Sequence record: PZ154895.1
DNA from: a phage
Strand: one strand, 5' to 3'
Length of the DNA: 64,000 nt
Shown here: one piece after another, positions 1 through 64,000 of the stretch
How positions within the stretch are numbered: the first letter of the stretch is position 1
Layout of the letters: each line of letters starts with the position of its first letter
The notes under the pieces: model-generated
What the model was told of the DNA's origin: nothing
Seen by the model: the letters and a program-made list of their open reading frames with translations, nothing else
Databases searched by the model: none
Made by a program: the position numbers and the translations under genes

Positions 1-206
1 AAAAAGAAGCTATTATTTGCAGTATATCCTAAGTTAATCCATCTGTATTGATTACTCGGGAGATTTTCCCCCGAGTTTGTTTTTGTCTCAGCGATTTCTA
101 CAAAATAGTAGAAATTAGCACCAACGTCATCCCAGCGTACTTGCACCTGATTTGCGGATAACTTGGAAATTCTGAGACTAGTGACTGAAGGTGCTTTTAC
201 TGTCAT
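1..206 (-). CDS. 7: baseplate wedge protein gp7, N-terminal fragment (continues beyond window start)
   Basis: ATG at 206-204 overlaps gp6 stop (ATGA); reverse translation begins MTVKAPSVT; synteny 5-5.4-6-7. Confidence 0.7.
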   Translation of the reverse strand, partial: MTVKAPSVTSLRISKLSANQVQVRWDDVGANFYYFVEIAETKTNSGENLPSNQYRWINLGYTANNSFF

Positions 207-2185
207 TGTGATATAGGCTCCAAATCGATAGTTAAGTATTGTGGACGTAAGTCATTTTCAAATACAATCAATGAACCATCGCGAGTAAAGATAACATCAT
301 CGGTTGGGTCAGAATATAATTCAATAGTCTGAACTTCAAATTTTTCAGATGTTAAATTAATTTTAGCGATATTCCAGTAAATCACATCAGCTGGATAATT
401 TATTTCACCGATAACATAGTATTTGTCGCGTCCATCAGAATTTGCTAATTTATTAAAATCGTTGCCTGTATATGGCTGAATGTTTTCATTTTCTGTAACA
501 TCGCCAGAAGCAAATGGACCAATAATAACTTTACCAATTCCTTTAGAATCTCGGTCTGTTGATACTATACGAACGTCATATAATACATCTTCTTCTAAAC
601 CAGTATCAGGATTTACAACCTTTCGTCCGGAATTAAATGAAAACGTATTAGATTCCATAGAACGATCTTTTATTTGATTATTGTATTTAATACCCGCTTC
701 AGGCGTTTTATAGAAGTTTTGTACTTCACGTACTATTTGAATTGTCGCCGATGAGCCAATGATAGAATGATCTGCATCATCTACATATGTCAACATCTTA
801 GATTTAGCGAAAGATGAGTTAAAAATTTCTACATCTTCGGTATAATAACGATCAATTTTATCAATTATTTGACCTTCGAGCCACTGCTCAGATTCTTGCA
901 GCTTATTTAAAGCATATGTGACTTTTAAATTAGTCTTAATAAAAAGATAATTAGGAGAAATAATTGATGGCGTAATAGGAGCTAAATTATAGTCTTTGAG
1001 ATAATTTTTAATATCTTCGCGTTGTACAGTAGTTAAATACAGCCCTGATTTAGGTTTAGCAGCAATAAATGCATAACCAGGTTTAGTAGAATCAGTAAAA
1101 GTCTGAACTGCCTGAATAATAGAACCAAATCTCTCTGAAACGAATGTATCATAGTCAGTCGCAGTTACGCATCGTTGCTGGGTTTCACGTTTAATAGTAC
1201 CCAATTCGCGAATACGCTCAATATCTTCTGGATCACCGCCGCCATCTGCCCCAACAAAATCTGGGTCATCGTTTGGATTTTCATTAATATTGATGACAGT
1301 TATATTTGTTAATGTATCTGCGTATGAAAATCCGACTGCGCCATTCGCATCCGCGCCGTTAGTACTGATGTACTCAATAACAATCGTAGAGTTTTGGGTA
1401 GGCTTAAGACCTCCAATATAATTAGCAGTCAATGCTCCTTCTGCCGCGTTAACAGAAATCTCACCTTCACCAAAATAAAATTCAGTATTTCCATCAATAG
1501 TTTCACGCATGTAGTAAATTGTTGATGTAGAACCAGCATGAACCATTGACTTTCTTGTCCAGTTAATCCATTCTGCTCCATCAACATACAGCTTAACTTG
1601 GTTTCTATCTATATTTTTGTCATAAATGATAATAGGTGTTAATTTATCATAAACGATTTCAGTTCTTACTATACGTCCCTGGGCCAATTTTAAACGTGGA
1701 AAATATTGGTTATTTTTATCACGAATAGCAATAACATCTTCGGTAGAGACAAAGTTATAAGGATTAACAGAAGTATCCTTTGCATATGCTAAAAAGCGAG
1801 TACCACGAGGAATAGTAATGTAATTTCTATTCAATGCGTCTGTACAAGTTAGCATAATTTCAGTTTGAGCAGCTGATTTTGAAGTAGGTAAATATCCATT
1901 ATCTTGTGCAGCTTGAACTACTGAACTACGTAAGTTAGCAGTACGCATAAAGCTTTCATACACGGCAGCATTACCAAACTGCTGAATGTATAATGTGTTA
2001 TAAGCCAAAAGGTCGCACAGAACGTTTAATCTTGAGCCTTCAAAATCATAATCCAAAAATTCGTTTTGACCATTAAGCCATTCAATGAGGTTTTGTTTTA
2101 TTTCAGCAAATGTACCCCCGACGAATATCTCGGGAATAGCATTTGCTGTTCTTGTTAATTGATAATTTACAGGGGTATTTGCCAT
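203..2185 (-). CDS. 6: baseplate wedge protein gp6
   Basis: 660 aa ORF, same length as T4 gp6, position between 5.4 and 7. Confidence 0.9.
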   Translation of the reverse strand: MANTPVNYQLTRTANAIPEIFVGGTFAEIKQNLIEWLNGQNEFLDYDFEGSRLNVLCDLLAYNTLYIQQFGNAAVYESFMRTANLRSSVVQAAQDNGYLPTSKSAAQTEIMLTCTDALNRNYITIPRGTRFLAYAKDTSVNPYNFVSTEDVIAIRDKNNQYFPRLKLAQGRIVRTEIVYDKLTPIIIYDKNIDRNQVKLYVDGAEWINWTRKSMVHAGSTSTIYYMRETIDGNTEFYFGEGEISVNAAEGALTANYIGGLKPTQNSTIVIEYISTNGADANGAVGFSYADTLTNITVININENPNDDPDFVGADGGGDPEDIERIRELGTIKRETQQRCVTATDYDTFVSERFGSIIQAVQTFTDSTKPGYAFIAAKPKSGLYLTTVQREDIKNYLKDYNLAPITPSIISPNYLFIKTNLKVTYALNKLQESEQWLEGQIIDKIDRYYTEDVEIFNSSFAKSKMLTYVDDADHSIIGSSATIQIVREVQNFYKTPEAGIKYNNQIKDRSMESNTFSFNSGRKVVNPDTGLEEDVLYDVRIVSTDRDSKGIGKVIIGPFASGDVTENENIQPYTGNDFNKLANSDGRDKYYVIGEINYPADVIYWNIAKINLTSEKFEVQTIELYSDPTDDVIFTRDGSLIVFENDLRPQYLTIDLEPISQ

Positions 2186-2193
2186 TTTAAATC

Positions 2194-2487
2194 CTATTTA
2201 ATGAATACTTTAGATGATGCCTGAGCCACAGTATCACCGCATGATATTGGATCAGCCATTTGAACAGCTTTCTTTCCAGTGACATATACCTTAGAAGTTC
2301 TAGGTTGTGTCACTCCGCCATGTGTTTCATATGGCTTTTTAATTTCTGTATGTTCTGTAATTGGATCACCTGCTACGAGAACAGCAATTCCTCCGGTGAA
2401 TACTTTACTTTGTGTGGCATTCACAACTGTTGGAGGCCACGCTTCATGGCCAGCAGTAACACACTTATCATAACTTAATCCTGACAT
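2194..2487 (-). CDS. 5.4: baseplate spike tip protein gp5.4 (PAAR-like)
   Basis: 97 aa ORF immediately downstream of gene 5 cluster, same length and position as T4 gp5.4. Confidence 0.8.
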
Positions 2488-3045
2488 TTATGGCCTCTCA
2501 TACACATAGCTTCTCAATTTATTAGCCCAACGACTCCAATTTCCAACTATAGTTTTTGTATAATTTTTAACAAGAGTTTTTCTTATTGGAGCAGGAGGAT
2601 CAGTTGGTTCAGTAGTATCAGAAGATGACCTAGAATTACTGCCAGAACCTCCAGATTCACTTTGTTCTTGGTAGTCATATATTAATGTTACTTCGTAAGT
2701 GAATGTCTTCTGGAGGTTTTGAGGAGCTTTCCATAGATATAACTGAGTATTAGAATCAGTTGGAAGGTCTTCCCATGAAGCAGCAGTTTTAAATTCATTA
2801 TCTAAACGATATTTCAATGCGTCATTTCCAAATCCAAACACAGATTCATACGTTCCATATAAACGATTTTTTTCTACTAAAACCCCAGGAGTTTCTTCGT
2901 AACTAGTTATATTTATAGATACTAACGTTTCACCCGTTTCTAATTGAGCGGTAAAGGTGACGTCGATAGAAGAACCTTCCATGGATTCTCCTAAATCAGC
3001 GCTCATTGGAAGTATATTAGCCAATGTCAATCCTCGATCCATCAA
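2488..3045 (-). CDS. 5.1: gp5.1-like protein; start uncertain (internal ATG at 3006 would avoid overlap with gene 5)
   Basis: 185 aa ORF between gene 5 and 5.4; acidic Ser/Gly-rich C-terminal region. Confidence 0.55.
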
Positions 3046-4744
3046 TTGTGTATTGACCAGATGAAATAGAACTCATAGATGCCATTTTTTCTGTCCAATC
3101 ACCACCAACGTCCCAATCAACTGTCCCAGCAACTTTCCAAGAAAGATTTCCATTTACTGTATTAGTTTGATTTCCTTCAACTAAAGTGGTAGCATCCCCT
3201 TTAACTGTAATGTCAGCATTACCTTCAACTACAATAGTAACATTACCTTTGACTAGGATAGTTCCATTACCTTCAACTGTCTTAGTTTCATCGCCACGCA
3301 CAAATATTGTATTGCTTCCATCTATTTGGTGAAGACGATTATCCATGTTGTAATAAATTTCTGATCCACCGACGTTAGTCTTTTTATCGCCGGCTACTAA
3401 AAAATTACCGTCAGCATTTGTTATATCATACAAATTATCAACAGTTTTTCTTGTTCTTCTTCCTGATGGTGATACTTCCTCATACGTTCCAGTCGGATGA
3501 ACTAATCTGTATCGTTCTTGCCCAGGGGTATCATCAAATTCCTGAATATGACCGCTTTCAGTTTCCATTGTGTGAACATACGGATATTCACCTTTATATG
3601 AAGAAACAGGTTCTTTGAATAAAATTCTCGAATCATTCGGAATAGGAGGGTCAGCCGGGTCAGAAGACTTTGCTACAGTAGCAGCCATTGCTGACAAAGA
3701 CCTAGCTGGCGTTTTCACTTCAATACCGTATGATTCCAAATTCCCTGTAAGAATAATCATGGTAACACGGGATGCACGGCCTTTTGTTTGTTGATACCAC
3801 AATGAATCGCGTCCGGCTTTATATGCTTTTTCCCAATCTCCGGCTAACATAGCAGTTAACATTGTGTTAAATTTAGCTACACCGCCAACGCCCATTTGAA
3901 ATGCCATATTTTCTAACGCCATTTGACGAGAACGATTAACTGCCTGCCAAACTGGGCCAACTTTAGAATGTGATTTAATGTCACGTTGCATATCAGCCAA
4001 ATCACGTTCAAATAAAGCTACCGCTTCTTCCATTGTAATGGAACCTGGATTTCCGGTAATTTCACGACCAACTTGTTTTGATAAAACTTTATTAATTTGG
4101 GCCATATCACGAACTGGCTGCTTCATGATAAGATGACCAATACCAATTGTCGGATATCCTTCGGTATCCCAATAAACTTTTAGTCTTAATCCTTCATCAC
4201 GGCGAAGCATTTCAGCCATTGACATATTTGGATTATCATCAGTTGGAATCTCTGATAGTGGTCTATCATCGGGATTTATCGCAGTATCTAAATTGCTATC
4301 TTGGATAATATTAGAAGACGAATCATATCCTACTTCTCCGCCTTGGTTTAATACGTTAGTATCATTTCCTAGACGTCTAGGATACTGACCAGTTGGGTCA
4401 GAAAATCCTTCAAGTCTATTAGGTTTTTCGCGAACTATTCCGCCATACGTGCCAAGGACAATTCCGTTAGTTTTCCATTTGTCTAAAAAATGACCATAAA
4501 CTCTAGTTCCTTCTACCGGACCAGTAACGGAGCCTCCAATTCCAGACATTGCTGCAGAAGTTATAGGTTGAATAACTGACATCCATGGTAATTTATCAGT
4601 TGGAATACCCATTACGTCGCCTTGCGCTCTTTGAGGTGGATGCAGACCAACTACACGAACACGAACACGACCTAATTTTAATGGGTCCATTCTATCTTCA
4701 ACAACACCAACAAACCAATTAAGGTTATTACTTATCATTTCCAT
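3017..4744 (-). CDS. 5: baseplate hub/cell-puncturing protein gp5 with lysozyme domain
   Basis: 575 aa, same length as T4 gp5; internal T4-lysozyme-like motif GYPTIGIGHL; C-terminal VxGxxxxx beta-helix repeats. Confidence 0.95.
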   Translation of the reverse strand: MEMISNNLNWFVGVVEDRMDPLKLGRVRVRVVGLHPPQRAQGDVMGIPTDKLPWMSVIQPITSAAMSGIGGSVTGPVEGTRVYGHFLDKWKTNGIVLGTYGGIVREKPNRLEGFSDPTGQYPRRLGNDTNVLNQGGEVGYDSSSNIIQDSNLDTAINPDDRPLSEIPTDDNPNMSMAEMLRRDEGLRLKVYWDTEGYPTIGIGHLIMKQPVRDMAQINKVLSKQVGREITGNPGSITMEEAVALFERDLADMQRDIKSHSKVGPVWQAVNRSRQMALENMAFQMGVGGVAKFNTMLTAMLAGDWEKAYKAGRDSLWYQQTKGRASRVTMIILTGNLESYGIEVKTPARSLSAMAATVAKSSDPADPPIPNDSRILFKEPVSSYKGEYPYVHTMETESGHIQEFDDTPGQERYRLVHPTGTYEEVSPSGRRTRKTVDNLYDITNADGNFLVAGDKKTNVGGSEIYYNMDNRLHQIDGSNTIFVRGDETKTVEGNGTILVKGNVTIVVEGNADITVKGDATTLVEGNQTNTVNGNLSWKVAGTVDWDVGGDWTEKMASMSSISSGQYTIDGSRIDIG

Positions 4745-5318
4745 AAGATTTCTCCATTATACGTATAAGGTCGTTCATAAATGAATTGATGTCTGATTTT
4801 GCTATTATTTTTATTTGACGAAGTTTTTCATTTTCAAGAACAGCAGCTTCATACGTATCGACCGCGGCAAGTGCTCCTTCATATTGAGGATATTTTCTAG
4901 CTTTATCGCCTTTGTCATACCAAACATATGGATTATCATCGTATGATATTAAATTATAAAATTTTTCACCGTTTTCATTCACATGATATACTATTTGGTC
5001 TCCACCTACGTTTTTGTATTTTTGTATAGATGCTTGATAAGCAGCTTCCTGCGAAGTAATCCATCCATAATACGGATCATAATTATCATTACACATCAAT
5101 AAAACCCAATACAACTGCGGATTTCCATATATAGTATTTGCTAATTCTTCCGGGCGTGGTGAACCTTTAATATAATAAGTGCGTAAGCGGTATCCCGCAA
5201 GAGCACGTTTGAAATAGTCTTTATAGTTTCTAAAAATATCTGTCATAGGAATAGTCGGCGCGTTTTTATTCACCGTTTTGGCCGCATATTCAATCGGATC
5301 AAAAAATGTAAAGAGCAT
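4728..5318 (-). CDS. 53: baseplate wedge protein gp53
   Basis: 196 aa ORF upstream of gene 5, same length as T4 gp53; TATAAATA late promoter on minus strand upstream. Confidence 0.85.
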   Translation of the reverse strand: MLFTFFDPIEYAAKTVNKNAPTIPMTDIFRNYKDYFKRALAGYRLRTYYIKGSPRPEELANTIYGNPQLYWVLLMCNDNYDPYYGWITSQEAAYQASIQKYKNVGGDQIVYHVNENGEKFYNLISYDDNPYVWYDKGDKARKYPQYEGALAAVDTYEAAVLENEKLRQIKIIAKSDINSFMNDLIRIMEKSYGNDK

Positions 5319-5331
5319 GGGCCCTCCTGTT

Positions 5332-5339
5332 TATAAATA
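5332..5339 (+). promoter_or_regulatory. T4-type late promoter TATAAATA for gene 4
   Basis: exact TATAAATA 27 nt upstream of gene 4 ATG. Confidence 0.6.
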
Positions 5340-5346
5340 TATTATC

Positions 5347-5354
5347 TATTTATA
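5347..5354 (-). promoter_or_regulatory. T4-type late promoter TATAAATA (minus strand) for gene 53
   Basis: reverse complement reads TATAAATA about 30 nt upstream of gene 53 start. Confidence 0.55.
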
Positions 5355-5365
5355 AGGAGAATCCA

Positions 5366-5818
5366 ATGGCATATTCTGGAAAATGGGTTCCTAAAAATAT
5401 ATCAAAATATAGAGGTGACCCTAAAAAAATTACGTATAGATCAAATTGGGAAAAATTCTTTTTTGAATGGTTAGATAAAAATCCAGAAATTATTGCATGG
5501 GGTAGTGAAACAGCAGTAATTCCTTATTTTTGTAATGCAGAAGGGAAAAAACGTAGATACTTCATGGATATTTGGATGAAAGATTCTTCTGGACAAGAAT
5601 TTTTTATTGAAATAAAACCTAAAAAAGAAACACAACCACCAGTTAAACCAGCACATCTAACAACTGCAGCGAAGAAAAGATTTATGAATGAAATTTATAC
5701 ATATTCCGTTAATACTGACAAATGGAAAGCAGCACAAGCTTTAGCTGAAAAGCGTGGAATAAAATTTAGAATTCTAACAGAAGATGGATTACGAGCTCTT
5801 GGCTTTAAGGGGGCATAA
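5366..5818 (+). CDS. 4: head completion protein gp4
   Basis: 150 aa, synteny 53/4/2/3/1; late promoter TATAAATA upstream. Confidence 0.85.
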
Positions 5819-6642
5819 TGGCTATTTTTCAAATAATTAATGAAAGCACTCCCCAAGTTCCAAAGGTTAAGCAATCATTAAACGAAAAGAAATGGATTCA
5901 GATAGGTCTTGAATACAAAAAGGCCAAAGCAAAAGGAATGACAGGAAAGCAATTTGCTGAAGAAAGAGGAATCAAATACTCTACGTTTACTTCAGCAATG
6001 TCAAAATATGCTTCAGGAATTAAAACAGCTGAAAAGATTCAAAAGCTTGAATCAAAACCAATGAATAAACTCAATAAGCAAGAAAGACAACTGCTTATGA
6101 TAAATTCATTCAGGCAAACATTGCGTGATAAAATTCGTAATGAAGGTGCAGCAATTAATAATAAAACTAGAAAGTGGTTTGCTGAAACTATTAAGCAAGT
6201 AAAAGGACATAAAGTTGTTCGCCCGCAGCCGGGACGAATATATGCTTTTGCTTATGATGCTAAACACAAAGAAACTCTTCCTTACTGGGATAAATTTCCT
6301 TTGATAATTTATCTTGGTTTAGGTAAACATAATTTAATGTACGGATTGAACTTGCACTATATTCCACCTAAAGCTCGTCAGCAATTTCTAGAAGAGCTTT
6401 TAAAGCAATATTCAAATACACCTACTATTACTAATAAAACGAAATTAAAAATTGATTGGAGTCAAGTGAAAGGATTTAGGGGTGCAGACCAAATGATTAA
6501 GGCATATATACCCGGTAATATTATGGGTAGCCTTGTTGAAATCGCCCCGAAAGACTGGGCGAACGTTGTGTTAATGCCACTTCAGCAGTTCGTTTCAAAA
6601 GGAAAACGTTTCTCTGCAAACAAAGTCTGGTCAAATATCTAA
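5818..6642 (+). CDS. 2: DNA end protector protein gp2
   Basis: 274 aa, start overlaps gp4 stop, synteny with T4. Confidence 0.85.
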
Positions 6643-6748
6643 TTCTATTATCTTCCATTCTTTTCTATTGTTTGTTCTAATTGGAATTGAATGGAAGGGA
6701 CTTAGACCCATTATACCACCAACATTTATAAAGCATTATGAGGAATAT

Positions 6749-7279
6749 ATGTCGCAAGCACTGCAACAAATTTTTAACCAAGCAAATACAACTAACTTTG
6801 TAGTATCAATACCACATAGTAATACTACATCTGCTTTTACTTTAAATGCTCAGTCAGTTCCTATTCCGGGAATTAGAATACCTGTTACTGATACCGTGAC
6901 TGGGCCGTTTGGACTAGGCCGAGCACAACGTCCAGGAGTTACATTTGAATACGATCCACTCATCGTGAGATTTATAGTTGATGAAGAGCTTAAGTCGTGG
7001 ATAGGAATGTATGAATGGATGCTAGGAACTAGTAACTATCTTACAGGTGAAAATACTGCCCAAAAAACAGGTCCTGAATACATTACGCTTTACATTTTAG
7101 ATAACAGTAAAACTGAAATCGTGATGTCAATAAATTTTTATAAGCCTTGGGTTTCTGACCTGTCTGAAGTAGAATTTAGCTACACGGAAGATTCAGACCC
7201 AGCTTTAGTATGTACAGCAACGATTCCTTATACGTATTTTCAAGTAGAAAAAGATGGTAAAATTATAGCAGAAGTTTAA
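6749..7279 (+). CDS. 3: tail completion/sheath stabiliser gp3
   Basis: 176 aa from ATG 6749 with SD GAGGA; ORF-track start 6668 is an upstream extension. Confidence 0.8.
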   Translation: MSQALQQIFNQANTTNFVVSIPHSNTTSAFTLNAQSVPIPGIRIPVTDTVTGPFGLGRAQRPGVTFEYDPLIVRFIVDEELKSWIGMYEWMLGTSNYLTGENTAQKTGPEYITLYILDNSKTEIVMSINFYKPWVSDLSEVEFSYTEDSDPALVCTATIPYTYFQVEKDGKIIAEV

Positions 7280-7328
7280 TGCTTCAGTTTCATGTGTTAT
7301 AATCTTAACTAAATTTGAGGAGAAACAT

Positions 7329-8053
7329 ATGAAACTAATCTTTTTAAGTGGTGTAAAGCGTAGTGGAAAAGATACTACTGCAGATTTTATCATGAATAAT
7401 TATTCTGCAGTTAAATATCAACTTGCTGGTCCTATTAAAGATGCATTGGCTTATGCATGGGCTGTATTTGCAGCAAACACTGACTATCCTTGCTTAACTC
7501 GTAAAGAGTTTGAAGGAATTGACTATGATCGTGAGACTAATTTGAATTTGACTAAATTAGAAGTAATTACGATTATGGAACAAGCATTTTGCTATCTTAA
7601 TAGTAAAAGCCCAATTAAAGGCGTGTTTGTTTTTGATGACGAAGGAAAAGAATCAGTTACTTTCGTAGCATTTAACAAGATTGCTGACGTTATAAATAAT
7701 ATTGAAGATCAATGGTCAATCCGTCGTCTGATGCAAGCCCTAGGTACGGATTTGATTGTTAATAACTTCGACCGCATGTATTGGGTAAAATTATTTGCTT
7801 TAGATTATCTTGATAAATTTAACTCAGGTTATGATTATTATATCGTTCCTGATACTCGTCAAGATCATGAAATGGATGCGGCTAGGGCGATGGGTGCTAC
7901 AGTAATTCATGTAGTTCGTCCTGGTCAAAAATCCAATGATACTCATATTACAGAAGCTGGATTGCCAATTCATGATGGCGATTTAGTAATTACAAACGAC
8001 GGTTCTCTTGAAGAACTTTTTTCTAAAATTAAAAATACACTAAAGGTACTATA

Positions 8054-8054
<1 letters not shown>
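7329..8054 (+). CDS. 1: deoxynucleoside monophosphate kinase gp1
   Basis: 241 aa, P-loop-like GVKRSGKDT near N-terminus, synteny. Confidence 0.9.
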
Positions 8055-8751
<697 letters not shown>

Positions 8752-8763
8752 TTTCACAAAGTT

Positions 8764-8803
8764 GTTTACATGCTGATGAGGTAGTGATACTATTACCTCA
8801 TCA
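8764..8803 (+). promoter_or_regulatory. early promoter with stem-loop (PeSL-like): GTTTACA-N17-TACTAT inside 10-bp inverted repeat
   Basis: -35 8764-8770, -10 8788-8793; inverted repeat tgatgaggta (8774-8783) / tacctcatca (8794-8803). Confidence 0.6.
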
Positions 8804-8823
8804 AAATTAATTAGGAAAATAAA

Positions 8824-9081
8824 ATGAAAACTTTCAAAGAGTTTGCTACAAAAACTACTATCACTGAATCTTCACACGGTATGGAAGTAAAGCTTGGAAT
8901 GGCTTTAGCTGAAGCTGAGCGTCTTTTATCTCGTATTAAAGAACTTGCTGCTGCAGTCGATCCTTCATCTTTTAAAGGAGACCAAACTAAAGTTAAAGCA
9001 CTTTTAGCATTATGCTCCGATGCAGGAGAAATTGCTAAAAATGGTTCTAAGATGAAGAAACGATTAGAAGATTTAAAATAA
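8824..9081 (+). CDS. internal protein-like (N-terminal capsid targeting sequence MKTFKEF..ITE)
   Basis: 85 aa; CTS-like N-terminus; paralogous to ORF 17106-17387; early promoter upstream. Confidence 0.55.
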   Translation: MKTFKEFATKTTITESSHGMEVKLGMALAEAERLLSRIKELAAAVDPSSFKGDQTKVKALLALCSDAGEIAKNGSKMKKRLEDLK

Positions 9082-9093
9082 TTTCACAAAGTT

Positions 9094-9129
9094 GTTTACA
9101 GAAGGGTAGTAGTGTGATACTATTACCCT
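9094..9129 (+). promoter_or_regulatory. early promoter (PeSL-like), second copy of the same cassette
   Basis: identical 31 nt to 8740-8770 including -35; -10 gatactat; inverted repeat agggta/taccct. Confidence 0.6.
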
Positions 9130-9151
9130 ATCAACTACCGAGGAGAATAAA

Positions 9152-9337
9152 ATGAAACGTTGTGAATTAATTCGAAATGTTGCTATTGCAATTTCTGCTT
9201 CTGCATTTAGCTTTTCAATGTTTGTTGGATTTATATGTGGATTATTAACTACAGCAGAAAATGTGTTTTCACTTGTAGTAGCATTTTTAATTGGTTTAAT
9301 TGCTATCGTTATGGATAAAATTTCTAAAGGTGAATAA
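9152..9337 (+). CDS. small membrane protein
   Basis: 61 aa, two hydrophobic segments, SD GAGGAG upstream. Confidence 0.45.
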   Translation: MKRCELIRNVAIAISASAFSFSMFVGFICGLLTTAENVFSLVVAFLIGLIAIVMDKISKGE

Positions 9338-9738
9338 TGAACGTTGAATACTATGTATATGCGGATTACGAAAATAATCCATCTAAAGATGAAGATAATC
9401 GTTTAGGTGTAGATGCTTTCGATTCCCCTGCAGCGGCATGGCAATGGGTTGAAAGAACCGATATTCCTTACCGTTATATTGAAGTGGTTGACCACGCAGG
9501 AAACAAGTATCCTAAGGAAGCATATGTTCCTTCCGGGAAGGTAAATTTCCTTTTGTTTGCAGGTGATAATTATTATCCACGTGGTGGGTATACTGATTTA
9601 ATTGCGAAAGCCTCCACTGAAGATGAACTTCGTGACATTATCAAAGAAAATGAAAACAAACCGATGTGTGGTTCTAATCGCTTTGATTGGTGGCAAATTG
9701 TAAATGCCAATACGCACACTATTGTTGATGAAGGTTGA
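9337..9738 (+). CDS. hypothetical protein
   Basis: 133 aa ORF, start overlaps upstream stop. Confidence 0.5.
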   Translation: MNVEYYVYADYENNPSKDEDNRLGVDAFDSPAAAWQWVERTDIPYRYIEVVDHAGNKYPKEAYVPSGKVNFLLFAGDNYYPRGGYTDLIAKASTEDELRDIIKENENKPMCGSNRFDWWQIVNANTHTIVDEG

Positions 9739-10028
9739 TAATGATTCTTTATGCGAAAGTATCATCCATTGAAAATGGATATAAATATGATCAAGAAGCA
9801 GCTAAAGCCTTGATTGATGATTATGGCATTTTAACATATTTTGAAGTTGAAAAGGTTTACATTGACCGTTCATCTTCTCAAGTTAAATTAGTGAAGGAAG
9901 ATCGTAAATTTAATACAGTAAATTTTGATTTCTTTATTGAAACAGAAAAAGGTCCTCTTGAATATGATATTTTCAAGAATCCTTTGGGTCTTGAATGCAT
10001 CGTAAATATGTATTATCATAAATGGTAA
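9735..10028 (+). CDS. hypothetical protein
   Basis: 97 aa ORF, ATGA overlap with upstream gene. Confidence 0.5.
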   Translation: MIMILYAKVSSIENGYKYDQEAAKALIDDYGILTYFEVEKVYIDRSSSQVKLVKEDRKFNTVNFDFFIETEKGPLEYDIFKNPLGLECIVNMYYHKW

Positions 10029-10125
10029 ATATGCTTTAAGAATTATTTGTTATTATTAACTCATATCGCACTGATTAATACCCTCTATCATCAAGGGTTC
10101 TTGCTTAAGAGCCTTTGTTAATAAT

Positions 10126-10198
10126 TGGGAATTAGCCAAGTTGGTAAGGCACTGGATTTTGATTCCAGGATGCAAAGGTTCGAGTCCTTTATTCCCAG
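10126..10198 (+). tRNA. tRNA-Gln (anticodon UUG)
   Basis: 7 bp acceptor tgggaat/attccca, anticodon stem ctgga/tccag, loop ttTTGat, T-arm GGTTCGAGTCC. Confidence 0.85.
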
Positions 10199-10199
10199 C

Positions 10200-10286
10200 G
10201 CGAGAATGGTCAAATTGGTAAAGGCACAGCACTTAAAATGCTGCGGAATGATTTCCTTGTGGGTTCGAGTCCCACTTCTCGCACCA
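10200..10286 (+). tRNA. tRNA-Leu (anticodon UAA), long variable arm, encoded CCA
   Basis: acceptor gcgagaa/ttctcgc, anticodon stem cagca/tgctg, loop ctTAAaa, T-arm GGTTCGAGTCC. Confidence 0.85.
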
Positions 10287-10291
10287 AATTT

Positions 10292-10365
<74 letters not shown>

Positions 10366-10369
10366 ATTT

Positions 10370-11020
10370 ATGACTCGTCGTGAGACGCTCAGTTCTTTAT
10401 TAGGGACTGATATGCATTTTTATCTTTATAAAATAACAAATAAAATTAATAATAAAATTTATATTGGTGTGCATTCTACCGAAAATTTAGATGATGGATA
10501 TATGGGTTCTGGTAAATTATTAAAAAGAGCCCAAGACAAGTATGGTATAGAAAATTTTTCTAAAGAAATATTAGAGTATTTTGATGATAAAGAATCTATG
10601 CTTGAAGCCGAGAAAAATATTGTTACAGAAGAGTTTTTAAATAGACCAGATGTGTATAATTTAAAACTTGGCGGTGAAGGTGGATGGGACCACATAAATA
10701 ATTATCCTATGACAGATCAGCAACGCGAATTAATTTCATTGGGTGTTAAAAAGGCACATTCTAACGGAAAATTAAAAGGATGGTCTTCAAATGGATTAAT
10801 GAAGAATGGCTTTGCTGGTAAAACTCATTCTCAAGAAGCTAAACGTAAAATAGCAAAAGCAAACGAAGCAAAAGTTTCTGCGGATGAAAGAAAAAGAAGA
10901 ATAGAAATTTCTAAATTATATGATTTTTCTAAGCGTGGTGAATTATCTAAATATGCTAAGCATATTGGCGTAAGTCATACTCAAGCAAAAAGAATTCTAA
11001 ATCAAATTAACAATATATAA
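10370..11020 (+). CDS. segB: GIY-YIG homing endonuclease (SegB-like) inside the tRNA cluster
   Basis: 216 aa; GIY-YIG motif (FYLYKITN...KIYIGV); embedded between tRNA subclusters as T4 segB is. Confidence 0.8.
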   Translation: MTRRETLSSLLGTDMHFYLYKITNKINNKIYIGVHSTENLDDGYMGSGKLLKRAQDKYGIENFSKEILEYFDDKESMLEAEKNIVTEEFLNRPDVYNLKLGGEGGWDHINNYPMTDQQRELISLGVKKAHSNGKLKGWSSNGLMKNGFAGKTHSQEAKRKIAKANEAKVSADERKRRIEISKLYDFSKRGELSKYAKHIGVSHTQAKRILNQINNI

Positions 11021-11026
11021 ATATTT

Positions 11027-11116
11027 GGAGGCGTGGCAGAGTGGTTTAATGCACCGGTCTTGAAAACCGGCAGTCGCTCCGGCGACTCATAGGTTCAAAT
11101 CCTATCGCCTCCGCCA
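11027..11116 (+). tRNA. tRNA-Ser (anticodon UGA), long variable arm
   Basis: acceptor ggaggcg/cgcctcc, anticodon stem ccggt/accgg, loop ctTGAaa, T-arm GGTTCAAATCC, CCA encoded. Confidence 0.85.
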
Positions 11117-11121
11117 GTTTT

Positions 11122-11197
11122 GCTGATTTAGCTCAGTAGGTAGAGCAACTCACTTGTAATGAGAAGGTCGGCGGTTCGATCCCGTCAATCAGCACCA
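11122..11197 (+). tRNA. tRNA-Thr (anticodon UGU)
   Basis: acceptor gctgatt/aatcagc, D-arm AGCTCAGTAGGTAGAGC, loop ctTGTaa, T-arm GGTTCGATCC. Confidence 0.85.
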
Positions 11198-11198
11198 A

Positions 11199-11273
11199 GG
11201 CCCTGTAGCTGGAAGGTTCAAGCAAGCGACTCATAATCGCCAGATGGTGGTTCAATTCCACCCAGGGCCACCA
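11199..11273 (+). tRNA. tRNA with CAU anticodon (Ile-lysidine type or Met)
   Basis: acceptor ggccctg/cagggcc, loop ctCATaa, T-arm ggtgg-ttcaatt-ccacc. Confidence 0.75.
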
Positions 11274-11282
11274 AATTAATTT

Positions 11283-11369
11283 GGGGAGTTATCCCGTAGA
11301 GGTAGCGGTGTGGACTGTAAATTCATTGTCATTGCGACTCGGGTGGTTCGACTCCATCACTCCCCACCA
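11283..11369 (+). tRNA. tRNA with long variable arm, probable Tyr (anticodon GUA); D-arm non-canonical
   Basis: acceptor ggggagt/actcccc, loop CTGTAAA as in bacterial tRNA-Tyr, T-arm ggtgg-ttcgact-ccatc, CCA encoded. Confidence 0.55.
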
Positions 11370-11373
11370 ATTT

Positions 11374-11448
11374 GGATGTGTAGCTCAATGGCAGAGCGAT
11401 CGCCTGTTAAGCGATTGGTTATAGGTTCGAATCCTATCACGTCCGCCA
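11374..11448 (+). tRNA. tRNA-Asn (anticodon GUU)
   Basis: acceptor ggatgtg/cacgtcc, anticodon stem atcgc/gcgat, loop ctGTTaa, T-arm GGTTCGAATCC. Confidence 0.75.
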
Positions 11449-11452
11449 AATC

Positions 11453-11528
11453 CGAGGCATAGCTCAGAAGGAAGAGCAAGGACCTTCTAAGTCCTAGGTC
11501 GTAGGTTCGATCCCTACTGCCTCGACCA
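11453..11528 (+). tRNA. tRNA-Arg (anticodon UCU)
   Basis: acceptor cgaggca/tgcctcg, D-arm AGCTCAGAAGGAAGAGC, anticodon stem aggac/gtcct, loop ctTCTaa. Confidence 0.85.
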
Positions 11529-11544
11529 ATTAAGTGAGGAAAAT

Positions 11545-11895
11545 ATGAAAGGTAATGTTTATTTAGTAGTTCATGATTTAACATTCTATTTTAATCACAA
11601 TGACACTGTTATTTCTGAACGTGTAATTAATTTGCTTTATCAGCATGCAGATTATGTTTATGTCGAAAACGAATATGGTCATTGGCAATTTCTCAAAAAT
11701 CGTTCATTTGGTTTAGATGGTTACGAATACTTTGAACGTAAAGACCTTTTAGATAAAATTCCGTTATCTACACAATATCAAAATCATAAGTCTTTACATA
11801 AATGCCGTCAAATTCGAAATGCTGAATCTGCGTATGAAGCAATTGATTTATGGCGTAAACGCCGTGAACAGATTGATGCTTTAAAAGAATACTAA
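11545..11895 (+). CDS. hypothetical protein
   Basis: 116 aa ORF directly after tRNA-Arg with SD GAGGAAAAT. Confidence 0.55.
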   Translation: MKGNVYLVVHDLTFYFNHNDTVISERVINLLYQHADYVYVENEYGHWQFLKNRSFGLDGYEYFERKDLLDKIPLSTQYQNHKSLHKCRQIRNAESAYEAIDLWRKRREQIDALKEY

Positions 11896-12234
11896 GAAAC
11901 CGGGTAGCTACCGGTAAGTCGTCGGACTGATGTTCCCTGCGTAAGGACTGGTCTTAATAAATCTTTACGATTTGTTAATATCCCCTTACATCACAGCAGA
12001 AACGGCGCACCGAATTATCGATTCGAGGAAATATCTTTGCCGTAAGCCGAGTAGCGTTTTTGACGGAACGTTCGGATATGGTCGAGATATGGCCTTTTAA
12101 AAATATTGAGTAGCGTCAACTGCTTAATAACCGGGTTCGAATCCCGGCGTTTCGTACAAACACTTGCCTTAGCAGGTGGAACCCCGACAAGGTTGCCGCA
12201 AGGCTTAGCCCCAACCGAAAGGTTGGGGCTTTTT
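11896..12234 (+). ncRNA. candidate stable structured RNA(s), by position analogous to T4 species 1/2 RNAs; ends in terminator
   Basis: 339 nt with no ORF of 60 aa or more; perfect T-arm-like hairpin ccggg-TTCGAAT-cccgg at 12131-12147; palindrome ccgggtagctaccgg at 11899-11915; terminator at 12207-12234. Confidence 0.35.
12207..12234 (+). terminator. rho-independent terminator
   Basis: hairpin agcccca-accgaaaggt-tggggct followed by TTTT. Confidence 0.7.
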
Positions 12235-12284
12235 AGTATAAATATAGTAGTATATTAAATCTACGAATTAAAACAGGAAATAAG

Positions 12285-12758
12285 ATGAAATCATATGCTC
12301 AATTTTTAAATGAAGCGGTGTTAAATGAAGCATCTAGCACCGAAATTCAAGCTGTCGCAAAAGCAGCCATTGCAGCGGGTAAATATTCCTATAAAGATGC
12401 TTCTGACGAATCACGATTCCAATTTGCTCGCGACATGAAAGCAGAAGGATTTACGGGAAATGCGGTTAGTATGGCCTGGAAAAGTTTAGTTGCTACTGGT
12501 GCTGCTTTTGCAAAGGCTTCGGGTAAACCTGCTCCTAAAGCAGATCCTAAAGCTACACAAGAAAAAAATATTGTTAAAGGAATTATCGCTAAGTATGAAG
12601 CTATCCTTAAAGAGCTTTTAGTAATCAAAACCGAAGGCCAAAAGTTAGCCCGTGCCTATAGTTTCAAAGATAATCCACATGTTCACTCTCTTGAGTATGT
12701 TGAAGACATCCAAAAAATTATTAAAGACCGCATTTGGTCTGCTAAACAAATCAAATAA
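12285..12758 (+). CDS. internal protein-like (CTS MKSYAQFLNE-A), Ala/Lys-rich
   Basis: 157 aa; N-terminus resembles T4 internal-protein capsid targeting sequence; followed by terminator. Confidence 0.55.
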   Translation: MKSYAQFLNEAVLNEASSTEIQAVAKAAIAAGKYSYKDASDESRFQFARDMKAEGFTGNAVSMAWKSLVATGAAFAKASGKPAPKADPKATQEKNIVKGIIAKYEAILKELLVIKTEGQKLARAYSFKDNPHVHSLEYVEDIQKIIKDRIWSAKQIK

Positions 12759-12766
12759 CATTCTTA

Positions 12767-12793
12767 ACCCCGACCAAAAGGTTGGGGCTTTTT
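12767..12793 (+). terminator. rho-independent terminator (paralog of 12207 hairpin)
   Basis: ccccgacc-aaaa-ggttgggg followed by CTTTTT. Confidence 0.7.
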
Positions 12794-12914
12794 GGTATCT
12801 AGGCCTTTCCGCGCCTCTCTAGGCATCATTTAGTTTATACACTTTATAATATATTATCCTATCCTTTAATTGCCCATCCCTTCCCTAGAATTCCCTAAAA
12901 CTTTTAAAAAAAAA

Positions 12915-12973
12915 TTTTTCACAAAACTGTTTACATCTCTGTTCTTCCGTGGTACTATACAACTATCAACTAC
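12915..12973 (+). repeat. repeated promoter/leader cassette, copy A1
   Basis: about 58 nt near-identical to 56437-56494 (ttcacaaaactgtttacatc...ggtactatacaactatcaact). Confidence 0.75.
12929..12958 (+). promoter_or_regulatory. early promoter GTTTACA-N17-TACTAT
   Basis: A/T-rich upstream element, -35 12929-12935, -10 12953-12958. Confidence 0.6.
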
Positions 12974-13001
12974 TGATACAGAAAACAACTTGGAGAATGA
13001 A

Positions 13002-13265
13002 ATGGATAATTACGGCGAACTGTTCAACTTCTTTATGAAATGTGTTTCAGAAGATTTCGGTCGTACAGTGAATGATATTAAAGTTATCGGTCCTGACCAT
13101 CCGATGTTTGAAACTTACGCAGTAATGGGTAATGAAGACGGTCAGTGGTATACTGTAAAGGTTGTGATTAACATGTTCACAGCAGAAGGTTATGATAAAC
13201 TGTCTTCTAAAGTTTATCATGATAACGACGAAATCGCAGAAGAATATTTCAATAATATGAAATAA
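13002..13265 (+). CDS. hypothetical protein
   Basis: 87 aa from ATG 13002 (SD GGAG); ORF-track N-terminal extension lies in the repeated promoter cassette. Confidence 0.55.
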   Translation: MDNYGELFNFFMKCVSEDFGRTVNDIKVIGPDHPMFETYAVMGNEDGQWYTVKVVINMFTAEGYDKLSSKVYHDNDEIAEEYFNNMK

Positions 13266-13302
13266 GTTTACACAGGCTCATGATTGAGATATTATGAGCC
13301 TG
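13266..13302 (+). promoter_or_regulatory. early promoter with stem-loop (PeSL-like)
   Basis: -35 GTTTACA at 13266-13272, -10 TATTAT at 13290-13295; 9-bp inverted repeat caggctcat/atgagcctg. Confidence 0.6.
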
Positions 13303-13320
13303 TAATTTGAGGAGAACATT

Positions 13321-13656
13321 ATGAAACGTAACTTTAGTAAAGCTTTTTGTAATCGAAATTATTATCCCGAAGAGCTTTTTGAATCTAAGGAATTTAAAGA
13401 GTTTAACGAACGTTCTCAAAACATGCCTGTGCAGTGGGTATTGGATTATGCCAATCGTATCTTTGAAGGCGTGCGGGATATTTGTCCTGATGATGAAGCT
13501 CCTTATTTTAAAAAGGCTTGGGAACTTGCTAACCAAGCATATATCAATGCTTTAGAATTTTCTAAAGGCACTGACGATGATTTTACTTTATTGGCTATCA
13601 ATGATGCCGTTATCGAAGCCATTGACATCTTTATCGATGAGCTAGACGAAGAATAA
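13321..13656 (+). CDS. hypothetical acidic protein
   Basis: 111 aa ORF, SD GAGGAG, early promoter upstream. Confidence 0.55.
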   Translation: MKRNFSKAFCNRNYYPEELFESKEFKEFNERSQNMPVQWVLDYANRIFEGVRDICPDDEAPYFKKAWELANQAYINALEFSKGTDDDFTLLAINDAVIEAIDIFIDELDEE

Positions 13657-13686
13657 GTTTACAATCTATTAGAAACGTGATATTAT
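13657..13686 (+). promoter_or_regulatory. early promoter GTTTACA-N17-TATTAT
   Basis: -35 at 13657-13663, -10 at 13681-13686. Confidence 0.55.
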
Positions 13687-13713
13687 CTAATTATATCAAC
13701 CTAAGGAAATACT

Positions 13714-14307
13714 ATGAACACACTGAAGAAAATTGTTGAGTTTATTCGCACTAAACTTGGTTCTGCTATGGCTAAAAATTTATCTGTTGAAGAACAGTAT
13801 ACTGCTGCAGCAGCAAAACTACTTGATAAAATTAAAGACCTAAAAACTGCTTCTGTTAAATCTATTAATGAAGAAAAACGTATTCGTGAACTTGTTGTTG
13901 AAAAGAATCGACAGGCCGAATCAAAAGAGCGTGAAATTCGTAAACTTCTTTCCGAAGGTCAAGATGTAACAATGCATGCTAAACTTGGTTTACTATATCG
14001 TCGAACAGCTGAGCAGTTGACTACTAAAGCTGACGGTTATGCTGAAATGCGAATTGAAATCGCCAAGAAAGTAGTTGAGTTAGATGATGCTCGCCAAGAA
14101 CTTGCAGTTAAATTGGAATATATCCGTGAAACTCGTGCAGCAAATGCCCTTGGAATTAGTACTGCCGATGATGTAGTTGAAATCGCAGCGCTGACTAAGG
14201 TTGATATTGAAGATACCCTTGCTCGAGTTGAAACCTTTAACGGTAATATTTCCGGGGTTGAAACTACCTCTGCCGATGTCCAGGAATATATTAATTCTCT
14301 GAAATAA
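13714..14307 (+). CDS. coiled-coil protein of unknown function
   Basis: 197 aa, heptad-rich Lys/Glu sequence throughout. Confidence 0.55.
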
Positions 14308-14348
14308 TGATAAGGGGCTTCGGCCCCTATTACTTGGAGTAAATAGGA

Positions 14349-14957
14349 ATGAAAATGCAAAGTGATTTCAATTCAATGTTTGAAGAGTTCCAAAGACAGG
14401 TTGATGTTCCAGATCAATTATTAAATGCTCTTAAACGTATGGCAGAAGGACGTAATTACTATTGGGGGTCTTCATATGAAACTGATGAAAGTCTTTCTGG
14501 AAGATTTTCTAGAGGTAAAAAGTCTTTAATACGTCCTGGAATACTTATTAACAGTATTGAATCAATTCATTCATTGACGTGTGATTTTGATGTTGAATTT
14601 ACTGATTTCATTTCTCCTGAATGGACAGTATGTTATTTAAACGACGATTTTGATTATCTCGGTGTTTATAGTTTAAGTGACGCATGGTTTAAACGTAACT
14701 TACAAAAGTCAAATTTATTCTATATTGATACTACAGTAAAATTTCAGGGAAAGAAATATTTCTTTACTCTTATAGTTGATTCTGAAACGAAACATGAAAA
14801 TAAACGTATTCTTAGTAAAAGGAATATCTTGAATATTGTTGATGATCTTTTTGATAAATTCGTGGAAAATCCTAGTTTTGAAAGCGATTTATTACTAGAA
14901 AAATTTGTTAAGGAATGTAGAGAATATGTCAAAGCCATCACTATACCTTCCAAGTAA
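14349..14957 (+). CDS. hypothetical protein
   Basis: 202 aa ORF after UUCG hairpin at 14313-14328. Confidence 0.5.
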   Translation: MKMQSDFNSMFEEFQRQVDVPDQLLNALKRMAEGRNYYWGSSYETDESLSGRFSRGKKSLIRPGILINSIESIHSLTCDFDVEFTDFISPEWTVCYLNDDFDYLGVYSLSDAWFKRNLQKSNLFYIDTTVKFQGKKYFFTLIVDSETKHENKRILSKRNILNIVDDLFDKFVENPSFESDLLLEKFVKECREYVKAITIPSK

Positions 14958-15318
14958 ACCTTTGAAGTATGAATTAAAGCGCCAGCTAATTTCTACTGAT
15001 GTATTAATAGGTCCTGTTATACTCATATCATTTGTAATTCTATTGATTATTGGAGGTGTTTTAGATGTTATGACTGATATTGATTCTGGCGAAATACTTG
15101 TGTTAATGCTAATTCTTCCATTAATAGTTCCACTTTTATTAGTACCTGTAAATTGGATAGGATATTGGTATCAAGGAAGACATTATCGTAAACGTGTACG
15201 TGATTGGAAAGCACAGTGTAAAAAGATTAAAAAGGAACACCAGCTTAAACTTGCTGAGTATGAATTTAATGAAATTATGAAATTTGTTAAGGAATCACGA
15301 TGCAAAAGCCAAAACTAA
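14926..15318 (+). CDS. membrane protein (family of three tandem paralogs)
   Basis: hydrophobic helices; C-terminal tail ..KFVKESRCK similar to the next two ORFs; start chosen at ATG 14926. Confidence 0.5.
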   Translation: MSKPSLYLPSKPLKYELKRQLISTDVLIGPVILISFVILLIIGGVLDVMTDIDSGEILVLMLILPLIVPLLLVPVNWIGYWYQGRHYRKRVRDWKAQCKKIKKEHQLKLAEYEFNEIMKFVKESRCKSQN

Positions 15319-15662
15319 ATAAAGTCAAATATTCGTTCCCCGAGGCACTATTAATTCTTGCTGTGTCAGTATTTGCAGCTCTTGCTGGTAGTCTTATTGG
15401 ATTGTTAATTGACTGTATTATTTTAAACATCGATGGTTCAGCAATTATAACAGAGGTTTGGAGTGAACTTCGTTTTACTATAGCGATTACATTATTTTCA
15501 TTCTTTGGTACCATGCTATATTTTCATTATGATAATTTTAAAATAAATTGGCAAAGAAAAAAGGATTACAAAATACAATTAAAGGAATATAATAACTACA
15601 TGTCTTATATTGAAAAAGAATCAATGGAAGAGTTTGTGAGTGATTGTAGGAAAATTAAATGA
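15300..15662 (+). CDS. membrane protein (paralog family)
   Basis: 120 aa, two TM helices, C-terminal ..EFVSDCRKIK. Confidence 0.5.
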   Translation: MQKPKLNKVKYSFPEALLILAVSVFAALAGSLIGLLIDCIILNIDGSAIITEVWSELRFTIAITLFSFFGTMLYFHYDNFKINWQRKKDYKIQLKEYNNYMSYIEKESMEEFVSDCRKIK

Positions 15663-16147
15663 TTTTAAAAACTCGTTGGTATGATTTAGATGATGGGGAC
15701 GATGGCATTTCAGTTGATAGAGTTGACTGGAATGGCTGTTCCGAAGATATGAAAAATTTGCTGATTAGGGAGTTTAGAATGGGATATCAACCAGTTAAGC
15801 CATCTACTGCAACAGATGATAAATTCGTGTGTATTCATAATGGTCGCGCTAAATTAACGAACGCTGATTGGTTCACAGATAAGATTATGATTCTGTGGTA
15901 TATTATTAGTTTTCCTGTGACATCATTTGTATTTTGCTTCTTTGGAGAAAGTCCAGTAGGCAGAACGGGAGATTGGATTCTTTTAATCATACTTGTTAAT
16001 ATTTTTACAGCAGCAGTACTATCAGGAATATGGTGCGTGTTCATTGAAATGCCATGGCGTTTACGTAGGCAGCAAAAGATTTTTGATGAAAAGAAATATA
16101 CTCAAAATTTAAATAATTTTATCACCGAATGCAGGAAATTAAAATGA
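15659..16147 (+). CDS. membrane protein (paralog family)
   Basis: 162 aa, two TM helices, C-terminal ..NFITECRKLK. Confidence 0.5.
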   Translation: MILKTRWYDLDDGDDGISVDRVDWNGCSEDMKNLLIREFRMGYQPVKPSTATDDKFVCIHNGRAKLTNADWFTDKIMILWYIISFPVTSFVFCFFGESPVGRTGDWILLIILVNIFTAAVLSGIWCVFIEMPWRLRRQQKIFDEKKYTQNLNNFITECRKLK

Positions 16148-16584
16148 AAACATTATCAGCTGGTATTATCTTTATGACAGAAGATAAAGATTTATTCATG
16201 GGACGGGTTACTGGTTCTCGTAAGCCTGGAATGATGGCACATCGCTGGGATATTCCAAAAGGCCGTGTAGAAAATTCTGATTTGAGCGCACTAGATGCAG
16301 CACGAAGAGAATGCTTAGAAGAGACCGGTTTTAGCAATTATAATCCAGACCTTCTAGAAGACCTAGGTGTATTTAAATATTCTAGTAATAAAGACTTACA
16401 GTTGTTTTATTATACGATTCCAGTAGAGCATGAGATGTTTAGAAATTGCCATTGTGAGTCTTATTTTGAAAATAAAGATGGCGTTATGATTCCAGAAATG
16501 GATGCTTTTGCTCTTATTCCTCGTACTCAGTGGCAATATGTGATGGGTCCTTCACTTTACCGAATAATGAACAGCCTCTTTTAA
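16144..16584 (+). CDS. nudE: Nudix hydrolase NudE
   Basis: Nudix box (RECLEETGF); immediately upstream of lysozyme gene as T4 e.1/nudE; ATGA-coupled start at 16144. Confidence 0.8.
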   Translation: MKTLSAGIIFMTEDKDLFMGRVTGSRKPGMMAHRWDIPKGRVENSDLSALDAARRECLEETGFSNYNPDLLEDLGVFKYSSNKDLQLFYYTIPVEHEMFRNCHCESYFENKDGVMIPEMDAFALIPRTQWQYVMGPSLYRIMNSLF

Positions 16585-16586
16585 TT

Positions 16587-16607
16587 TATAAATACCTTCT
16601 ATAAATA
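16587..16607 (+). promoter_or_regulatory. two tandem late promoters TATAAATA upstream of e
   Basis: TATAAATA at 16587-16594 and 16600-16607, then SD AGGAGG. Confidence 0.65.
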
Positions 16608-16620
16608 CTTAGGAGGTATT

Positions 16621-17109
16621 ATGAATATATTTGAAATGTTACGTATAGATGAAGGTCTTAGACTGACTTTATACAAAGACACTGAAGGCTTTTGGACGAT
16701 TGGCATAGGCCATTTAGTAACAAAGAACCCGTCTTTAGCCGTAGCTAAAGCTGAACTTGACAGAATGATCGGACGTAAATGCAACGGTACAATTACCCTT
16801 GATGAGGCTGAAAAGCTATTTAATGAAGACGTTGATAAAGCCGTTCGCGGAATCTTGGGTAATGCTAAACTTAAACCGGTATATGATTCTTTAGATGCAG
16901 TTCGTCGATGTGCGTTGGTCAATATGGTCTTCCAAATGGGCGTAGCAGGCGTCGCTGGTTTTACTAATTCTCTTCGTATGCTTCAACAGAAACGTTGGGA
17001 CGAAGCGGCAGTAAATCTAGCCCAATCTAAATGGTATCGTCAGACACCTAATCGCGCGAAACGCGTAATCTCAACATTTAAAACAGGAACTTGGAAAGCG
17101 TATATATGA
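16621..17109 (+). CDS. e: endolysin (T4 lysozyme)
   Basis: 162 aa beginning [15 protein letters not shown]; near-identical to T4 lysozyme as recalled; two late promoters upstream. Confidence 0.97.
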
Positions 17110-17387
17110 AAACATATAGTGAATTTTTATCAGAATCTATTCTTAACGAAGCTACTGACACATTTGCAACTAAGTTAGGTGCAGCTTTGGTTGAAGCCGA
17201 AAGTCTATTAGCACGTATTTCTGAACTTGCTAGTAAGATAGATACTCGCAAATTTGAACGTACCAGCGATATCGTTAAGCTTGAAGCCTTGTTGCGTATG
17301 TGCGATAAACCAGAAGAAATCGCTAAGAACGGCTCGCTAATGAAACAACGTCTTGAAAAATATATTTCAGGCGCTTCAGAAAAATAG
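17106..17387 (+). CDS. internal protein-like ([17 protein letters not shown])
   Basis: 93 aa; paralog of ORF 8824-9081 (shared ..[13 protein letters not shown]..). Confidence 0.55.
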
Positions 17388-17388
17388 T

Positions 17389-17442
17389 GTTTACTTCCTC
17401 CAAGGACTTTGATACTATACATTCATCAACTACTTGGAGGAA
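17389..17442 (+). promoter_or_regulatory. early promoter with stem-loop (PeSL-like) upstream of denV
   Basis: -35 GTTTACT, -10 TACTAT at 17413-17418; 10-bp inverted repeat ttcctccaag (17394-17403) / cttggaggaa (17433-17442) that includes the SD. Confidence 0.6.
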
Positions 17443-17445
17443 GTT

Positions 17446-17862
17446 ATGACTCGTATCAATTTAACACTTGTTTCTGAACTGACCGACCAACATCTTATGG
17501 CTGAGTATCGTGAATTGCCGCGTGTTTTTGGTATAGTTCGTAAACATGCGGCAAATGGTAAGCGGGTTAAAGATTTTAAAATATCTTCCGAGTTTATTTT
17601 AGGCTCTGGTCATGTTACGTTCTTTTACGATAAGTTAGAATTTTTGCGAAAGCGCCAATCAGACATTATAACGGAATGCTTAAAACGTGGGTTTAGTATA
17701 AAAGATACTGAAGTTCCTGACATCAGCGATATTCCAGCAGAATGGAAAAACGATTATAATCCATGCAAATCAGCTATTAAATTGAGTCAACAACGACTCG
17801 ATGAAAAAATTTTAATGAAGCCACACTGGTACAAGTATTACGGCAAAAATATTTACATTTAA
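17446..17862 (+). CDS. denV: endonuclease V (pyrimidine dimer DNA glycosylase)
   Basis: 138 aa beginning [23 protein letters not shown]; matches T4 DenV as recalled. Confidence 0.92.
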
Positions 17863-17871
17863 AGGAAACAT

Positions 17872-18345
17872 ATGAAAACATATCAAGAATTTATCACTGA
17901 AGCAGCTATTAATTCTCAAATTATTGCTGAATCTTTTACTGATCTTTTGAAATTTAAAAAAGGACAGAAAATTACTGCTGTATTAGATGATGGTACAGAA
18001 GTTGAGATGGATGTACAAGGATATAATTATGCAGTAGATGGAAAACTGTATAATAAATCTCATGCTAAATTTGATTCATTTGACGACTTTGTTAATACAG
18101 TTGAAGATGAAAAAACTCGTAGATCCATTGCAACTGGCGATGCTAAGGTTCTTATGGCACACGGTCATGAACGTATTCGCGCTAAACAGAATAAAATGGG
18201 CGAAGATAATTTCGCATTAGTTGGTTATCAATCTGGTAAGCAAACTTATGGCTATCAGCGTACTGCTACCATGTATAATAAAAATGGTAAAATCGCTTTC
18301 GTGAATAGCAAAGGCTCTATTCAGTACGTCAAATCATTCAAATAA
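17872..18345 (+). CDS. internal protein-like (CTS MKTYQEFITE-A)
   Basis: 157 aa; N-terminal 10 residues match the T4 IPIII-type capsid targeting sequence. Confidence 0.6.
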   Translation: MKTYQEFITEAAINSQIIAESFTDLLKFKKGQKITAVLDDGTEVEMDVQGYNYAVDGKLYNKSHAKFDSFDDFVNTVEDEKTRRSIATGDAKVLMAHGHERIRAKQNKMGEDNFALVGYQSGKQTYGYQRTATMYNKNGKIAFVNSKGSIQYVKSFK

Positions 18346-18498
18346 GCAAATAAGAAATATGGGAACAAGCTGGACCTCATGATTCTATGAGGGATTCCCG
18401 CCAACCTGTAATAAGGTCGAGCCCAAGTGCGGTAATGGGTAAATACAGAAATGGACAATTCATGCGCCATGGAATGGCCCAAATTTAGAGAGAATAAA

Positions 18499-19038
18499 AT
18501 GAGAACATTTTTAACTGGTCCTTATCTATCCCTGATGAATGCTTTTACACACCATTCTGATGCTAGAGTAGAAGAAATTTGTAAAAACGATTATATCCCA
18601 CCATTTGAAGACTTACTTAAGCAGTATTGCACACTTCGTTTAGATGGTGGCAGACAATCCGGTAAATCAACTGCTGTGACTAACTTTGCTGCTAATTGGC
18701 TGTATGATGGTGGAACAGTTATTGTTCTTTCTAATACTTCAGCTTACGCTAAAATTTCTGCGGGCCACATTAAAAAAGAATTTTCTCGTTATTCTGGCGA
18801 TGATATTCGATTCCGCTTATTTACCGATTCTGTCCGTAGTTTTATTGGCAATAAAGGAAGCAAGTTCAGAGGTTTATCGCTTTCTCGAATTTTGTATATA
18901 ATCGATGAGCCTGTTAAATCTCCTGATATGGATAAAATTTACGATATTCATATTGAAACTGTGCAACACTGCTGCAATAGTAAATGCTGTACTGGTGGTA
19001 TTACTCGTCCACAGTTTTTCGTAATCGGAATGCAATGA
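18499..19038 (+). CDS. small P-loop NTPase-like protein
   Basis: Walker A GGRQSGKST, Walker B-like ILYIIDE; start taken at ATG 18499 with SD. Confidence 0.5.
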   Translation: MRTFLTGPYLSLMNAFTHHSDARVEEICKNDYIPPFEDLLKQYCTLRLDGGRQSGKSTAVTNFAANWLYDGGTVIVLSNTSAYAKISAGHIKKEFSRYSGDDIRFRLFTDSVRSFIGNKGSKFRGLSLSRILYIIDEPVKSPDMDKIYDIHIETVQHCCNSKCCTGGITRPQFFVIGMQ

Positions 19039-19364
19039 TGACAGATACGCAACTTTTCGAATATCTTTATTTTTCGCCAAAAACTATTAAAAATAAATTG
19101 GTGAATCATTTTGAAATTTTGGCAAATAACAACGTCTTGAGCGAATTTTATCCTAAGCAATACAAATTACAAAAAGGCGTATTCAAAGGATGCAGAGTTT
19201 TGTGCACTGCTCCTAATGCAAAGTTAATGAATAAAATTCCATATTTTACCATGGAATTTATTGATGGACCTTTTAAAGGACTAATTACCCAAAGTTTAAT
19301 GGCATATGATTCTGAGCCATTTTTAATTAAAGAGCAATCTTGGATAAATTTATTTTCTAATTGA
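19035..19364 (+). CDS. hypothetical protein
   Basis: 109 aa, ATGA coupling with upstream gene. Confidence 0.5.
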   Translation: MMTDTQLFEYLYFSPKTIKNKLVNHFEILANNNVLSEFYPKQYKLQKGVFKGCRVLCTAPNAKLMNKIPYFTMEFIDGPFKGLITQSLMAYDSEPFLIKEQSWINLFSN

Positions 19365-19370
19365 GGTTAT

Positions 19371-19733
19371 ATGAAAGCATATCAAATTCTTGAAGGCACA
19401 CATAAAGGTACTATTTATTTTGAAGACGGTATTCAAGCACGAATTATTGTCTCTAAAACTTTTAAAGAGGACTCTTTTGTAGACCCGGAAATTTTCTACG
19501 GTTTGCATGCCCGTGAAATTGAAATTGAAACACAACCTACAGTTAAAATTGAAGGTGGTCAACACTTGAACGTTAACGTTCTGCGTCGCGAAACTCTGGA
19601 AGATGCAGTTAAGCATCCGGAAAAATATCCGCAGCTGACCATCCGTGTATCAGGTTATGCAGTTCGCTTTAACTCTCTGACTCCGGAACAGCAGCGCGAC
19701 GTTATTGCTCGTACCTTTACTGAGAGTTTGTAA
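19371..19733 (+). CDS. autonomous glycyl radical cofactor (GrcA/YfiD-like)
   Basis: 120 aa; C-terminal glycyl radical motif RVSGYAVRF, same class as T4 Y06I. Confidence 0.75.
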
Positions 19734-19954
19734 TGGCAAAGATAATTATTGAAGGTTCTAAAGATGTGCTAAATGCTTTCGCCGAATGGTTTAGTAATTC
19801 AGGCGAGCAGCAATTTAATGAAGCGTGGACCATGGGTGATATTGATGGAATTTATCCTACGACAGAAATTTCTGTTCAAGGATATGGCATTCATGAACCT
19901 ATTCGTTTAGTTGAATATGATTTATGTACTGGTGAGGAAGTAAAATATGATTGA
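19733..19954 (+). CDS. hypothetical protein
   Basis: 73 aa ORF in vs.x region. Confidence 0.45.
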   Translation: MAKIIIEGSKDVLNAFAEWFSNSGEQQFNEAWTMGDIDGIYPTTEISVQGYGIHEPIRLVEYDLCTGEEVKYD

Positions 19955-20213
19955 AGATATTAAGGGTTATAAGCCACATACTGAAGAGAAAATCGGTAAA
20001 GTGAATGCTATCAAAGACGCTGAAGTTCGTTTAGGACTTATCTTTGATGCTTTATATGATGAATTCTGGGAAGCACTGGATAATTGTGAAGACTGTGAAT
20101 TCGCAAAGAATTATGCTGAAAGCCTCGATCAGTTAACTATTGCTAAAACTAAACTCAAAGAAGTCAGTATGTGGGCTTGTCGCGCAGTGTTTCAACCAGA
20201 GGAAAAATATTAA
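19947..20213 (+). CDS. hypothetical protein (contains CEDCEF Cys pair)
   Basis: 88 aa ORF. Confidence 0.45.
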
Positions 20214-20491
20214 TGGCTCAATTAAGCGCAGGGTTTGGTTATGAGTATTATACTGCCCCTCGTCGTGTATCTGTTGCTCCTAAGAAAATTCAAAGTCTTG
20301 ATGACTTCCAGGAAGTAGTCCGTAAAGCTTTCCAGGACTATGCACGTTATCTTAAAGAAGATTCACAGGACTGTCTCGAAGAAGATGAAATTGCTTACTA
20401 TGAGCAGCGTCTTGAACAGCTCAAAAACCTACATGAGGTTCGTGCAGAAGTTTCAAAGTCTATGAATAAATTGATTAGATTTAAAGAATAA
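20213..20491 (+). CDS. hypothetical protein
   Basis: 92 aa from ATG overlapping upstream stop (TAATG). Confidence 0.45.
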
Positions 20492-20493
20492 CT

Positions 20494-20542
20494 GTTTACT
20501 TTTCCTCTTGACTGTGGTATAATTTTTCTATCAGTTAAGAGG
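20494..20542 (+). promoter_or_regulatory. early promoter upstream of regB (GTTTACT-N17-TATAAT) with flanking imperfect inverted repeat
   Basis: -35 20494-20500, -10 20518-20523; cctctt / aagagg arms. Confidence 0.6.
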
Positions 20543-20550
20543 AGAATAAC

Positions 20551-21012
20551 ATGACTATCAACACAGAAGTTTTTATCCGTCGAAATAAGCTCCGTCGTCA
20601 CTTTGAGTCGGAGTTTCGTCAAATTAACAATGAGATTCGTGAGGCATCAAAAGCAGCAGGGGTCTCATCGTTTCATCTAAAATATTCTCAGCATCTTCTT
20701 GATCGTGCAATTCAACGGGAGATTGATGAGACATATGTTTTTGAATTATTCCATAAAATAAAAGACCATGTTTTAGAAGTTAATGAATTCCTGAGTATGC
20801 CTCCGCGTCCTGACATTGACGAGGATTTTATTGATGGGGTTGAATATCGTCCTGGGCGTTTAGAAATCACAGATGGAAATCTTTGGCTTGGATTTACAGT
20901 TTGTAAACCTAATGCGAAGTTCAAAGACCCGTCGCTTCAATGCAGGATGGCAATTATTAACAGTCGTCGTTTACCAGGAAAGGCTTCTAAAGCAGTAATT
21001 AAAACTCAATGA
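20551..21012 (+). CDS. regB: RegB site-specific endoribonuclease
   Basis: 153 aa beginning MTINTEVFIRRNKLRRHFESEF; matches T4 RegB as recalled. Confidence 0.9.
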   Translation: MTINTEVFIRRNKLRRHFESEFRQINNEIREASKAAGVSSFHLKYSQHLLDRAIQREIDETYVFELFHKIKDHVLEVNEFLSMPPRPDIDEDFIDGVEYRPGRLEITDGNLWLGFTVCKPNAKFKDPSLQCRMAIINSRRLPGKASKAVIKTQ

Positions 21013-21019
21013 GGTAAGC

Positions 21020-21565
21020 ATGAGAAAAGCACTACTCGCTGGTCTATTGGCCATTTCAATGATGGCGCATAGCTCCGAGCATACTTTCAGTAATGTCCAA
21101 CTCGATAACATGCGTTACGCGTATCAATTCGGGGAACAATTTTCTAAGGATGGAAAATATAAAACACACAAAAATATCCACAAGAGCGGATTAGGTCATA
21201 TAATGGCTGCTATTTTATGGCAAGAAAGCTCTGCCGGAGTTAATTTAAAATCTAAACCAAAGCATCATGCCTACGGAATGTTCCAAAATTATTTGCCAAC
21301 TATGCGAGCAAGAGTTAAGGAACTTGGTTATAATATGACTGATGCTGAAATAAAAAGAATGTTGAATAAACGGTCCAATTCAGCTTCCTGGGCGTACATT
21401 GAACTTTCTTATTGGTTAAATATACATAAGGGTGATATAAGAAAAGCTATATCCTCTTATAACTCGGGATGGAATGTTAAAGCTGGTTCTAAATATGCTT
21501 CTGAAGTCCTAGAAAAGGCTAACTACCTTAAAAATAATAAACTTTTGGAAATAGTAAATGACTAA
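21020..21565 (+). CDS. secreted lytic transglycosylase-like protein (vs.1 position)
   Basis: signal peptide; SLT-type motifs WQESS and AYGMFQ. Confidence 0.65.
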   Translation: MRKALLAGLLAISMMAHSSEHTFSNVQLDNMRYAYQFGEQFSKDGKYKTHKNIHKSGLGHIMAAILWQESSAGVNLKSKPKHHAYGMFQNYLPTMRARVKELGYNMTDAEIKRMLNKRSNSASWAYIELSYWLNIHKGDIRKAISSYNSGWNVKAGSKYASEVLEKANYLKNNKLLEIVND

Positions 21566-21899
21566 AATTTTGGTTTTATGTATAGGATTAATTTCATTTT
21601 CTGCGTTAGCAAATACATCATATACTGAAATTAGAGAGTATGTAAACCGTACTGCCGCGGATTATTGCGGGAAAAATAAAGCATGCCAAGCTGAATTTGC
21701 GCAGAAATTAATATATGCATATAAAGACGGAGAAAGAGATAAATCAAGCAGATACAAGAACGATACTTTATTAAAACGATATGCTAAAAAGTGGAATACC
21801 TTAGAATGTTCAGTTGCGGAGGAGAAAGATAAAGCCGCCTGTCATTCAATGGTTGACCGTTTGGTAGATTCTTATAATCGAGGATTGAGTACTAGATGA
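21558..21899 (+). CDS. vs: Vs-like secreted protein (valyl-tRNA synthetase modifier position)
   Basis: 113 aa, signal peptide MTKILVLCIGLISFSALA, synteny with regB and tk. Confidence 0.55.
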   Translation: MTKILVLCIGLISFSALANTSYTEIREYVNRTAADYCGKNKACQAEFAQKLIYAYKDGERDKSSRYKNDTLLKRYAKKWNTLECSVAEEKDKAACHSMVDRLVDSYNRGLSTR

Positions 21900-22375
21900 T
21901 TGTAAAATATATCAAGGGCGATATTGTCGCCCTATTTCTTCAAGGTAATATTATTGCGCACGGGTGCAACTGTTTTCATACTATGGGTTTAGGTGTAGCG
22001 GGTCAATTAGCAAGAGCCTATCCTAAAATTTTAGAAATAGATAAAACCACTACTGAGTACGGTTCTCGTGATAAATTAGGTGATATGTCTATTGTTTTTA
22101 AACATAATCCTGCAGGATTTGGTATATGCTATAACCTGTATACGCAATACGAACCGGGTCCTAATCTTGATTATGGTGCTTTAGTAAACTGCATGATAGA
22201 ATTAAATCTACAGGCAGAAACCCTTTTGTTTAAACCAGTAATTTACATTCCACGCATAGGTTGTGGTATTGCTGGCGGTGATTGGGATAAGGTTTCTAAA
22301 TTAATCGACATGTTTACTCCTGATATTGATTTAATAGTGGTGGATTATGAAAGTACATTACCCGCATCCGTTTGA
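21896..22375 (+). CDS. macro-domain protein (ADP-ribose binding/processing), tk.4 position
   Basis: motifs AHGCNC..GLGVAGQLA and IGCGIAGGDWD resemble the two glycine-rich macro-domain loops. Confidence 0.6.
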   Translation: MIVKYIKGDIVALFLQGNIIAHGCNCFHTMGLGVAGQLARAYPKILEIDKTTTEYGSRDKLGDMSIVFKHNPAGFGICYNLYTQYEPGPNLDYGALVNCMIELNLQAETLLFKPVIYIPRIGCGIAGGDWDKVSKLIDMFTPDIDLIVVDYESTLPASV

Positions 22376-22559
22376 TCCTAAAAATAAAGCGGAAATTATT
22401 CGACACTGGACCGAAACACGAGTAACTAAATGCCCTATAAAAAGTCAACACAATACCGATAAATGGTATATCGGCGAATATGTTGAATATACTTTTATAG
22501 ATAAAAATAAACGTAAACAGCATGTAGAAGAATATTGTTTAAAGGTGCAATGGTTATGA
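22347..22559 (+). CDS. hypothetical protein
   Basis: 70 aa ORF. Confidence 0.4.
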   Translation: MKVHYPHPFDPKNKAEIIRHWTETRVTKCPIKSQHNTDKWYIGEYVEYTFIDKNKRKQHVEEYCLKVQWL

Positions 22560-22741
22560 GTCTAAGCATTAGTCAGAAAAGTAGATTATTTGAGCTTATT
22601 CATGAGCTTTTGGATGAGCATACAGAAGCAAACACCTTTTATGATGAATACGGCCCGCTATCTCCCGAACAGCAGGAAGAATTTGCTGATCGGTTTGATA
22701 AGAAAGAAAATGAATTAATAGCTTATGTGAATACGCTTTAA
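22556..22741 (+). CDS. hypothetical acidic protein
   Basis: 61 aa, ATGA coupling. Confidence 0.4.
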   Translation: MSLSISQKSRLFELIHELLDEHTEANTFYDEYGPLSPEQQEEFADRFDKKENELIAYVNTL

Positions 22742-22750
22742 GAAGGTGAT

Positions 22751-23332
22751 ATGGCGAGTTTAATTTTTACTTATGCAGCAATGAATGCTGGAAAATCTGC
22801 TTCTCTTTTGACTGCTGCACATAATTATAAAGAACGTGGAATGAGTGTATTAGTTCTTAAGCCTGCTATTGATACTCGCGATTCTGTCTGTGAAGTCGTT
22901 TCTCGCATTGGAATTAAGCAGGAAGCGAATATTATTACGGATGATATGGATATTTTTGAGTTCTATAAATGGGCTGAAGCACAAAAAGATATTCATTGTG
23001 TATTTGTAGATGAAGCCCAGTTTTTAAAAACTGAACAGGTGCATCAATTAAGCCGAATTGTTGATACATATAATGTTCCTGTTATGGCTTATGGACTAAG
23101 GACTGATTTCGCTGGAAAATTATTTGAAGGTTCTAAAGAACTTTTGGCGATTGCAGATAAACTTATTGAACTAAAAGCAGTTTGTCATTGTGGTAAAAAA
23201 GCTATTATGACAGCTCGATTAATGGAAGATGGAACACCAGTTAAAGAGGGTAATCAAATCTGTATTGGTGATGAAATTTATGTTTCTTTGTGTAGAAAAC
23301 ATTGGAATGAATTAACTAAAAAGCTCGGTTAG
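22751..23332 (+). CDS. tk: thymidine kinase
   Basis: 193 aa; P-loop AMNAGKSAS; C-terminal Cys pairs (CHCGKKA, ICIGDE). Confidence 0.92.
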   Translation: MASLIFTYAAMNAGKSASLLTAAHNYKERGMSVLVLKPAIDTRDSVCEVVSRIGIKQEANIITDDMDIFEFYKWAEAQKDIHCVFVDEAQFLKTEQVHQLSRIVDTYNVPVMAYGLRTDFAGKLFEGSKELLAIADKLIELKAVCHCGKKAIMTARLMEDGTPVKEGNQICIGDEIYVSLCRKHWNELTKKLG

Positions 23333-23341
23333 TGCAAAAGT

Positions 23342-23349
23342 TATAAATA
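23342..23349 (+). promoter_or_regulatory. late promoter TATAAATA upstream of rI region
   Basis: exact TATAAATA 26 nt upstream of ORF 23375. Confidence 0.5.
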
Positions 23350-23374
23350 GGTTTATCTAACTAAAGGGGTATAT

Positions 23375-23587
23375 ATGCTACAATTAACTGAAAAGCAACT
23401 TCGCAATCTTACTGTTCTTCAATTAGATGAAATTCGTAGGGAAGTTGGAAATATCATTTCAGCTTTGCGTCGAGAAGTATCACTCAACCAATCTCCGGCA
23501 GACTATACTAGATTGCGAAATTTTGAAAAATACCTTGATAAAGTTAAGGCCGTGCATCGGCATAAAGTAAATACAGGACAAAAATGA
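23375..23587 (+). CDS. hypothetical protein adjacent to rI
   Basis: 70 aa; late promoter TATAAATA at 23342-23349. Confidence 0.5.
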
Positions 23588-23599
23588 TAGGAGGCCTTT

Positions 23600-23893
23600 A
23601 TGGCCTTAAAAGCAACGGCATTATTTGCCATGCTAGGATTAGCGTTTGCTTTATCTCCACCAATTGAAGCGAATGTCGATCCTCATTTTGATAAATTTAT
23701 GGAATCTGGTATTAGACATGTTTATATGCTTTTTGAAAATAAAAGCGTAGAATCATCTGAACAGTTCTATAGTTTTATGCGAACGACCTATAAAAATGAC
23801 CCGTGCTCTTCCGATTTTGAATGTATAGAGCGAGGCGCGGAGATGGCACAATCATACGCTAGAATTATGAACATTAAATTGGAGACTGAATGA
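23600..23893 (+). CDS. rI: lysis inhibition regulator RI
   Basis: 97 aa with N-terminal signal-anchor MALKATALFAMLGLAFALSPPIEA; matches T4 RI as recalled. Confidence 0.88.
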   Translation: MALKATALFAMLGLAFALSPPIEANVDPHFDKFMESGIRHVYMLFENKSVESSEQFYSFMRTTYKNDPCSSDFECIERGAEMAQSYARIMNIKLETE

Positions 23894-24276
23894 AATTCAG
23901 CGACTTTTCACAAAGCGGAAAACCTTCAAAGGCAGATGAATACTTAGGTTTATTAATGGCTGCGCAAGCTTATTTTCATTCTGCGCATTTTGAAACTAAA
24001 AGTTATGCTAGACACAAAGCATACGATTTTATTTTCTCTGAGTTGCCAGATTTGATTGATAAATTTGGTGAGCAATATTTGGGGTATTCTGGTAGAAAAT
24101 ACACGCCGTCAATTCCGGATGCCAGTAAACTTCCTACCGACACAATTAAAATGATTGATCGTATACTAGACCAATCTAACAGCATTTACAAAGAAATGCC
24201 TCCAGCCATTCAAAGCACGATAGATGATATTACTGGAATGTTTTACCAGAGTAAGTATCTTCTTTCCCTCGAATAA
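23890..24276 (+). CDS. hypothetical protein adjacent to rI
   Basis: 128 aa, followed by terminator at 24281-24304. Confidence 0.5.
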
Positions 24277-24280
24277 CATT

Positions 24281-24304
24281 AGTCTCCTTCGGGAGACTTT
24301 TTTC
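24281..24304 (+). terminator. rho-independent terminator
   Basis: agtctcc-TTCG-ggagact followed by T-run. Confidence 0.7.
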
Positions 24305-24371
24305 ATTTTACCGGTTTACTTTCCATTTGAGCTGTGATACTATACAACCATCAGATAAAGAGGAGAACATC

Positions 24372-24560
24372 ATGAAAATTGAAGCACTTAATCAAGAAGG
24401 AAATATCTACGTCATCATTAATGGTGATTTTTTCGTCGACATGGATGAAGTTACCAGTGAAGAACTTGAAGAACTTCTTAAGAAACGTTATGATATGTGT
24501 GATGAAGCTGCAACTCATATGGCGTGTGCAATATTCTCTCTTTCATATGTGGTGGAATAA
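24372..24560 (+). CDS. hypothetical acidic protein
   Basis: 62 aa from ATG 24372 with SD GAGGAGAA. Confidence 0.45.
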
Positions 24561-24763
24561 TGATTAGTATAGAACAAGCAGATAAAATTAAAGAATTGGT
24601 AGCTTTAATTCGCAAAGCAGACGAGGAACTTAGTGACTTTGCTTGGTTTTCGGCAGGCATTGCAAATAAAGGCGCTGAAGAACTTGAAGCTAAAGTTGAT
24701 AATGCTGTAGAAGCTTTAGATATGTTTCTTGATGAAATTATCGATCATAATACGAGAGTTTAA
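24560..24763 (+). CDS. hypothetical protein
   Basis: 67 aa, TAATG coupling. Confidence 0.45.
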   Translation: MISIEQADKIKELVALIRKADEELSDFAWFSAGIANKGAEELEAKVDNAVEALDMFLDEIIDHNTRV

Positions 24764-24765
24764 GT

Positions 24766-24960
24766 ATGCTAACACGTGAACAGTTTGAAAAAATCATTAA
24801 ATTAGCACGTGATATTGAAATAGATTCATACCAATTGGCAGTTGAGCATTGTGAAGGATATTCATACGATGGTATAGAAGCAGCTAAAAAGGATTTGGAT
24901 AAATCCAAAGCTAAGTTAGTTCAATATCTTGAAATGATTAGGTGGAATAATGAAAACTGA
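24766..24960 (+). CDS. hypothetical protein
   Basis: 64 aa. Confidence 0.45.
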   Translation: MLTREQFEKIIKLARDIEIDSYQLAVEHCEGYSYDGIEAAKKDLDKSKAKLVQYLEMIRWNNEN

Positions 24961-25123
24961 AAAGCAGATGTTTTTAATGAAGCTAATTGAAGAATATGCT
25001 AATGCAGTTTCTGACTATGAGTGTTCTTCTCGGGAAAGAGGTACAGCTTTCGCAAAGGAAGAAATGAAAATCATGGTTGATGCTCACACAAAGCTTCAGA
25101 ATTTTATTGAAAACGTCATTTAA
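24950..25123 (+). CDS. hypothetical small protein (not in ORF track, under 60 aa)
   Basis: 57-codon ORF overlapping upstream stop. Confidence 0.35.
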   Translation: MKTEKQMFLMKLIEEYANAVSDYECSSRERGTAFAKEEMKIMVDAHTKLQNFIENVI

Positions 25124-25290
25124 TGGTTTACAAGTTGGCAAGGTTATGGTATAGTAATCTTGTCAACTGCCAAGGAGAAGAGAATGAAAGTTTTGTTTGT
25201 TGTGTATGTGATGATTCAATATAATTACCCGATGTTTACTTATAATCTGGTGAACAACATTATTGATATTATTCAAAGGAGTATGTAATT

Positions 25291-25848
25291 GTGGGTGAGT
25301 CGAAGAGAATCAATATGAAACGATTAGTATTAGAAGTTAGTCCGCTTTTTGGTGAATTGGCTATAGAAAAAGTAAATAACATGTATCGTTTGACACAAGA
25401 AGACGATATGCTGTATTTTACGCCTAGTGAAATCATTCATTTAACCCAAATTGAATATCCTTATACTGATAAAATAGTAAGCATCAATGATGAGCACAAA
25501 ATTCATTTTTATTCTTCATGCCCAGGATTTAATATTAACAGTGAGTCAATGTGTTTATCAGTTATCCATTGGGATAGTTTTATAGCTAAGATTAAATATT
25601 TTTATTATTCTAATGAAAGAAAACATAGTTTAAAATGGCTTAAAAATTGCAATGCTATTATTACTAACGCTTGCAATCAGAATGATGAAACTCTTTTAAA
25701 TGTATCAAAATGTTATGAAGAGGGAGATGTCTTAACTATTCGTCAAATTGACGATTTTCGATCACATATTGTTACATTTACCAAAGACGAAGCTATTGCG
25801 CTAAAGACTTATCTTGATTCTGTCATTCCAACTATGATTTCAAAGTGA
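25291..25848 (+). CDS. hypothetical protein, paralog A (shared C-terminal motif)
   Basis: 185 aa; C-terminus DEAIALKTYLDSVIPTM similar to next ORF; GTG start with SD AAGGAG. Confidence 0.5.
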   Translation: MGESKRINMKRLVLEVSPLFGELAIEKVNNMYRLTQEDDMLYFTPSEIIHLTQIEYPYTDKIVSINDEHKIHFYSSCPGFNINSESMCLSVIHWDSFIAKIKYFYYSNERKHSLKWLKNCNAIITNACNQNDETLLNVSKCYEEGDVLTIRQIDDFRSHIVTFTKDEAIALKTYLDSVIPTMISK

Positions 25849-25854
25849 GGAAAT

Positions 25855-26376
25855 ATGTTTATTTCAAGTGAAAGCGGTTTAATTCGTGTTGAATTTAAAA
25901 ATGACATCTTCCTTATTCAAGGAGATGATATTATTAAAATGAGTTATGACGAAATCAAGAAAATTTGTCATGCTCTTGAAAGCCATGGAAAAGTAAATGC
26001 TACTATCGATATAGGTGATTTATGGGTGACACTTTATGAAGTATCCGAAGGATTTAACATTGAAGATGAAAATAACATCTTAGCTATTGATAAAAGAAGT
26101 GATTTGTTTGATGTGTTAAAAGTTTATGAACAGTCAAACGGTGGAAGAAAAGCTGCATTGATTTATCAAAAACCACATTCATGTGGAACTGCTTCAATCA
26201 TTTCAAATATTGAAGATGAAACTGATACTTATATGTGTGTTTTAAAGGCTGGTGGTGACCGTCATCCGGATTTTATTTCTATTCGTCAAAACAATGGAGA
26301 AATTTCATTATCAAAATCAGAAGCTGAAGCTATGATTAAGTATTTAACAACTGTTACACCTTCAATGAAAGGATAA
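25855..26376 (+). CDS. hypothetical protein, paralog B (shared C-terminal motif)
   Basis: 173 aa; C-terminus SEAEAMIKYLTTVTPSM. Confidence 0.5.
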   Translation: MFISSESGLIRVEFKNDIFLIQGDDIIKMSYDEIKKICHALESHGKVNATIDIGDLWVTLYEVSEGFNIEDENNILAIDKRSDLFDVLKVYEQSNGGRKAALIYQKPHSCGTASIISNIEDETDTYMCVLKAGGDRHPDFISIRQNNGEISLSKSEAEAMIKYLTTVTPSMKG

Positions 26377-26378
26377 TT

Positions 26379-26840
26379 ATGATTATTAATGAAAGCTCTT
26401 GGCACTATAAATTATTCAAAATGTTTAATGATGAATGGAAACGACCTAAGACACTGTGCGCGTATTTTTGGTCTATTGTTATTCCTACATTTTTCGTTTC
26501 TTTTTTCGGATGTACTATACTCGCAGGTCTAACTATCATCTGTGCAGAAATCATACAGAAATGGCTTATTTTTGGTAGTTTATGGACTCTTATTCCATCA
26601 GCATTTATACTTGCCATTTTGCTTGTTTTACTTATTATTGGTTCATTTGTTATTCCTGCACAACTGCGTGAAAAATATAAAGATTATAAATGGAAAAAGG
26701 ATTATGCTTTACATGTAGAAAATATTGATAGGGCGTATAAAGGTTTACCTCCTATTCAACCTAAGAAATCTATTATCGTCGAATTTTTAAAAGCGCGTAA
26801 AGCTAAAGTATGTCCTGTTATTGAATATAAGGCTGAATGA
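26379..26840 (+). CDS. membrane protein
   Basis: 153 aa with three hydrophobic helices, basic C-terminal tail. Confidence 0.5.
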   Translation: MIINESSWHYKLFKMFNDEWKRPKTLCAYFWSIVIPTFFVSFFGCTILAGLTIICAEIIQKWLIFGSLWTLIPSAFILAILLVLLIIGSFVIPAQLREKYKDYKWKKDYALHVENIDRAYKGLPPIQPKKSIIVEFLKARKAKVCPVIEYKAE

Positions 26841-27850
26841 TGAAAACAGTAATGAAAAGCTATTTTGGTAGTCATCTTTATGGAACTTCTACTCCAGAAT
26901 CTGATGTAGATTTTAAAGAAATCTTTGTTCCTCCTGCTCGCGATATTCTTATCGGAAATGTTAAAGAGCATATGAGTAAAAACACTAACAACACATCATC
27001 TAAAAACACTAAAGATGATATTGACCATGAACTATACAGTCTTAAGTATTTCTTTAAATTAGCAGCAGATGGTGAAACTGTAGCATTGGATATGCTCCAC
27101 ACTCCACCTGAGTTAGTGGTTAAATCTGATTTGCCTGATGTATGGAAGTTTATTCAAGACAATCGTTCTCGTTTTTATACGACTAACATGAAATCCTATT
27201 TAGGATATGTTCGCAAGCAAGCTTCTAAATATGGTGTTAAGGGTTCTCGTTTGGCCGCATTGCGTGATGTATTGAAAGTAGTTAATCAAATCCCTGATCA
27301 GTGGGTTGATTACCAAGAAGACGGTTCCATTAAGCAGCGTCGCACTAAAGTTGAAGATATTAAGCATCGTCTTCCAGAAAACGAGTTCTGTGAATGGGTG
27401 TTCCACAATCATGAGAAAACAGGCCCACAAACGTTCTATACTGTGTTGGGTCGTAAATATCAGACAACTCTTTCTCTTATTGAGCTTAAGCAGTCTTTGA
27501 ATAAACTTGATGCCGAATACGGTGAACGCGCTCGTAAGGCTGAAGCTAATGAGGGCATTGACTGGAAAGCTTTGAGTCATGCTTGTCGTGGTGGACTCCA
27601 ACTATTGGAAATTTACAAAACTGGTGACTTGGTTTATCCACTTAAAGATGCTCCATTTATTCTCGACGTGAAGTTGGGTAAACATCCATTTAAAACTGTT
27701 CAAGAGTTTTTGGAAGATGTGGTCGATCAAGTAGAAGCAGCATCCATTGAAGCTTCTAAGAACGGTATGCAGCAAAAAGTAGACATGGGTTTCTGGGATG
27801 ACTTCCTTGAGAGGGTTTATCTTGAAAACCACCGAAGTTATTATAAATGA
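26837..27850 (+). CDS. Pol-beta superfamily nucleotidyltransferase-like protein
   Basis: 337 aa; N-terminal hGS..G(x5)SDxDh motif (FGSHLYGTSTPESDVDF); strong terminator downstream. Confidence 0.6.
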   Translation: MMKTVMKSYFGSHLYGTSTPESDVDFKEIFVPPARDILIGNVKEHMSKNTNNTSSKNTKDDIDHELYSLKYFFKLAADGETVALDMLHTPPELVVKSDLPDVWKFIQDNRSRFYTTNMKSYLGYVRKQASKYGVKGSRLAALRDVLKVVNQIPDQWVDYQEDGSIKQRRTKVEDIKHRLPENEFCEWVFHNHEKTGPQTFYTVLGRKYQTTLSLIELKQSLNKLDAEYGERARKAEANEGIDWKALSHACRGGLQLLEIYKTGDLVYPLKDAPFILDVKLGKHPFKTVQEFLEDVVDQVEAASIEASKNGMQQKVDMGFWDDFLERVYLENHRSYYK

Positions 27851-27852
27851 TA

Positions 27853-27879
27853 GGGAGCCTTCGGGCTCCCTTTTTTTTT
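27853..27879 (+). terminator. rho-independent terminator
   Basis: gggagcc-TTCG-ggctccc followed by nine T. Confidence 0.8.
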
Positions 27880-27902
27880 GTTTAAAATGACGTCACAAAG
27901 TT

Positions 27903-27932
27903 GTTTACTTCTATCGCAAAGCATATTATAAT
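27903..27932 (+). promoter_or_regulatory. early promoter GTTTACT-N17-TATAAT
   Basis: -35 at 27903-27909, -10 at 27927-27932, preceded by tcacaaagtt UP-like element. Confidence 0.55.
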
Positions 27933-27978
27933 ATATGTGTAGTTAATTAATTGCTCTTTAAAAATTGAGGAGAATACA

Positions 27979-28269
27979 ATGCATATTTTAATGCAATGCC
28001 TTGGCAACAAAATTAATGATTTTAATCATAAGCGTGTTAATGATTACATTAAAGACAAACTTGAGATTAAAGACATACTTTTTAGAGGACTTACAATAGA
28101 GGAAGTGCTATCTTATAAGTTTGAAGTTAATAGGAGAATCAAATTTAAAAGAATAACTTCCTTTAGCAGTGAGTCTCATATAGCTGAAACGTTTGCAGCA
28201 GAACGCTATATGACTAATGCTTTAGTAGTGTTAAAAATGCAAACGTTTTCGACTATTCGACTGCTATGA
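27979..28269 (+). CDS. hypothetical protein
   Basis: 96 aa, early promoter upstream. Confidence 0.45.
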   Translation: MHILMQCLGNKINDFNHKRVNDYIKDKLEIKDILFRGLTIEEVLSYKFEVNRRIKFKRITSFSSESHIAETFAAERYMTNALVVLKMQTFSTIRLL

Positions 28270-28463
28270 TTGACATTTTAGAAAATTTAATCGCAATTGA
28301 AGAATCTGGCCAAACTGACGATGATAAGCTTAACAAGCTTTATGATAATCTTTGTATGGTAGATTATGAAAGAGAGTTTTTACTGCCAACTAATTCTGAG
28401 TTAATAGTTAAAAACATATATTTTGATAGCAAAAAGAACATGCATATAGTAGAAATGGAATAA
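28266..28463 (+). CDS. hypothetical acidic protein
   Basis: 65 aa. Confidence 0.45.
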   Translation: MIDILENLIAIEESGQTDDDKLNKLYDNLCMVDYEREFLLPTNSELIVKNIYFDSKKNMHIVEME

Positions 28464-28483
28464 ATCGACACAAAGGGGGCTAT

Positions 28484-28506
28484 GGTACTATACAACTATC
28501 AACTAC
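28484..28506 (+). repeat. 23-nt core GGTACTATACAACTATCAACTAC (partial cassette copy)
   Basis: exact match to cores at 12951-12973 and 29926-29948. Confidence 0.7.
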
Positions 28507-28528
28507 TGATACAGATTTGGAGAATAAA

Positions 28529-29497
28529 ATGAAAACTGTAACTATCAATAAGGGTATCTACTTTGGTAAAGAAATCTCTGGAACTTTTGAGCTCTTAGGC
28601 GAATGGTTCCCAGATAATGCTCCGGTAGATGCACAAGGAGATGGTAAAGTTTTTGTTGAAATTGACGGTAAACGTCGCGGTGTTTGGGTTTACAAATCAG
28701 ATATTTCATATGATGGTGTAAAAGTTGAAGAAGTTAAAGAATCGTATGAAGATATGAAAACCCGCATTAATAAAAGATTTAATGTTATGGGAATGATGAC
28801 GAACGGTATTATTAATGGAAATATTCGTTCATTAATTATCTCTGGCGCAGCAGGTATTGGTAAAACGTATTCTTTAGATAAAGCTTTAAATAAAGCAAAT
28901 GATATTGGATACATTGAATATAAAAGCATTAATGGTAAAATCTCTGGTATTGGTCTTTATGAGCAGCTTTGGAATAATCGTGAAGAGAATTCTGTCCTTT
29001 TGATTGATGATGTGGATGTTTTCTCTGATATGGACATTCTTAATCTTCTAAAAGCTGCTCTGGACACTGGAGAGACCCGTAAAGTCTGCTGGAGCACTGC
29101 GTCTTCTTACTTAGAAGAAAAAGGCATTGACCGTGAGTTTGAATTTAAAGGAACGATTGTTTTTATCACAAACGTTGACATTGACCGCGAATTAGACCGT
29201 GGTACTAAACTTGCTCCACATTTACAAGCATTAGTGTCCCGCTCAGTTTATTTGGATTTGGGTGTTCACACTAATGAAGAAATTATGGTCAGGGTTGAAG
29301 ATGTTATTCTTTCAACTGACATGATGCAAAAGCGTGGTCTTTCTGATGAAGAAACTTATAAAGCATTATCATGGATGAAAGTTAATGTTAATCGTTTACG
29401 CAATGTTTCACTGCGTACTGCTCTTTATCTTGCTGACTTTATTATGACCGACAAAAACGGTTGGGAAGAAATTGCTGAGGTTACTCTTCTGAAATAA
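28529..29497 (+). CDS. AAA+ family ATPase with N-terminal extra domain
   Basis: 322 aa from ATG 28529; Walker A GAAGIGKT, Walker B LLIDDVD. Confidence 0.65.
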   Translation: MKTVTINKGIYFGKEISGTFELLGEWFPDNAPVDAQGDGKVFVEIDGKRRGVWVYKSDISYDGVKVEEVKESYEDMKTRINKRFNVMGMMTNGIINGNIRSLIISGAAGIGKTYSLDKALNKANDIGYIEYKSINGKISGIGLYEQLWNNREENSVLLIDDVDVFSDMDILNLLKAALDTGETRKVCWSTASSYLEEKGIDREFEFKGTIVFITNVDIDRELDRGTKLAPHLQALVSRSVYLDLGVHTNEEIMVRVEDVILSTDMMQKRGLSDEETYKALSWMKVNVNRLRNVSLRTALYLADFIMTDKNGWEEIAEVTLLK

Positions 29498-29598
29498 TTC
29501 ATAAGAGGACTTCTATGACAAAAAGGCAGTTCAGAAATAGATTATATGGACTGCCATTAAAAAGATGACTAGAATTAAACTGGTGAATGGAGGTAGTG

Positions 29599-29901
29599 AT
29601 GTTATACTCAAAGGCTCGTGAAATTTACGAAACTAAAATTAAAGAAGCAGTATTTCAGTTCGCAACGACAATGCGATGGACAAATGACTGGGAGTATTCA
29701 AAAAATCATAAGAAGCCCATGGTGACAAGAAAGGCTCATATGTTAGTGTTAATAGACCGTGAGCAGATTAAAGCCCGAGAAGCCCTCCAGAATCATAAAA
29801 AGGCTGCCTTTGAATGGTTTATGGATAACACTGCTCCTGAGACTAAGAAAGCAGTGAGCGCATGGTTCAGTGGAAAAAATTGTGAAAGAAGTTTCTTTTA
29901 G
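29599..29901 (+). CDS. hypothetical protein
   Basis: 100 aa from ATG 29599 with SD GGAGG. Confidence 0.45.
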   Translation: MLYSKAREIYETKIKEAVFQFATTMRWTNDWEYSKNHKKPMVTRKAHMLVLIDREQIKAREALQNHKKAAFEWFMDNTAPETKKAVSAWFSGKNCERSFF

Positions 29902-29925
29902 TGGTTTACAAGACTGTTCCTCTGT

Positions 29926-29948
29926 GGTACTATACAACTATCAACTAC
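29926..29948 (+). repeat. 23-nt core GGTACTATACAACTATCAACTAC (partial cassette copy)
   Basis: exact match to cores at 12951-12973 and 28484-28506. Confidence 0.7.
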
Positions 29949-29961
29949 GGAGGAACAGAAA

Positions 29962-30489
29962 ATGAACGCTAAAGATATTTTCAACCTGGTAAATTACAAC
30001 GATGGTAAATTTAAATCTGAAGCACAAAGCAAGTTCTTTAACGACATCTCAATCGGAGGTGAAATCACTGTTGATGGAGGACAAATTTACAAATCCCGTT
30101 GGAACTGGATCGTTATTATTGATGAGATTGGTATTGTCGAAATTTACAAGAATACGAATAAAAATCGTACATTACACTGGTCTCGTGATACTAACGAACA
30201 GTACAAAAAAGATAAAGCATCTAAAATTTCTCGTGTAACTCAAGAAGATATTGAGTTTATCAAGAAAGATATTTTAATGTATGATAACTTAATTGCTGAA
30301 GAGCAAGCTGTTATTGATAAATTTGACGAGATTAAAGCTTCTCGTGAAATTCCTGATTTTATGAAAGAATCAGTAAATGAACGATACACTCTCATTTCAG
30401 AGCGTATTGAAACTTACAAAAAGCAAAGAGCTGAACGCCAAAATACTCTTCGGAAGTTTGAAGAACGGTTAAAGACGGTACTCGCATAA
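29962..30489 (+). CDS. hypothetical protein with C-terminal coiled coil
   Basis: 175 aa; promoter cassette upstream. Confidence 0.5.
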   Translation: MNAKDIFNLVNYNDGKFKSEAQSKFFNDISIGGEITVDGGQIYKSRWNWIVIIDEIGIVEIYKNTNKNRTLHWSRDTNEQYKKDKASKISRVTQEDIEFIKKDILMYDNLIAEEQAVIDKFDEIKASREIPDFMKESVNERYTLISERIETYKKQRAERQNTLRKFEERLKTVLA

Positions 30490-30544
30490 CCGCTTTATAC
30501 CAAGGATGGTATAATGGTTCTAAGCCCTTTTAATTGAGATTATT

Positions 30545-30952
30545 ATGAAACAGTTGATAATTAAAAGATTGAATTTATTGATATGTTGTTTATGTGTAGT
30601 AGTTGCATACGGTTATTACGCAATTAATGATTATATGCATTATAAAGATTATGATGTTACTGTAGTTAATACCATTACAGGAACACAAGGAAAGGGGTCT
30701 AGTTTATCGTTTATTGCCGTATATGAACTCAAAGACGGTTATAGATTTAGTGAATATATTTCCCCAGAGATGTATTTTTCAATAGAAAAGGGTGATAATA
30801 TTACTGTAAGTTTACGTCCTTTCGACGTAAAACAGACACTGTTTGATAATATTGTTTGGTTCTTTGGGATGGTATTAGTTCAATCCGTGTGTGGCGCTTA
30901 TGTAGTCTGTTCAATCATATTCTGTGTATTTAGTAAAATTGAAATTGAGTGA
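30545..30952 (+). CDS. membrane protein
   Basis: 135 aa, N- and C-terminal hydrophobic helices. Confidence 0.5.
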   Translation: MKQLIIKRLNLLICCLCVVVAYGYYAINDYMHYKDYDVTVVNTITGTQGKGSSLSFIAVYELKDGYRFSEYISPEMYFSIEKGDNITVSLRPFDVKQTLFDNIVWFFGMVLVQSVCGAYVVCSIIFCVFSKIEIE

Positions 30953-30959
30953 GGAAAAT

Positions 30960-31850
30960 ATGTCAGTAGTAATTAATAATGTCAATGCAGTAATTAAATC
31001 ATTAGTTAATAAAAAAATGATGAATGAATGGACTGTACTTCGCCGTGGAGAGCCAGATAAATTTTTTCATAGATTTAACCCAACTTTGGATTTGAATGTT
31101 ATCGACAAAGATGTTCATGCAGAAATTTTAGATAAGTTTAAAGTTGATATTGGATTTGGATTAGAAAAACATTTGCAGCGAACAACCGGGTCTGGAATGA
31201 GTTTATCTAATCGCATTATGAAAGCCCTTAATAAAATTGGAGCGTTGTCTCGTATTAATGCGAGCGAAATCCTTCGTAATTATAATAAAGGATATGACCT
31301 TTATGGTCGACTAATGCCAAAATTATCATTCGATCAAATGATTGCGGATTTGTGGGAAAATCAACGACGATTATTAGCATTGGGCGCTCGATTAGCTAAA
31401 GGTCTAGATAAACAAATGATTTTTAAGACCAATAATACAGAAGACCTTAAATGCTTTAAATTTAGTATTCGCGGAGATGATTATTACATCAGAGCTCGCT
31501 CTACAGATTATGTCAATATGGGTCATCATCTCTGTTTAGCTTTTGAAGTTTTAAAAGAAGCTGGAACACTAGAATATTCATCTGGTGCTAAATGCCCTAT
31601 TGGTTCAAGTTGTATTTTAATTTATCGCCCGGATGAATCCAGTTCAACTAAATTGCCTACAAAACCTGTACCAGTTCGTAGTAACGAAAAACATTCTGAA
31701 CAAATTGATTATTTTAATAAGCAGATTGAAGAGCTGAATATTTCTATTCAACAATATGACGATGAAATTTTCAGACTATCTGGACTGAGTAGTAAAGCTA
31801 AATCTGAGCGTGAAAAGTTAATTAAAATTGTTGATTTACTTAAATCTTAA
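30960..31850 (+). CDS. paralog-array protein 1 (C-terminal coiled coil)
   Basis: 297 aa from ATG 30960 (SD GAGGAAAA); about 45 aa heptad C-terminus. Confidence 0.55.
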   Translation: MSVVINNVNAVIKSLVNKKMMNEWTVLRRGEPDKFFHRFNPTLDLNVIDKDVHAEILDKFKVDIGFGLEKHLQRTTGSGMSLSNRIMKALNKIGALSRINASEILRNYNKGYDLYGRLMPKLSFDQMIADLWENQRRLLALGARLAKGLDKQMIFKTNNTEDLKCFKFSIRGDDYYIRARSTDYVNMGHHLCLAFEVLKEAGTLEYSSGAKCPIGSSCILIYRPDESSSTKLPTKPVPVRSNEKHSEQIDYFNKQIEELNISIQQYDDEIFRLSGLSSKAKSEREKLIKIVDLLKS

Positions 31851-31858
31851 GGAATACC

Positions 31859-32887
31859 ATGAAAACTCGTTCTCAAATTGAAGATATGGTTCGTAATGCC
31901 AGCTATACTCGTGATGTTATGACATTTTTGTGTGAAAATAATTTAGACCCTGATAAAGTTAATCGTGTTATTCATCACTTTAAGTATACGAATAGCAGTG
32001 AATGGGTGCGTAATTTTAATAAAGCGGGATATATTACACAAATGACTGCTCGTGAGCAGCTCACCGATTTCTGTAAAACTATTGATTATAAAAATCCTCT
32101 ATTTGTTCAAGGCGTTGGCCAAAGTAAGGTCGATTTATCATCTGGATTTTTCAATCCAAATCATTATCGTATTGAATGGAGATTTATTGCTCTGTTCCGT
32201 AGGCAATTAAAGCAAATTTTATCAACTGCGAGTCGATTAAAAGGTTCTGATATTAATTTAAAGAATCTGAAATTTGATGGTTATACTCTTCAGATGGAAG
32301 TAAGACCATTAAAAGAAAATAACAGAACTGCACGAATTAGCTTTAAACCTAATACAAAAAATTCTCTTTCAATTTGCGAATGCCTTAAATCACAGTTGAC
32401 AGAAGCATTTAAGTATATGGATGTTGTTGCTGCTGTTCAGTCTAAGATTTCACAACATTTCGAACGATTTAAATTAGACACAACAACATATGAACTTGAT
32501 ATGATCGTTTCATTTAAATACGATTTTTTGAGAAAGGACGAAGTCACGCAAGAGAAAAAGCAGGAAGTGCAAGATAACTTAAATTTAAATTTATCCAATT
32601 ACTTATCAAACGATCCTAAATTTTGGATGTATAGTTCAGGTAATAAGGATGAATGGAAATTCAATAAAGTGAATTTTCTTCCTGTTGAAAATCCGAGTCT
32701 TAAACCTGTTGAAAAATGGCATGCAGATGCGATTGAGAAGTCTATCAAGGCAGTAGATGATGAACTCGTTAAAGCAACTAATGAAGTGCTAGAAGCTGAA
32801 AAGATGCTAGAAAAAGCTCAAGAAAAAGTCAAAAATCTCACGAAGCAACGTTCTAAACTGAACAATGCACTAAATGCACTAAACTAG
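31859..32887 (+). CDS. paralog-array protein 2 (C-terminal coiled coil)
   Basis: 342 aa; N-terminus MKTRSQIEDM; C-terminal heptad repeats. Confidence 0.55.
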   Translation: MKTRSQIEDMVRNASYTRDVMTFLCENNLDPDKVNRVIHHFKYTNSSEWVRNFNKAGYITQMTAREQLTDFCKTIDYKNPLFVQGVGQSKVDLSSGFFNPNHYRIEWRFIALFRRQLKQILSTASRLKGSDINLKNLKFDGYTLQMEVRPLKENNRTARISFKPNTKNSLSICECLKSQLTEAFKYMDVVAAVQSKISQHFERFKLDTTTYELDMIVSFKYDFLRKDEVTQEKKQEVQDNLNLNLSNYLSNDPKFWMYSSGNKDEWKFNKVNFLPVENPSLKPVEKWHADAIEKSIKAVDDELVKATNEVLEAEKMLEKAQEKVKNLTKQRSKLNNALNALN

Positions 32888-32916
32888 TTTACTTTGCCAC
32901 AAGGATGTGGTATAAT
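32887..32916 (+). promoter_or_regulatory. early promoter GTTTACT-N17-TATAAT upstream of paralog 3
   Basis: -35 32887-32893, -10 32911-32916. Confidence 0.55.
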
Positions 32917-32944
32917 GTTCTTACTTTCTACTGAGGAGATTAAT

Positions 32945-33946
32945 ATGACTCGCAACGAATATATCAAATCGTTCAACAGCGTTATTGATGATAAAGTTAA
33001 ACCTATGTCTAGTCAGAATAGTTTGATTTCTATTATCAATCAATGGCTCAATAATACTGATGCAAGTATTGTTTCTTCTGGCAAATTTATTCATGAAGTT
33101 CGTGAAATTTCTAGTCGTACAGATAAAGAAGACATTAAGAAAACCTTTAAAGGGTCTCGTCTTCTTTCATACTTAGTCAACAGAGATATTCTTAGTAAAT
33201 TTGGGAAAGAAATTAAACGAACTAAAGATGTAGTAGGATATAATTGGTTCGGTGATGTTAATTCTTATCATCTTAATAATAAAGAAGACCCTGAGAATAT
33301 TTTTACTCGTCGTTGGATTAGTAATTTCAGACTTTTCAAAGGACAAATTCTAAAATCAGCTTCTAAATTATGCTATGGCGATTATCGTCAAATTCATCCT
33401 TTGGCTTCTGATATGATTATCGTAAAAGAATATGAGCTTGATAAAAATAAAGTAGCTATTTTTGTGAATTATGGATTTTTTACACCAAACGCTAACCAAA
33501 AGAATATTAATAAATTTTTCTCAATTGCTAGCACTATAACTTATCAATTAGAGGCGGCTTTGGGCTGTATGGAAACTGTAAAAAGTATTCATACATATCC
33601 TTTCAAAAATATGTGTGGTTGGGAAGGATATAAAATTATAATTAGCCTTCGTGAAGTAAAGCGTGCGTACTCACCGACTGATAAAGAAATTTATCAACAA
33701 AAATGCGAAGAAATTGTGAATACTCCTAAAGAAGAAACTACCCTTGAGGAACTAATGGAATGTCTTGACGATTCACCTGAACCGGTAGAAATTCGTCCAG
33801 AAGTTATTGCATTAGAAAAAGCTTATAAAGAAGCTCTAGAAATTTCTAATAAAGCACAGAAAGAATATGAGAAGACTAAAAGGATTTGGGAAGAATCTGT
33901 TAATCGTCTGGATCGTCTGGAACAAGCTTTACAATTAATTAAGTAA
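32945..33946 (+). CDS. paralog-array protein 3 (C-terminal coiled coil)
   Basis: 333 aa from ATG 32945 (SD GGAG); N-terminus MTRNEYIKSF; own early promoter at 32888-32916. Confidence 0.55.
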   Translation: MTRNEYIKSFNSVIDDKVKPMSSQNSLISIINQWLNNTDASIVSSGKFIHEVREISSRTDKEDIKKTFKGSRLLSYLVNRDILSKFGKEIKRTKDVVGYNWFGDVNSYHLNNKEDPENIFTRRWISNFRLFKGQILKSASKLCYGDYRQIHPLASDMIIVKEYELDKNKVAIFVNYGFFTPNANQKNINKFFSIASTITYQLEAALGCMETVKSIHTYPFKNMCGWEGYKIIISLREVKRAYSPTDKEIYQQKCEEIVNTPKEETTLEELMECLDDSPEPVEIRPEVIALEKAYKEALEISNKAQKEYEKTKRIWEESVNRLDRLEQALQLIK

Positions 33947-33998
33947 TTTAAAGCCAAGGATGGCTCGGAGTATAAATCATTAACCAAGTGAGAAGAAC

Positions 33999-34928
33999 AT
34001 GAAAACTCGTAAACATTATATTGATTATTTTGACAGTCTTATTACTAAACACCGTAATTATCAAATCGGGCACAGAGCAGTAATCAATAATATTCTTCGT
34101 GATTTCCTTCAATATGTTGGCCAGGAAAATCATATCTGTAAAGATACTCAAAACGCTTATTCTCATTCGTTAGGCAATTTGCTTGAATGGTTTAAACGTT
34201 CTCGTATGTTATCTTCTACTGTAGCTCGCGATAACATTAAAAACTTTATGAAGCCGAGCTTTATTAAATCTGAGACATCTATAACTGATTTGGTTGAATT
34301 TACTATTGTTAACGATGTTAAAAAGACTCATTTGGCTGATTGGTTATCTACCATTCCTGAAACTAAATTTGCTGATAAATTTGCTTGTCAATTCAATGAC
34401 CAAGTGAATATGCTTTTTAAGCATGCTCGCAAACTGTTTACCGCGGGTGATGACCGTACAAATACAGTTCATGTTAAGGATTGGGTTATTGCTGATGAAG
34501 TAACACACAAGCCAGGTGGTTCATCAGTATTAATTAATATCCAGGTTCCTTATTATTACTCACGTAATCTCGGCACCATGAATGCTAGAGAAATTAATAA
34601 GCATAACAAAACTATTCGTTCGTTGTCTTATAAACTCCGCATGATGCTAAAAATTATGGACGTAGTGGAAATGTATGACGAAACCGAAGATAATGGTTCA
34701 ATGTTATACAGTTCACGCATTCTAATTAAACTGAAGAACCCTAATACATATAAGCCAGATGTAAAAGAACCTAAAGTAGAAAAGGTTGATAACCTGAGTG
34801 AAGAACGTGAATATCTCAAATCTCGATTGGTTGAAGTTGAAGCCCAGATTGCCGAACACACCAAATTGTTAAAAGCTCTTAATGCAAAAGCAAATGGTTT
34901 ACGTAATGCTATTGAGGTATTGAAATGA
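33999..34928 (+). CDS. paralog-array protein 4 (C-terminal coiled coil)
   Basis: 309 aa; N-terminus MKTRKHYIDYF; C-terminal heptad repeats. Confidence 0.55.
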   Translation: MKTRKHYIDYFDSLITKHRNYQIGHRAVINNILRDFLQYVGQENHICKDTQNAYSHSLGNLLEWFKRSRMLSSTVARDNIKNFMKPSFIKSETSITDLVEFTIVNDVKKTHLADWLSTIPETKFADKFACQFNDQVNMLFKHARKLFTAGDDRTNTVHVKDWVIADEVTHKPGGSSVLINIQVPYYYSRNLGTMNAREINKHNKTIRSLSYKLRMMLKIMDVVEMYDETEDNGSMLYSSRILIKLKNPNTYKPDVKEPKVEKVDNLSEEREYLKSRLVEVEAQIAEHTKLLKALNAKANGLRNAIEVLK

Positions 34929-35242
34929 AAAAGCGTCTATTAGAAGACATTGCAGCTTCAAGTAATTCTAGTCTAATTAAAATTATTATGGCTGGTGAAG
35001 AAGACGATCTGGAAATGCGTGGAAAGATTCATGGTTGTGACGATTTAGATTTTAAACCTCCGGCATGGGATGCTATTATTGTTATGGTTGAACGCCGCGA
35101 AAGGGCTTCTAAGAATGTTCCGAACTGCCCAAAATGTGGTACTGAACAGGTACAATTAGTTCATTGGCAGACTAGTATTCTTCGTTATAAATGTCGTCAT
35201 TGCAAACACCGATTTGACCGAGAAGAAAATGAAAAAGCGTAA
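34925..35242 (+). CDS. zinc-ribbon protein
   Basis: 105 aa; CPKCG...CRHCKH four-Cys motif. Confidence 0.5.
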
Positions 35243-35471
35243 AGAATATATGGAGATTGCTGAAAAGGCAGTCCGTGAATTAGCAATAGCGTATTATAAT
35301 GAACACGGTAAATTTCCTGATAGATACAGCGTGCTTAAATCTGCTTTAACTCGTTCATATAAAAATATGCTATCAGAAGTAAGTGATATTATATACAAAC
35401 ATAAAGAACAAACGGGCCAAAGTCTTGATTACGACGAGACTTTTAAACAAGTACTAGGAATTAAGGAATAA
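35214..35471 (+). CDS. hypothetical protein (start uncertain)
   Basis: 85 aa ORF overlapping upstream gene end. Confidence 0.45.
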
Positions 35472-35472
35472 T

Positions 35473-35736
35473 ATGTTTAAAGTATATGGTTATGATAGCA
35501 ACATCCACAAATGTGTGTATTGCGATAATGCAAAACGTCTCTTGACTGTGAAGAAACAGCCGTTTGAATTTATCAACATTATGCCGGAAAAAGGTGTTTT
35601 TGATGATGAGAAAATCGCTGAGCTTCTGACGAAACTAGGTCGTGATACTCAAATTGGACTGACGATGCCACAAGTATTTGCTCCTGATGGAAGTCATATT
35701 GGTGGATTTGACCAATTGCGGGAATACTTTAAATGA
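35473..35736 (+). CDS. nrdC: thioredoxin/glutaredoxin NrdC
   Basis: 87 aa beginning MFKVYGYDSNIHKCVYCDNAKRLL; CVYC redox motif; matches T4 NrdC as recalled. Confidence 0.92.
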   Translation: MFKVYGYDSNIHKCVYCDNAKRLLTVKKQPFEFINIMPEKGVFDDEKIAELLTKLGRDTQIGLTMPQVFAPDGSHIGGFDQLREYFK

Positions 35737-35948
35737 TGCTCGAAGGAACTGATTATATCCATGACTACCGCGGAAGCGCGGTATATGTAGGTGATGAGGT
35801 TGCAGTTTATTATGGGTATGGAACTTTGATGACAGCAAAGGTTATTCAAATTAAAAATAATCGTGCTAAACTCGAAGTTTATTATTCTAATGGTGAAAAG
35901 TCTATTTCTAAATGGAAATATGGCGATTGCATGGTCAAACTGGGGTAA
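35733..35948 (+). CDS. hypothetical protein
   Basis: 71 aa, ATGA coupling. Confidence 0.45.
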   Translation: MMLEGTDYIHDYRGSAVYVGDEVAVYYGYGTLMTAKVIQIKNNRAKLEVYYSNGEKSISKWKYGDCMVKLG

Positions 35949-35950
35949 AT

Positions 35951-36121
35951 ATGATTTACGATATTAGTGTATCAAGAACTCCGTCAATGGTTACTATTCC
36001 AGCCGAAGAATTAGATCGTCTTCAGAAAATTGAAGAGCTTCTTTGGGAAATTGAATCTGATTTGCCATCAGGACTAGAATCCTGGATTGATTATGAAGAA
36101 CTTAATAAATTGCGAAATTAA
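35951..36121 (+). CDS. hypothetical small protein
   Basis: 56 aa from ATG 35951. Confidence 0.35.
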   Translation: MIYDISVSRTPSMVTIPAEELDRLQKIEELLWEIESDLPSGLESWIDYEELNKLRN

Positions 36122-36131
36122 TTGGTGACAA

Positions 36132-36452
36132 ATGAATATTGAAAATAAATTAGATGTTGATGCAGTTCTGAGTGAAATCATTGAAGACCATGATGCATTT
36201 TCAGAAAACTATGATTTCGATTTTTCCGATTATCTTAAACCTGTCGAAATAGAAGACTGGGTGCAAGACGGTAAATGTCAATATCGTCAGTGTGTTTATT
36301 TTAGTCCAAAACATAACGTTCATGTGTCTGTAAATGAATCTCGCTCAGGTTCTTACCATTCTGACTGGTATTATGCAGTTCCGACTGTTGAACTAGTCGA
36401 GCCCCGTGAACGTGTAGTAACTCAGACAATACGAGAATGGATTACGCTATAA
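36132..36452 (+). CDS. hypothetical acidic protein
   Basis: 106 aa. Confidence 0.45.
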   Translation: MNIENKLDVDAVLSEIIEDHDAFSENYDFDFSDYLKPVEIEDWVQDGKCQYRQCVYFSPKHNVHVSVNESRSGSYHSDWYYAVPTVELVEPRERVVTQTIREWITL

Positions 36453-36557
36453 AACCTTGGTGGGCGGCTAGATGGGAAACAGTAGAGCCAGAACCGGAAG
36501 AACCGGTTTACACTGATGAAGAAACAGTATATAATGAACCTACAATAAATGACATAA

Positions 36558-37022
36558 TTGATATGGAGATGGGACATGATTACAGTAGATAAGTGGTTTA
36601 GAATTAATCGTGCTGATAAAGGGCTGTGTAATTACTGGCCGGAACTTAGTGCAGGTACTGTCTTTAAAGTTCGTGAACTTGCAAAAGAATGTGAAGATGA
36701 TATAGAACCTGATACTGGAATTATTGAAATTGAACTTTCTGACGGAAAGGTTATTAACATCTATGATAAGCCAATTACATATTGGTGCCTATGGAATACT
36801 GAATCAGTAGAAAACGGCGAAATTGAAGAAGTTGTAGAACGAGTTGATCAAGCTATTCATAAACCTAAAGCCGCTTTTCAAGGTGAACGCATTTCATATG
36901 CATTAGCTAAATTAGCTGCGCAAGAAAACAATGATGGCTATGAAGGAAATTTGATGCAAGCTGCGGCAGAATATATTGAATGGCTTGAAACTCAAATTTC
37001 TTTTTCTGACCGAGCGTTTTAA
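36558..37022 (+). CDS. hypothetical protein at the position of T4 pin (Lon protease inhibitor); identity not verified
   Basis: 154 aa ORF immediately upstream of gene 49. Confidence 0.45.
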   Translation: MIWRWDMITVDKWFRINRADKGLCNYWPELSAGTVFKVRELAKECEDDIEPDTGIIEIELSDGKVINIYDKPITYWCLWNTESVENGEIEEVVERVDQAIHKPKAAFQGERISYALAKLAAQENNDGYEGNLMQAAAEYIEWLETQISFSDRAF

Positions 37023-37071
37023 TACTTGAAAATAATAAATACCCTTATCTATTCAAGGTAAGGGTTTTATT

Positions 37072-37545
37072 ATGTTATTGACTGGCAAATTATACAAAGA
37101 AGAAAAACAGAAATTTTATGATGCACAAAACGGTAAATGCTTAATTTGCCAACGAGAACTAAATCCTGATGTTCAAGCTAATCATCTTGACCATGACCAT
37201 GAATTAAATGGACCGAAAGCTGGAAAGGTACGTGGATTGCTCTGTAATCTCTGCAATGCTGCAGAAGGTCAAATGAAGCATAAATTTAATCGTTCTGGCT
37301 TAAAGGGACAAGGTGTTGATTATCTTGAATGGTTAGAAAATTTACTTACTTATTTAAAATCCGATTACACCCAAAATAATATTCACCCTAACTTCGTTGG
37401 AGATAAATCAAAGGAATTTTCTCGTTTAGGAAAAGAGGAAATGATGGCTGAGATGCTTCAAAGAGGATTTGAATATAATGAATCTGACACCAAAACACAA
37501 TTAATAGCTTCATTTAAGAAGCAGCTTAGAAAGAGTTTAAAATGA
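37072..37545 (+). CDS. 49: endonuclease VII (Holliday junction resolvase)
   Basis: 157 aa beginning MLLTGKLYKEEKQKFYDAQNGKCLICQRE; matches T4 gp49 as recalled. Confidence 0.95.
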   Translation: MLLTGKLYKEEKQKFYDAQNGKCLICQRELNPDVQANHLDHDHELNGPKAGKVRGLLCNLCNAAEGQMKHKFNRSGLKGQGVDYLEWLENLLTYLKSDYTQNNIHPNFVGDKSKEFSRLGKEEMMAEMLQRGFEYNESDTKTQLIASFKKQLRKSLK

Positions 37546-39359
37546 CAATTGAAAAAGAAATTGAAGGATTGATTCATAAAACTAATAAAGACCTTTTAAA
37601 CGAGAATGCTAATAAAGATTCTCGTGTTTTTCCAACTCAACGGGACCTTATGGCTGGTATTGTGTCTAAACACATTGCCAAAAATATGGTCCCGTCTTTT
37701 ATTATGAAAGCGCATGAAAGCGGAATTATTCATTTCCATGATATTGATTATTCCCCTGCTCTTCCATTTACTAATTGCTGTTTAGTAGATTTAAAAGGAA
37801 TGCTTGAAAACGGATTTAAGCTCGGCAATGCACAGATTGAAACTCCTAAATCAATCGGCGTTGCTACTGCAATTATGGCACAAATTACTGCACAGGTTGC
37901 TTCCCATCAATACGGTGGAACGACTTTTGCGAATGTAGATAAAGTCCTTTCTCCTTATGTTAAACGCACCTATGCAAAACATATTGAGGATGCAGAAAAA
38001 TGGCAAATCGCTGATGCGTTGAATTATGCCCAATCTAAAACAGAAAAAGACGTATACGATGCATTCCAAGCTTATGAATATGAAGTAAATACTCTCTTTA
38101 GTTCAAACGGACAAACGCCTTTTGTAACAATTACATTTGGTACGGGAACTGACTGGACTGAACGAATGATTCAGAAAGCAATTCTGAAAAATCGTATTAA
38201 AGGTCTTGGTCGTGACGGGATAACTCCTATTTTCCCTAAGCTTGTTATGTTCGTTGAAGAGGGTGTTAATCTTTATAAAGACGATCCGAACTATGATATT
38301 AAGCAGCTTGCTTTAGAGTGTGCAAGCAAAAGAATGTATCCTGACATCATTTCGGCTAAGAACAATAAAGCTATCACCGGTTCATCTATTCCTGTTTCTC
38401 CAATGGGTTGTCGTAGTTTCTTGAGTGTATGGAAAGATTCGACTGGTAATGAAATTCTTGATGGACGTAATAATCTTGGTGTTGTAACACTGAATCTTCC
38501 TCGTATTGCATTAGATTCTTATATTGGAACACAGTTCAATGAACAGAAATTTACTGAATTGTTCAATGAGCGAATGGATTTATGTTTTGAAGCATTGATG
38601 TGTAGAATTAGTTCCTTAAAAGGAGTTAAAGCGACTGTTGCTCCTATTCTTTACCAAGAAGGTGCATTCGGGGTTCGTCTTAAACCTGATGACGATATAA
38701 TTGAGTTATTTAAAAACGGTAGAAGTTCAGTGTCCCTAGGATACATCGGTATTCACGAATTGAATATTCTTGTCGGTCGTGATATTGGACAGGAAATTTT
38801 AACTAAAATGAATGCTCGTCTTAAGCAGTGGACTGAAAGAACTGGTTTTGCTTTTAGCTTGTATTCTACTCCTGCTGAAAACCTGTGCTATCGCTTCTGT
38901 AAACTTGATACCGAAAAATATGGAAGTGTAAAGGATGTTACTGATAAAGGCTGGTACACCAACAGTTTCCACGTTTCAGTAGAAGAAAATATTACTCCGT
39001 TTGAAAAGATTTCTCGAGAAGCCCCATATCATTTCATTGCGACAGGTGGTCACATTTCTTATGTTGAACTTCCTGATATGAAAAATAACCTAAAAGGTCT
39101 TGAGGCTGTATGGGATTATGCTGCACAACATTTAGATTATTTTGGTGTTAACATGCCGGTAGATAAATGTTTTACGTGTGGAAGTACCCATGAAATGACT
39201 CCTACTGAAAACGGATTTGTTTGTTCTATTTGTGGAGAAACTGATCCTAAAAAGATGAACACAATAAGAAGAACTTGTGGCTATTTGGGAAATCCGAATG
39301 AACGCGGATTTAATCTTGGCAAAAATAAAGAAATCATGCATAGGGTTAAACACCAATGA
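37542..39359 (+). CDS. nrdD: anaerobic ribonucleoside-triphosphate reductase NrdD, uninterrupted
   Basis: 605 aa; C-terminal glycyl radical region RRTCGYLG and Cys cluster CFTCGS...CSICG. Confidence 0.95.
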   Translation: MTIEKEIEGLIHKTNKDLLNENANKDSRVFPTQRDLMAGIVSKHIAKNMVPSFIMKAHESGIIHFHDIDYSPALPFTNCCLVDLKGMLENGFKLGNAQIETPKSIGVATAIMAQITAQVASHQYGGTTFANVDKVLSPYVKRTYAKHIEDAEKWQIADALNYAQSKTEKDVYDAFQAYEYEVNTLFSSNGQTPFVTITFGTGTDWTERMIQKAILKNRIKGLGRDGITPIFPKLVMFVEEGVNLYKDDPNYDIKQLALECASKRMYPDIISAKNNKAITGSSIPVSPMGCRSFLSVWKDSTGNEILDGRNNLGVVTLNLPRIALDSYIGTQFNEQKFTELFNERMDLCFEALMCRISSLKGVKATVAPILYQEGAFGVRLKPDDDIIELFKNGRSSVSLGYIGIHELNILVGRDIGQEILTKMNARLKQWTERTGFAFSLYSTPAENLCYRFCKLDTEKYGSVKDVTDKGWYTNSFHVSVEENITPFEKISREAPYHFIATGGHISYVELPDMKNNLKGLEAVWDYAAQHLDYFGVNMPVDKCFTCGSTHEMTPTENGFVCSICGETDPKKMNTIRRTCGYLGNPNERGFNLGKNKEIMHRVKHQ

Positions 39360-39826
39360 ATTACGACAGATTTTATCCCTGCGATTTTGTGAATGGCCCT
39401 GGATGCAGGGTCGTTCTTTTCGTTACGGGGTGTTTGCATAAATGTGAAGGGTGTTATAATAAATCAACATGGAATGCTAGAAATGGCGTTCCATTCACTG
39501 GTGAAACACTAGAACAATTAATTGAATGTTTGAATAATGATTATATAGAAGGATTAACTATAACTGGAGGAGACCCTCTTTATCCTGATAACCGGGATGC
39601 TGTTCATTGCATTGTTCAAACAGTAAAAAATCTTTATCCAAATAAAAGCATTTGGTTGTGGACAGGGTATAAGTTTGAAGATATTAAACAACTAGAAATG
39701 CTTAAATATGTTGATGTTATTATTGATGGGAAGTATGAGAAAAATCTTCCGACCAAAAAGCTGTGGCGAGGATCAGATAATCAGCGACTTTGGTCAAATA
39801 CCGATGGGGTGTGGAAACATGATTAA
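39356..39826 (+). CDS. nrdG: anaerobic RNR activating protein NrdG (radical SAM)
   Basis: 156 aa; CxxxCxxC-type motif CLHKCEGC; ATGA-coupled to nrdD. Confidence 0.9.
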   Translation: MNYDRFYPCDFVNGPGCRVVLFVTGCLHKCEGCYNKSTWNARNGVPFTGETLEQLIECLNNDYIEGLTITGGDPLYPDNRDAVHCIVQTVKNLYPNKSIWLWTGYKFEDIKQLEMLKYVDVIIDGKYEKNLPTKKLWRGSDNQRLWSNTDGVWKHD

Positions 39827-39916
39827 ATTGAATTATATTATGGACACTATAAATGATATGATTTTTCATTTTGGTCCAGAATTTTATTCGCAATATAGTT
39901 TAGTGCTTATCAATGC

Positions 39917-40156
39917 TTGGTTAATCAATTAAGGGTAAATATGTATAAATTTCGTAAAGGTTTAGCTGATTTTCTTACAACTGTAACATTCTTTTTGTTT
40001 ATGGCAGTTGGTGCTATTTTTCTTATTCCTTTTATTGTTATATTTTTCGTGATTAGTTTGATTTATCCAGAAAAAGGCTTATCTTCTAGCGAGTTCAATG
40101 AGCGTCTGGATAAAATTACTAACAAACTGAATTCTGTTCTTGACAAAAAGGCTTAA
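39917..40156 (+). CDS. small membrane protein
   Basis: 79 aa with one long hydrophobic helix. Confidence 0.45.
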   Translation: MVNQLRVNMYKFRKGLADFLTTVTFFLFMAVGAIFLIPFIVIFFVISLIYPEKGLSSSEFNERLDKITNKLNSVLDKKA

Positions 40157-40158
40157 TT

Positions 40159-40470
40159 ATGATTAGTTTTGAGCGGTACGTGGTAGAGAGTTGGAAGGGT
40201 TTTGATATGTTCGGTAATGACTATTATTTCTATGAATGTAGTCTAAATCCTAGTTTTTGGGCTGGACGAGAACGAGAACTCGAAGAAATTAATAACCGTG
40301 CTGAATTGTTAGGTGAATTACCTACGGTGTATTTTACCTTTGACGCATCTGGATTTGTTATCCAGGTTTATTTTCCTGAAGAAAATTCTGGCGATGATTC
40401 TGTTAACCCGCCATACTGGGCTTATCAAGGAATTATTTCTCGTGGAACAAAACTCGAACTTAAAGAATAA
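40159..40470 (+). CDS. hypothetical protein
   Basis: 103 aa. Confidence 0.45.
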   Translation: MISFERYVVESWKGFDMFGNDYYFYECSLNPSFWAGRERELEEINNRAELLGELPTVYFTFDASGFVIQVYFPEENSGDDSVNPPYWAYQGIISRGTKLELKE

Positions 40471-40765
40471 GATTGAAGTCTATGGAATTCCAGATGAAGT
40501 AGGTCGTTGTCCTGGATGTCAATCAGTTACAAAACTTCTAAAGGAGCTCAATGCTCCTTTTACTTTCTATAAAGTTCTTACAAATAATGGTAAGATTGAG
40601 TATGATCGTCCACTAATTGTATCTCTTGCTAAACGAGCTGGATTCACATCTCTTAACATTCGTTATCCAGTCATTTTCATTAATGATTCTAGACAAAAGA
40701 ACATTAAACACTTCAAAGAAACTCTCATTTCACTTGGATATGATAGAGATATCATAGAAGACTAA
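40394..40765 (+). CDS. glutaredoxin/NrdH-like redoxin; start codon uncertain (ATG 40394 or GTG 40442)
   Basis: thioredoxin-fold signature KIEVYGIPDEVGRCPGC; reading frame overlaps upstream ORF end. Confidence 0.55.
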   Translation: MILLTRHTGLIKELFLVEQNSNLKNKIEVYGIPDEVGRCPGCQSVTKLLKELNAPFTFYKVLTNNGKIEYDRPLIVSLAKRAGFTSLNIRYPVIFINDSRQKNIKHFKETLISLGYDRDIIED

Positions 40766-40767
40766 GA

Positions 40768-40790
40768 CGGGCCCTCTGGGCCTTTCTTTC
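40768..40790 (+). terminator. rho-independent terminator
   Basis: ggccc-tct-gggcc followed by TTTCTTT. Confidence 0.55.
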
Positions 40791-40861
40791 TCACATTCTG
40801 TATATTACCATTCTAACTATCATTCACTTCTTATCATTCCCTAAAATAATTTCACAAAGTT

Positions 40862-40891
40862 GTTTACAACAAGTTCAAACTGTGGTATTAT
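40862..40891 (+). promoter_or_regulatory. early promoter GTTTACA-N17-TATTAT
   Basis: 27 nt upstream block identical to 8744-8770. Confidence 0.55.
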
Positions 40892-40921
40892 TAACATATG
40901 AATTGCCTTTGAGGATTTGAT

Positions 40922-41104
40922 ATGGTTGTGGTTGATAAAGAAATTAAAAAGGGACAATATTATTTTATTAATGGTAATGTTGTTCGTGTTACTTACGTAA
41001 ACGGTTTTGAAGTTTATTATCTTATACTCAAGTTACATAAACAGATGATTTGTGATCGTGCTGTATTTAGTTCAGTTGCTAAGGAAATTAAACTCCATGG
41101 GTAA
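40922..41104 (+). CDS. hypothetical protein
   Basis: 60 aa; early promoter at 40863-40891. Confidence 0.4.
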   Translation: MVVVDKEIKKGQYYFINGNVVRVTYVNGFEVYYLILKLHKQMICDRAVFSSVAKEIKLHG

Positions 41105-41390
41105 AACGTATCGTCGTAAAGATTTAAAAGTACGTGATTATGACTATTTTGGAAAGCGCAAAGCTCCTGATGGTGTAAGTCATAAAGATATGGTTGAAAA
41201 CATTTTTCGCTCTGATAAATGGCGTAGAATGAAAGGCATTGATTCAGAAGTTAAAGATGAGCTAAATCGTCAATTACGTAGTGAAGTAAGAAAGTTGAAA
41301 AAATCAGTTTACATTGACGATGATTTTGATTATAATACTTCTCAACGAGTTGCTAAGCGTAAATCAAACGAGTGCTATCGTTACAGCTGA
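41097..41390 (+). CDS. hypothetical basic protein
   Basis: 98 aa from ATG 41097. Confidence 0.45.
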   Translation: MGKTYRRKDLKVRDYDYFGKRKAPDGVSHKDMVENIFRSDKWRRMKGIDSEVKDELNRQLRSEVRKLKKSVYIDDDFDYNTSQRVAKRKSNECYRYS

Positions 41391-41397
41391 GGAAAAT

Positions 41398-41529
41398 ATG
41401 AATATCAAACGAATGCTTTTTAAACAAGGATTATACACTTTAAATGTTGCTCCAAAAGGTGATACGACTAAGTGGTCAATAAATGACTGGATTAAATTCA
41501 TTGATGAAAACGGTAACTGGAAAATTTAA
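41398..41529 (+). CDS. hypothetical small protein
   Basis: 43 aa with SD GAGGAAAA. Confidence 0.35.
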   Translation: MNIKRMLFKQGLYTLNVAPKGDTTKWSINDWIKFIDENGNWKI

Positions 41530-41730
41530 ATGAATCCTGAATCTAAATTATCGCAACGAATTGCTGAAGCTCGTCGCCAGTTCTTTGAAAATATGATATC
41601 TCAAGGTATTGATGACGAAGTTTTTCTAAACTGGTTTTGGAATCACAAATATTCAAGTTGCTCAGGAGCAATATTAATATCAGCCGCAATGATGTACGAA
41701 GGCTGGAAGGGTGCCAAGAAGTTTAGCTAA
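41530..41730 (+). CDS. hypothetical protein
   Basis: 66 aa; terminator at 41731-41747. Confidence 0.45.
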   Translation: MNPESKLSQRIAEARRQFFENMISQGIDDEVFLNWFWNHKYSSCSGAILISAAMMYEGWKGAKKFS

Positions 41731-41747
41731 GGGCTTCGGCCCTTTTT
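41731..41747 (+). terminator. rho-independent terminator
   Basis: GGGC-TTCG-GCCC followed by TTTTT. Confidence 0.75.
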
Positions 41748-41782
41748 GGATAATAAAATTTTAATGTAATTGAGGATAATGT

Positions 41783-42109
41783 ATGACTATTCAAATTAAA
41801 AACGCCATCAATTCTTACGCATATGATAAAGTAGTTTCTTTGCTAGAAAAAGGCGATATTGTAACTCCTCAAATTTTGGATAAATGGGAAAAAGAGCTTC
41901 ATCAGACGATGAAACAGAATGATCAGAAAATTGGACGCAATACTGTCCGTGAATTGTTGGTTCAATATATCTTGTCAGAATTTGATGTTAAAGCTTTTGG
42001 TGTAGAATCTAAAGCTTATCAAAAACATGAAATTTCCGATAAAACTATTCGTCGTATGAAAAATCAACGCAAGAAAAAATTTGCTGACCTGAAAATTGCT
42101 AAGGTATGA
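41783..42109 (+). CDS. hypothetical protein
   Basis: 108 aa. Confidence 0.45.
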   Translation: MTIQIKNAINSYAYDKVVSLLEKGDIVTPQILDKWEKELHQTMKQNDQKIGRNTVRELLVQYILSEFDVKAFGVESKAYQKHEISDKTIRRMKNQRKKKFADLKIAKV

Positions 42110-42327
42110 ATATGAACGAAGCTCTTATTAACGATTTGCGTCTTGCCGGATATGAAGTAAATACAAATGGCATTGGTTTAACTCAAATTGAAGGAAATGG
42201 ATTCATCCTTGAGTATGAATTTAGCCAATGGTGGTTATACGCTAATTATGGCGAATTGATTGAATACGTTGACCAATTTGATTCACTAGATGCAGCTCTT
42301 GAAGCGGCTAAGTTGATGAATGTATGA
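42106..42327 (+). CDS. hypothetical protein
   Basis: 73 aa, ATGA coupling. Confidence 0.45.
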   Translation: MNMNEALINDLRLAGYEVNTNGIGLTQIEGNGFILEYEFSQWWLYANYGELIEYVDQFDSLDAALEAAKLMNV

Positions 42328-42593
42328 AATTTATTAATATTTCTATTACTATTGAAAATTATGGAATTTTCTATGTTGATCAATACATGAAAATTTCATT
42401 TTTCCCAAATAAGACTGGTGTTGGATATTGGGAAAGCCATGTTTCTGAATTAAATGAAAGTGAATATGCTAGCACACATGAAAAGTTTTTAGACTTTTTA
42501 TATCATGCTGATTTAACTAGTCATTATATAGATATTCATGAATTTAAAAAGATGATGGAGAAAGTGTTCCAAGCATACTGCTTACTTAGATAA
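42324..42593 (+). CDS. hypothetical protein
   Basis: 89 aa. Confidence 0.45.
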   Translation: MKFINISITIENYGIFYVDQYMKISFFPNKTGVGYWESHVSELNESEYASTHEKFLDFLYHADLTSHYIDIHEFKKMMEKVFQAYCLLR

Positions 42594-42671
42594 CTGATAT
42601 CCTCTATGCTTTAAGATAGATCTTCAAATATTATGATATAATAGATCTATGAATTGAGCTAAGAGGTGAAA

Positions 42672-43229
42672 ATGTCAGAAACTAAGCCTAAATATAATTA
42701 CGTAAACAATAAAGAGCTTTTACAAGCTATTATTGATTGGAAAACAGAATTAGCAAATAATAAAGACCCAAATAAAGTAGTTCGTCAGAATGATACTATC
42801 GGATTAGCCATTATGCTTATTGCAGAAGGTTTATCTAAACGTTTCAACTTTTCAGGATACACCCAGTCTTGGAAACAAGAAATGATTGCAGATGGTATAG
42901 AAGCTTCTATTAAAGGACTTCATAATTTTGATGAAACGAAATATAAAAACCCACATGCATATATAACTCAAGCTTGTTTTAATGCATTCGTCCAACGTAT
43001 TAAAAAAGAACGTAAGGAAGTTGCAAAGAAATACAGTTACTTCGTTCACAATGTCTATGACAGTCGTGACGACGATATGGTTGCGTTAGTAGATGAAACT
43101 TTTATTCAAGACATCTACGATAAAATGACGCATTACGAAGAATCAACCTATAGAACACCGGGGGCTGAAAAGAAAAGTGTTGTAGACGATTCTCCTAGTT
43201 TGGATTTTTTATATGAGGCTAACGATTAA
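42672..43229 (+). CDS. 55: late-transcription sigma factor gp55
   Basis: 185 aa beginning [23 protein letters not shown]; matches T4 gp55 as recalled. Confidence 0.92.
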
Positions 43230-43431
43230 CCTCTCCGGATTCTTGGAAGAAATACCTGAAGTTGAAGCTATTCCCTATTTACTTAAAATGTATCTCAGGG
43301 AAGTTTTAGCTCTTGACATTGATATTGATCCAGAAAATCCGTATGATACCGCTTTTAAATCTAATGGTGTAGAATTAAACTATCGGTATCATTTAACAGA
43401 TGATGATTTTTATTTTATATTAGAGAAATAA
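43213..43431 (+). CDS. hypothetical protein
   Basis: 72 aa. Confidence 0.4.
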
Positions 43432-43432
43432 T

Positions 43433-43750
43433 ATGACTGATAAACCCGAAATTAATGATGAAGTGGAAAAGCTTATTTCTTCTATTGAAGAAAAGAACCG
43501 TCTTGAAGCAGAAAGAAAAGCAAATAAGTTATTGTCTAAAAATAAACGCGAACTGAACCGTCTTTATAAGCACGCTCAGATTGCAGCTGAAAACAATAAT
43601 TTCGCTCAATACGAATATGCTATCAAGAAAAGTCGGGATATTCTAAAACAGCCATATAACGATGAACTCATTAGTATTCTTTGGAAGACTACTAGATCGC
43701 AGATTGAGGATATGATTGATGCTTACACGCGTAAAATTCAAGCGTCTTAA
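43433..43750 (+). CDS. hypothetical coiled-coil protein
   Basis: 105 aa. Confidence 0.45.
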   Translation: MTDKPEINDEVEKLISSIEEKNRLEAERKANKLLSKNKRELNRLYKHAQIAAENNNFAQYEYAIKKSRDILKQPYNDELISILWKTTRSQIEDMIDAYTRKIQAS

Positions 43751-43922
43751 AATTAATGCAGGATTTACTGAATCTTTGAATGGTCATCTTTGCGTGAAAA
43801 TTTCTGAAAAAGAATACCATGATAGTTCAATTAAAGAAGTTAATCCTCCTATTGTAAGAGCAGACCCTAATATGAAAGTGTGGGTTGATTCCTATCAAGT
43901 CAAAAAATGGTGGCAGCTGTGA
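43716..43922 (+). CDS. hypothetical protein
   Basis: 68 aa. Confidence 0.4.
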   Translation: MMLTRVKFKRLKINAGFTESLNGHLCVKISEKEYHDSSIKEVNPPIVRADPNMKVWVDSYQVKKWWQL

Positions 43923-44115
43923 AAGATGAACACCCAGACTTCTGAAATAGATTATAATAAAATTCGTTCCTCTAAAGTAGAAATGATGAGGCGCTTTAAA
44001 GAGTCTCATGATAAAGCTAAAGCAGAAGGAACTATAACACATAAACGTATAAAATTTAGAAGCTCTAATGAGCCTCTGTATGGCGTATTATGTGGATAGG
44101 AGCTTCGGCTCCTAT

Positions 44116-44141
44116 ATTGCTTTACAAATTTTTGGTAAAAT
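44116..44141 (+). promoter_or_regulatory. candidate MotA-dependent middle promoter for a-gt
   Basis: MotA-box-like ATTGCTTTA followed by -10 TAAAAT at appropriate spacing. Confidence 0.45.
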
Positions 44142-44165
44142 AAACCAAAACAATGAGGATATTAA

Positions 44166-45368
44166 ATGAAAGTATGCATTTTTATGGCTCGAGGTCTTGA
44201 AGGTTGTGGCGTAACTAAATTTTCTCTTGAGCAACGTGATTGGTTTATTAAAAATGGTCATGAAGTAACTTTGGTTTATGCTAAAGATAAATCATTTACT
44301 CGTAATTGCGCACATGATTATAAGTCATTTTCAATTCCGGTTTTATTGGCAAAAGAATACGATAAAACACTTAAGTTGGTAAATGATTGTGATATTCTAA
44401 TTATCAATTCAGTTCCTGCTACTTCAGTAGAAGAAGACACTATTAATAACTATAAAAAAATTATTGATAACATTAAACCTTCAGTTCGTGTTGTAGTTTA
44501 TCAGCATGACCATTCTTCTCTTTCTTTGCGCCGAAATTTGGGATTAGAAGAAACTGTTCGTCGAGCTGATGTTATTTTTAGTCATTCTGATAATGGTGAT
44601 TTTAATAAAGTTCTGATGAAAGAATGGTATCCGGAAACTGTTTCTCTGTTTGATGATATTGAAGAAGCACCGACCGTATATAACTTTCAGCCTCCTATGG
44701 ATATTGCGAAGGTTCGATCAACTTACTGGAAAGATGTTTCTGAAATTAACATGAATATCAACCGTTGGATTGGTCGTACTACTACATGGAAAGGCTTTTA
44801 TCAGATGTTTGATTTTCACGAAAAACATCTTAAACCTGCAGGACTAAGTACTATTATGGAAGGTCTGGAACGTTCTCCAGCGTTCATTCCTATTAAAGAA
44901 AAAGGAATTCCATACGAGTATTATCGTCTTCATCAAGTAGACCAAATTAAAATTGCTCCTAATTTGCCAACGCAAATTCTCGACCGTTATGTAAATAGCG
45001 AAATGCTTGAACGCATGAGTAAATCCGGATTTGGTTATCAGCTGAGTAAATTAGATAAAAAATATCTACAACGTTCTTTAGAATATACTCATCTCGAGCT
45101 TGGTGCATGCGGAACAATTCCAGTATTTTGGAAATCTACTGGCGAAAATTTAAAATTCCGTGTTGATAATACTCCGTTAATTTCTCATGATAGCGGTATC
45201 GTTTGGTTTGATGAAAATGACATGGAATCAACATTTGAGCGTATTAAAGAACTGTCATCTGACCGAGCTCTTTATGACCGTGAACGCGAAAAAGCTTATG
45301 AATTTTTGTATCAGCATCAAGATTCAAGCTTCTGCTTTAAAGAACAGTTTGACATTATTACAAAATAA
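44166..45368 (+). CDS. a-gt: DNA alpha-glucosyltransferase
   Basis: 400 aa beginning MKVCIFMARGLEGCGVTKFSLEQRDWFIKNGHEV; matches T4 AGT as recalled; MotA-box promoter upstream. Confidence 0.95.
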   Translation: MKVCIFMARGLEGCGVTKFSLEQRDWFIKNGHEVTLVYAKDKSFTRNCAHDYKSFSIPVLLAKEYDKTLKLVNDCDILIINSVPATSVEEDTINNYKKIIDNIKPSVRVVVYQHDHSSLSLRRNLGLEETVRRADVIFSHSDNGDFNKVLMKEWYPETVSLFDDIEEAPTVYNFQPPMDIAKVRSTYWKDVSEINMNINRWIGRTTTWKGFYQMFDFHEKHLKPAGLSTIMEGLERSPAFIPIKEKGIPYEYYRLHQVDQIKIAPNLPTQILDRYVNSEMLERMSKSGFGYQLSKLDKKYLQRSLEYTHLELGACGTIPVFWKSTGENLKFRVDNTPLISHDSGIVWFDENDMESTFERIKELSSDRALYDREREKAYEFLYQHQDSSFCFKEQFDIITK

Positions 45369-45369
45369 A

Positions 45370-45384
45370 GGGCTTCGGCCCTTT
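45370..45384 (+). terminator. rho-independent terminator after a-gt
   Basis: GGGC-TTCG-GCCC followed by TTT. Confidence 0.65.
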
Positions 45385-45544
45385 AGCTTTATACGGAGTT
45401 TGATATAATGATATTTCTTGGATATGTGATACTTTTTCTAGCGTTTTATTTGTTCACCAGAGCATGTTGGATTGGGTTCTTTAGTACTCCAGATGGATTT
45501 ATTTCAATAATTTTATTTTGCATTTCAATGACGGTTCTTGATAT

Positions 45545-46168
45545 ATGAAAAAATATATAACTTATTTAACAATATATAGTGGAGATAAACTTCCTCCTTT
45601 TTATATTGGATCTACATCTTTAGACAGGCATTTAGCCGGATATCATGGATCAGTTTTATCTAAAAAGTATAAGAAAATTTATAATGAAGAACTTTCAAAT
45701 AACCCACATTTATTTGATTCATGCATTTTAGATGAATTTGATACACGCGAAGAAGCTATTAAATGCGAGCTATATTATCAACGTTTGCATGATGCGGTTA
45801 AAAATCCATTATTCTTTAATATGTCATATGCTGCTCCAAAAGGTTCATTTGGAAGAGATATTAAAGGACAAAATCATCCATTATATGGTTCTCATAATTG
45901 TAAAGGAAACATACATTCACATGACCCATTAACAGGAAAATCTGCCTTTTTACCGTATATTCCAGAAGGTTATGTAAAAGGAAGGTCAAATAAATTTAAA
46001 GCTTCATCACATAATAAAGGTAAAAAATGGTATAATAACGGAGTTAAGCAAATGTTATGTCATGAACCTCCTGGTCCTGAATGGACAAAAGGAAAAATTA
46101 AAGAACTAGTTTCAAAAGCAGCTAAATTAGGATGGAAAAGACACCATGAAAATACTAAACTTGGGTGA
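45545..46168 (+). CDS. GIY-YIG family homing endonuclease-like protein (seg-like)
   Basis: 207 aa; N-terminal ITYLTIYS...FYIGSTS; inserted between a-gt and gene 47. Confidence 0.65.
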   Translation: MKKYITYLTIYSGDKLPPFYIGSTSLDRHLAGYHGSVLSKKYKKIYNEELSNNPHLFDSCILDEFDTREEAIKCELYYQRLHDAVKNPLFFNMSYAAPKGSFGRDIKGQNHPLYGSHNCKGNIHSHDPLTGKSAFLPYIPEGYVKGRSNKFKASSHNKGKKWYNNGVKQMLCHEPPGPEWTKGKIKELVSKAAKLGWKRHHENTKLG

Positions 46169-47165
46169 TTGGCATTTAGGCGTTAAAGCTGATGATGAAT
46201 GGATTCGCGGTATTCAAATTGATGGAATTAAGCAAGCGATAGAATATTCTAAGAAAAATGGAATTACTGTATGGATTCAATACGGTGATATTTTTGATGT
46301 ACGAAAAGCGATCACGCATAAAACTATGGAGTTTGCCCGTGAAATAGTTCAAATGCTTGATGCCGCTGGAATCACATTACATACTATTGTAGGAAATCAC
46401 GATCTCCACTATAAAAATGTAATGCATCCAAATGCTTCTACTGAGCTTTTGGCTAAATATCCTAATGTTAAAGTATATGATAAGCCTACTACAGTAGATT
46501 TTGACGGATGTTTGATTGATTTAATTCCTTGGATGTGTGAAGAAAATACCGGTGAAATTCTTGAACACATCAAAACTTCATCTGCTTCTTTTTGTGTCGG
46601 TCACTGGGAGCTGAATGGATTTTATTTTTATAAAGGAATGAAATCTCACGGTCTTGAACCTGATTTCCTTAAGACTTATAAAGAGGTGTGGTCTGGTCAC
46701 TTCCATACTATCTCTGAGGCTGCTAACGTCAGATATATTGGGACACCATGGACACTAACTGCAGGTGACGAGAATGACCCTCGTGGGTTCTGGGTGTTTG
46801 ATACAGAAACAGAACGAATGGAATTTATTCCAAACAACACTACCTGGCATCGTCGAATTCAATATCCATTTAAGGGAAAAATTGACTATAAAGATTTTAC
46901 AAATCTATCAGTGCGTGTTATAGTAACTGAAGTAGACAAAAATCTAACGAAGTTCGAATCTGAACTAGAAAAAGTTGTGCATTCATTACGAGTTGTGTCA
47001 AAGATTGATAACTCTGTCGAGTCAGATGATAGTGAAGAAGTTGAAGTTCAATCTCTTCAGACATTGATGGAAGAATACATTAATGCAATTCCAGACATCA
47101 CTGATTCTGACCGTGAAGCACTTATTCAATATGCAAATCAGTTATATGTAGAGGCAACACAATGA
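46146..47165 (+). CDS. 47: recombination endonuclease subunit gp47 (Mre11-like)
   Basis: 339 aa; phosphoesterase motifs (GDWHLG, GNHD). Confidence 0.9.
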   Translation: MKILNLGDWHLGVKADDEWIRGIQIDGIKQAIEYSKKNGITVWIQYGDIFDVRKAITHKTMEFAREIVQMLDAAGITLHTIVGNHDLHYKNVMHPNASTELLAKYPNVKVYDKPTTVDFDGCLIDLIPWMCEENTGEILEHIKTSSASFCVGHWELNGFYFYKGMKSHGLEPDFLKTYKEVWSGHFHTISEAANVRYIGTPWTLTAGDENDPRGFWVFDTETERMEFIPNNTTWHRRIQYPFKGKIDYKDFTNLSVRVIVTEVDKNLTKFESELEKVVHSLRVVSKIDNSVESDDSEEVEVQSLQTLMEEYINAIPDITDSDREALIQYANQLYVEATQ

Positions 47166-47425
47166 CTTTTGATGAATTTAAAAATGATATGATGAGTCAG
47201 CATTTTGAATGCGAAGTAAAAGATGATATTGGGCATAAAGAAATTATTGAATATTGGTTTGAACCGCTAGAAGTTGAAGATAATTGTATTAAAAAGGTTA
47301 CGGTCTGTACTGACTGGGCTGTATCTTTTAACTTCAACATTTTAGATAATGACACACCTAAATCATTACAAGATATGGCTGTATCTTGTATTAAGGATGC
47401 ATACTGTGAAGTTTTCGACATTTGA
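47162..47425 (+). CDS. hypothetical protein
   Basis: 87 aa between 47 and 46. Confidence 0.45.
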   Translation: MTFDEFKNDMMSQHFECEVKDDIGHKEIIEYWFEPLEVEDNCIKKVTVCTDWAVSFNFNILDNDTPKSLQDMAVSCIKDAYCEVFDI

Positions 47426-47612
47426 CATTAACGATGAATTCATAGCAAATATTGATTACACCGAAGAAGATTCTAGATATGTTGGAATAATTTATATCAC
47501 ATCAAAAGCAGCACAAGGTGTTGTTTGCATGGCTGAATTTGATGAATACTTTTTAGATTATGATGATATGATAGAATGGTCTAAAAGATACATTAAAAGG
47601 AATCTTTTGTGA
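47397..47612 (+). CDS. hypothetical protein
   Basis: 71 aa from ATG 47397. Confidence 0.4.
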   Translation: MHTVKFSTFDINDEFIANIDYTEEDSRYVGIIYITSKAAQGVVCMAEFDEYFLDYDDMIEWSKRYIKRNLL

Positions 47613-49297
47613 AGAATTTTAAACTAAACCGAGTTAGGTATCAAAATATAATGTCAGTAGGTGGAAATCCTATTGACATTCAACTAGATAAGGTTCAAAA
47701 AACTCTTATTACTGGGCGAAATGGTGGTGGTAAGTCTACTATGTTAGAAGCCATCACATTTGGGCTTTTTGGCAAGCCATTTCGTGATGTAAAGAAAGGT
47801 CAATTAATAAACAGCACAAATAAGAAAGAACTTTTAGTTGAACTGTGGATGGAATATGATGAGAAAAAGTACTATATCAAAAGAGGACAAAAACCAAACG
47901 TTTTCGAAATCACCGTTAACGGTACACGTCTTAATGAATCTGCCAGCAGTAAAGATTTCCAAGCAGAATTTGAACAGCTTATCGGAATGTCATATGCCAG
48001 TTTCAAGCAGATTGTTGTCCTTGGTACAGCAGGGTATACCCCTTTCATGGGTTTGTCGACCCCTGCGCGAAGAAAGCTTGTGGAAGACCTGCTCGAGGTA
48101 GGAACATTAGCTGAAATGGATAAGCTTAATAAAGCACTAATACGTGAATTAAATTCACAAAACCAAGTGCTTGATGTTAAAAAAGATAGTATTATCCAAC
48201 AAATTAAAATATATAATGATAACGTTGAACGCCAGAAAAAATTAACTGGTGATAACCTTACTCGTCTGCAGAACATGTATGATGATTTGGCAAAAGAAGC
48301 TAGAACGTTAAAATCGGAAATAGAAGAAGCTAATGAAAGATTAGTTAATATTGTTTTGGATGAAGACCCGACTGATGCATTTAATAAAATCGGTCAAGAA
48401 GCATTTTTAATTAAATCAAAAATTGACTCGTATAATAAAGTCATTAATATGTATCACGAAGGTGGATTATGTCCAACCTGTTTGTCACAATTAAGTTCCG
48501 GTGATAAAGTTGTTTCTAAAATTAAAGATAAAGTTTCTGAATGCACGCATTCATTTGAACAGCTTTCAACACATCGTGATAATTTAAAAGTTCTTGTTGA
48601 TGAATACCGAGATAATATTAAAACCCAGCAGACGTTGGCAAATGATATTCGCAATAAAAAGCAATCCTTAATCACGACGGTAGATAAAGCTAAAAAAGTT
48701 AAAGCGGCTATAGAAAAAGCATCATCTGAGTTTATTGACCATGCTGATGAAATAGCACTGCTTCAAGAAGAACTTGATAAAATTGTTAAGACAAAAACTA
48801 ATTTAGTAATGGAAAAATACCACAGAGGAATTTTGACTGATATGCTCAAAGATTCTGGTATTAAAGGTGCTATTATTAAAAAGTACATTCCATTATTTAA
48901 TAAGCAGATTAACCATTATCTTAAAATAATGGAAGCGGATTATGTGTTTACATTAGATGAAGAATTTAATGAAACAATTAAATCCCGTGGTCGTGAAGAT
49001 TTTAGTTATGCTTCATTTAGTCAAGGTGAAAAAGCACGAATTGATATTGCTCTTTTATTTACTTGGCGTGATATTGCTGAAAAAGTTTCAGGTGTTAAAA
49101 TAAGCTGTTTATTTCTTGATGAAGTATATGACGGTGCATTTGATGCTGAAGGTATTAAAAATGTAGCTAAAATTTTAGATGGTTTGAAGGATACCAACTT
49201 CTTCATAATTTCGCATAAAGACCATGACCCACAAGAATATGGTCAGCATATTCAGATGGAAAAAGTTGGTAGATTTAGTTTAGCTAAGATTAGCTAG
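47609..49297 (+). CDS. 46: recombination endonuclease subunit gp46 (Rad50-like)
   Basis: 562 aa; Walker A GRNGGGKST; central coiled coil with CPTC zinc hook; signature SQGEKARI; Walker B FLDE. Confidence 0.92.
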   Translation: MKNFKLNRVRYQNIMSVGGNPIDIQLDKVQKTLITGRNGGGKSTMLEAITFGLFGKPFRDVKKGQLINSTNKKELLVELWMEYDEKKYYIKRGQKPNVFEITVNGTRLNESASSKDFQAEFEQLIGMSYASFKQIVVLGTAGYTPFMGLSTPARRKLVEDLLEVGTLAEMDKLNKALIRELNSQNQVLDVKKDSIIQQIKIYNDNVERQKKLTGDNLTRLQNMYDDLAKEARTLKSEIEEANERLVNIVLDEDPTDAFNKIGQEAFLIKSKIDSYNKVINMYHEGGLCPTCLSQLSSGDKVVSKIKDKVSECTHSFEQLSTHRDNLKVLVDEYRDNIKTQQTLANDIRNKKQSLITTVDKAKKVKAAIEKASSEFIDHADEIALLQEELDKIVKTKTNLVMEKYHRGILTDMLKDSGIKGAIIKKYIPLFNKQINHYLKIMEADYVFTLDEEFNETIKSRGREDFSYASFSQGEKARIDIALLFTWRDIAEKVSGVKISCLFLDEVYDGAFDAEGIKNVAKILDGLKDTNFFIISHKDHDPQEYGQHIQMEKVGRFSLAKIS

Positions 49298-50006
49298 GTT
49301 TATATTTACAGTTATCATTATGCCATCTTGATAAATTTCCGAAAGTGGTAACTTTACCACAATGGACGCAAGTACCAGTCTTTTCAGTTTTCTTGCGTCC
49401 ATTTGGATTTTTCTTGCAGAAATTTCTATGCGCTGCGATAACGCATTTCTTGCCTATCATTCCACAGAATTCGCAGGATGTTTCTTCAAGAACGATTGCT
49501 TTAAGCCCGTTTGAGATATTATTTCTGTGTTCTTTAGACATTGGTGGTCTAACTTTAGGATTAGGGTGATTTGGACAGTTATCAAAATGCCAACGATTCA
49601 TATTCCCGCTTAATCCAGACTTACCGCAATGAGGACAAGTTAGTCTTGCTTTATTAGCTACTGCATCAGACATTTTCTTTCGTGTCTCCTGGGAGAATTC
49701 TTTGTTCTTTTCTATTTCCCAGAGTTTACGACGAATCCAACCGAAAGTTTTATTGTTGCGTTTAGCGTATTTCGTGGAAACTGTCATCATGTTAGCAGCA
49801 TAGACTAATTTTGGTTCAGAAGGATAAATTTTTACTAAAAGTTGATGAGCTACATAGTGCTCTTCTGGCGTTAAATCTACTAAGTTTGAAGCATCATCAC
49901 TACCGTTTAAACAGCGTGGTATAATGTGATGAGATTCAGTATAGCAATCAAGTTTTCGAGATTTAGCATTAGAGATTAACTTTTCATAAATTAGTTTATA
50001 ATTCAT
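49290..50006 (-). CDS. HNH homing endonuclease
   Basis: 238 aa on opposite strand; HNH motif ESHHIIPRCLNGSDDASNLVDLTPEEHYVAH; Cys-rich C-terminal repeats. Confidence 0.85.
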   Translation of the reverse strand: MNYKLIYEKLISNAKSRKLDCYTESHHIIPRCLNGSDDASNLVDLTPEEHYVAHQLLVKIYPSEPKLVYAANMMTVSTKYAKRNNKTFGWIRRKLWEIEKNKEFSQETRKKMSDAVANKARLTCPHCGKSGLSGNMNRWHFDNCPNHPNPKVRPPMSKEHRNNISNGLKAIVLEETSCEFCGMIGKKCVIAAHRNFCKKNPNGRKKTEKTGTCVHCGKVTTFGNLSRWHNDNCKYKPS

Positions 50007-50057
50007 AACATATCCTTTTGATACAGCGAGTGATAAACATATTTATACGGAGGAACT

Positions 50058-50249
50058 GTGGCAGAATATTTAACTGGACAGCATCTATTAACTATTCCTG
50101 AAATAAAACGATATATTCTGAGAAATAATTTTTCTAATGAAGAGCATATAGTTACTGAATCTATGCTTAAGAATGCATTTAAATCAGAATATACGAAAAT
50201 AATGTCCAACAGGAATGAAGCTTGGACTGTTACTGATTATTATGACTAA
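50058..50249 (+). CDS. hypothetical protein (45.2 position)
   Basis: 63 aa. Confidence 0.5.
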   Translation: MAEYLTGQHLLTIPEIKRYILRNNFSNEEHIVTESMLKNAFKSEYTKIMSNRNEAWTVTDYYD

Positions 50250-50258
50250 AGGTGTATT

Positions 50259-50648
50259 ATGACTAAAATTACTGTGAATTATACTGTTGATGTAAAAGAT
50301 ATTCAGCCAAAACACGTGCGTTCTGAATCAAATCCGCAAAACCAAAATAAAATTCGTCGAGCATGGGTTTTGTCTCTTTCTGATAACGCAATGGAAGTTA
50401 TTCAGAATAAAATTAAATCTGCACCTGCTCGTCATGCGTATTATGAAGCTATCGATCGTGAAGTGAGTGATAAATGGATTGAACTAATGCGCAAACATAC
50501 GACAGAATCTCTAAATGCTGGCGCTAAATTTATTATGACTTCATGCGGTGAACGCCTTGAAGATGATTATTGCGGTAATGCAGATGAACGTCTAATTGTT
50601 GCTGCTCAAATTGTTGCGGAAACAATTGCTGCTGATTTTAATCGTTAA
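50259..50648 (+). CDS. rpbA: RNA polymerase binding protein RpbA (by position and length)
   Basis: 129 aa directly upstream of gene 45. Confidence 0.6.
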
Positions 50649-50703
50649 TTGCTTTATTAAATTAGTTATAAAATTAAATCTCATTTGAATTGAAGGAAAT
50701 TAC

Positions 50704-51390
50704 ATGAAACTGTCTAAAGATACTACTGCTCTGCTTAAAAATTTCGCTACTATTAACTCCGGTATTATGCTTAAATCCGGTCAATTTATTATGACTCGCG
50801 CAGTTAATGGTACAACTTATGCAGAAGCAAATATTTCTGACACTATTGATTTTGATGTAGCAATTTACGATTTGAACGGTTTTCTCGGTATTCTGTCTCT
50901 AGTTAATGACGATGCAGAAATTTCCCAGTCAGAAGATGGAAATATTAAAATTGCTGATGCCCGTTCAACAATTTTTTGGCCAGCAGCCGATCCGAGTACA
51001 GTAGTTGCTCCTAATAAACCAATTCCATTCCCGGTAGCATCTGTTGTTACTGAAATTAAAGCTGAAGACCTTCAACAACTGTTGCGTGTATCTCGCGGTC
51101 TGCAGATTGATACAATTGCTATCACAGTAAAAGAAGGTAAAATCGTAATTAACGGTTTTAATAAAGTAGAAGATTCTGCTTTGACCCGTGTTAAATATTC
51201 TTTGACTCTTGGTGATTATGATGGTGAAAATACATTTAATTTCATTATCAATATGGCAAATATGAAAATGCAACCAGGAAATTATAAACTTCTGCTCTGG
51301 GCAAAAGGTAAACAAGGCGCTGCTAAATTTGAAGGTGAACATGCGAATTATGTAGTAGCTCTTGAAGCTGATTCTACCCACGATTTTTAA
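50704..51390 (+). CDS. 45: sliding clamp gp45
   Basis: 228 aa, synteny 45-44-62-regA-43. Confidence 0.9.
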   Translation: MKLSKDTTALLKNFATINSGIMLKSGQFIMTRAVNGTTYAEANISDTIDFDVAIYDLNGFLGILSLVNDDAEISQSEDGNIKIADARSTIFWPAADPSTVVAPNKPIPFPVASVVTEIKAEDLQQLLRVSRGLQIDTIAITVKEGKIVINGFNKVEDSALTRVKYSLTLGDYDGENTFNFIINMANMKMQPGNYKLLLWAKGKQGAAKFEGEHANYVVALEADSTHDF

Positions 51391-51394
51391 TAAA

Positions 51395-51410
51395 GGGCTT
51401 CGGCCCTTTA
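51395..51410 (+). terminator. terminator/attenuator hairpin after gene 45
   Basis: GGGC-TTCG-GCCC followed by TTTA. Confidence 0.6.
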
Positions 51411-51441
51411 TAATTTACACTAAAACTTGAATGAGGAAATT

Positions 51442-52401
51442 ATGATTACTGTAAATGAAAAAGAACACATTCTTGAACAGAAATATCGTCCATCTACTAT
51501 CGATGAATGTATTCTTCCCGCCTTTGATAAAGAAACCTTTAAATCTATTACAAGTAAAGGTAAGATTCCACATATTATTCTTCATTCTCCTTCTCCAGGA
51601 ACAGGTAAAACAACTGTAGCAAAAGCATTGTGTCATGATGTAAATGCTGATATGATGTTTGTGAATGGGTCAGATTGTAAAATTGATTTCGTTCGTGGTC
51701 CTTTGACTAATTTTGCTAGTGCAGCTTCATTTGATGGTCGTCAAAAAGTAATTGTTATTGATGAATTTGACCGTTCAGGGTTAGCAGAGTCTCAGCGACA
51801 TCTTCGTTCCTTTATGGAAGCTTATAGTTCAAACTGTAGTATTATTATTACTGCTAACAATATTGATGGTATTATTAAACCGCTTCAGTCACGCTGCCGA
51901 GTTATTACGTTCGGTCAACCGACCGATGAAGATAAAATTGAAATGATGAAGCAGATGATTCGTCGATTGACTGAAATCTGTAAGCATGAAGGAATTGCTA
52001 TAGCTGATATGAAAGTTGTAGCAGCTTTGGTTAAAAAGAATTTTCCTGATTTTCGTAAAACTATTGGTGAGCTCGATAGTTATTCATCTAAAGGTGTTTT
52101 GGATGCTGGTATTTTATCACTGGTTACTAACGATCGTGGTGCTATTGATGATGTTCTTGAGTCTCTCAAAAATAAAGATGTTAAACAGCTCAGAGCTTTA
52201 GCACCAAAATATGCAGCTGATTATTCGTGGTTCGTTGGTAAACTTGCCGAAGAAATCTATACACGTGTAACTCCGCAAAGTATTATTCGTATGTATGAAA
52301 TTGTTGGTGAAAATAACCAGTATCATGGAATTGCGGCTAATACGGAATTACATTTAGCATATCTTTTCATTCAATTAGCATGCGAAATGCAGTGGAAGTG
52401 A
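51442..52401 (+). CDS. 44: clamp loader large subunit gp44
   Basis: 319 aa from ATG 51442; Walker [11 protein letters not shown]; SRC motif. Confidence 0.93.
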
Positions 52402-52402
52402 T

Positions 52403-52966
52403 ATGAGCTTATTTGAAGATGATATTCAATTAAACGAGCATCAAGTTGCTTGGTATTCAAAAGATTGGACAGCTGTCCAATCTGCTGCTGATTCTTTCAA
52501 GGAAAAAGCTGAAAATGAATTTTTTGAAATAATTGGGGCTATCAATAATAAAACTAAATGCTCTATTGCTCAAAAAGATTATTCAAAATACATGGTTGAG
52601 AATGCATTATCACAATTTCCTGAATGCATGCCAGCTGTATATGCTATGAATTTAATTGGATCAGGTTTAAGCGATGAAGCCCATTTTAATTACCTGATGG
52701 CTGCTGTTCCTCGGGGTAAAAGATATGGTAAATGGGCAAAACTGGTCGAAGATTCTACTGAAGTATTGATTATTAAGTTACTTGCTAAGCGGTATCAAGT
52801 TAATACAAATGATGCAATTAACTATAAATCAATTCTTACTAAAAATGGAAAACTTCCTTTAGTATTAAAAGAACTAAAAGGTTTAGTCACGGATGATTTT
52901 TTGAAAGAAGTGACTAAGAACGTAAAAGAACAGAAACAACTCAAAAAACTAGCATTGGAATGGTAA
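52403..52966 (+). CDS. 62: clamp loader small subunit gp62
   Basis: 187 aa, ATGA-coupled to gene 44. Confidence 0.9.
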
Positions 52967-52967
52967 A

Positions 52968-53336
52968 ATGATTGAAATTACTCTTAAAAAACCTGAAGAT
53001 TTTCTGAAAGTAAAAGAAACTTTGACTCGCATGGGAATTGCTAATAATAAAGATAAAGTTCTGTATCAGTCCTGTCATATTCTTCAGAAAAAAGGACTAT
53101 ACTATATCGTTCATTTTAAAGAAATGCTTCGTATGGATGGTCGCCAGGTTGAAATGACAGAAGAAGATGAAGTTCGTCGTGATTCGATTGCATGGCTGTT
53201 AGAAGATTGGGGGCTGATTGAAATCGTTCCTGGTCAAAGAACTTTTATGAAAGATTTAACCAATAACTTCCGAGTTATTTCTTTTAAACAAAAACATGAA
53301 TGGAAACTCGTTCCAAAATATACGATTGGTAATTAA
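52968..53336 (+). CDS. regA: translational repressor RegA
   Basis: 122 aa, position between 62 and 43. Confidence 0.88.
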   Translation: MIEITLKKPEDFLKVKETLTRMGIANNKDKVLYQSCHILQKKGLYYIVHFKEMLRMDGRQVEMTEEDEVRRDSIAWLLEDWGLIEIVPGQRTFMKDLTNNFRVISFKQKHEWKLVPKYTIGN

Positions 53337-53337
53337 T

Positions 53338-53559
53338 ATGACTGCTATAACCCCGCAAGAATACATGGCGTCTCTTAAAGAAAAATATAATCTTTCTGCA
53401 ACAGAAACACTTTTTGATTTACCAGAAAATCTCCAACTAAAATTTCAGGTAGAATTTCAAAAATTAGTTCACCCAGAACAAAAACACTTTACCGCAGTGG
53501 TTAAGTCAATTAATGCAGATGGATTGACAATTTTTCACCGACAAATGGTATTAATTTAA
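53338..53559 (+). CDS. hypothetical protein
   Basis: 73 aa from ATG 53338; terminator at 53563-53583. Confidence 0.45.
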   Translation: MTAITPQEYMASLKEKYNLSATETLFDLPENLQLKFQVEFQKLVHPEQKHFTAVVKSINADGLTIFHRQMVLI

Positions 53560-53562
53560 GCA

Positions 53563-53583
53563 AGGGGCTTCGGCCCCTTATTT
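53563..53583 (+). terminator. terminator hairpin upstream of gene 43
   Basis: AGGGGC-TTCG-GCCCCT followed by TATTT. Confidence 0.6.
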
Positions 53584-53637
53584 AGAGTATAATATATCAA
53601 GAGCCTAATAACTCGGGCTATAAACTAAGGAATATCT

Positions 53638-56334
53638 ATGAAAGAATTTTATATCTCTATCGAAACAGTCGGAAATAATATTGTTGAGCGTTATATTGAT
53701 GAAAACGGAAAGGAACGTACTCGTGAAGTAGAATATCTTCCGACTATGTTTAGGCATTGTAAGGAAGAGTCAAAGTACAAAGACATTTACGGTAAAAATT
53801 GCGCTCCTCAAAAATTTCCATCAATGAAAGATGCACGAGACTGGATGAAGCGAATGGAAGACATCGGTCTCGAAGCTCTTGGTATGAACGATTTTAAACT
53901 CGCTTATATCAGTGATACATATGGTTCAGAAATTGTTTATGACCGAAAATTTGTTCGTGTAGCTAACTGTGACATTGAGGTTACTGGCGATAAATTTCCT
54001 GACCCAATGAAAGCAGAATATGAAATTGATGCTATCACTCATTATGATTCAATTGACGACCGTTTTTACGTCTTTGATTTGTTGAATTCAATGTACGGTT
54101 CAGTATCAAAATGGGATGCAAAGTTAGCTGCTAAACTTGACTGTGAAGGTGGTGATGAAGTTCCTCAAGAAATTCTTGACCGAGTAATTTATATGCCATT
54201 TGATAATGAGCGTGATATGCTCATGGAATATATTAATCTCTGGGAACAGAAACGACCTGCTATTTTTACTGGTTGGAATATTGAGGGATTTGACGTTCCG
54301 TATATCATGAATCGCGTTAAAATGGTTCTTGGTGAACGTAGTATGAAACGCTTCTCTCCAATCGGTCGAGTAAAATCTAAACTAATTCAAAATATGTACG
54401 GTAGCAAAGAAATTTATTCTATTGATGGCGTATCTATTCTTGATTATTTAGATTTGTACAAGAAATTCGCATTTACTAATTTGCCATCATTCTCTTTGGA
54501 ATCAGTTGCTCAACATGAAACCAAAAAAGGTAAATTGCCGTACGATGGTCCTATTAATAAACTTCGTGAGACTAATCATCAACGATACATTAGTTATAAC
54601 ATTATTGACGTAGAATCAGTTCAAGCAATTGATAAAATTCGTGGGTTTATCGATCTAGTTTTAAGTATGTCTTATTATGCTAAAATGCCTTTTTCTGGTG
54701 TAATGAGTCCTATTAAAACTTGGGATGCTATTATTTTTAACTCACTGAAAAGTGAACATAAGGTTATTCCTCAACAAGGTTCGCACGTTAAGCAGAGTTT
54801 TCCAGGCGCATTTGTGTTTGAACCTAAACCGATTGCCCGTCGATACATTATGAGTTTTGACTTGACATCTCTGTATCCTAGCATTATTCGTCAGGTTAAC
54901 ATTAGTCCTGAGACTATTCGTGGACAGTTTAAAGTTCATCCAATTCATGAATATATCGCAGGAACAGCTCCTAAGCCAAGTGATGAATATTCTTGTTCTC
55001 CGAATGGATGGATGTATGATAAGCACCAAGAAGGTATCATTCCAAAGGAAATCGCTAAAGTATTTTTCCAGCGTAAAGATTGGAAAAAGAAAATGTTCGC
55101 CGAAGAAATGAATGCCGAAGCTATTAAAAAGATTATTATGAAAGGTGCAGGGTCTTGCTCAACTAAGCCAGAAGTTGAACGATATGTTAAGTTCAGTGAT
55201 GATTTCTTAAATGAATTATCGAATTACACCGAATCTGTTCTTAATAGTCTGATCGAAGAATGTGAAAAAGCAGCTACACTTGCTAACACAAATCAGCTGA
55301 ACCGTAAAATTCTTATCAACAGTCTTTATGGTGCTCTTGGTAATATTCATTTCCGTTACTATGATTTGCGAAATGCTACTGCTATCACAATTTTTGGTCA
55401 AGTTGGTATTCAGTGGATTGCTCGTAAAATTAATGAATATCTGAATAAAGTGTGTGGAACTGATGGTGAAGATTTCATCGCAGCAGGTGATACTGATTCG
55501 GTATATGTTTGTGTAGATAAAGTAATTGAAAAAGTAGGTCTTGACCGCTTTAAAGAACAAAATGATTTAGTTGAATTCATGAATCAGTTTGGTAAGAAAA
55601 AGATGGAACCTATGATTGATGTTGCATATCGTGAGTTATGTGATTATATGAATAACCGCGAGCATCTGATGCATATGGACCGTGAAGCTATTTCTTGCCC
55701 TCCACTCGGTTCAAAGGGTGTTGGTGGATTTTGGAAAGCGAAAAAACGTTATGCTCTGAACGTTTATGATATGGAAGATAAGCGATTTGCTGAACCACAT
55801 CTAAAAATCATGGGTATGGAAACTCAACAGAGTTCAACACCAAAAGCAGTGCAAGAAGCTCTCGAAGAAAGTATTCGTCGTATTCTTCAGGAAGGTGAAG
55901 AGTCTGTCCAAGAATACTATAAGAACTTTGAGAAAGAATACCGTCAACTTGACTATAAAGTTATTGCTGAAGTAAAAACCGCGAACGATATAGCAAAATA
56001 TGACGATAAGGGTTGGCCAGGATTTAAATGTCCGTTCCATATTCGTGGTGTGCTAACTTATCGTCGAGCTGTTAGCGGTTTAGGTGTAGCTCCAATTTTG
56101 GATGGAAATAAGGTAATGGTTCTTCCGTTACGTGAGGGAAATCCATTTGGTGACAAGTGTATTGCTTGGCCGTCGGGCACAGAACTTCCAAAAGAAATTC
56201 GTTCTGATGTACTGTCTTGGATTGACTACTCAACTTTGTTCCAAAAATCGTTTGTTAAACCGCTTGCGGGCATGTGTGAATCGGCAGGTATGGACTATGA
56301 GGAAAAAGCTTCGTTAGACTTCCTGTTTGGCTGA
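53638..56334 (+). CDS. 43: DNA polymerase gp43 (family B)
   Basis: 898 aa; exonuclease and polymerase motifs (YGDTDS-like AAGDTDSVY). Confidence 0.96.
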   Translation: MKEFYISIETVGNNIVERYIDENGKERTREVEYLPTMFRHCKEESKYKDIYGKNCAPQKFPSMKDARDWMKRMEDIGLEALGMNDFKLAYISDTYGSEIVYDRKFVRVANCDIEVTGDKFPDPMKAEYEIDAITHYDSIDDRFYVFDLLNSMYGSVSKWDAKLAAKLDCEGGDEVPQEILDRVIYMPFDNERDMLMEYINLWEQKRPAIFTGWNIEGFDVPYIMNRVKMVLGERSMKRFSPIGRVKSKLIQNMYGSKEIYSIDGVSILDYLDLYKKFAFTNLPSFSLESVAQHETKKGKLPYDGPINKLRETNHQRYISYNIIDVESVQAIDKIRGFIDLVLSMSYYAKMPFSGVMSPIKTWDAIIFNSLKSEHKVIPQQGSHVKQSFPGAFVFEPKPIARRYIMSFDLTSLYPSIIRQVNISPETIRGQFKVHPIHEYIAGTAPKPSDEYSCSPNGWMYDKHQEGIIPKEIAKVFFQRKDWKKKMFAEEMNAEAIKKIIMKGAGSCSTKPEVERYVKFSDDFLNELSNYTESVLNSLIEECEKAATLANTNQLNRKILINSLYGALGNIHFRYYDLRNATAITIFGQVGIQWIARKINEYLNKVCGTDGEDFIAAGDTDSVYVCVDKVIEKVGLDRFKEQNDLVEFMNQFGKKKMEPMIDVAYRELCDYMNNREHLMHMDREAISCPPLGSKGVGGFWKAKKRYALNVYDMEDKRFAEPHLKIMGMETQQSSTPKAVQEALEESIRRILQEGEESVQEYYKNFEKEYRQLDYKVIAEVKTANDIAKYDDKGWPGFKCPFHIRGVLTYRRAVSGLGVAPILDGNKVMVLPLREGNPFGDKCIAWPSGTELPKEIRSDVLSWIDYSTLFQKSFVKPLAGMCESAGMDYEEKASLDFLFG

Positions 56335-56347
56335 TAGAATAAATCTA

Positions 56348-56368
56348 GGGACCTCCGGGTCCCTTTTT
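56348..56368 (+). terminator. rho-independent terminator after gene 43
   Basis: gggacc-TCCG-ggtccc followed by TTTTT. Confidence 0.75.
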
Positions 56369-56436
56369 CATACAAGTAATATAAATCTATACTTAGGAAA
56401 AATAGATGATTCTAGGTCCTGTAAATTCATTAAAAA

Positions 56437-56494
56437 TTTTTTCACAAAACTGTTTACATCCCCGTTCTTCCATGGTACTATACAACTATCAACT
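56437..56494 (+). repeat. repeated promoter/leader cassette, copy A2
   Basis: near-identical to 12915-12973; spurious upstream ORF extensions translate to the same peptide FFTKLFTS.FF.GTIQLST. Confidence 0.75.
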
Positions 56495-56515
56495 GATATG
56501 GATTTGGAGAATAAA

Positions 56516-56752
56516 ATGAAAATTGTTTATGGTTGTTTAGCAGTGTGTTTAGTTGCATTAGCAACTGTTCCATTTATTGATATTGAAAATGACACTCAGA
56601 ATGTGATTGAATCTAATACTATTATTCACATGAATGGTAAAGTATCAACAAAAATTGATGATAATCTTCATATGAATACTAATGGAACGTTGGGTGTTCA
56701 ATTAGGTAATACCTGTGTAAGCACTACTGGAGTAATTACTACTTGTATTTGA
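56516..56752 (+). CDS. small secreted protein
   Basis: 78 aa from ATG 56516; N-terminal signal peptide; preceded by repeated promoter cassette. Confidence 0.5.
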   Translation: MKIVYGCLAVCLVALATVPFIDIENDTQNVIESNTIIHMNGKVSTKIDDNLHMNTNGTLGVQLGNTCVSTTGVITTCI

Positions 56753-56762
56753 GGAAATTATT

Positions 56763-57143
56763 ATGAAAATCGCTATTTTGGTTATTGCATTAGGTCTTAC
56801 TGGCTGTGTAGCTCAAGGACCAGTAGTAAATCAGTCTGATGTAGGAAAAATTGTAAACTGTTCAAGCAAATTTTATAATCCTAACGTCAAGTGTTATAAA
56901 GAAGCTCCAAAACAGACAGTAGAACAAATGCAGGCGAATTTTGACGAAGCTATTCGTCCAGATGAATCTGCTCAAGCATATCGTAATTCAGATGTGATTA
57001 CACGTGAAGAAAAAATTGAAAACTACTGTGCTGAACTTTGGGCAAATTGGGCTAATAATTACCAATGGCGTACCGGTAAAAATGCTCCGATGGAGTATGT
57101 AGTAAATTCTTATAATTCATGCGTAAAAAATTTGACTAAGTGA
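56763..57143 (+). CDS. lipoprotein
   Basis: 126 aa; lipobox LTGC after hydrophobic signal. Confidence 0.55.
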   Translation: MKIAILVIALGLTGCVAQGPVVNQSDVGKIVNCSSKFYNPNVKCYKEAPKQTVEQMQANFDEAIRPDESAQAYRNSDVITREEKIENYCAELWANWANNYQWRTGKNAPMEYVVNSYNSCVKNLTK

Positions 57144-57150
57144 GGAAAAC

Positions 57151-57402
57151 ATGGAAACTTTAGTAGCAGGTTCAATTTTTATGGTTTTAGTTTCAGGCGT
57201 GTTGGCTATTATTATATACATGCTTCCATGGTTCATCGCCTTGATGCGTGGGTCAAAATCGACAGTAGGAATCTTTTTCACATCTTTACTGTTTAACTGG
57301 TCAATCATTGGTTGGTTTATTACATTTATTTGGTCAATTGCAGGTGAAACTAAAAAATCTGTACAGCAAAATCAAGTAATTATCATCAGAGAGAAGGAAT
57401 GA
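57151..57402 (+). CDS. imm: superinfection immunity membrane protein Imm
   Basis: 83 aa, two TM helices, position between 43 and 42. Confidence 0.75.
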   Translation: METLVAGSIFMVLVSGVLAIIIYMLPWFIALMRGSKSTVGIFFTSLLFNWSIIGWFITFIWSIAGETKKSVQQNQVIIIREKE

Positions 57403-57548
57403 AAAGCAAAATTTTAGCAGTATTGCTTTTAATCTTGATGATTATAATAAGTATATACTATAGCGTAACAGTTCCTTGTATGATTCCAACGCTTATTATA
57501 GGGTGGAGTTTATTACTGTTACAAGTTAAATATGAATGCATCAATTGA
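57399..57548 (+). CDS. small hydrophobic peptide
   Basis: 49 aa two-helix membrane peptide, ATGA-coupled to imm; not in ORF track. Confidence 0.35.
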   Translation: MKSKILAVLLLILMIIISIYYSVTVPCMIPTLIIGWSLLLLQVKYECIN

Positions 57549-57555
57549 GGTTTAA

Positions 57556-58296
57556 ATGATTAACGATTATATGACAGTTGAAGAAATCCGTCTTGATTTG
57601 GGTCTTGCATTAAAGGAAAAAGATTTCGTAATTGATAAAACCGGTGTTAAAACTATTGAAATTATTGGTGCATCATTTGTAGCAGATGAACCTTTTATTT
57701 TTGGCGCTCTTAATGATGAATACATTCAACGTGAACTTGAATGGTATAAGTCTCAAAGTCTGTTTGTTAAAGATATTCCAGGTGAAACGCCGAAGATTTG
57801 GCAGCAGGTAGCATCTTCTAAAGGCGAAATTAACTCGAATTATGGTTGGGCCATCTGGTCAGAAGATAACTATGCCCAGTATGATATGTGTTTAGCTGAA
57901 CTTGGTCAAAATCCTGATTCTCGACGCGGTATCATGATTTATACTCGTCCATCCATGCAGTTTGACTACAATAAAGATGGTATGTCAGATTTCATGTGTA
58001 CGAATACAGTACAGTACCTGATTCGTGATAAGAAAGTCAATGCAGTAGTAAGCATGCGTTCAAATGACGTAGTCTTCGGATTCCGTAATGATTATGCGTG
58101 GCAAAAATACGTACTAGATAAATTAGTATCTGATTTGAATGCAGGTGATTCAACTCGTCAGTATAAAGCAGGTTCCATTATATGGAATGTCGGGAGCCTT
58201 CATGTGTATTCCCGTCATTTTTATTTGGTTGACCATTGGTGGAAAACTGGCGAAACTCATATTGCGAAAAAAGATTATAACGGTGAGTGGAAATGA
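57556..58296 (+). CDS. 42: dCMP hydroxymethylase gp42
   Basis: 246 aa thymidylate-synthase-like fold signature, synteny. Confidence 0.9.
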   Translation: MINDYMTVEEIRLDLGLALKEKDFVIDKTGVKTIEIIGASFVADEPFIFGALNDEYIQRELEWYKSQSLFVKDIPGETPKIWQQVASSKGEINSNYGWAIWSEDNYAQYDMCLAELGQNPDSRRGIMIYTRPSMQFDYNKDGMSDFMCTNTVQYLIRDKKVNAVVSMRSNDVVFGFRNDYAWQKYVLDKLVSDLNAGDSTRQYKAGSIIWNVGSLHVYSRHFYLVDHWWKTGETHIAKKDYNGEWK

Positions 58297-59135
58297 TTCA
58301 ATTCGTAATTCCAAGCTATCAACGCGGAGGGGCAGTTTCTGCCCTTGATATGTTTCCGACTGATTATGAACCTCATATTGTAGTACGTGAACACGAAGAA
58401 AAAGCTTATTATGACGCTTACGGGTCTAGAGCTAAAATTATAACTATTCCTGATGATGTTAATGGAATTGCTGGTACTCGTAAAGCAATTACTGATATGT
58501 ATGCAGGTCAACGAATCTGGATGATTGATGATGATACTACTATTCGTATGAGTTCAATGCGAAAGAAAGATGATCGTCGCTGTGTAGATAAAATTAATCA
58601 ATTAACTCGTGAACAGTTCTATGAATTGATTCAATACGTGGAAGATGCCATGGATTGCGGGTATTATCACGGCCATGCTCGTCTACCTATTTTTAAAATT
58701 ACTTCATCTTGGGGTAATTATCGTGAAAATTCATACGGATTCACGAATACCTGGTATGATTTAGGAAAACTTACAACAGAACAAATTGGGTATGGAAAAA
58801 TTGATTTATGCGAAGATATGTATGCATTTCTCAATTTAATTAATCAAGGTTATCCGCATTTGGCCTTGTTCAAATATCTAGTTGTATCTGGAAAAGCGCA
58901 AGCTCCTGGCGGATGTAGTTCAATTCGTAGTAATTCAAAACATAATAGAGCTCTTGAGCAAATCAATAGAGAGTTTCCAGAGCAAGCTCGTTGGAAAACT
59001 TCTAATATTGAAAAACGAAAATCGTTGGGTGAAGAAGACGAGCCATTAAAGGTTCTTCGCATGTGTGTTTCGCGCAAAGAAAAGTCAGAAGCATTTCATA
59101 AGTTTAATGCTATTCATCCAATAGCAGTTGATTAA
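58287..59135 (+). CDS. DxD glycosyltransferase at the position of T4 beta-gt (possibly beta-alpha-glucosyltransferase of T2/T6 type)
   Basis: 282 aa; DxD motif WMIDDDTT; shorter than T4 beta-gt (351 aa). Confidence 0.55.
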   Translation: MEMIQFVIPSYQRGGAVSALDMFPTDYEPHIVVREHEEKAYYDAYGSRAKIITIPDDVNGIAGTRKAITDMYAGQRIWMIDDDTTIRMSSMRKKDDRRCVDKINQLTREQFYELIQYVEDAMDCGYYHGHARLPIFKITSSWGNYRENSYGFTNTWYDLGKLTTEQIGYGKIDLCEDMYAFLNLINQGYPHLALFKYLVVSGKAQAPGGCSSIRSNSKHNRALEQINREFPEQARWKTSNIEKRKSLGEEDEPLKVLRMCVSRKEKSEAFHKFNAIHPIAVD

Positions 59136-59212
59136 TGCCTAAATTTATTGTGTTATAATTACCCTATCTTTAACCAGTGAGGAAAATATAATGATGCCTA
59201 TGGAAAAAATGA

Positions 59213-60394
59213 ATGTCTATTGCAGATTTAAAATCCCGTTTGATTAAAGCTTCCACTTCTAAAATGACTGCTGAACTGACTACATCTAAATTCTTTAATG
59301 AAAAGGATGTAATCCGTACAAAAATCCCAATGCTTAATATCGCTATTTCCGGTGCGATTGATGGTGGAATGCAGTCTGGTTTAACCATTTTTGCAGGTCC
59401 TTCTAAACACTTTAAATCAAATATGTCTTTGACTATGGTTGCGGCGTATTTGAACAAATATCCTGATGCGGTTTGTTTATTCTATGATAGCGAATTTGGT
59501 ATTACTCCAGCTTATTTGCGATCCATGGGAGTTGACCCGGAACGAGTAATTCATACACCAATTCAGTCAGTTGAACAGCTGAAAATTGATATGGTGAATC
59601 AGCTTGAAGCTATTGAGCGCGGTGAAAAGGTTATTGTATTCATCGACTCAATCGGTAATATGGCTTCTAAGAAAGAAACGGAAGATGCCTTGAATGAAAA
59701 ATCTGTGGCAGATATGACTCGTGCTAAATCACTGAAGTCATTATTCCGTATTGTTACTCCTTATTTTAGTATCAAAAACATTCCATGTGTTGCGGTTAAC
59801 CATACAATTGAAACAATTGAAATGTTTAGTAAAACCGTGATGACAGGTGGTACAGGCGTAATGTATTCGGCTGATACTGTATTCATTATCGGTAAGCGTC
59901 AGATTAAAGATGGTTCTGATCTTCAGGGGTATCAATTTGTTCTAAATGTAGAAAAATCTCGTACCGTCAAAGAAAAAAGTAAATTCTTTATTGATGTTAA
60001 ATTTGACGGTGGTATCGATCCTTATTCTGGATTGTTAGATATGGCTCTTGAATTAGGATTTGTAGTAAAACCTAAAAATGGCTGGTATGCTCGTGAATTT
60101 CTTGATGAAGAAACCGGCGAGATGATTCGCGAAGAAAAATCTTGGCGCGCAAAAGATACCAACTGTACTACATTCTGGGGTCCTTTATTTAAGCATCAAC
60201 CATTCCGAGATGCTATTAAACGCGCTTATCAGTTGGGTGCTATTGATAGTAATGAAATTGTTGAAGCTGAAGTTGATGAATTAATTAACTCAAAGGTTGA
60301 AAAATTTAAATCTCCAGAAAGTAAAAGTAAATCAGCAGCTGATTTAGAAACTGACCTAGATCAGTTAAGTGATATGGAAGAATTTAATGAATAA
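59213..60394 (+). CDS. uvsX: recombinase UvsX (RecA-like)
   Basis: 393 aa beginning MSIADLKSRLIKASTSK; Walker A GPSKHFKS; near-identical to T4 UvsX as recalled. Confidence 0.95.
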   Translation: MSIADLKSRLIKASTSKMTAELTTSKFFNEKDVIRTKIPMLNIAISGAIDGGMQSGLTIFAGPSKHFKSNMSLTMVAAYLNKYPDAVCLFYDSEFGITPAYLRSMGVDPERVIHTPIQSVEQLKIDMVNQLEAIERGEKVIVFIDSIGNMASKKETEDALNEKSVADMTRAKSLKSLFRIVTPYFSIKNIPCVAVNHTIETIEMFSKTVMTGGTGVMYSADTVFIIGKRQIKDGSDLQGYQFVLNVEKSRTVKEKSKFFIDVKFDGGIDPYSGLLDMALELGFVVKPKNGWYAREFLDEETGEMIREEKSWRAKDTNCTTFWGPLFKHQPFRDAIKRAYQLGAIDSNEIVEAEVDELINSKVEKFKSPESKSKSAADLETDLDQLSDMEEFNE

Positions 60395-60731
60395 AGATGA
60401 TTTGGATTTAGATCTAGAAATTATCGACGAATCCCCCTCTTCGGAGGGGGAAGAAGAAAGAAAAGAACGTCTTTTTAATGAATCTCTTAAGATAATTAAA
60501 TCTGCCATGGAAAATGTTATCCAGGAGATTGTCATTAAACTAGAAGACGGTTCTACACACATTGTGTATGTGACAAAATTAGATTGGGTTGATGGAAAAG
60601 TCGTAATGGACTTTGCTGTTCTTGACCAAGAAAGAAAAGCTGAGTTAGCTCCTCATGTAGAAAAATGTATTACAATGCAACTACAAGATGCATTTAATAA
60701 AAGGTCAAAGAAAAAATTTAAATTCTTTTAA
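60387..60731 (+). CDS. 40: gp40-like protein (start uncertain, 60369 alternative)
   Basis: acidic ORF between uvsX and 41. Confidence 0.6.
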   Translation: MNKDDLDLDLEIIDESPSSEGEEERKERLFNESLKIIKSAMENVIQEIVIKLEDGSTHIVYVTKLDWVDGKVVMDFAVLDQERKAELAPHVEKCITMQLQDAFNKRSKKKFKFF

Positions 60732-60740
60732 GGAGTAAGT

Positions 60741-62168
60741 GTGGTAGAAATTATTCTTTCTCATCTCATATTTGATCAAGCTTATTTTTCAAAAGTTTGG
60801 CCATATATGGATTCAGAATATTTTGAAAGTGGTCCAGCTAAAAATACATTCAAATTAATTAAATCTCATGTTAATGAATACCATAGCGTTCCATCTATTA
60901 ATGCGTTAAATGTTGCATTAGAAAATAGTTCATTTACTGAAACAGAATATTCTGGTGTAAAAACACTTATTTCAAAACTGGCCGATTCTCCGGAAGACCA
61001 TAGCTGGTTAGTAAAAGAAACAGAAAAATATATTCAGCAAAGGGCGATGTTTAACGCCACATCTAAAATAATTGAAATTCAAACTAATGCTGAGCTTCCT
61101 CCGGAAAAACGAAATAAGAAAATGCCAGATGTAGGTGCTATTCCTGACATCATGCGCCAAGCATTATCAATTTCATTTGATAGCTACGTTGGTCATGATT
61201 GGATGGATGACTACGAAGCACGTTGGCTATCTTATATGAATAAAGCTCGTAAGGTTCCATTTAAACTCAAAATTCTAAATAAAATTACTAAAGGCGGAGC
61301 TGAGACTGGAACACTGAACGTTTTAATGGCTGGTGTTAACGTTGGTAAGTCATTAGGATTGTGTTCATTGGCAGCAGATTATTTGCAGCTCGGACACAAT
61401 GTTCTTTACATTTCCATGGAAATGGCAGAAGAAGTCTGCGCTAAGCGTATTGACGCTAACATGCTCGATGTTTCTCTTGATGACATTGATGATGGGCATA
61501 TTTCTTACGCTGAATATAAAGGAAAAATGGAAAAATGGCGTGAGAAATCTACTCTTGGACGTTTAATCGTTAAACAGTATCCTACTGGTGGAGCAGACGC
61601 TAATACATTTCGGTCGCTTTTAAATGAATTAAAGCTCAAGAAGAATTTTGTTCCAACAATCATTATTGTTGACTATCTGGGTATTTGTAAATCTTGCCGC
61701 ATTAGAGTTTATTCAGAAAATAGTTACACAACTGTTAAAGCCATCGCAGAAGAATTGCGTGCTCTGGCTGTTGAAACCGAAACTGTTCTTTGGACTGCAG
61801 CACAGGTTGGTAAGCAAGCTTGGGATTCTTCTGATGTTAACATGAGCGATATTGCAGAATCTGCCGGTCTTCCAGCAACAGCCGATTTTATGCTTGCGGT
61901 CATTGAAACCGAGGAGTTAGCAGCTGCTGAACAACAACTCATTAAGCAAATCAAATCACGATACGGTGATAAGAATAAATGGAATAAGTTTTTGATGGGT
62001 GTTCAAAAAGGAAATCAGAAATGGGTAGAAATTGAACAAGATTCTACTCCAACTGAAGTGAACGAAGTAGCAGGTTCACAGCAGATTCAGGCTGAACAGA
62101 ATCGCTATCAAAGAAACGAATCCGCTCGAGCTCAGTTAGATGCTTTGGCAAATGAATTAAAATTTTAG
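60741..62168 (+). CDS. 41: replicative DNA helicase gp41
   Basis: 475 aa, GTG start, beginning MVEIILSHLIFDQAYFSKVWPYMD; Walker A GVNVGKS; matches T4 gp41 as recalled. Confidence 0.95.
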   Translation: MVEIILSHLIFDQAYFSKVWPYMDSEYFESGPAKNTFKLIKSHVNEYHSVPSINALNVALENSSFTETEYSGVKTLISKLADSPEDHSWLVKETEKYIQQRAMFNATSKIIEIQTNAELPPEKRNKKMPDVGAIPDIMRQALSISFDSYVGHDWMDDYEARWLSYMNKARKVPFKLKILNKITKGGAETGTLNVLMAGVNVGKSLGLCSLAADYLQLGHNVLYISMEMAEEVCAKRIDANMLDVSLDDIDDGHISYAEYKGKMEKWREKSTLGRLIVKQYPTGGADANTFRSLLNELKLKKNFVPTIIIVDYLGICKSCRIRVYSENSYTTVKAIAEELRALAVETETVLWTAAQVGKQAWDSSDVNMSDIAESAGLPATADFMLAVIETEELAAAEQQLIKQIKSRYGDKNKWNKFLMGVQKGNQKWVEIEQDSTPTEVNEVAGSQQIQAEQNRYQRNESARAQLDALANELKF

Positions 62169-62207
62169 TTTACAAGCCGACAAGACTATGGTATAGTAGT
62201 CTTGTTG
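62169..62207 (+). promoter_or_regulatory. early promoter with stem-loop (PeSL-like) upstream of dmd
   Basis: -35 GTTTACA, -10 TATAGT at 62193-62198; inverted repeat acaagact/agtcttgt. Confidence 0.55.
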
Positions 62208-62226
62208 GTTAAATGAGGAGATTTTT

Positions 62227-62409
62227 ATGGAATTGGTAAAGGTAGTTTTTATGGGGTGGTTTAAGAATGAAAGCATGTTTACTAAAGAAATCACAATGAT
62301 GAAAGATGACGTTCAATGGGCTACTACTCAATATGCTGAAGTTAATAAAGCGCTAGTTAAAGCTTTCATTGATGACAAGAAAGTATGCGAAGTGGATTGC
62401 CGAGGATAA
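62227..62409 (+). CDS. dmd: Dmd-like antitoxin (inhibitor of RnlA/LsoA)
   Basis: 60 aa ORF immediately downstream of gene 41 beginning MELVKVVFMGW; length and position match T4 Dmd. Confidence 0.7.
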   Translation: MELVKVVFMGWFKNESMFTKEITMMKDDVQWATTQYAEVNKALVKAFIDDKKVCEVDCRG

Positions 62410-62410
62410 T

Positions 62411-62668
62411 ATGCATATTGTTTTATTTAAACCTACTCCGTATAACGTCAGGAAAAATACTCAATTCAAAGCACTTATCGCAGATACGTGGGAATTGGTA
62501 TTAGATATTCCAGCAGAAGAAAGCCCTCCATTTGGTCGAGTGGAATTTATTAAGTTTGCTGTGCGCCCTACGAAGCGACAGATTCGTCAATGCAAAAGAT
62601 ACTTTCGTAAAATCGTCAAGTTAGAGAAACAGTTTGTAACATGTGATTATACAGAAGTTTTAAAATAG
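62411..62668 (+). CDS. hypothetical protein
   Basis: 85 aa from ATG 62411 with SD GAGGA. Confidence 0.45.
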   Translation: MHIVLFKPTPYNVRKNTQFKALIADTWELVLDIPAEESPPFGRVEFIKFAVRPTKRQIRQCKRYFRKIVKLEKQFVTCDYTEVLK

Positions 62669-62670
62669 TA

Positions 62671-62713
62671 GTTTACAAGCTGATAGAGTTGTGTTATAGT
62701 AATTCTATCAGCT
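62671..62713 (+). promoter_or_regulatory. early promoter with stem-loop (PeSL-like)
   Basis: -35 GTTTACA at 62671-62677, -10 TATAGT at 62695-62700; 10-bp inverted repeat agctgataga/tctatcagct. Confidence 0.55.
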
Positions 62714-62731
62714 AATCGCGGAGAAAAGAAA

Positions 62732-62986
62732 ATGATGCTAGTTAATAGAGAATATCAGTTTAAATCAGAAGAAGATTTGGAAAAATTCGCGAGTGGTTGT
62801 GAACTGAATAGACGCACAGCTAAAGTCATAGGATTAAAACCCTTTACAGTTCTAGATTGTGAAGTTTCTAAATTCCGCAGAGGGTGTTCTATTAGCAGTC
62901 ATGCTCTGGTTGATGGGAACACATTTTTCTTTGTTTTTAGCGTCAGAGAACTTTTATTGATTAACGAACTTGAGGAAATAAAATAG
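62732..62986 (+). CDS. hypothetical protein
   Basis: 84 aa; early promoter upstream. Confidence 0.45.
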   Translation: MMLVNREYQFKSEEDLEKFASGCELNRRTAKVIGLKPFTVLDCEVSKFRRGCSISSHALVDGNTFFFVFSVRELLLINELEEIK

Positions 62987-63050
62987 TTTACTTTTGTTTT
63001 AAACATGTTATTATAGACCTATCAAAACAAACGAGTAAATGGAGAATAAA

Positions 63051-63230
63051 ATGTCTAAAGTATCAGGTTATCAATTATTAACACAAGAACAACGTTCAGA
63101 GATGGATTCTTTACAAGAACGGTGTCAGCATAGAAATAACGCACTTGATTCATTTTTATTAATTGAATATGAAAACTTGTGCTCTAGACTTGAAAAAGAA
63201 TATGTTCATCAACATGGAGGAGAAGAATGA
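63051..63230 (+). CDS. hypothetical small protein
   Basis: 59 aa from ATG 63051 with SD GGAG. Confidence 0.4.
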   Translation: MSKVSGYQLLTQEQRSEMDSLQERCQHRNNALDSFLLIEYENLCSRLEKEYVHQHGGEE

Positions 63231-63333
63231 AACTGAAATCACCAATTATTGTAATTTGTCTGTTTGCTTCTACTAGTGTTTACTTTTGTTGAAAATTGAG
63301 ATACTATAAACATAAACTACTGAGGAGATTATC

Positions 63334-63627
63334 ATGAAAAAATTTATCTTTGCTGCAATTTTTGCTTTATCTTCTTGCGCTGCTCAGCCTACTATGGCAG
63401 GCTATGATAAAGATTTGTGTGAGTGGTCTATGACTGCAGATCAGACTGAAGTTGAAACTCAAATTGAAGCCGATATTATGAATATCGTTGAGCGTGATCG
63501 TCCTGAAATGAAAGCTGAAGTGCAAAAACAACTTAAGTCTGGTGGTGTAATGCAGTATAATTATGTTCTGTATTGCGATAAAAACTTTAATAATAAAAAT
63601 ATCATCGCTGAAGTGGTAGGTGAGTAA
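63334..63627 (+). CDS. lipoprotein
   Basis: 97 aa; signal peptide with lipobox LSSC. Confidence 0.55.
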   Translation: MKKFIFAAIFALSSCAAQPTMAGYDKDLCEWSMTADQTEVETQIEADIMNIVERDRPEMKAEVQKQLKSGGVMQYNYVLYCDKNFNNKNIIAEVVGE

Positions 63628-63639
63628 ATAGAGGTTAGT

Positions 63640-63996
63640 ATGTATAGTTCTGAATTTTCATATTTAAAAATGGAAAAAATTTCATACGATTTCATAGATG
63701 AAAAGATTTATTACAGTTTCCATGAACCACGTTTTAATAGTGAAGTTGGGTTTATTGTAGTAAAAGACAATTTCATTTTAAAAATATATTCGGCATTAAA
63801 GGATTTTCACTACGAAAATATTAACCTAAAATTTGATAAAGAAAACGTTCGTAATTGCGCAGTAACAATTACAGGAAATAAAGGTACATGCGTTATGCTA
63901 TCTGATGAAATTAATGATTTGTTAAATGATGCCGAAAAGGTTGCTATTCCATCGATTGATGACCAAATTTTTAATGCTTTTATGAATAGAGGTTAA
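63640..63996 (+). CDS. hypothetical protein
   Basis: 118 aa ORF. Confidence 0.45.
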   Translation: MYSSEFSYLKMEKISYDFIDEKIYYSFHEPRFNSEVGFIVVKDNFILKIYSALKDFHYENINLKFDKENVRNCAVTITGNKGTCVMLSDEINDLLNDAEKVAIPSIDDQIFNAFMNRG

Positions 63997-64000
63997 TATG

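Follow-up and report, generated by a model that had tools for sequence, protein, structure and literature searches.

The 3' end of a Tequatrovirus tRNA operon encodes orthologues of T4 rnaD and rnaC, the latter with a tRNA-like cloverleaf fold

The window, a stretch of phage DNA of 64,000 nucleotides (PZ154895.1), derives from a Tequatrovirus, a T4-like coliphage. Nine tRNA genes lie on its + strand between positions 10126 and 11528, ending with the tRNA-Arg gene (11453-11528) that the first-pass annotation had placed upstream of a structured noncoding region at 11896-12234. This region aligns base for base with rnaD, rnaC, the trailer hairpin, and the intrinsic terminator of T4; in the T4 reference (NC_000866), rnaC is annotated as 'species 1 RNA' (70908-71046) and rnaD as 'species 2 RNA' (71053-71171). 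Its sequence identifies the region as the 3' terminus of the tRNA operon, with orthologues of both RNAs (Table 1). Among the 806 phage records that match the region by BLAST, most are Tequatrovirus, and T4-family entries annotated with rnaC/rnaD are included. The earlier suggestion that the region encodes a counterpart of the T4 pair, as a stable RNA or a tRNA-like element, therefore holds by the T4 alignment, but not as a single element, as two RNAs are present. The rnaC/rnaD element is already known and belongs to textbook T4 biology; the species 1 and 2 RNAs of T4 were sequenced in the 1970s.

Table 1. Positions of the RNA features and terminators at the 3' end of the tRNA operon
Feature	Position	Strand	Basis
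rnaD orthologue (species 2 RNA), ~120 nt	11892-12011	+	Alignment to T4 rnaD
rnaD hairpin P1, 5-bp stem ACCGG/CCGGU, 7-nt loop GUAGCUA	11899-11915	+	Outer pairs covary
rnaD long irregular hairpin	11918-12010	+	RNAalifold consensus and pair counts
A/U-rich spacer GAAUUA, rnaD to rnaC	12012-12017	+	Equivalent spacers in other genera
rnaC orthologue (species 1 RNA)	12018-12159	+	98.6% identity to T4
rnaC acceptor 5' strand CGAUUCG, pairs with CGUUUCG (12148-12154)	12019-12025	+	Covariation
rnaC D-arm analogue, 3-bp stem AGG (12026-12028)/CCU (12093-12095)	12026-12095	+	Covariation
rnaC loop 1 UUGACG, 6-nt apical loop of long hairpin	12060-12065	+	Complementary to loop 2
rnaC hairpin at anticodon-arm position, 10-bp stem, 6-nt loop 2 CGUCAA (12114-12119)	12104-12129	+	Covariation
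rnaC T-arm, 5-bp stem, T-loop UUCGAAU	12131-12147	+	100% of cells paired
rnaC acceptor 3' strand CGUUUCG (12148-12154), discriminator-like U (12155), tail ACAA (12156-12159)	12148-12159	+	
Trailer hairpin CACUUGC-CUUA-GCAGGUG	12161-12178	+	Predicted fold, conservation
Intrinsic terminator of the tRNA/rnaD/rnaC unit	12207-12235	+	Hairpin and T-run, T4 orthologue
Second terminator copy, right-hand repeat	12763-12798	+	36-nt direct repeat

Folding was assessed separately for the three segments of the region and is better than expected by chance. The rnaC segment (12018-12156) has a z-score of -4.55 with 0/200 shuffles as good, the rnaD segment (11892-12011) a z-score of -2.45 (4/200), and the segment of the trailer and terminator (12157-12240) a z-score of -4.04 (0/200). 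The Rfam search proposed by the first-pass annotation, run over 9900-13000 at E up to 10, returned tRNAs only and matched no family credibly within 11896-12234; the matches to isrK and anti-hemB were discarded as noise, their E values being above 2. As had been stated, no ORF of 60 aa or more exists in 11896-12234, where all ORFs start with TTG and encode 32-50 aa. Several deposited genomes annotate a CDS ('hypothetical protein') over rnaC/rnaD, and one GenBank record labels the rnaC locus 'tRNA-OTHER'. For both RNAs, annotation as a hypothetical protein or no annotation at all is widespread, and neither is covered by an Rfam family.

The rnaD orthologue is 87% (87.1%) identical to T4 rnaD and 96% identical to that of RB69. 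The TAA stop codon (11893-11895) of the upstream ORF falls within the 5' end of rnaD; this ORF, a 351-nt frame (116 aa, phrog_3355), is situated between tRNA-Arg and rnaD, such that rnaD does not immediately follow a tRNA gene. In T4, by comparison, the gene begins 1 nt past tRNA-Arg. The ORF is also found at this place in RB69 and CAM-21, and AlbertHofmann has the same arrangement; hence, this variant of the locus is a known one and does not exclude the sequence from the rnaD family, with which it shares homology to T4 rnaD including the conserved 5' and 3' core. This core is identical to that of T4, and the apical hairpin is of the same type. At the 3' end, the base of T4 that corresponds to G12012 is an A, which gives ...ACCG here and ...ACCA in T4.

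The fold of rnaD consists of a 5' hairpin and a long irregular hairpin, with an invariant core in the T4-type sequences and an exchangeable apical hairpin. In the 5' hairpin (P1), the first pair is A-U, G-U, or G-C, and the second changes from C-G to U-A in phage A73; the loop in T4 is GTCGCTA. A 'perfect palindrome' had been described for 11899-11915, but the span holds ACCGGGTAGCTACCGGT, and the quoted 15-mer, situated at 11900-11914, is imperfect since its reverse complement is CCGGTAGCTACCCGG. The sole perfect palindrome there is GGTAGCTACC (11903-11912), and the conserved feature is the stem and loop of P1. The long hairpin is closed by GUCGUCG (11918-11924) pairing with CGGCG-C-AC (12003-12010), followed by an inner helix of U.GUU with AGCA, in place of which the Karamvirus versions carry UUUAAU/AUUAAA. 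Phages carry the apical hairpin (approximately 11938-11993) in no fewer than four sequence versions that are unrelated to one another, and the conserved 5' and 3' core is invariant across 12 sequences. Owing to this invariance in the T4-type sequences, covariation beyond P1, one inner pair, and the apical hairpin is scant. A hammerhead ribozyme was considered because of CUGAUG...GAAAC and rejected: the CUGANGA core is not present (U/G, not A, after CUGAUG), the motif is not kept in the Karamvirus or Jiaodavirus versions, and there is no Rfam match. A tRNA-like rnaD was likewise rejected, as no acceptor/T-arm arrangement was found in this hairpin-and-rod structure.

The T4 annotation of rnaC corresponds to 12018-12156, and the conserved tail U-ACAA extends to 12159. 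The orthologue differs from T4 rnaC at 2 of 139 nt, both differences being structure-neutral, and is 100% identical to many Tequatrovirus records; strand, neighbours, and length are the same as in T4. The locus differs from that of T4 in the ORF cassette after the terminator and in the upstream tRNA set. With a covariance model (R1), rnaC scores 157.5 bits (E = 5e-35) as the sole match in the window, and the only other matches of the model are real tRNA genes at 13-26 bits. The comparison comprises 25 distinct sequences from approximately 13 phage genera in a model-based alignment, and 15 sequences in a MAFFT alignment. In the former, 92.6% of the pair cells are paired, against 38-45% when the partners are slid, and 34 pairs show double changes. 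In the latter, 92.4% are paired, against 83.0% in shuffled and 38-46% in slid alignments, and double changes occur in 31 pairs against 10.3 in the shuffles (0/500). The covariance check suggested earlier thus yields a conserved, covarying structure across genera.

By this comparative analysis of the sequences, rnaC is shown to adopt a tRNA-like cloverleaf, in which an acceptor stem and a T-arm are combined with a 10-bp hairpin and with a D-stem analogue from which a long hairpin extends. The acceptor stem spans seven positions, including two U-U mismatches conserved in 24 of the 25 sequences. Its third pair is A-U in 8 sequences and G-C in 17, and the Yersinia phage fHe-Yen9-01 has standard pairs at all seven positions. 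The long hairpin inside the D-arm analogue (12031-12090, ~60 nt) shows double changes in 19 of 21 pairs and is found in two sequence versions, unrelated to each other, that keep the apical loop and the overall length of the RNA (141-145 nt). The GG at 12091-12092 is a candidate analogue of G18/G19; in 4/25 sequences, all of a single lineage, a G to C change of its first base is joined by a U to G change at T-loop position 2. In the hairpin at the anticodon-arm position, both sides change in 9 of 10 pairs, and 93.6% of the cells are paired. The T-arm-like hairpin CCGGG-TTCGAAT-CCCGG recognized in the first pass is confirmed, and the T-arm has every cell paired across the 25 sequences; its third pair is U-A, G-C, A-U, or U-G, and, as in tRNA, no base separates it from the 3' strand of the acceptor. 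Only the CIP9/Winklervirus lineage has an altered T-loop (UGCAUSC), which indicates that canonical T-loop recognition is not universally required. Most of the 25 sequences carry UACAA as their tail; Marfavirus has UCCAA instead, Yen9-01 UUCAA, and Ursula UACAG.

In addition, loop 1 and loop 2 of rnaC, each of 6 nt, show mutual complementarity in 25/25 sequences, with 150/150 cells paired. Compensatory changes convert them into UUGAUG/CAUCAA in Tegunavirus and UUGGCG/CGCCAA in Marfavirus, independently and in these two lineages only. As loop 1 pairs with loop 2, no free anticodon-like loop exists in rnaC. The contact could be intermolecular, through dimerisation, instead of intramolecular. The TTGACG at 12060 was also considered as part of a sigma-70 promoter and rejected, the promoter scan giving nothing there.

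Downstream of rnaC, the trailer hairpin is kept in T4, RB69, VR25, and JE01, and also in IME281 and TH44, both of which are without rnaC. Directly after it, GGAACCCCGACAAGGUUG looks like a decayed terminator copy. The strong terminator reported in the first pass was confirmed: its hairpin (12207-12230) contains 10 bp, of which 7 are G-C, and a GAAA loop, followed by the T-run. T4 transcription ends past the species I RNA gene (PMC2330249). The reported recurrence of the terminator corresponds to a 36-nt direct repeat (12204-12239 and 12763-12798) with 89% identity. On the 3' side of the second copy, the T4 sequence resumes as after the single terminator of T4, and the repeats bracket what, by its sequence, is an inserted ORF cassette (12235-12766).

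The rnaC gene lies on the tRNA strand, within a tRNA cluster or ending it, both here and in 12 other genera. In Moonvirus, Karamvirus, Gelderlandvirus, Kagamiyamavirus, and Winklervirus, its neighbours are tRNA-Trp/Met/Phe on one side and tRNA-Gly/Trp on the other. The rnaD-like RNAs, common to Straboviridae and one Vequintavirinae phage, stand elsewhere after tRNA-Arg, tRNA-Met, or tRNA-Asn. The two kinds of RNA occur separately within tRNA clusters, usually directly flanked by tRNA genes. A single metagenome scan with the 3' end of rnaC as anchor recovered 8 loci, all of them Tequatrovirus copies adding almost no diversity. When IMG/VR viral contigs were scanned for the pattern of loop 2 and the T-arm, the 4 matches were all due to chance and lay in one unrelated CDS with no tRNAs nearby, and BLAST found no host homologues of rnaC/rnaD in 5,426 complete E. 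coli genomes.

Compared with canonical tRNA (RF00005), rnaC shares the 7-position acceptor stem contiguous with a 5-bp T-arm bearing GGUUCGAAUCC, the four-way-junction layout, the location in a tRNA cluster, and the GG at the place of the G18/G19 contact with the T-loop. However, it is 139-142 nt long, its D-loop bears the ~60-nt hairpin, the 'anticodon' stem has 10 bp with a paired 6-nt loop, and the acceptor contains the two U-U mismatches; the encoded tail is U-ACA-A instead of N-CCA, with U-CCA-A in Marfavirus only. Neither ARAGORN nor RF00005 at E up to 10 identifies a tRNA in 11896-12234. With the tRNA-like domain of tmRNA, rnaC shares the acceptor/T-arm module and the lack of a functional anticodon arm within a larger stable RNA, but it is far smaller and has no tag reading frame, G3:U70 pair, or pseudoknot series; ARAGORN and the Rfam tmRNA models found no tmRNA in 11896-12234. 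The YrlA/Y RNA-like RNAs (RF02553), some of which are phage-encoded, are also stable, noncoding, and non-decoding with a tRNA-like elbow formed by a T-arm and a D-arm analogue. In contrast to YrlA, rnaC has no Ro-binding helix, and E. coli is not known to possess Rsr/Ro. At E up to 10, RF02553 matched neither rnaC nor rnaD, its lone weak match (E = 1.5) lying on a real tRNA. The fully paired 6-nt 'kissing' loops of HIV TAR-TAR* and ColE1 RNA I/RNA II resemble those of rnaC in that all six bases of two loops are complementary; in rnaC, however, both loops belong to one molecule with a tRNA-like scaffold, and the contact is possible within or between molecules.

Northern blotting detected T4 RNAC as a discrete stable RNA late in infection (PMC9697503), and both T4 RNAs are products of the tRNA-operon precursor (PMC2330249). 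With these discrete transcripts in T4 and the covarying structure across genera, neither observation that was to speak against a stable RNA (no conserved secondary structure among related phages, no discrete transcript) applies. Host tRNA-processing nucleases would probably excise rnaD and rnaC from the polycistronic tRNA precursor; in other genera, tRNA genes adjoin them base-to-base. The spacer at 12012-12017 is a probable endonucleolytic processing site, the nuclease itself being inferred; other genera have A/U-rich spacers of 4-5 nt (AAUUA, AACAA, AAUAA) between the CCA of the upstream tRNA and rnaC. In the T4 annotation, rnaC begins one base 5' of the acceptor stem and has ...GUA as its last bases, and these ends do not match a simple maturation of the RNase P and CCA type. 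The T4 tRNA-region RNAs are expressed and are still without assigned function after 50 years (PMC3014915), and an identical rnaD SNP arose in all phage lines adapted to the host ECOR34 (PMC12685909). The literature searched, with the species 1 papers of the 1970s-80s outside it, gives no function, binding partner, or structure model for rnaC or rnaD.

Two readings place a different object at the locus, and both are opposed by the covariation. The first-pass annotation had proposed an acceptor-like pairing of CGGAACG (12064) with CGUUUCG (12148), which would make 12064-12154 a single tRNA-like element, with an unrelated structured spacer on its 5' side. The complementarity is real in the window, with seven pairs of which one is G-U, and the 3' strand of this helix lies next to the T-arm. 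Nevertheless, in the 15 homologues no pair of the helix has changed on both sides, and the pair 49/138 is unpaired in 10/15; 12064-12065 fall in the conserved loop 1, and 12066-12070 in a different stem with 6 of 7 pairs covarying. The competing partner, 12019-12025, covaries (A-U/G-C), pairs in fully standard fashion in Yen9-01, and is the true partner of the 3' strand; the single-element reading is thus very improbable. Still less credit is given to a small-protein coding sequence or the debris of a decaying tRNA pseudogene. Two ORFs, of 42 aa (11972-12100) and 50 aa (12106-12258), are present, and CDS are annotated in several deposited genomes, but both ORFs start with TTG, the homologues (141-145 nt) differ through single-base indels, seen as 1-nt alignment gaps, and the substitutions are doubles that preserve base pairs, with no codon-position pattern. 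The T4 RNAs, moreover, were detected as stable RNAs (PMC9697503, PMC2330249), and debris would not retain 92% pairing over approximately 13 genera.

The remaining alternatives accept both RNAs and concern their role. The RNAs may act only in cis, as structured spacers that order processing or shield the 3' end of the tRNA precursor against exonucleases, with functionless excised products. They are always co-transcribed within or at the end of tRNA clusters, the T4-type phages place them at the 3' end just 5' of the terminator, and half a century without an assigned function also fits this reading. However, rnaC is located mid-cluster between two tRNAs in most genera, where 3' protection is unneeded; its conserved length, loop-loop pairing, tail, and single-stranded linkers exceed the needs of a spacer; the products build up as stable RNAs late in infection (PMC9697503); and rnaD acquired its adaptive mutation convergently (PMC12685909). 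A role confined to cis is accordingly regarded as unlikely. A base-pairing regulatory function on host or phage mRNAs, for which the A-rich linker of rnaC (12096-12103) and the internal loops of rnaD are candidates, is considered rather unlikely as well. The term 'small regulatory RNAs' used in PMC9697503, the conserved unpaired AAAAU in rnaC and GACUGA and AAA in rnaD, and the bearing of the rnaD SNP on host adaptation (PMC12685909) favour such a function, but the best-conserved rnaC loops complement each other and are not free, and the search of the 5,426 E. coli genomes gave neither a similar nor a complementary match, short seeds being outside the reach of that test.

The identity of rnaD and rnaC, their folds, their maturation from the tRNA precursor, and a tRNA-mimic function of rnaC, taken as a whole, constitute a quite probable explanation of the region. 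Considered on its own, the last part, in which rnaC acts in trans as a tRNA mimic occupying a tRNA-recognising factor, is inferred tentatively. Such a mimic would be non-decoding and non-chargeable, and it would titrate or occupy a factor that reads the tRNA acceptor, T-arm, or elbow, for example an enzyme of tRNA processing or modification, or a host defence nuclease directed at tRNA. With similar reserve, rnaC may be imagined as a dedicated tRNA-mimic decoy, the anticodon-equivalent loop of which is capped by a 6-bp kiss from the D-loop hairpin, and rnaD as a second, independently mobile RNA involved in host-specific adaptation. The targets of the decoy could include a tRNA-directed anti-phage nuclease or a nucleotidyltransferase toxin.

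As a discovery, the region is ordinary, since the species 1 and 2 RNAs are long established in T4, and its interest comes from the roughly 50 years that have passed without a function for them. Both RNAs are conserved in many genera as passengers of phage tRNA clusters, each inherited separately from the other. The architecture of rnaC, a tRNA-like top half combined with an internally masked 'anticodon' loop, is concrete and testable, and narrows the search for its function to tRNA mimicry. If this interpretation is true, rnaC would enter the tRNA-handling pathways, yet it would neither decode nor be charged.

The stretch 11895–12236 is nearly identical to its T4 counterpart in NC_000866, where the annotated order is tRNA-Arg, rnaD, rnaC, a gap and gene e.8, and where rnaD ('small, stable RNA; species 2 RNA') and rnaC ('species 1 RNA') measure 119 nt and 139 nt. 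The rnaC orthologue is 98.6% identical to that of T4, and the rnaD orthologue is 87.1% identical to T4 and 96% to RB69. The first-pass annotation had proposed for 11896–12234 a stable RNA or tRNA-like element equivalent to the T4 RNAs; since the region aligns with T4 rnaD, rnaC, trailer and terminator, this reading is right in outline, and the alignment identifies the element as one already known, the T4 species 1 and 2 RNAs. Folding energies are better than those of shuffled sequences, with z = −4.55 (12018–12156), −2.45 (11892–12011) and −4.04 (12157–12240).

In a BLAST search of 50,697 phage genomes, 11896–12284 matches 806 records, nearly all T-even-type coliphages, with Escherichia phage vB_VIPECOOM01 at the top (99.2%); by these matches, the window is therefore assigned to a Tequatrovirus genome. 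Nine plus-strand tRNA genes (10126–11528, ARAGORN), interrupted by a segB-like gene, form the set Gln, Leu, Gly / Ser, Thr, Met, Tyr, Asn, Arg, whereas T4 carries Gln, Leu, Gly, Pro, Ser, Thr, Ile / Arg; the sequence of tRNA-Arg, too, is not that of T4. Two ORFs are inserted relative to T4, one of 116 aa before rnaD and one of 157 aa after the terminator. The former occupies the tRNA-Arg/rnaD junction, 1 nt long in T4; it terminates at a TAA that overlaps the 5' end of rnaD, has no Pfam match, and is also present in RB69 (ORF150c), CAM-21 and AlbertHofmann.

Features of the tRNA, rnaD and rnaC region, in window coordinates
Feature	Position	Remarks
segB-like GIY-YIG/NUMOD3 homing endonuclease gene	10370–11020	between two tRNA sub-clusters
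TATAAATA box	11016–11023	T4 late-promoter consensus; 4 nt upstream of tRNA-Ser
tRNA-Arg(UCU)	11453–11528	+ strand; last of the nine tRNAs (ARAGORN)
116-aa ORF	11545–11895	phrog_3355; between tRNA-Arg and rnaD
rnaD orthologue	11892–12011	alignment to T4 rnaD
rnaD 5' hairpin	11899–11915	outer pairs covary
rnaD closing stem	11918–11924 with 12003–12010	invariant
rnaD inner helix		one covarying pair, U-A or A-U
rnaC orthologue	12018–12156; 12018–12159	T4 mapping; covariance model R1
rnaC acceptor stem	12019–12025 with 12148–12154
rnaC D-stem analogue	12026–12028 with 12093–12095	3 bp; invariant
rnaC long hairpin	12031–12090	6-nt end loop UUGACG, 12060–12065
rnaC linker		single-stranded, A-rich, conserved
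rnaC second hairpin	12104–12129	10-bp stem; 6-nt loop CGUCAA, 12114–12119
rnaC unpaired A		one; between second hairpin and T-arm
rnaC T-arm	12131–12147
rnaC tail		U-ACAA
T4 trailer and terminator equivalent	12157–12235	alignment to T4
Trailer	12161–12206	hairpin CACUUGC/GCAGGUG plus GGAACCCCGACAAGGU
Trailer hairpin	12161–12178	CACUUGC/GCAGGUG; 7 bp
Inserted cassette	12235–12798	bracketed by the 36-nt terminator repeat; right boundary is the copy 12763–12798
TATAAATA	12237–12244	late-promoter-like; in cassette
157-aa ORF	12285–12758	phrog_2280, function unknown; 3' of first terminator, within cassette

The rnaC structure was written from the alignment and then tested on A3, a plain MAFFT alignment of 15 homologues. 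Standard pairs make up 92.4% of the pair cells in A3; column shuffles give 83.0%, and sliding the partners by 1–3 columns gives 38–46%. Both sides change in 31 of 52 pairs, whereas shuffles yield 10.3, and none of 500 attains the observed value. A covariance model of rnaC built on this basis (R1) identifies a single copy in the window (157.5 bits) and one per homologous locus, and its remaining matches are real tRNA genes only, at 13–26 bits. Among 25 distinct sequences, 92.6% of cells are paired and 34 pairs carry double changes, in an alignment that was fitted to R1 and so leans towards the tested structure. The covariance check suggested earlier thus finds the structure conserved. In the acceptor stem, 8 of the 25 sequences have A-U as the third pair and 17 have G-C; U-U occupies positions 4 and 5 in 24, and Yen9-01 has U-A and C-G there instead. 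The long hairpin exists in two unrelated sequence versions, a T4-like one and another common to Melville, VPA32, PEi20, NM4.3, Ursula, F48 and Marfa, with the 6-nt loop and total length retained in both. The T-arm-like hairpin of the first-pass annotation lies where it was placed (12131–12147), and its two heptamers are present at 12064 and 12148. However, pairing 12064–12070 with 12148–12154 as the acceptor shows zero compensatory changes, and one pair is broken in 10 of the 15 sequences, making that fold very improbable.

As in tRNA, the T-arm of rnaC adjoins the 3' strand of the acceptor, and a GG (12091–12092) takes the position of tRNA G18/G19. The first base of this GG and T-loop position 2 are GU in 21 sequences and CG in 4, those of the CIP9/Winklervirus lineage, where GG becomes CG beside the D-stem analogue; this hints at an elbow contact between the GG and the T-loop, as a single event in a lineage whose whole T-loop changed. 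In that lineage (homologous loci L003, L025, L034 and L035), UGCAUGC, UGCAUCC or UGCAUUC replaces the canonical T-loop, and Virsaitis27 has a 6-nt T-loop. Kanagawavirus PEi20 keeps the canonical form lost in CIP9, so rnaC alleles are not tied to genus boundaries. Unlike tRNA, rnaC has no free 7-nt anticodon loop and its tail is ACA, and neither ARAGORN nor the Rfam tRNA model detects it. A CCA tail occurs only in Marfavirus (U-CCA-A; L023 600–742, L039 255–397), the other genera having U-ACA-A or the near variants U-UCA-A and U-ACA-G. Of the two lineages with compensatory loop changes, Marfavirus is one.

The two rnaC hairpins end in loops, UUGACG and CGUCAA, each the exact reverse complement of the other, and all 150 of 150 loop cells are paired across the 25 sequences. 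Two lineages carry compensatory changes, Tegunavirus (UUGAUG/CAUCAA) and Marfavirus (UUGGCG/CGCCAA). Stacked coaxially, the 10-bp hairpin, the 6-bp kiss and the long hairpin's distal 10 bp would come to ~26 bp; a triangle could then close, its other sides being the long hairpin's basal 16 bp and the conserved 10-nt linker, so an intramolecular contact is geometrically plausible. Alternatively, the same pairing may reflect dimerisation.

For rnaD, the consensus fold was obtained with RNAalifold from 12 sequences. The 'perfect palindrome' reported at 11899–11915 (ACCGGGTAGCTACCGGT) is in fact the 5' hairpin, its stem 5 bp and its loop 7 nt long (GTCGCTA in T4), and only GGTAGCTACC is palindromic. 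Its outer pairs appear as A-U, G-U or G-C, and a C-G becomes U-A in A73. The apical hairpin has four unrelated sequence versions, and direct reading of the Karamvirus and Jiaodavirus sequences reveals an inner helix swapped for other complements, e.g., UUUAAU/AUUAAA. A tRNA-like reading of rnaD was rejected, and its resemblance to a hammerhead core (CUGAUG...GAAAC) fails.

Homologues of rnaC, all 141–145 nt long, occur in Tequatrovirus, Mosigvirus, Gaprivervirus (VR25), Kagamiyamavirus (EcS1), Kanagawavirus (CIP9, PEi20), Moonvirus (Moon, NM4.3), Karamvirus (Pet-CM3-4, VPA32, EcL8g, myPSH1140, CW742), Tegunavirus (fHe-Yen9-01), Gelderlandvirus (Melville), Winklervirus (LC53, Kc304, Virsaitis27), Marfavirus (F48, Marfa) and the unclassified Straboviridae phage Ursula. 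Beyond the T-even group, rnaC usually fills exactly the space between two tRNA genes, namely Trp and Gly (Pet-CM3-4, Melville, VPA32, CW742), Met and Gly (Moon) or Phe and Trp (EcS1, LC53), and a 4–5-nt A/U-rich spacer separates it from the CCA of the upstream tRNA. Dhakavirus IME281 and Gaprivervirus TH44 carry rnaD without rnaC. Diverged rnaD-like RNAs lie directly 3' of tRNA-Asn in Karamvirus (RZH, Pet-CM3-4, VPA32) and Jiaodavirus (KP185) (loci L005 ~535–640, L008 ~325–430, L040 ~325–440, L041 ~330–440); rnaC and an rnaD-like RNA therefore coexist in Karamvirus, at separate cluster sites. Occurring apart, each within tRNA clusters, rnaC and rnaD are thus separate modules travelling with the clusters. 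Furthermore, Escherichia phage A73 (Vequintavirinae), from a different phage family, has an rnaD-like RNA 3' of tRNA-Met (L032 398–495) with a nearly identical core and an apical hairpin of the Karamvirus type. It looks like a mosaic, which suggests horizontal exchange of the rnaD module between phage families. No match to either RNA turned up among 5,426 complete E. coli genomes.

Rfam holds no family matching rnaC or rnaD. Many deposited T4-like genomes have a 'hypothetical protein' CDS over one of them, or no annotation; one record has a 'putative transmembrane protein' CDS across rnaC or rnaD, GenBank NC_054920 labels the rnaC locus 'tRNA-OTHER', and the Karamvirus/Jiaodavirus rnaD-like RNAs are unannotated or annotated as CDS.

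Downstream of rnaC, the trailer hairpin is followed by GGAACCCCGACAAGGUUG, similar to a decayed terminator, and then by the real terminator; within the trailer, ACCCCGACAAGGUUG resembles a decayed terminator copy. The trailer is kept even in the rnaC-less IME281 and TH44 (L009, L010) and is therefore a separate conserved element. The terminator scan bears out the strong terminator at about 12207–12235 (10-bp hairpin with 7 G-C, plus T-run), and the recurrence noticed earlier is a 36-nt direct repeat (12204–12239 and 12763–12798, 89% identical). T4 has one terminator and no ORF here, and its sequence resumes after the second copy in the window; the cassette looks like gene gain through recombination at terminator hairpins. 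The box upstream of tRNA-Ser fits, by its position, late transcription of the distal tRNAs, rnaD and rnaC (late accumulation, PMC9697503), in a window holding 11 such octamers against 10 expected by chance.

In T4, both RNAs are classed as accumulating late, with Northern blot confirmation, and as being of unknown function (PMC9697503); when a T4-like phage was adapted to ECOR34 as host, the sole mutation common to all lines was an rnaD SNP (PMC12685909). The literature searched yielded neither a published function nor a covariation-based structure for rnaC or rnaD. Beyond the identity, structures and genomic context demonstrated here, we infer that host tRNA-processing nucleases would free rnaD and rnaC from a polycistronic tRNA precursor. 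An RNase E-type cut in a precursor carrying species 2 and species 1 was credited in the 1980s with producing the species 1 RNA 5' end. The acceptor/T-arm module would give rnaC tRNA-like stability and access to tRNA-binding proteins, while the masked loop and ACA tail would rule out decoding and probably charging too. As a tentative best guess, rnaC could mimic tRNA and so titrate or occupy a factor that recognises tRNA. A purely cis-acting role of rnaC and rnaD, in processing or stability, is unlikely, and that they are base-pairing sRNAs is a shade more so. Coding sequence or debris is scarcely credible; the largest ORFs in 11896–12234 have 42 and 50 aa and TTG starts, in agreement with the earlier statement that none reaches 60 aa.

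What is added to the known T4 RNAs is a corrected fold, the loop-loop pairing, and the recognition of both RNAs as conserved passengers of tRNA clusters. Together, these additions give precise experiments on a question that is 50 years old.

Follow-up and report, generated by a model that had tools for sequence, protein, structure and literature searches.

Two segments of the phage DNA analyzed here, at positions 12915–12973 and 56437–56494, are almost identical in sequence although they lie 43 kb apart and precede different genes. The stretch containing them (record PZ154895.1) is 64,000 nucleotides long and is called the window throughout. In the initial annotation, the repeat was read as a promoter plus transcribed leader, with a core recurring at two further loci, and the whole was proposed to be a portable expression module placed in front of unrelated accessory genes. 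This reading raises two questions: whether the likeness goes beyond what early promoters have in common anyway, and whether it is the promoter or its neighboring genes that move.

Sequence comparison with T4 identified the window as a segment of a T-even phage (Tequatrovirus) genome. It is collinear with T4 positions 83.3–20.1 kb in reverse orientation, with 85–98% identity across the major collinear blocks. Several of the differences between the two genomes are homing-endonuclease genes or an intron that are present in T4 and not in the window. T4-only DNA of 557, 1035, 601, and 861 bp is missing at window positions 2486–2491, 38077–38080, 39356–39376, and 44150–44175; based on T4 coordinates, these segments correspond, in the same order, to segC, the nrdD intron with I-TevII, mobC, and mobB. 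At the gathering threshold, Rfam matched only eight tRNAs in the window (10126–11525), and no family was matched at any of the four repeat loci.

Four copies of an early promoter and leader

In the 64-kb window, there are exactly four occurrences of the 21-mer GGTACTATACAACTATCAACT, all on the plus strand, at 12951 (copy 1), 56474 (copy 2), 28484 (copy 3), and 29926 (copy 4). A chance repeat was rejected by a shuffle test: dinucleotide-preserving shuffles averaged 0.01 matches at a tolerance of up to three mismatches, and not one shuffle in 100 had as many as four. The near-identity of the two outermost segments was borne out, as copies 1 and 2 are identical at 59 of 63 positions (12909–12971 versus 56432–56494) or, over a narrower span, at 54 of 57 (12915–12971 versus 56438–56494). 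The exact 23-nt core described in the initial annotation, which ends in CTAC, is present at 12951, 28484, and 29926; the copy at 56474 matches over 21 nt and then lacks the ACT triplet. Similarly, the cassette counted at four loci is complete at 12951, 29926, and 56474, but the copy at 28483 consists of the −10/leader half only.

Based on T4 annotation, the genes behind copies 1 to 4 are e.8, orf78 plus imm.1, nrdC.10, and nrdC.8, respectively. The description of these downstream genes as unrelated agrees with our results; blastp (E ≥ 0.8) and Pfam analysis detected no protein similarity among them, which rules out a set of related proteins downstream of the four copies. Coordinates of the copies, their parts, and the neighboring features are given in Table 1.

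Table 1. Features at the four repeat loci of the window, listed by locus
Feature	Position	Strand	Remarks
Copy 1, putative early promoter and leader of e.8	12905..13004	+	T4 ortholog at 70675
Copy 1, A/T tract	12905-12929		
Copy 1, -35	12930-12935		TTTACA; followed by 17-bp spacer
Copy 1, TGn	12950-12952		
Copy 1, -10	12953-12958		TACTAT
Copy 1, discriminator	12959-12964		ACAACT
Copy 1, predicted start	12965		A
Copy 1, ribosome-binding region	12992-13002		GGAGAATGAAA
Copy 1, ATG	13002		
e.8 homologue	13002..13265	+	87 aa; predicted to be served by copy 1
Terminator-like stem-loop upstream of copy 1	12768..12787	+	right member of duplicated terminator
Copy 2, putative early promoter and leader	56428..56518	+	ortholog of T4 imm.1 promoter
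Copy 2, -35	56453-56458		
Copy 2, TGn	56473-56475		
Copy 2, -10	56476-56481		
Copy 2, predicted start	56488		
Copy 2, ribosome-binding region	56506-56516		GGAGAATAAAA
Copy 2, ATG	56516		
Terminator-like stem-loop after gene 43	56347..56364	+	upstream of copy 2
orf78	56516..56752	+	small ORF, 78 aa, hydrophobic N-terminus
imm.1	56763-57143		beyond orf78
Cassette inserted relative to T4 in nrdC.10 promoter region	27852..28463	+	
Cassette, terminator	27852-27871		
Cassette, different early promoter	27904-27932		
Cassette, ADP-ribosyltransferase-like ORFs	27979-28269, 28266-28463		
Copy 3, shortened promoter and leader of nrdC.10	28483..28531	+	no -35, no upstream tract
Copy 3, TGn	28483-28485		
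Copy 3, -10	28486-28491		
Copy 3, predicted start	28498		
Copy 3, ribosome-binding region	28519-28529		GGAGAATAAAA
Copy 3, ATG	28529		
nrdC.10	28529-29497		
Copy 4, putative early promoter and leader of nrdC.8	29905..29964	+	
Copy 4, -35	29905-29910		
Copy 4, TGn	29925-29927		
Copy 4, -10	29928-29933		
Copy 4, predicted start	29940		
Copy 4, GGAG	29949-29952		
Copy 4, ATG	29962		
nrdC.8	29962-30489		

In copies 1, 2, and 4, a consensus scan identified TTTACA and TACTAT separated by a 17-bp spacer whose last bases are TGG. TGG precedes the −10 element in all four copies; copy 3 has this −10 without a −35, and the scan made no promoter call there. An A/T-rich tract (AAAAATTTTTTCACAAAACTG) lies upstream of copies 1 and 2, is weaker in copy 4, and is absent from copy 3. 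T4 early promoters are host sigma-70 promoters of the "uber" type, with UP, −35, TGn, and −10 elements together, and they run from an upstream A/T tract through GTTTAC and a 17-bp spacer to TGn and TAyTAT (PMC2988021). The −35-like GTTTAC(A/T), the 17(±1)-bp spacer, and the TAnnAT of this type are found in copies 1, 2, and 4, and we also found TGn, the A/T tract, and orthology on the early strand upstream of early genes. The TTTACA-17-TACTAT arrangement of these three copies likewise fits the consensus TTTACW-N17-TAYWAT that the PST/T4 study gives for promoters of PeSL units (PMC4122927), which are considered further below.

The motif ATCA(ACTAC) lies six bases past the −10 in the copies, and most other early promoters in the window share both the motif and its position; based on this shared position, we placed the putative transcription starts at its A. 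The conserved start region consists of ACAACT and, from the start onward, ATCAACTAC; the leader follows, and then a GGAG ribosome-binding site. The proposal that the repeat comprises a promoter plus a transcribed leader is supported. The leaders are 22–37 nt long, and the primary transcripts are predicted to fold at 0 to −0.6 kcal/mol, which is no better than shuffles. With folding at the level of shuffles and Rfam empty at these loci, a structured leader RNA or a known RNA family was rejected.

The strong consensus for cleavage by RegB/S1 is GGAGRAYARAA, cut between the second G and the A (PMC3014915). In copies 2 and 3, GGAGAATAAAA agrees with this consensus at 11 of 11 positions, and copy 1 agrees at 10 of 11; copy 4 matches only through GGAGGA. 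As with the RegB/S1 sites of T4 early mRNAs, the likeness consists of an early-gene ribosome-binding site at an intergenic translation start within an unstructured leader, as RegB requires, and copy 4 differs from those sites in carrying only GGAG plus the next two positions. We infer that RegB would cleave at the GGAG sites of copies 1, 2, and 3. The region of the window that is collinear with T4 regB lies behind the early promoter at 20518.

In keeping with established T4 biology, these elements suggest how the copies may work. Host sigma-70 polymerase would transcribe from them immediately and very strongly after infection, and these putative promoters would drive e.8, orf78 plus imm.1, and nrdC.8. 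The open leader would favor efficient translation, and RegB would cut the ribosome-binding site within minutes and so switch off the early messages.

The exact 22-mer TGGTACTATACAACTATCAACT is present in T4 at all four orthologous loci (e.8, imm.1, nrdC.10, and nrdC.8), in the same positions and orientation as in the window; it also occurs before motA and ndd.6, and near-copies precede cef, frd.3, and denV. The window differs from T4 by small spacer and leader alleles, by an nrdC.10 copy without its −35 half, and by an imm.1 promoter that is predicted to read orf78 first. Five more T-even genomes (IMG/VR) contain the exact 22-mer before genes of the T4 set, and in some of these it also stands before additional small ORFs of the ndd-denB region. 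A 96-nt query matched 4314 places in 559 phage records, with 7–9 matching places per genome in most Tequatrovirus records among those listed. The same loci in T4, together with this number of places per Tequatrovirus record, suggest fixed orthologous elements rather than recent placements. The four copies thus appear to be a subfamily of the known, very strong T-even early promoters, orthologous to T4 positions, and this one window illustrates how T-even phages would reuse a single very strong promoter/leader design for unrelated early genes.

In RB69 and a few other phages, only a single place matches the 96-nt unit; in RB69 it is the e.8 one, with 94.8% identity. A full-text literature search with the core sequence gave no match, and a T4 start-site data set was not found in our search of literature and data.

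Likeness beyond the early-promoter consensus

The initial annotation had named, as the result that would overturn it, a likeness limited to generic consensus positions. For comparison, an alignment was made of the four copies and 15 further convincing early promoters from the window. Of the 57 positions that copies 1 and 2 have in common, only approximately 18 reach ≥70% conservation among the 15 others (counted from the consensus line). In the non-consensus columns of the spacer, identity is 0.79 between copies 1 and 2 and 0.64 between copies 1 and 4, compared with 0.31 ± 0.13 for other pairs, and copies 1 and 2 are alike at 11 of the 14 spacer positions that are not conserved elsewhere. The discriminator ACAACT is identical at 6/6 positions in all six pairs, against a background of 0.38 ± 0.18. 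Across the non-consensus columns, pairs among the four copies rank highest. Given these spacer and discriminator identities, a likeness confined to consensus positions was rejected; the similarity exceeds the generic promoter consensus, and the four copies are a true early-promoter subfamily.

Other early-promoter subfamilies were also seen in the window; one comprises 8736, 9066, 27875, and 40834, and another comprises 25126, 62168, and 62671.

Between the window and T4, the 22-mer has no differences in 4 × 22 nt, whereas the surrounding blocks differ by 4.5–9%; by our own arithmetic, zero differences in 88 nt has a probability of about 1e-3. This pattern supports selection on the promoter, start, and leader as a cause of the likeness. 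Selection alone could suffice to keep the 22-mer invariant at four loci with diverging flanks, and pure functional convergence would then account for the copies through independent optimization for polymerase, start, and RegB/ribosome site, with no role for recombination. Other early promoters share parts of the motif (e.g., TG-TAyTAT, ATCAaCTAC, and GGAGAAtAAAATG), and most insertions and deletions in the window lie elsewhere, both of which are in line with convergence. We nevertheless consider it rather unlikely as the whole explanation. Convergence fits poorly with the spacer positions that copies 1 and 2 have in common and other early promoters do not conserve, and it fits poorly with three further observations, on alternative alleles at one locus, on distant T4 promoters, and on a collapsed cassette at nrdC.10.

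At the imm.1 locus, the spacer has alternative alleles, and each of them matches another paralogue: the window, L012, and L019 have an e.8-like spacer (ATCCCy), whereas that of T4, L003, L011, and L014 starts nrdC.8-like (AAGAnT). These alleles are independent of the presence or absence of orf78. In the window, the imm.1 copy lacks the ACT triplet and the nrdC.10 copy has it; T4 shows the opposite arrangement. Long identical tracts are shared by the distant frd.3 and nrdC.10 promoters of T4, in that the frd.3 promoter (146854) is the same as the nrdC.10 promoter between about −60 and +4 and differs beyond that point. At nrdC.10, T2 and Citrobacter phage CF1 have a cassette between two units, which in T4 are collapsed to one hybrid unit. 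Recombination between dispersed copies would produce a patchwork of spacer and leader alleles such as the one observed, and the pattern supports exchange between dispersed copies as a cause of the likeness alongside selection. Homologous recombination or gene conversion between copies would be the route to such mosaics.

The T4 cef promoter (6609) has an e.8-type leader, ACTGATACAGAAAACAACTTGGAGAATAAAATG, behind a different upstream half. The frd.3 and cef promoters of T4 are both evident mosaics, each combining promoters that lie tens of kb from one another.

Alternatively, the invariant segment from −15 to +8 might be a regulatory operator bound by a phage factor, acting in early shut-off or in Alt-dependent stimulation; the promoters with this segment would then be a coregulated subset of immediate-early genes. 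Its 22/22 conservation takes in the discriminator as well as early transcribed positions, which vary among other early promoters, and according to reviews, the determinants of early-promoter shut-off and of Alt stimulation are not understood (PMC2988021, PMC3014915). However, the 22-mer contains no palindrome or repeat typical of operators, and promoter strength, promoter escape, and recombinational homogenization already explain its conservation, so that an operator seems quite improbable to us.

Gain and loss of cassettes at the repeat loci

At the e.8 locus, the window has a 524-bp cassette (orf157, 12285–12758) upstream of copy 1 that T4 lacks. The cassette is bounded not by the promoter but by duplicated terminators (12204–12239 and 12763–12798), which over 36 nt have 89% identity. 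In phage JB75, this locus contains a second cassette bounded by terminators, with a 564-nt CDS. Terminator hairpins of the GGGCTTCGGCCC type form a family in the window, with members at 14309, 41725, 45364, 51389, and 53559; those at 45364 and 51389 are identical 22-nt copies.

At the imm.1 locus, the window has ~240 bp that T4 does not; this insertion, orf78, separates the imm.1 leader from imm.1. Both of its ends fall within a repeated ATGAAAAT at the two start codons, such that T4 positions 27006–27013 align twice. Only 8 bp are common to the two ends, and ordinary micro-homology deletion is therefore possible for the orf78 event. Using coverage of ≥80% of a 901-nt query by one place as a proxy for the presence of orf78, we counted 319 such records among 520 matching phage records.

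The nrdC.10 locus contains 572 bp of window-only DNA (27909–28480; window 27908/28481 versus T4 55379/55365). This insert separates two parts of the T4 promoter, the −35 (27903–27908) and the TGG (28483), and it brings its own −10 and leader. Its ADP-ribosyltransferase-like gene is annotated as ModA/ModB-like, and the insert was found in only 44 phage records, T2 included. In both T2 and CF1, the gene is intact (486 nt) and lies between two complete units, each consisting of a terminator, upstream tract, and promoter, whereas in T4 the gene is missing and only one unit, a hybrid, is present. Two overlapping ORFs, of 96 and 65 aa, make up the gene in the window (27979–28463); the intact gene in T2 and CF1 indicates that the window version is frameshifted, is a pseudogene, or results from a sequencing error.

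Where the window has copy 3, T2 and CF1 have a full terminator, upstream tract, −35, and spacer, of which ~65 bp is missing from the window. The lost DNA comprises the stem-loop, the upstream tract, the −35, and most of the spacer of the right-hand unit, and the deletion junction lies near 28480/28481. Copy 3 is therefore a deletion remnant and not a complete module. In the window, nrdC.10 would probably be read mainly from the promoter further upstream at 27904–27932.

The nrdC.8 locus shows no cassette difference between the window and T4. Relative to T4, a cassette difference is thus seen at three of the four loci, and at two of these, cassette ends lie inside promoter/leader units. To the check proposed in the initial annotation, whether genes behind the repeat are absent or replaced in related phages, these gains and losses give a positive answer. 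The portable expression module was upheld in one respect, as the promoter/leader unit does stand before unrelated genes with cassette turnover around it, but not in the other, since the promoters are resident and the neighboring genes move. Judging from the alignments, it is mostly genes beside resident promoters that appear to move, rather than a promoter that moves to a new gene.

Recombination at repeats probably caused the insertions. Across the window, 5 of 44 insertion/deletion ends fall in early-promoter units, which make up 3% of its length (binomial P = 0.01); with the remaining 39 ends elsewhere, recombination at these promoters is a minority contribution.

Shuffling of modules by PeSL was proposed for RB49/phi1 (Arbiol et al. 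2010, PMC2839356), and the model was extended to PST/T4 and vibriophages in a later study (Comeau et al. 2014, PMC4122927). Under this model, a cassette between two units collapses to one, and excised mini-circles are expected (PMC2839356). The portable-module idea is essentially this published hypothesis and is already known. The copies resemble PeSL in being ~100-bp conserved intergenic units with an A/T tract, an early promoter, and a ribosome-binding site and ATG at the 3′ end; they adjoin variable small ORFs, are associated with insertions, deletions, and replacements between close relatives, and include a locus (nrdC.10, T2/CF1 versus T4) at which two flanking units can collapse to one. 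In copy 4, a stem-loop overlaps the −10, as in the PeSL subclass published for RB49/phi1 (PMC2839356). Copies 1 and 2 differ from PeSL in having no significant stem-loop within the unit, their terminators lying 142 and 88 nt upstream of the −35, respectively, and the stem-loop of copy 3 is deleted in the window but kept in T2 and CF1. By the published description, PeSL membership is clear for copy 4 and weaker for copies 1 and 2.

Two 35-nt promoter halves in the window (8736–8770 and 9066–9100), which are 97% identical, surround 217 bp that stand in place of the ipI gene region of T4, where this region measures 254 bp. It is the variable internal-protein locus; the T-even internal-protein loci (Repoila et al. 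1994) are cited as a PeSL analogue by Arbiol et al. (PMC2839356).

On balance, we think it quite likely that the four copies belong to a T-even early-promoter subfamily that has been shaped by selection and by recombination between copies and that serves as crossover points for cassettes. Near-identity over 60–100 bp and an intergenic position would allow the units, together with adjoining terminators and translation starts, to act in this way, and small accessory-gene cassettes would be inserted or deleted at these points by the PeSL mechanism. Patches of identity, terminators, and conserved translation starts would thus form the seams along which small accessory genes are gained and lost.

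Crossover at resident promoters has a competitor in autonomous mobility, in which the repeat would be the end of a transposon- or integron-like element that carries the promoter and has a dedicated recombinase. Occurrence of the same module before at least seven different genes across T-even genomes would suit such an element, as would the helper protein speculated upon by Arbiol et al. (PMC2839356). Yet the positions of the copies agree among T4, the window, and the further T-even genomes that we examined, and T4 general recombination needs only short homologies (PMC2839356). The junctions that we read show neither terminal inverted repeats nor target-site duplications; instead, the cassettes are flanked by direct terminator or promoter repeats or by the 8-bp start-codon repeat, and no recombinase gene is associated with or adjacent to them. 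Based on these junctions, transposon-like mobility was rejected, and we regard a mobile element as extremely unlikely.

Three points are of use for annotation: orf78 would be read from the imm.1 promoter, nrdC.10 in this phage is without a complete promoter of its own, and the ADP-ribosyltransferase-like gene upstream of it is disrupted. The repeat is a clean illustration rather than a discovery, and it leaves the current picture of T4 biology unchanged.

Copy 4 and hairpins across the promoter spacer

Copy 4 contains a 15-bp inverted repeat (29914–29928 and 29944–29958) that brackets the −10 element and covers the ribosome-binding site. RNA reading through copy 4 is predicted to fold at −23.2 kcal/mol (z = −6.3), compared with 0 kcal/mol for the primary transcript. 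Read-through RNA from copies 1, 2, and 3 is not more stably folded than shuffled sequences (z = −0.5, +0.3, and +1.0, respectively), and based on the values for copies 1 and 2, a conserved hairpin was rejected as the explanation for the spacer that these two copies share.

In the T4 genes e, soc, 49, and I-TevI, a hairpin hides the ribosome-binding site in transcripts from upstream promoters, and the internal promoter is a middle or late one. Copy 4 is similar in that its read-through RNA would pair the spacer with GGAGG, whereas its own transcript is without the 5′ arm. It is different in that its promoter is early, and a role as an attenuator is equally possible; among the four copies, the comparison applies to copy 4 alone. 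A reading in which hairpins hide the ribosome-binding site from read-through transcripts was not found in the PeSL and T4 early-transcription papers examined.

A more far-reaching proposal is that the −15 to +8 segment marks a separate immediate-early class (e.8, imm.1, nrdC.8, nrdC.10, motA, and ndd.6) recognized by a phage factor, for example in early shut-off, and that hairpins insulate the cassettes. We give this combination little credence; if it were true, hairpins straddling the promoters would let each cassette gene be translated only from the transcript of its own promoter.

Spacers complementary to the first 10–25 transcribed bases were found in 10 of the 19 early promoters in the window (shuffle P below about 0.06), with −10 elements at 8788, 9118, 13290, 17413, 20518, 25150, 29928, 62192, 62695, and 63009. 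Because of this complementarity, read-through RNA would fold as a hairpin and the promoter's own transcript would stay open. The predicted read-through hairpins, which have the −10 in the loop, range from −16 to −24 kcal/mol at nine of the ten promoters and reach −9.0 kcal/mol at 63009. At 17413, 20518, and 29928, the 3′ arm lies over the ribosome-binding site. The T4 orthologues keep the hairpins through G-C/G-U/A-U changes, and pairing is preserved only on the sense strand.

Follow-up and report, generated by a model that had tools for sequence, protein, structure and literature searches.

Inverted repeats around the -10 element of T-even early promoters are stem-loops of PeSL-type cassettes and probably pair in sense-strand RNA

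The early promoter at position 13266 lies between the homologues of genes e.8 and e.7 in a T4-like phage (Tequatrovirus; sequence record PZ154895.1), and its -10 box is bracketed by the two arms of an inverted repeat. We analysed it as part of a stretch of 64,000 nucleotides, referred to here as the window, that is ~95% identical to T4. Aligned to T4 (AF158101), the window runs from approximately 83 kb down to 19.7 kb of the T4 genome and spans gp6, gene 1, ipI, the tRNAs, e, denV, regB, tk, nrdC, 55, 43, 41 and 61.x, with the sense strand of the T4 early genes corresponding to the plus strand of the window. Regions 12800-13800 and 1-25000 show ~95-96% identity to hundreds of T-even genomes. 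The element itself (13266-13303) consists of GTTTAC, the 5' arm, a TGAGAT loop and the 3' arm, in that order, and is set between the two genes as follows:

12870-13265: ORF of the e.8 homologue, upstream of the 13266 promoter
13266-13271, plus strand: -35 element GTTTAC of the early promoter before the e.7 homologue, directly 3' of the TAA of the e.8 homologue
13272-13284, plus strand: 5' arm ACAGGCTCATGAT, within the promoter spacer; fold of -20 kcal/mol, z = -8.5
13285-13290, plus strand: loop of the stem, 6 nt, TGAGAT
13290-13295, plus strand: -10 box TATTAT, the first base of which closes the loop while the remaining five begin the 3' arm
13291-13303, plus strand: 3' arm ATTATGAGCCTGT, with the predicted start at ~13302, at the end of the arm; the arm shows covariation
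13309-13323, plus strand: Shine-Dalgarno GAGGAG and ATG (13321) of the e.7 homologue, outside the stem

Because the predicted start coincides with the end of the 3' arm, the promoter's own transcript should be unable to form the stem. In RNA reading through from upstream, the Shine-Dalgarno of the e.7 homologue is free of the stem, with an unpaired probability of 0.88.

The first-pass annotation had reported inverted repeats of 6-10 bp at seven named early promoters. The same arrangement is present at 7 of the 7 sites, but the arms are longer than reported, at 9-12 bp when only Watson-Crick pairs are counted and 12-15 bp when G·U pairs are included. As a promoter set we took every plus-strand GTTTAC-N17/18-TAnnnT site in the window, of which there are 20 as against one on the minus strand; the exact form GTTTAC-N16-18-TATAAT has five matches where 0.05 are expected. 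With the spacer and downstream sequence permuted as the control, Watson-Crick stems of 8 bp or more around the -10 element occur at 7/20 promoters, whereas 500 shuffles average 0.33 such promoters and never exceed 3. When G·U pairs are allowed, stems of at least 12 bp are found at 9/20 promoters whereas the shuffles predict ~0.06, a frequency well above that of composition-matched sequence (per-site probability of 0.003 in shuffles and 0.003-0.009 at random real positions). When the helix was free to lie anywhere from -70 to +60, the best one was centred no more than 5.5 nt from the middle of the -10 in 10/20 promoters. Folding energies of the stems range from -17 to -22 kcal/mol and their fold z-scores from -5.5 to -8.7. 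Beyond the window, hairpins are present at 15/35 promoter sites in T4 (1-150 kb) and at 6/10 sites in the Mosigvirus PhAPEC2 (0.28 expected). A generic promoter-only pattern retrieved 120 loci from IMG/VR, many of them from unrelated phages, and among 97 non-redundant promoter-pattern matches in that collection 22 score at least 8 (5.2 expected) and 8 score at least 10 (0.53 expected). The stems bracketing the -10 element are thus confirmed as real and far above chance.

Elements of this kind have been described before. Arbiol et al. 2010 defined promoter-early stem-loops (PeSLs) in phages RB49 and phi1 as units composed of an AT-rich region, a sigma-70-like promoter, a stem-loop, a Shine-Dalgarno and a start codon, with the stem-loop mostly between -35 and -10 or over the -10 and with G-T pairs drawn in the stems (PMC2839356). 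PeSLs cluster in hyperplastic regions; they mediate indels and also form mini-circles (PMC2839356). Comeau et al. 2014 widened the class to the T4/PST pair, with the consensus TTTACW-N17-TAYWAT (PMC4122927). All of the sequence-defined PeSL features are present in the window: early sigma-70-type promoters of the T4/PST consensus, a stable stem-loop inside or overlapping the promoter (9-10 stems of 12-15 bp), an intergenic succession of stop codon, AT-rich region, promoter, Shine-Dalgarno and start codon, and a tie to indels and gene replacements between close relatives, seen here at the breaks relative to T4. The window elements are therefore PeSL cassettes, and the feature is an already known one of which they provide a further T-even example. 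PeSL-like elements at the T-even IP loci go back, according to the Arbiol discussion, to Repoila 1994 (PMC2839356), and these loci are exactly the 8764/9094 and 17389 sites described here. Neither Hinton nor Uzan & Miller mention early-promoter stems in their T4 reviews. In these two reviews, Arbiol 2010 and Comeau 2014 we also found no statement of several properties reported below, namely the statistical excess of sense-strand G·U, the division into Shine-Dalgarno-free and Shine-Dalgarno-sequestering classes, the lack of a U-tract and the nearly exclusive relation to canonical upstream terminators. Along with the element at 13266, the window contains the following PeSLs:

8764-8803, plus strand: PeSL before the ipI-position cassette; arms 8774-8785 and 8792-8803, short loop
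9094-9129, plus strand: PeSL before the trna.4 homologue; arms 9103-9113 and 9119-9129
17389-17444, plus strand: denV PeSL, long-loop; ACTTCCTCCAAG (17393-17404) pairs with CTTGGAGGAAGT (17433-17444)
20494-20546, plus strand: regB PeSL, long-loop; arms 20500-20514 and 20532-20546, with the Shine-Dalgarno in the 3' arm and two G·U pairs
25126-25168, plus strand: PeSL missed by the first-pass annotation; arms 25133-25146 and 25155-25168
29904-29958, plus strand: long-loop PeSL missed by the first-pass annotation; 3' arm 29944-29958 with Shine-Dalgarno GGAGG
62168-62210, plus strand: dmd-position PeSL directly 3' of the gene 41 stop; arms 62175-62188 and 62197-62210
62671-62713, plus strand: PeSL with arms 62678-62690 and 62701-62713; its GTTTAC is the left edge of an insertion
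62986-63031, plus strand: weaker, A/T-rich PeSL missed by the first-pass annotation; TTTGTTTT (62993-63000) with AAAACAAA (63024-63031)

The promoters at 12929, 13657, 24314, 27903, 32887, 40862, 56452 and 63278 rightly have no hairpin call. The PeSLs at 8764 and 9094 have in common a 31-bp exact direct repeat that comprises the UP element and the -35. The promoters at 12929, 29904 and 56452 form a subfamily with exact repeats of 22-25 bp in common (TTTTTCACAAAACTGTTTAC, TGGTACTATACAACTATCAACT), and these repeats probably account for the several places per record that match region 12800-13800.

The stems fall into two geometries that differ in their relation to the Shine-Dalgarno. In the short-loop class (8764, 9094, 13266, 25126, 62168 and 62671), stems of ~13-15 bp and -17 to -22 kcal/mol stand directly 3' of the upstream stop codon, have loops of 4-10 nt built from the 5' half of the -10 element, and end 18-24 nt before the ATG. 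Their Shine-Dalgarno is unpaired with a probability of 0.67-0.88 in read-through RNA, compared with 0.37-0.72 in the short transcript. In the long-loop class (denV 17389, regB 20494 and 29904), the promoter spacer pairs with the Shine-Dalgarno itself across a loop of 15-28 nt, such that the unpaired probability is 0.00 in read-through RNA as opposed to 0.27-0.42 in the promoter's own transcript. This sequestering geometry is absent at 13266, 8764, 9094, 25126 and 62671. The distance from the predicted start to the Shine-Dalgarno and ATG is 19-25 nt. At denV, the Shine-Dalgarno does lie within the downstream arm CTTGGAGGAAGT (17433-17444), as the first-pass annotation had proposed, and the ATG follows at 17446. 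Pairing of spacer and Shine-Dalgarno is kept at denV across two arm families and at regB with different sequences in different phages: TTTTCCTCTTGACTG/CAGTTAAGAGGAGAA in T4 and the window, ATCTCCTGTAG/CTACAGGAGAT in JS98 and TTCTCCTCTAGTTG/CAACTAGAGGAGAA in PhAPEC2. RNA structure is known to block cleavage of GGAG by RegB (PMC3014915); for denV, Durand 2006 ascribed resistance to RegB to sequence context and not to structure. At the long-loop promoters only 1-2 nt separate the upstream stop codon from the -35, so a terminating ribosome should open the 5' arm, which would make translational coupling, as opposed to absolute repression, a possible outcome.

For either geometry to matter in RNA, both arms must be transcribed, and the arrangement of genes around the promoters makes this likely. 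At 10/10 hairpin promoters a co-oriented upstream ORF stops -1 to 12 nt before the -35, and no canonical terminator was found within 150-200 nt upstream of the ten. A read-through RNA should therefore hold both arms. A further early promoter often stands 300-800 nt upstream, as 12929 does before 13266 and 8764 before 9094, and the hairpin promoters 62168, 62671 and 62986 are arranged in series. Transcripts from the embedded promoters, by contrast, are predicted to start ~7 nt past the -10, inside the 3' arm, and it is they alone that lack the 5' arm. The first-pass annotation had considered the upstream arm to be untranscribed; this is right for each element's own promoter but does not hold for read-through from the co-oriented gene upstream.

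Given their position immediately after genes, the stems might simply be factor-independent terminators, as PeSLs were first described, and nothing more. They share with Rho-independent terminators the form of a stable stem-loop right after a gene, and one RB49 PeSL stem cut lacZ expression as strongly as rrnB T1 (PMC2839356); the stem in this assay, the sole terminator assay of a PeSL, is GC-rich. The window stems differ from Rho-independent terminators in being AT-richer, in having loops of up to 28 nt and in lacking a 3' U-tract, with 0-3 T in the 8 nt that follow the stem. Intrinsic termination by E. coli polymerase is poor at stems that lack a U-tract. The 8-nt tails of genuine terminators in the window contain 6-8 T, and the textbook examples have, besides such a tail, a GC stem with a UUCG or GAAA loop. 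A terminator consensus scan, which finds the true terminators of the window, calls none of the -10-bracketing stems (hairpins in 7-27 kb); a laxer scan flagged one only, the 13266 stem (13275-13300), and that as borderline. On the basis of the consensus scan and the tail counts we reject an identity of the stems with intrinsic terminators. A plain terminator also leaves aside the tie between long-loop arms and the Shine-Dalgarno, and T4 delayed-early transcription relies on read-through of such junctions (PMC2988021). A literature search for T4 3'-end or Term-seq data returned nothing usable. In all, we regard termination and nothing more as a rather unlikely account of the stems.

The relation of the stems to canonical terminators is nonetheless informative. 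In the window, a canonical terminator is present at 0/10 hairpin promoters and at 3/7 of the others. When sites from the window, T4, JS98 and PhAPEC2 are pooled, one promoter has both, 36 have the hairpin only, 11 the terminator only and 25 neither (Fisher p=0.0014), a value that is optimistic because orthologous sites were counted and are not independent; within single genomes p ranges from 0.05 to 1. Hairpins and canonical upstream terminators are thus almost mutually exclusive. The choice follows intergenic geometry: where the gap between stop codon and -35 is 37-117 nt there is a classical terminator, and where the genes abut there is a stem formed from the spacer and start region, in which all the free nucleotides of the promoter lie. 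The promoters at 13657 and 32887 are exceptions in that they adjoin the upstream gene yet have no strong stem. Taken together, the exclusivity and the geometry suggest that the stem handles the upstream RNA, as an attenuator, a pause site or a 3' barrier. Intercistronic stem-loops of the REP/malE-malF type shield upstream mRNA from 3' exonucleases. The window stems resemble these in lying between the cistrons of a polycistronic RNA without a terminator tail, but differ in not being repeated-sequence elements. Among the individual terminators, AGTCTCC-TTCG-GGAGACT followed by a T-run (24281-24298) lies just 5' of the 24314 -35, and AGGGAGCC-TTCG-GGCTCCCT followed by T8 (27852-27871) just 5' of the 27903 -35; neither of these promoters has a -10-bracketing stem. 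Further terminator/promoter pairs are located near 12768/12929, 40769/40862 and 56347/56452.

The elements also coincide with sites of gene exchange. Relative to T4, synteny breaks at 8858/9076, 17410, 27908, 56523 and 62676/63277, coinciding with promoter elements. Between the PeSLs at 8764 and 9094, the ORF at the ipI position is replaced by an unrelated one of 85 aa (8824-9081), and one 98-aa ORF (17091-17387) takes the place of the 1.1 kb of T4 ipIII and ipII, the break falling within the denV spacer. A 573-nt insertion (27909-28481) begins right after a GTTTAC, at 27908, and a 240-nt ORF is inserted at the Shine-Dalgarno/ATG of the PeSL at 56452. Two whole cassettes make up a 600-nt insertion relative to T4 (62677-63277) that lies exactly between two GTTTAC elements. 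As to the contents of these insertions, the one at promoter 27903 adds an ORF that starts at 27979 and is at least 96 aa long; downstream of this ORF a degraded PeSL, ACACAAAGGGGGCTATGGTACTATACAACTATCAACT at 28465-28530, has kept its -10, start region and Shine-Dalgarno and lost its GTTTAC. The insert at 56516-56763 has a 78-aa ORF with a hydrophobic N-terminus and separates the PeSL at 56452 from the homologue of the gene after T4 promoter 27080, which is left with a Shine-Dalgarno (GAGGAAATTATTATG) only and no promoter of its own. In the cassettes at 62677-63277, each of the two small ORFs (84 aa at 62732 and 59 aa at 63051) has a promoter to itself.

A comparison of window region 13100-13500 with 568 phage records carrying e.8 locates the junctions more finely. 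Homology stops at the first base of GTTTAC (T2, Shfl2), at the Shine-Dalgarno (RB32 and others) or at the ATG (ime09, JS98), and is unbroken in 159/568 records. An apparent further class of breaks at the end of the -10 was discarded, as on inspection it consisted of T2-type promoters aligned by chance similarity. After e.8, T2 (L153), SH7 (L160) and L152 have a different promoter, TTGTGTAC ... TATTAT (locus about 566-620), with a small stem, ACACC-AAGGAC-GGTGT, wholly in the spacer, which is one of the PeSL stem positions described by Arbiol. Such junctions might indicate that the palindrome is itself a recombination signal, recognized or cleaved by a structure-specific nuclease or a hypothetical PeSL recombinase that drives shuffling, and binding of a recombination protein to the stem was raised as a speculation in Arbiol 2010 (PMC2839356). 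The breakpoints relative to T4 and across the 568 records do fall at these elements, but homology ends at the GTTTAC start, the Shine-Dalgarno or the ATG, outside the arms. Likewise, the sequence that neighbouring PeSLs repeat exactly lies in the UP/-35 region (up to 31 bp) and in the -10 and start region (22-25 bp), not in the arms, which are unique to each site. Furthermore, the stems are kept by compensatory change (see below), which a sequence-specific site would not tolerate, and short homology suffices for T4 recombination (PMC2839356). We therefore consider it quite unlikely that the palindrome serves as the signal. With breakpoints and repeats located at the conserved motifs and not in the arms, any DNA-level role belongs to the promoter and translation motifs. 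The recombination option raised by the first-pass annotation accordingly stands for the -35, Shine-Dalgarno and ATG but not for the arms.

What remains is the question of which nucleic acid does the pairing. Using a helix finder that penalizes G·T and A·C equally, we found a G·T:A·C ratio of 12:1 in the strong helices of the window and 16:3 in those of T4. Some of the G·T pairs derive from the promoter consensus itself (GTG...TAT); at positions outside the consensus the ratio in the window is 8:0. Pooled over the free positions of non-redundant sites (n=136) it is 18:4, with a null G·T fraction of 0.46 and p=7e-4. JS98 and PhAPEC2 contribute 2:3, for an overall total of about 20:7, and IMG/VR by itself gives 7:4, which is not significant, so that the G·T excess comes mostly from the window and T4. 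The plus-strand fold is 3.6-11 kcal/mol stabler than the minus-strand fold in 8/9 stems, reaching -19.0 compared with -7.6 kcal/mol at 25126. Equal symmetry on both strands, as expected of a cruciform, is thus not observed: there is a G·T excess and the minus-strand folds are weaker. A sense-strand (non-template) single-stranded DNA hairpin would produce the same G·T asymmetry.

Substitutions in the stems also follow the pairing. Two G·U pairs of the 25126 stem are A-U in T4, with one IMG/VR contig representing an intermediate haplotype, and between the 62168 stem and T4 20612 one pair has changed from G-C to G·U and another from U·G to C-G. Tequatrovirus, Dhakavirus and Mosigvirus all keep the 13266 stem, including cases in which another gene follows it, with U-A/C-G/U·G and A-U/G-C exchanges across the three genera. 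In an alignment of seven sequences, 96.7% of cells are paired as against 27-46% with the partner slid, and the covariation of 0.150 versus 0.081 was matched in 1/500 shuffles. We regard the covariation in these seven sequences as supportive of RNA pairing, not decisive. Anchored IMG/VR scans for orthologues of single PeSLs yielded 4 and 7 useful contigs, too few for covariation at the population level. The arms differ from site to site within the window, which argues against a shared protein-binding palindrome, and we rejected that candidate. PhAPEC2 (Mosigvirus) is different in this respect from the window with its site-specific arms, as several of its PeSLs have nearly identical ones, GATAGGACTA-TGTTATAG-TAGTCCTATC (rc positions 46777, 39228, 37933 and 27648); in this phage the palindrome takes in the -10 variant TATAGT itself.

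These observations bear on the idea that the repeats act as DNA. According to this view, negative supercoiling would extrude the repeat as a cruciform, leaving a pre-melted -10 in a single-stranded loop and thereby modulating initiation or the shut-off of early promoters. The loops of the short-loop class, formed by the 5' half of the -10, are suggestive in this regard, as are the -10 variants TACTAT and TATAGT, which lengthen the palindrome, and the mechanism of early-promoter shut-off is described as unresolved (PMC3014915). Extrusion requires both strands to fold, however, and the minus-strand stems are the weaker by the margin given above, in keeping with the preponderance of G·T over A·C. 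In addition, the loops of the long-loop members are unfavourable for extrusion, their pairing with the Shine-Dalgarno has meaning in RNA only, and the exclusivity with RNA terminators is left unexplained. A cruciform is in our view very unlikely, and from the sequence comparisons pairing in the sense-strand RNA is most likely favoured over DNA structure. The first-pass annotation's preference for action at the DNA level over an RNA hairpin is thus reversed by the coverage of both arms in read-through, the G·T excess and the covariation. That the stems have no function and are a by-product of the part-palindromic consensus (TGaTA...TATCA) or of cassette copy-and-paste is extremely improbable: although the consensus does have a short built-in inverted repeat and whole PeSLs are copied between loci (T4 denV, JS98 denV and JS98 regB share arms), a 5- to 20-fold enrichment persists in shuffles with the consensus positions fixed, pairs at free positions covary, and the stem is present in about half of the promoters, as predicted by intergenic geometry.

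We therefore favour the view that the inverted repeats are the halves of PeSL-type stem-loops and that their pairing has probably been selected in the sense-strand RNA. Enrichment, geometry, strand asymmetry, covariation, the missing U-tract, the exclusivity with terminators and the breakpoints are read from the sequences, whereas all functional consequences of the stems are what we infer from them. Each cassette is ordered as upstream stop, AT-rich UP region, GTTTAC -35, spacer, -10, start, Shine-Dalgarno and ATG. Polymerases arriving from an upstream early or middle promoter would cross this packed junction and transcribe both arms, while transcripts of the embedded promoter would begin inside the 3' arm and be unable to fold, so that the stem would mark and affect upstream-initiated RNA only. 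Short-loop stems may hold the niche that is occupied by GC-tetraloop/T-run terminators at promoters with longer intergenic gaps, possibly punctuating the read-through RNA as an attenuator, a pause site or a 3'-exonuclease barrier. At the long-loop sites, read-through RNA is predicted to be translationally closed, with its GGAG hidden from RegB, unless a terminating ribosome opens the stem. Separately from these RNA roles, the conserved promoter, Shine-Dalgarno and ATG motifs may serve as patches of DNA homology for cassette exchange in which the arms are not involved.

The long-loop class has a parallel in the T4 genes e, soc, 49 and I-TevI, in which a promoter lies inside a hairpin and only the short transcripts are translated (PMC3014915). 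At denV, regB and 29904, as in those genes, the 5' strand of the helix that includes the Shine-Dalgarno lies upstream of an internal start, and the closed long transcripts and open promoter-proximal transcripts of e, soc, 49 and I-TevI resemble what is predicted for the long-loop class. The T4 examples combine a late (gp55) internal promoter with an early long RNA, whereas the window promoters are of the sigma-70 early type, GTTTAC/TAnnnT. A further difference is that the stop codon at denV, regB and 29904 is 1-2 nt from the -35, so terminating ribosomes may reopen the stem. One tentative possibility is that the stems constitute a distinct class of "promoter-of-origin" RNA switches without a U-tract, built into early cassettes: since the start site lies inside the stem, a promoter's own RNA would be treated differently from read-through RNA. 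If this is correct, translation of regB, denV and the gene at 29904, together with access of RegB to their Shine-Dalgarno, would be limited to RNA that is self-initiated or read through with ribosome coupling; the short-loop stem would replace a terminator where genes abut; and the principle of e, soc, 49 and I-TevI, a handful of cases with late promoters, would become a general design rule for shufflable early-gene cassettes. The stems bear in any case on how immediate-early and read-through ("delayed-early") expression are kept apart in T4. T-even promoters with a stem-loop are the portable cassettes behind modular gene shuffling in hyperplastic regions, and for annotation the sites flag early transcription units, the boundaries of cassettes and the junctions at which recombination is likely.

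Other differences from T4 are found elsewhere in the window. Judging by gaps in the T4 alignment at about 2486, 25873-26836, 38077-38080 and 44150-44175, several T4 mobile elements are missing or different, namely segC, mobD, the nrdD intron with I-TevII, and mobB. In an Rfam scan of the window, 8 tRNAs alone passed the gathering score, with no match for the hairpins. These eight tRNA genes form a cluster at 10126-11525 that is broken by sequence unlike the T4 tRNA/segB region.
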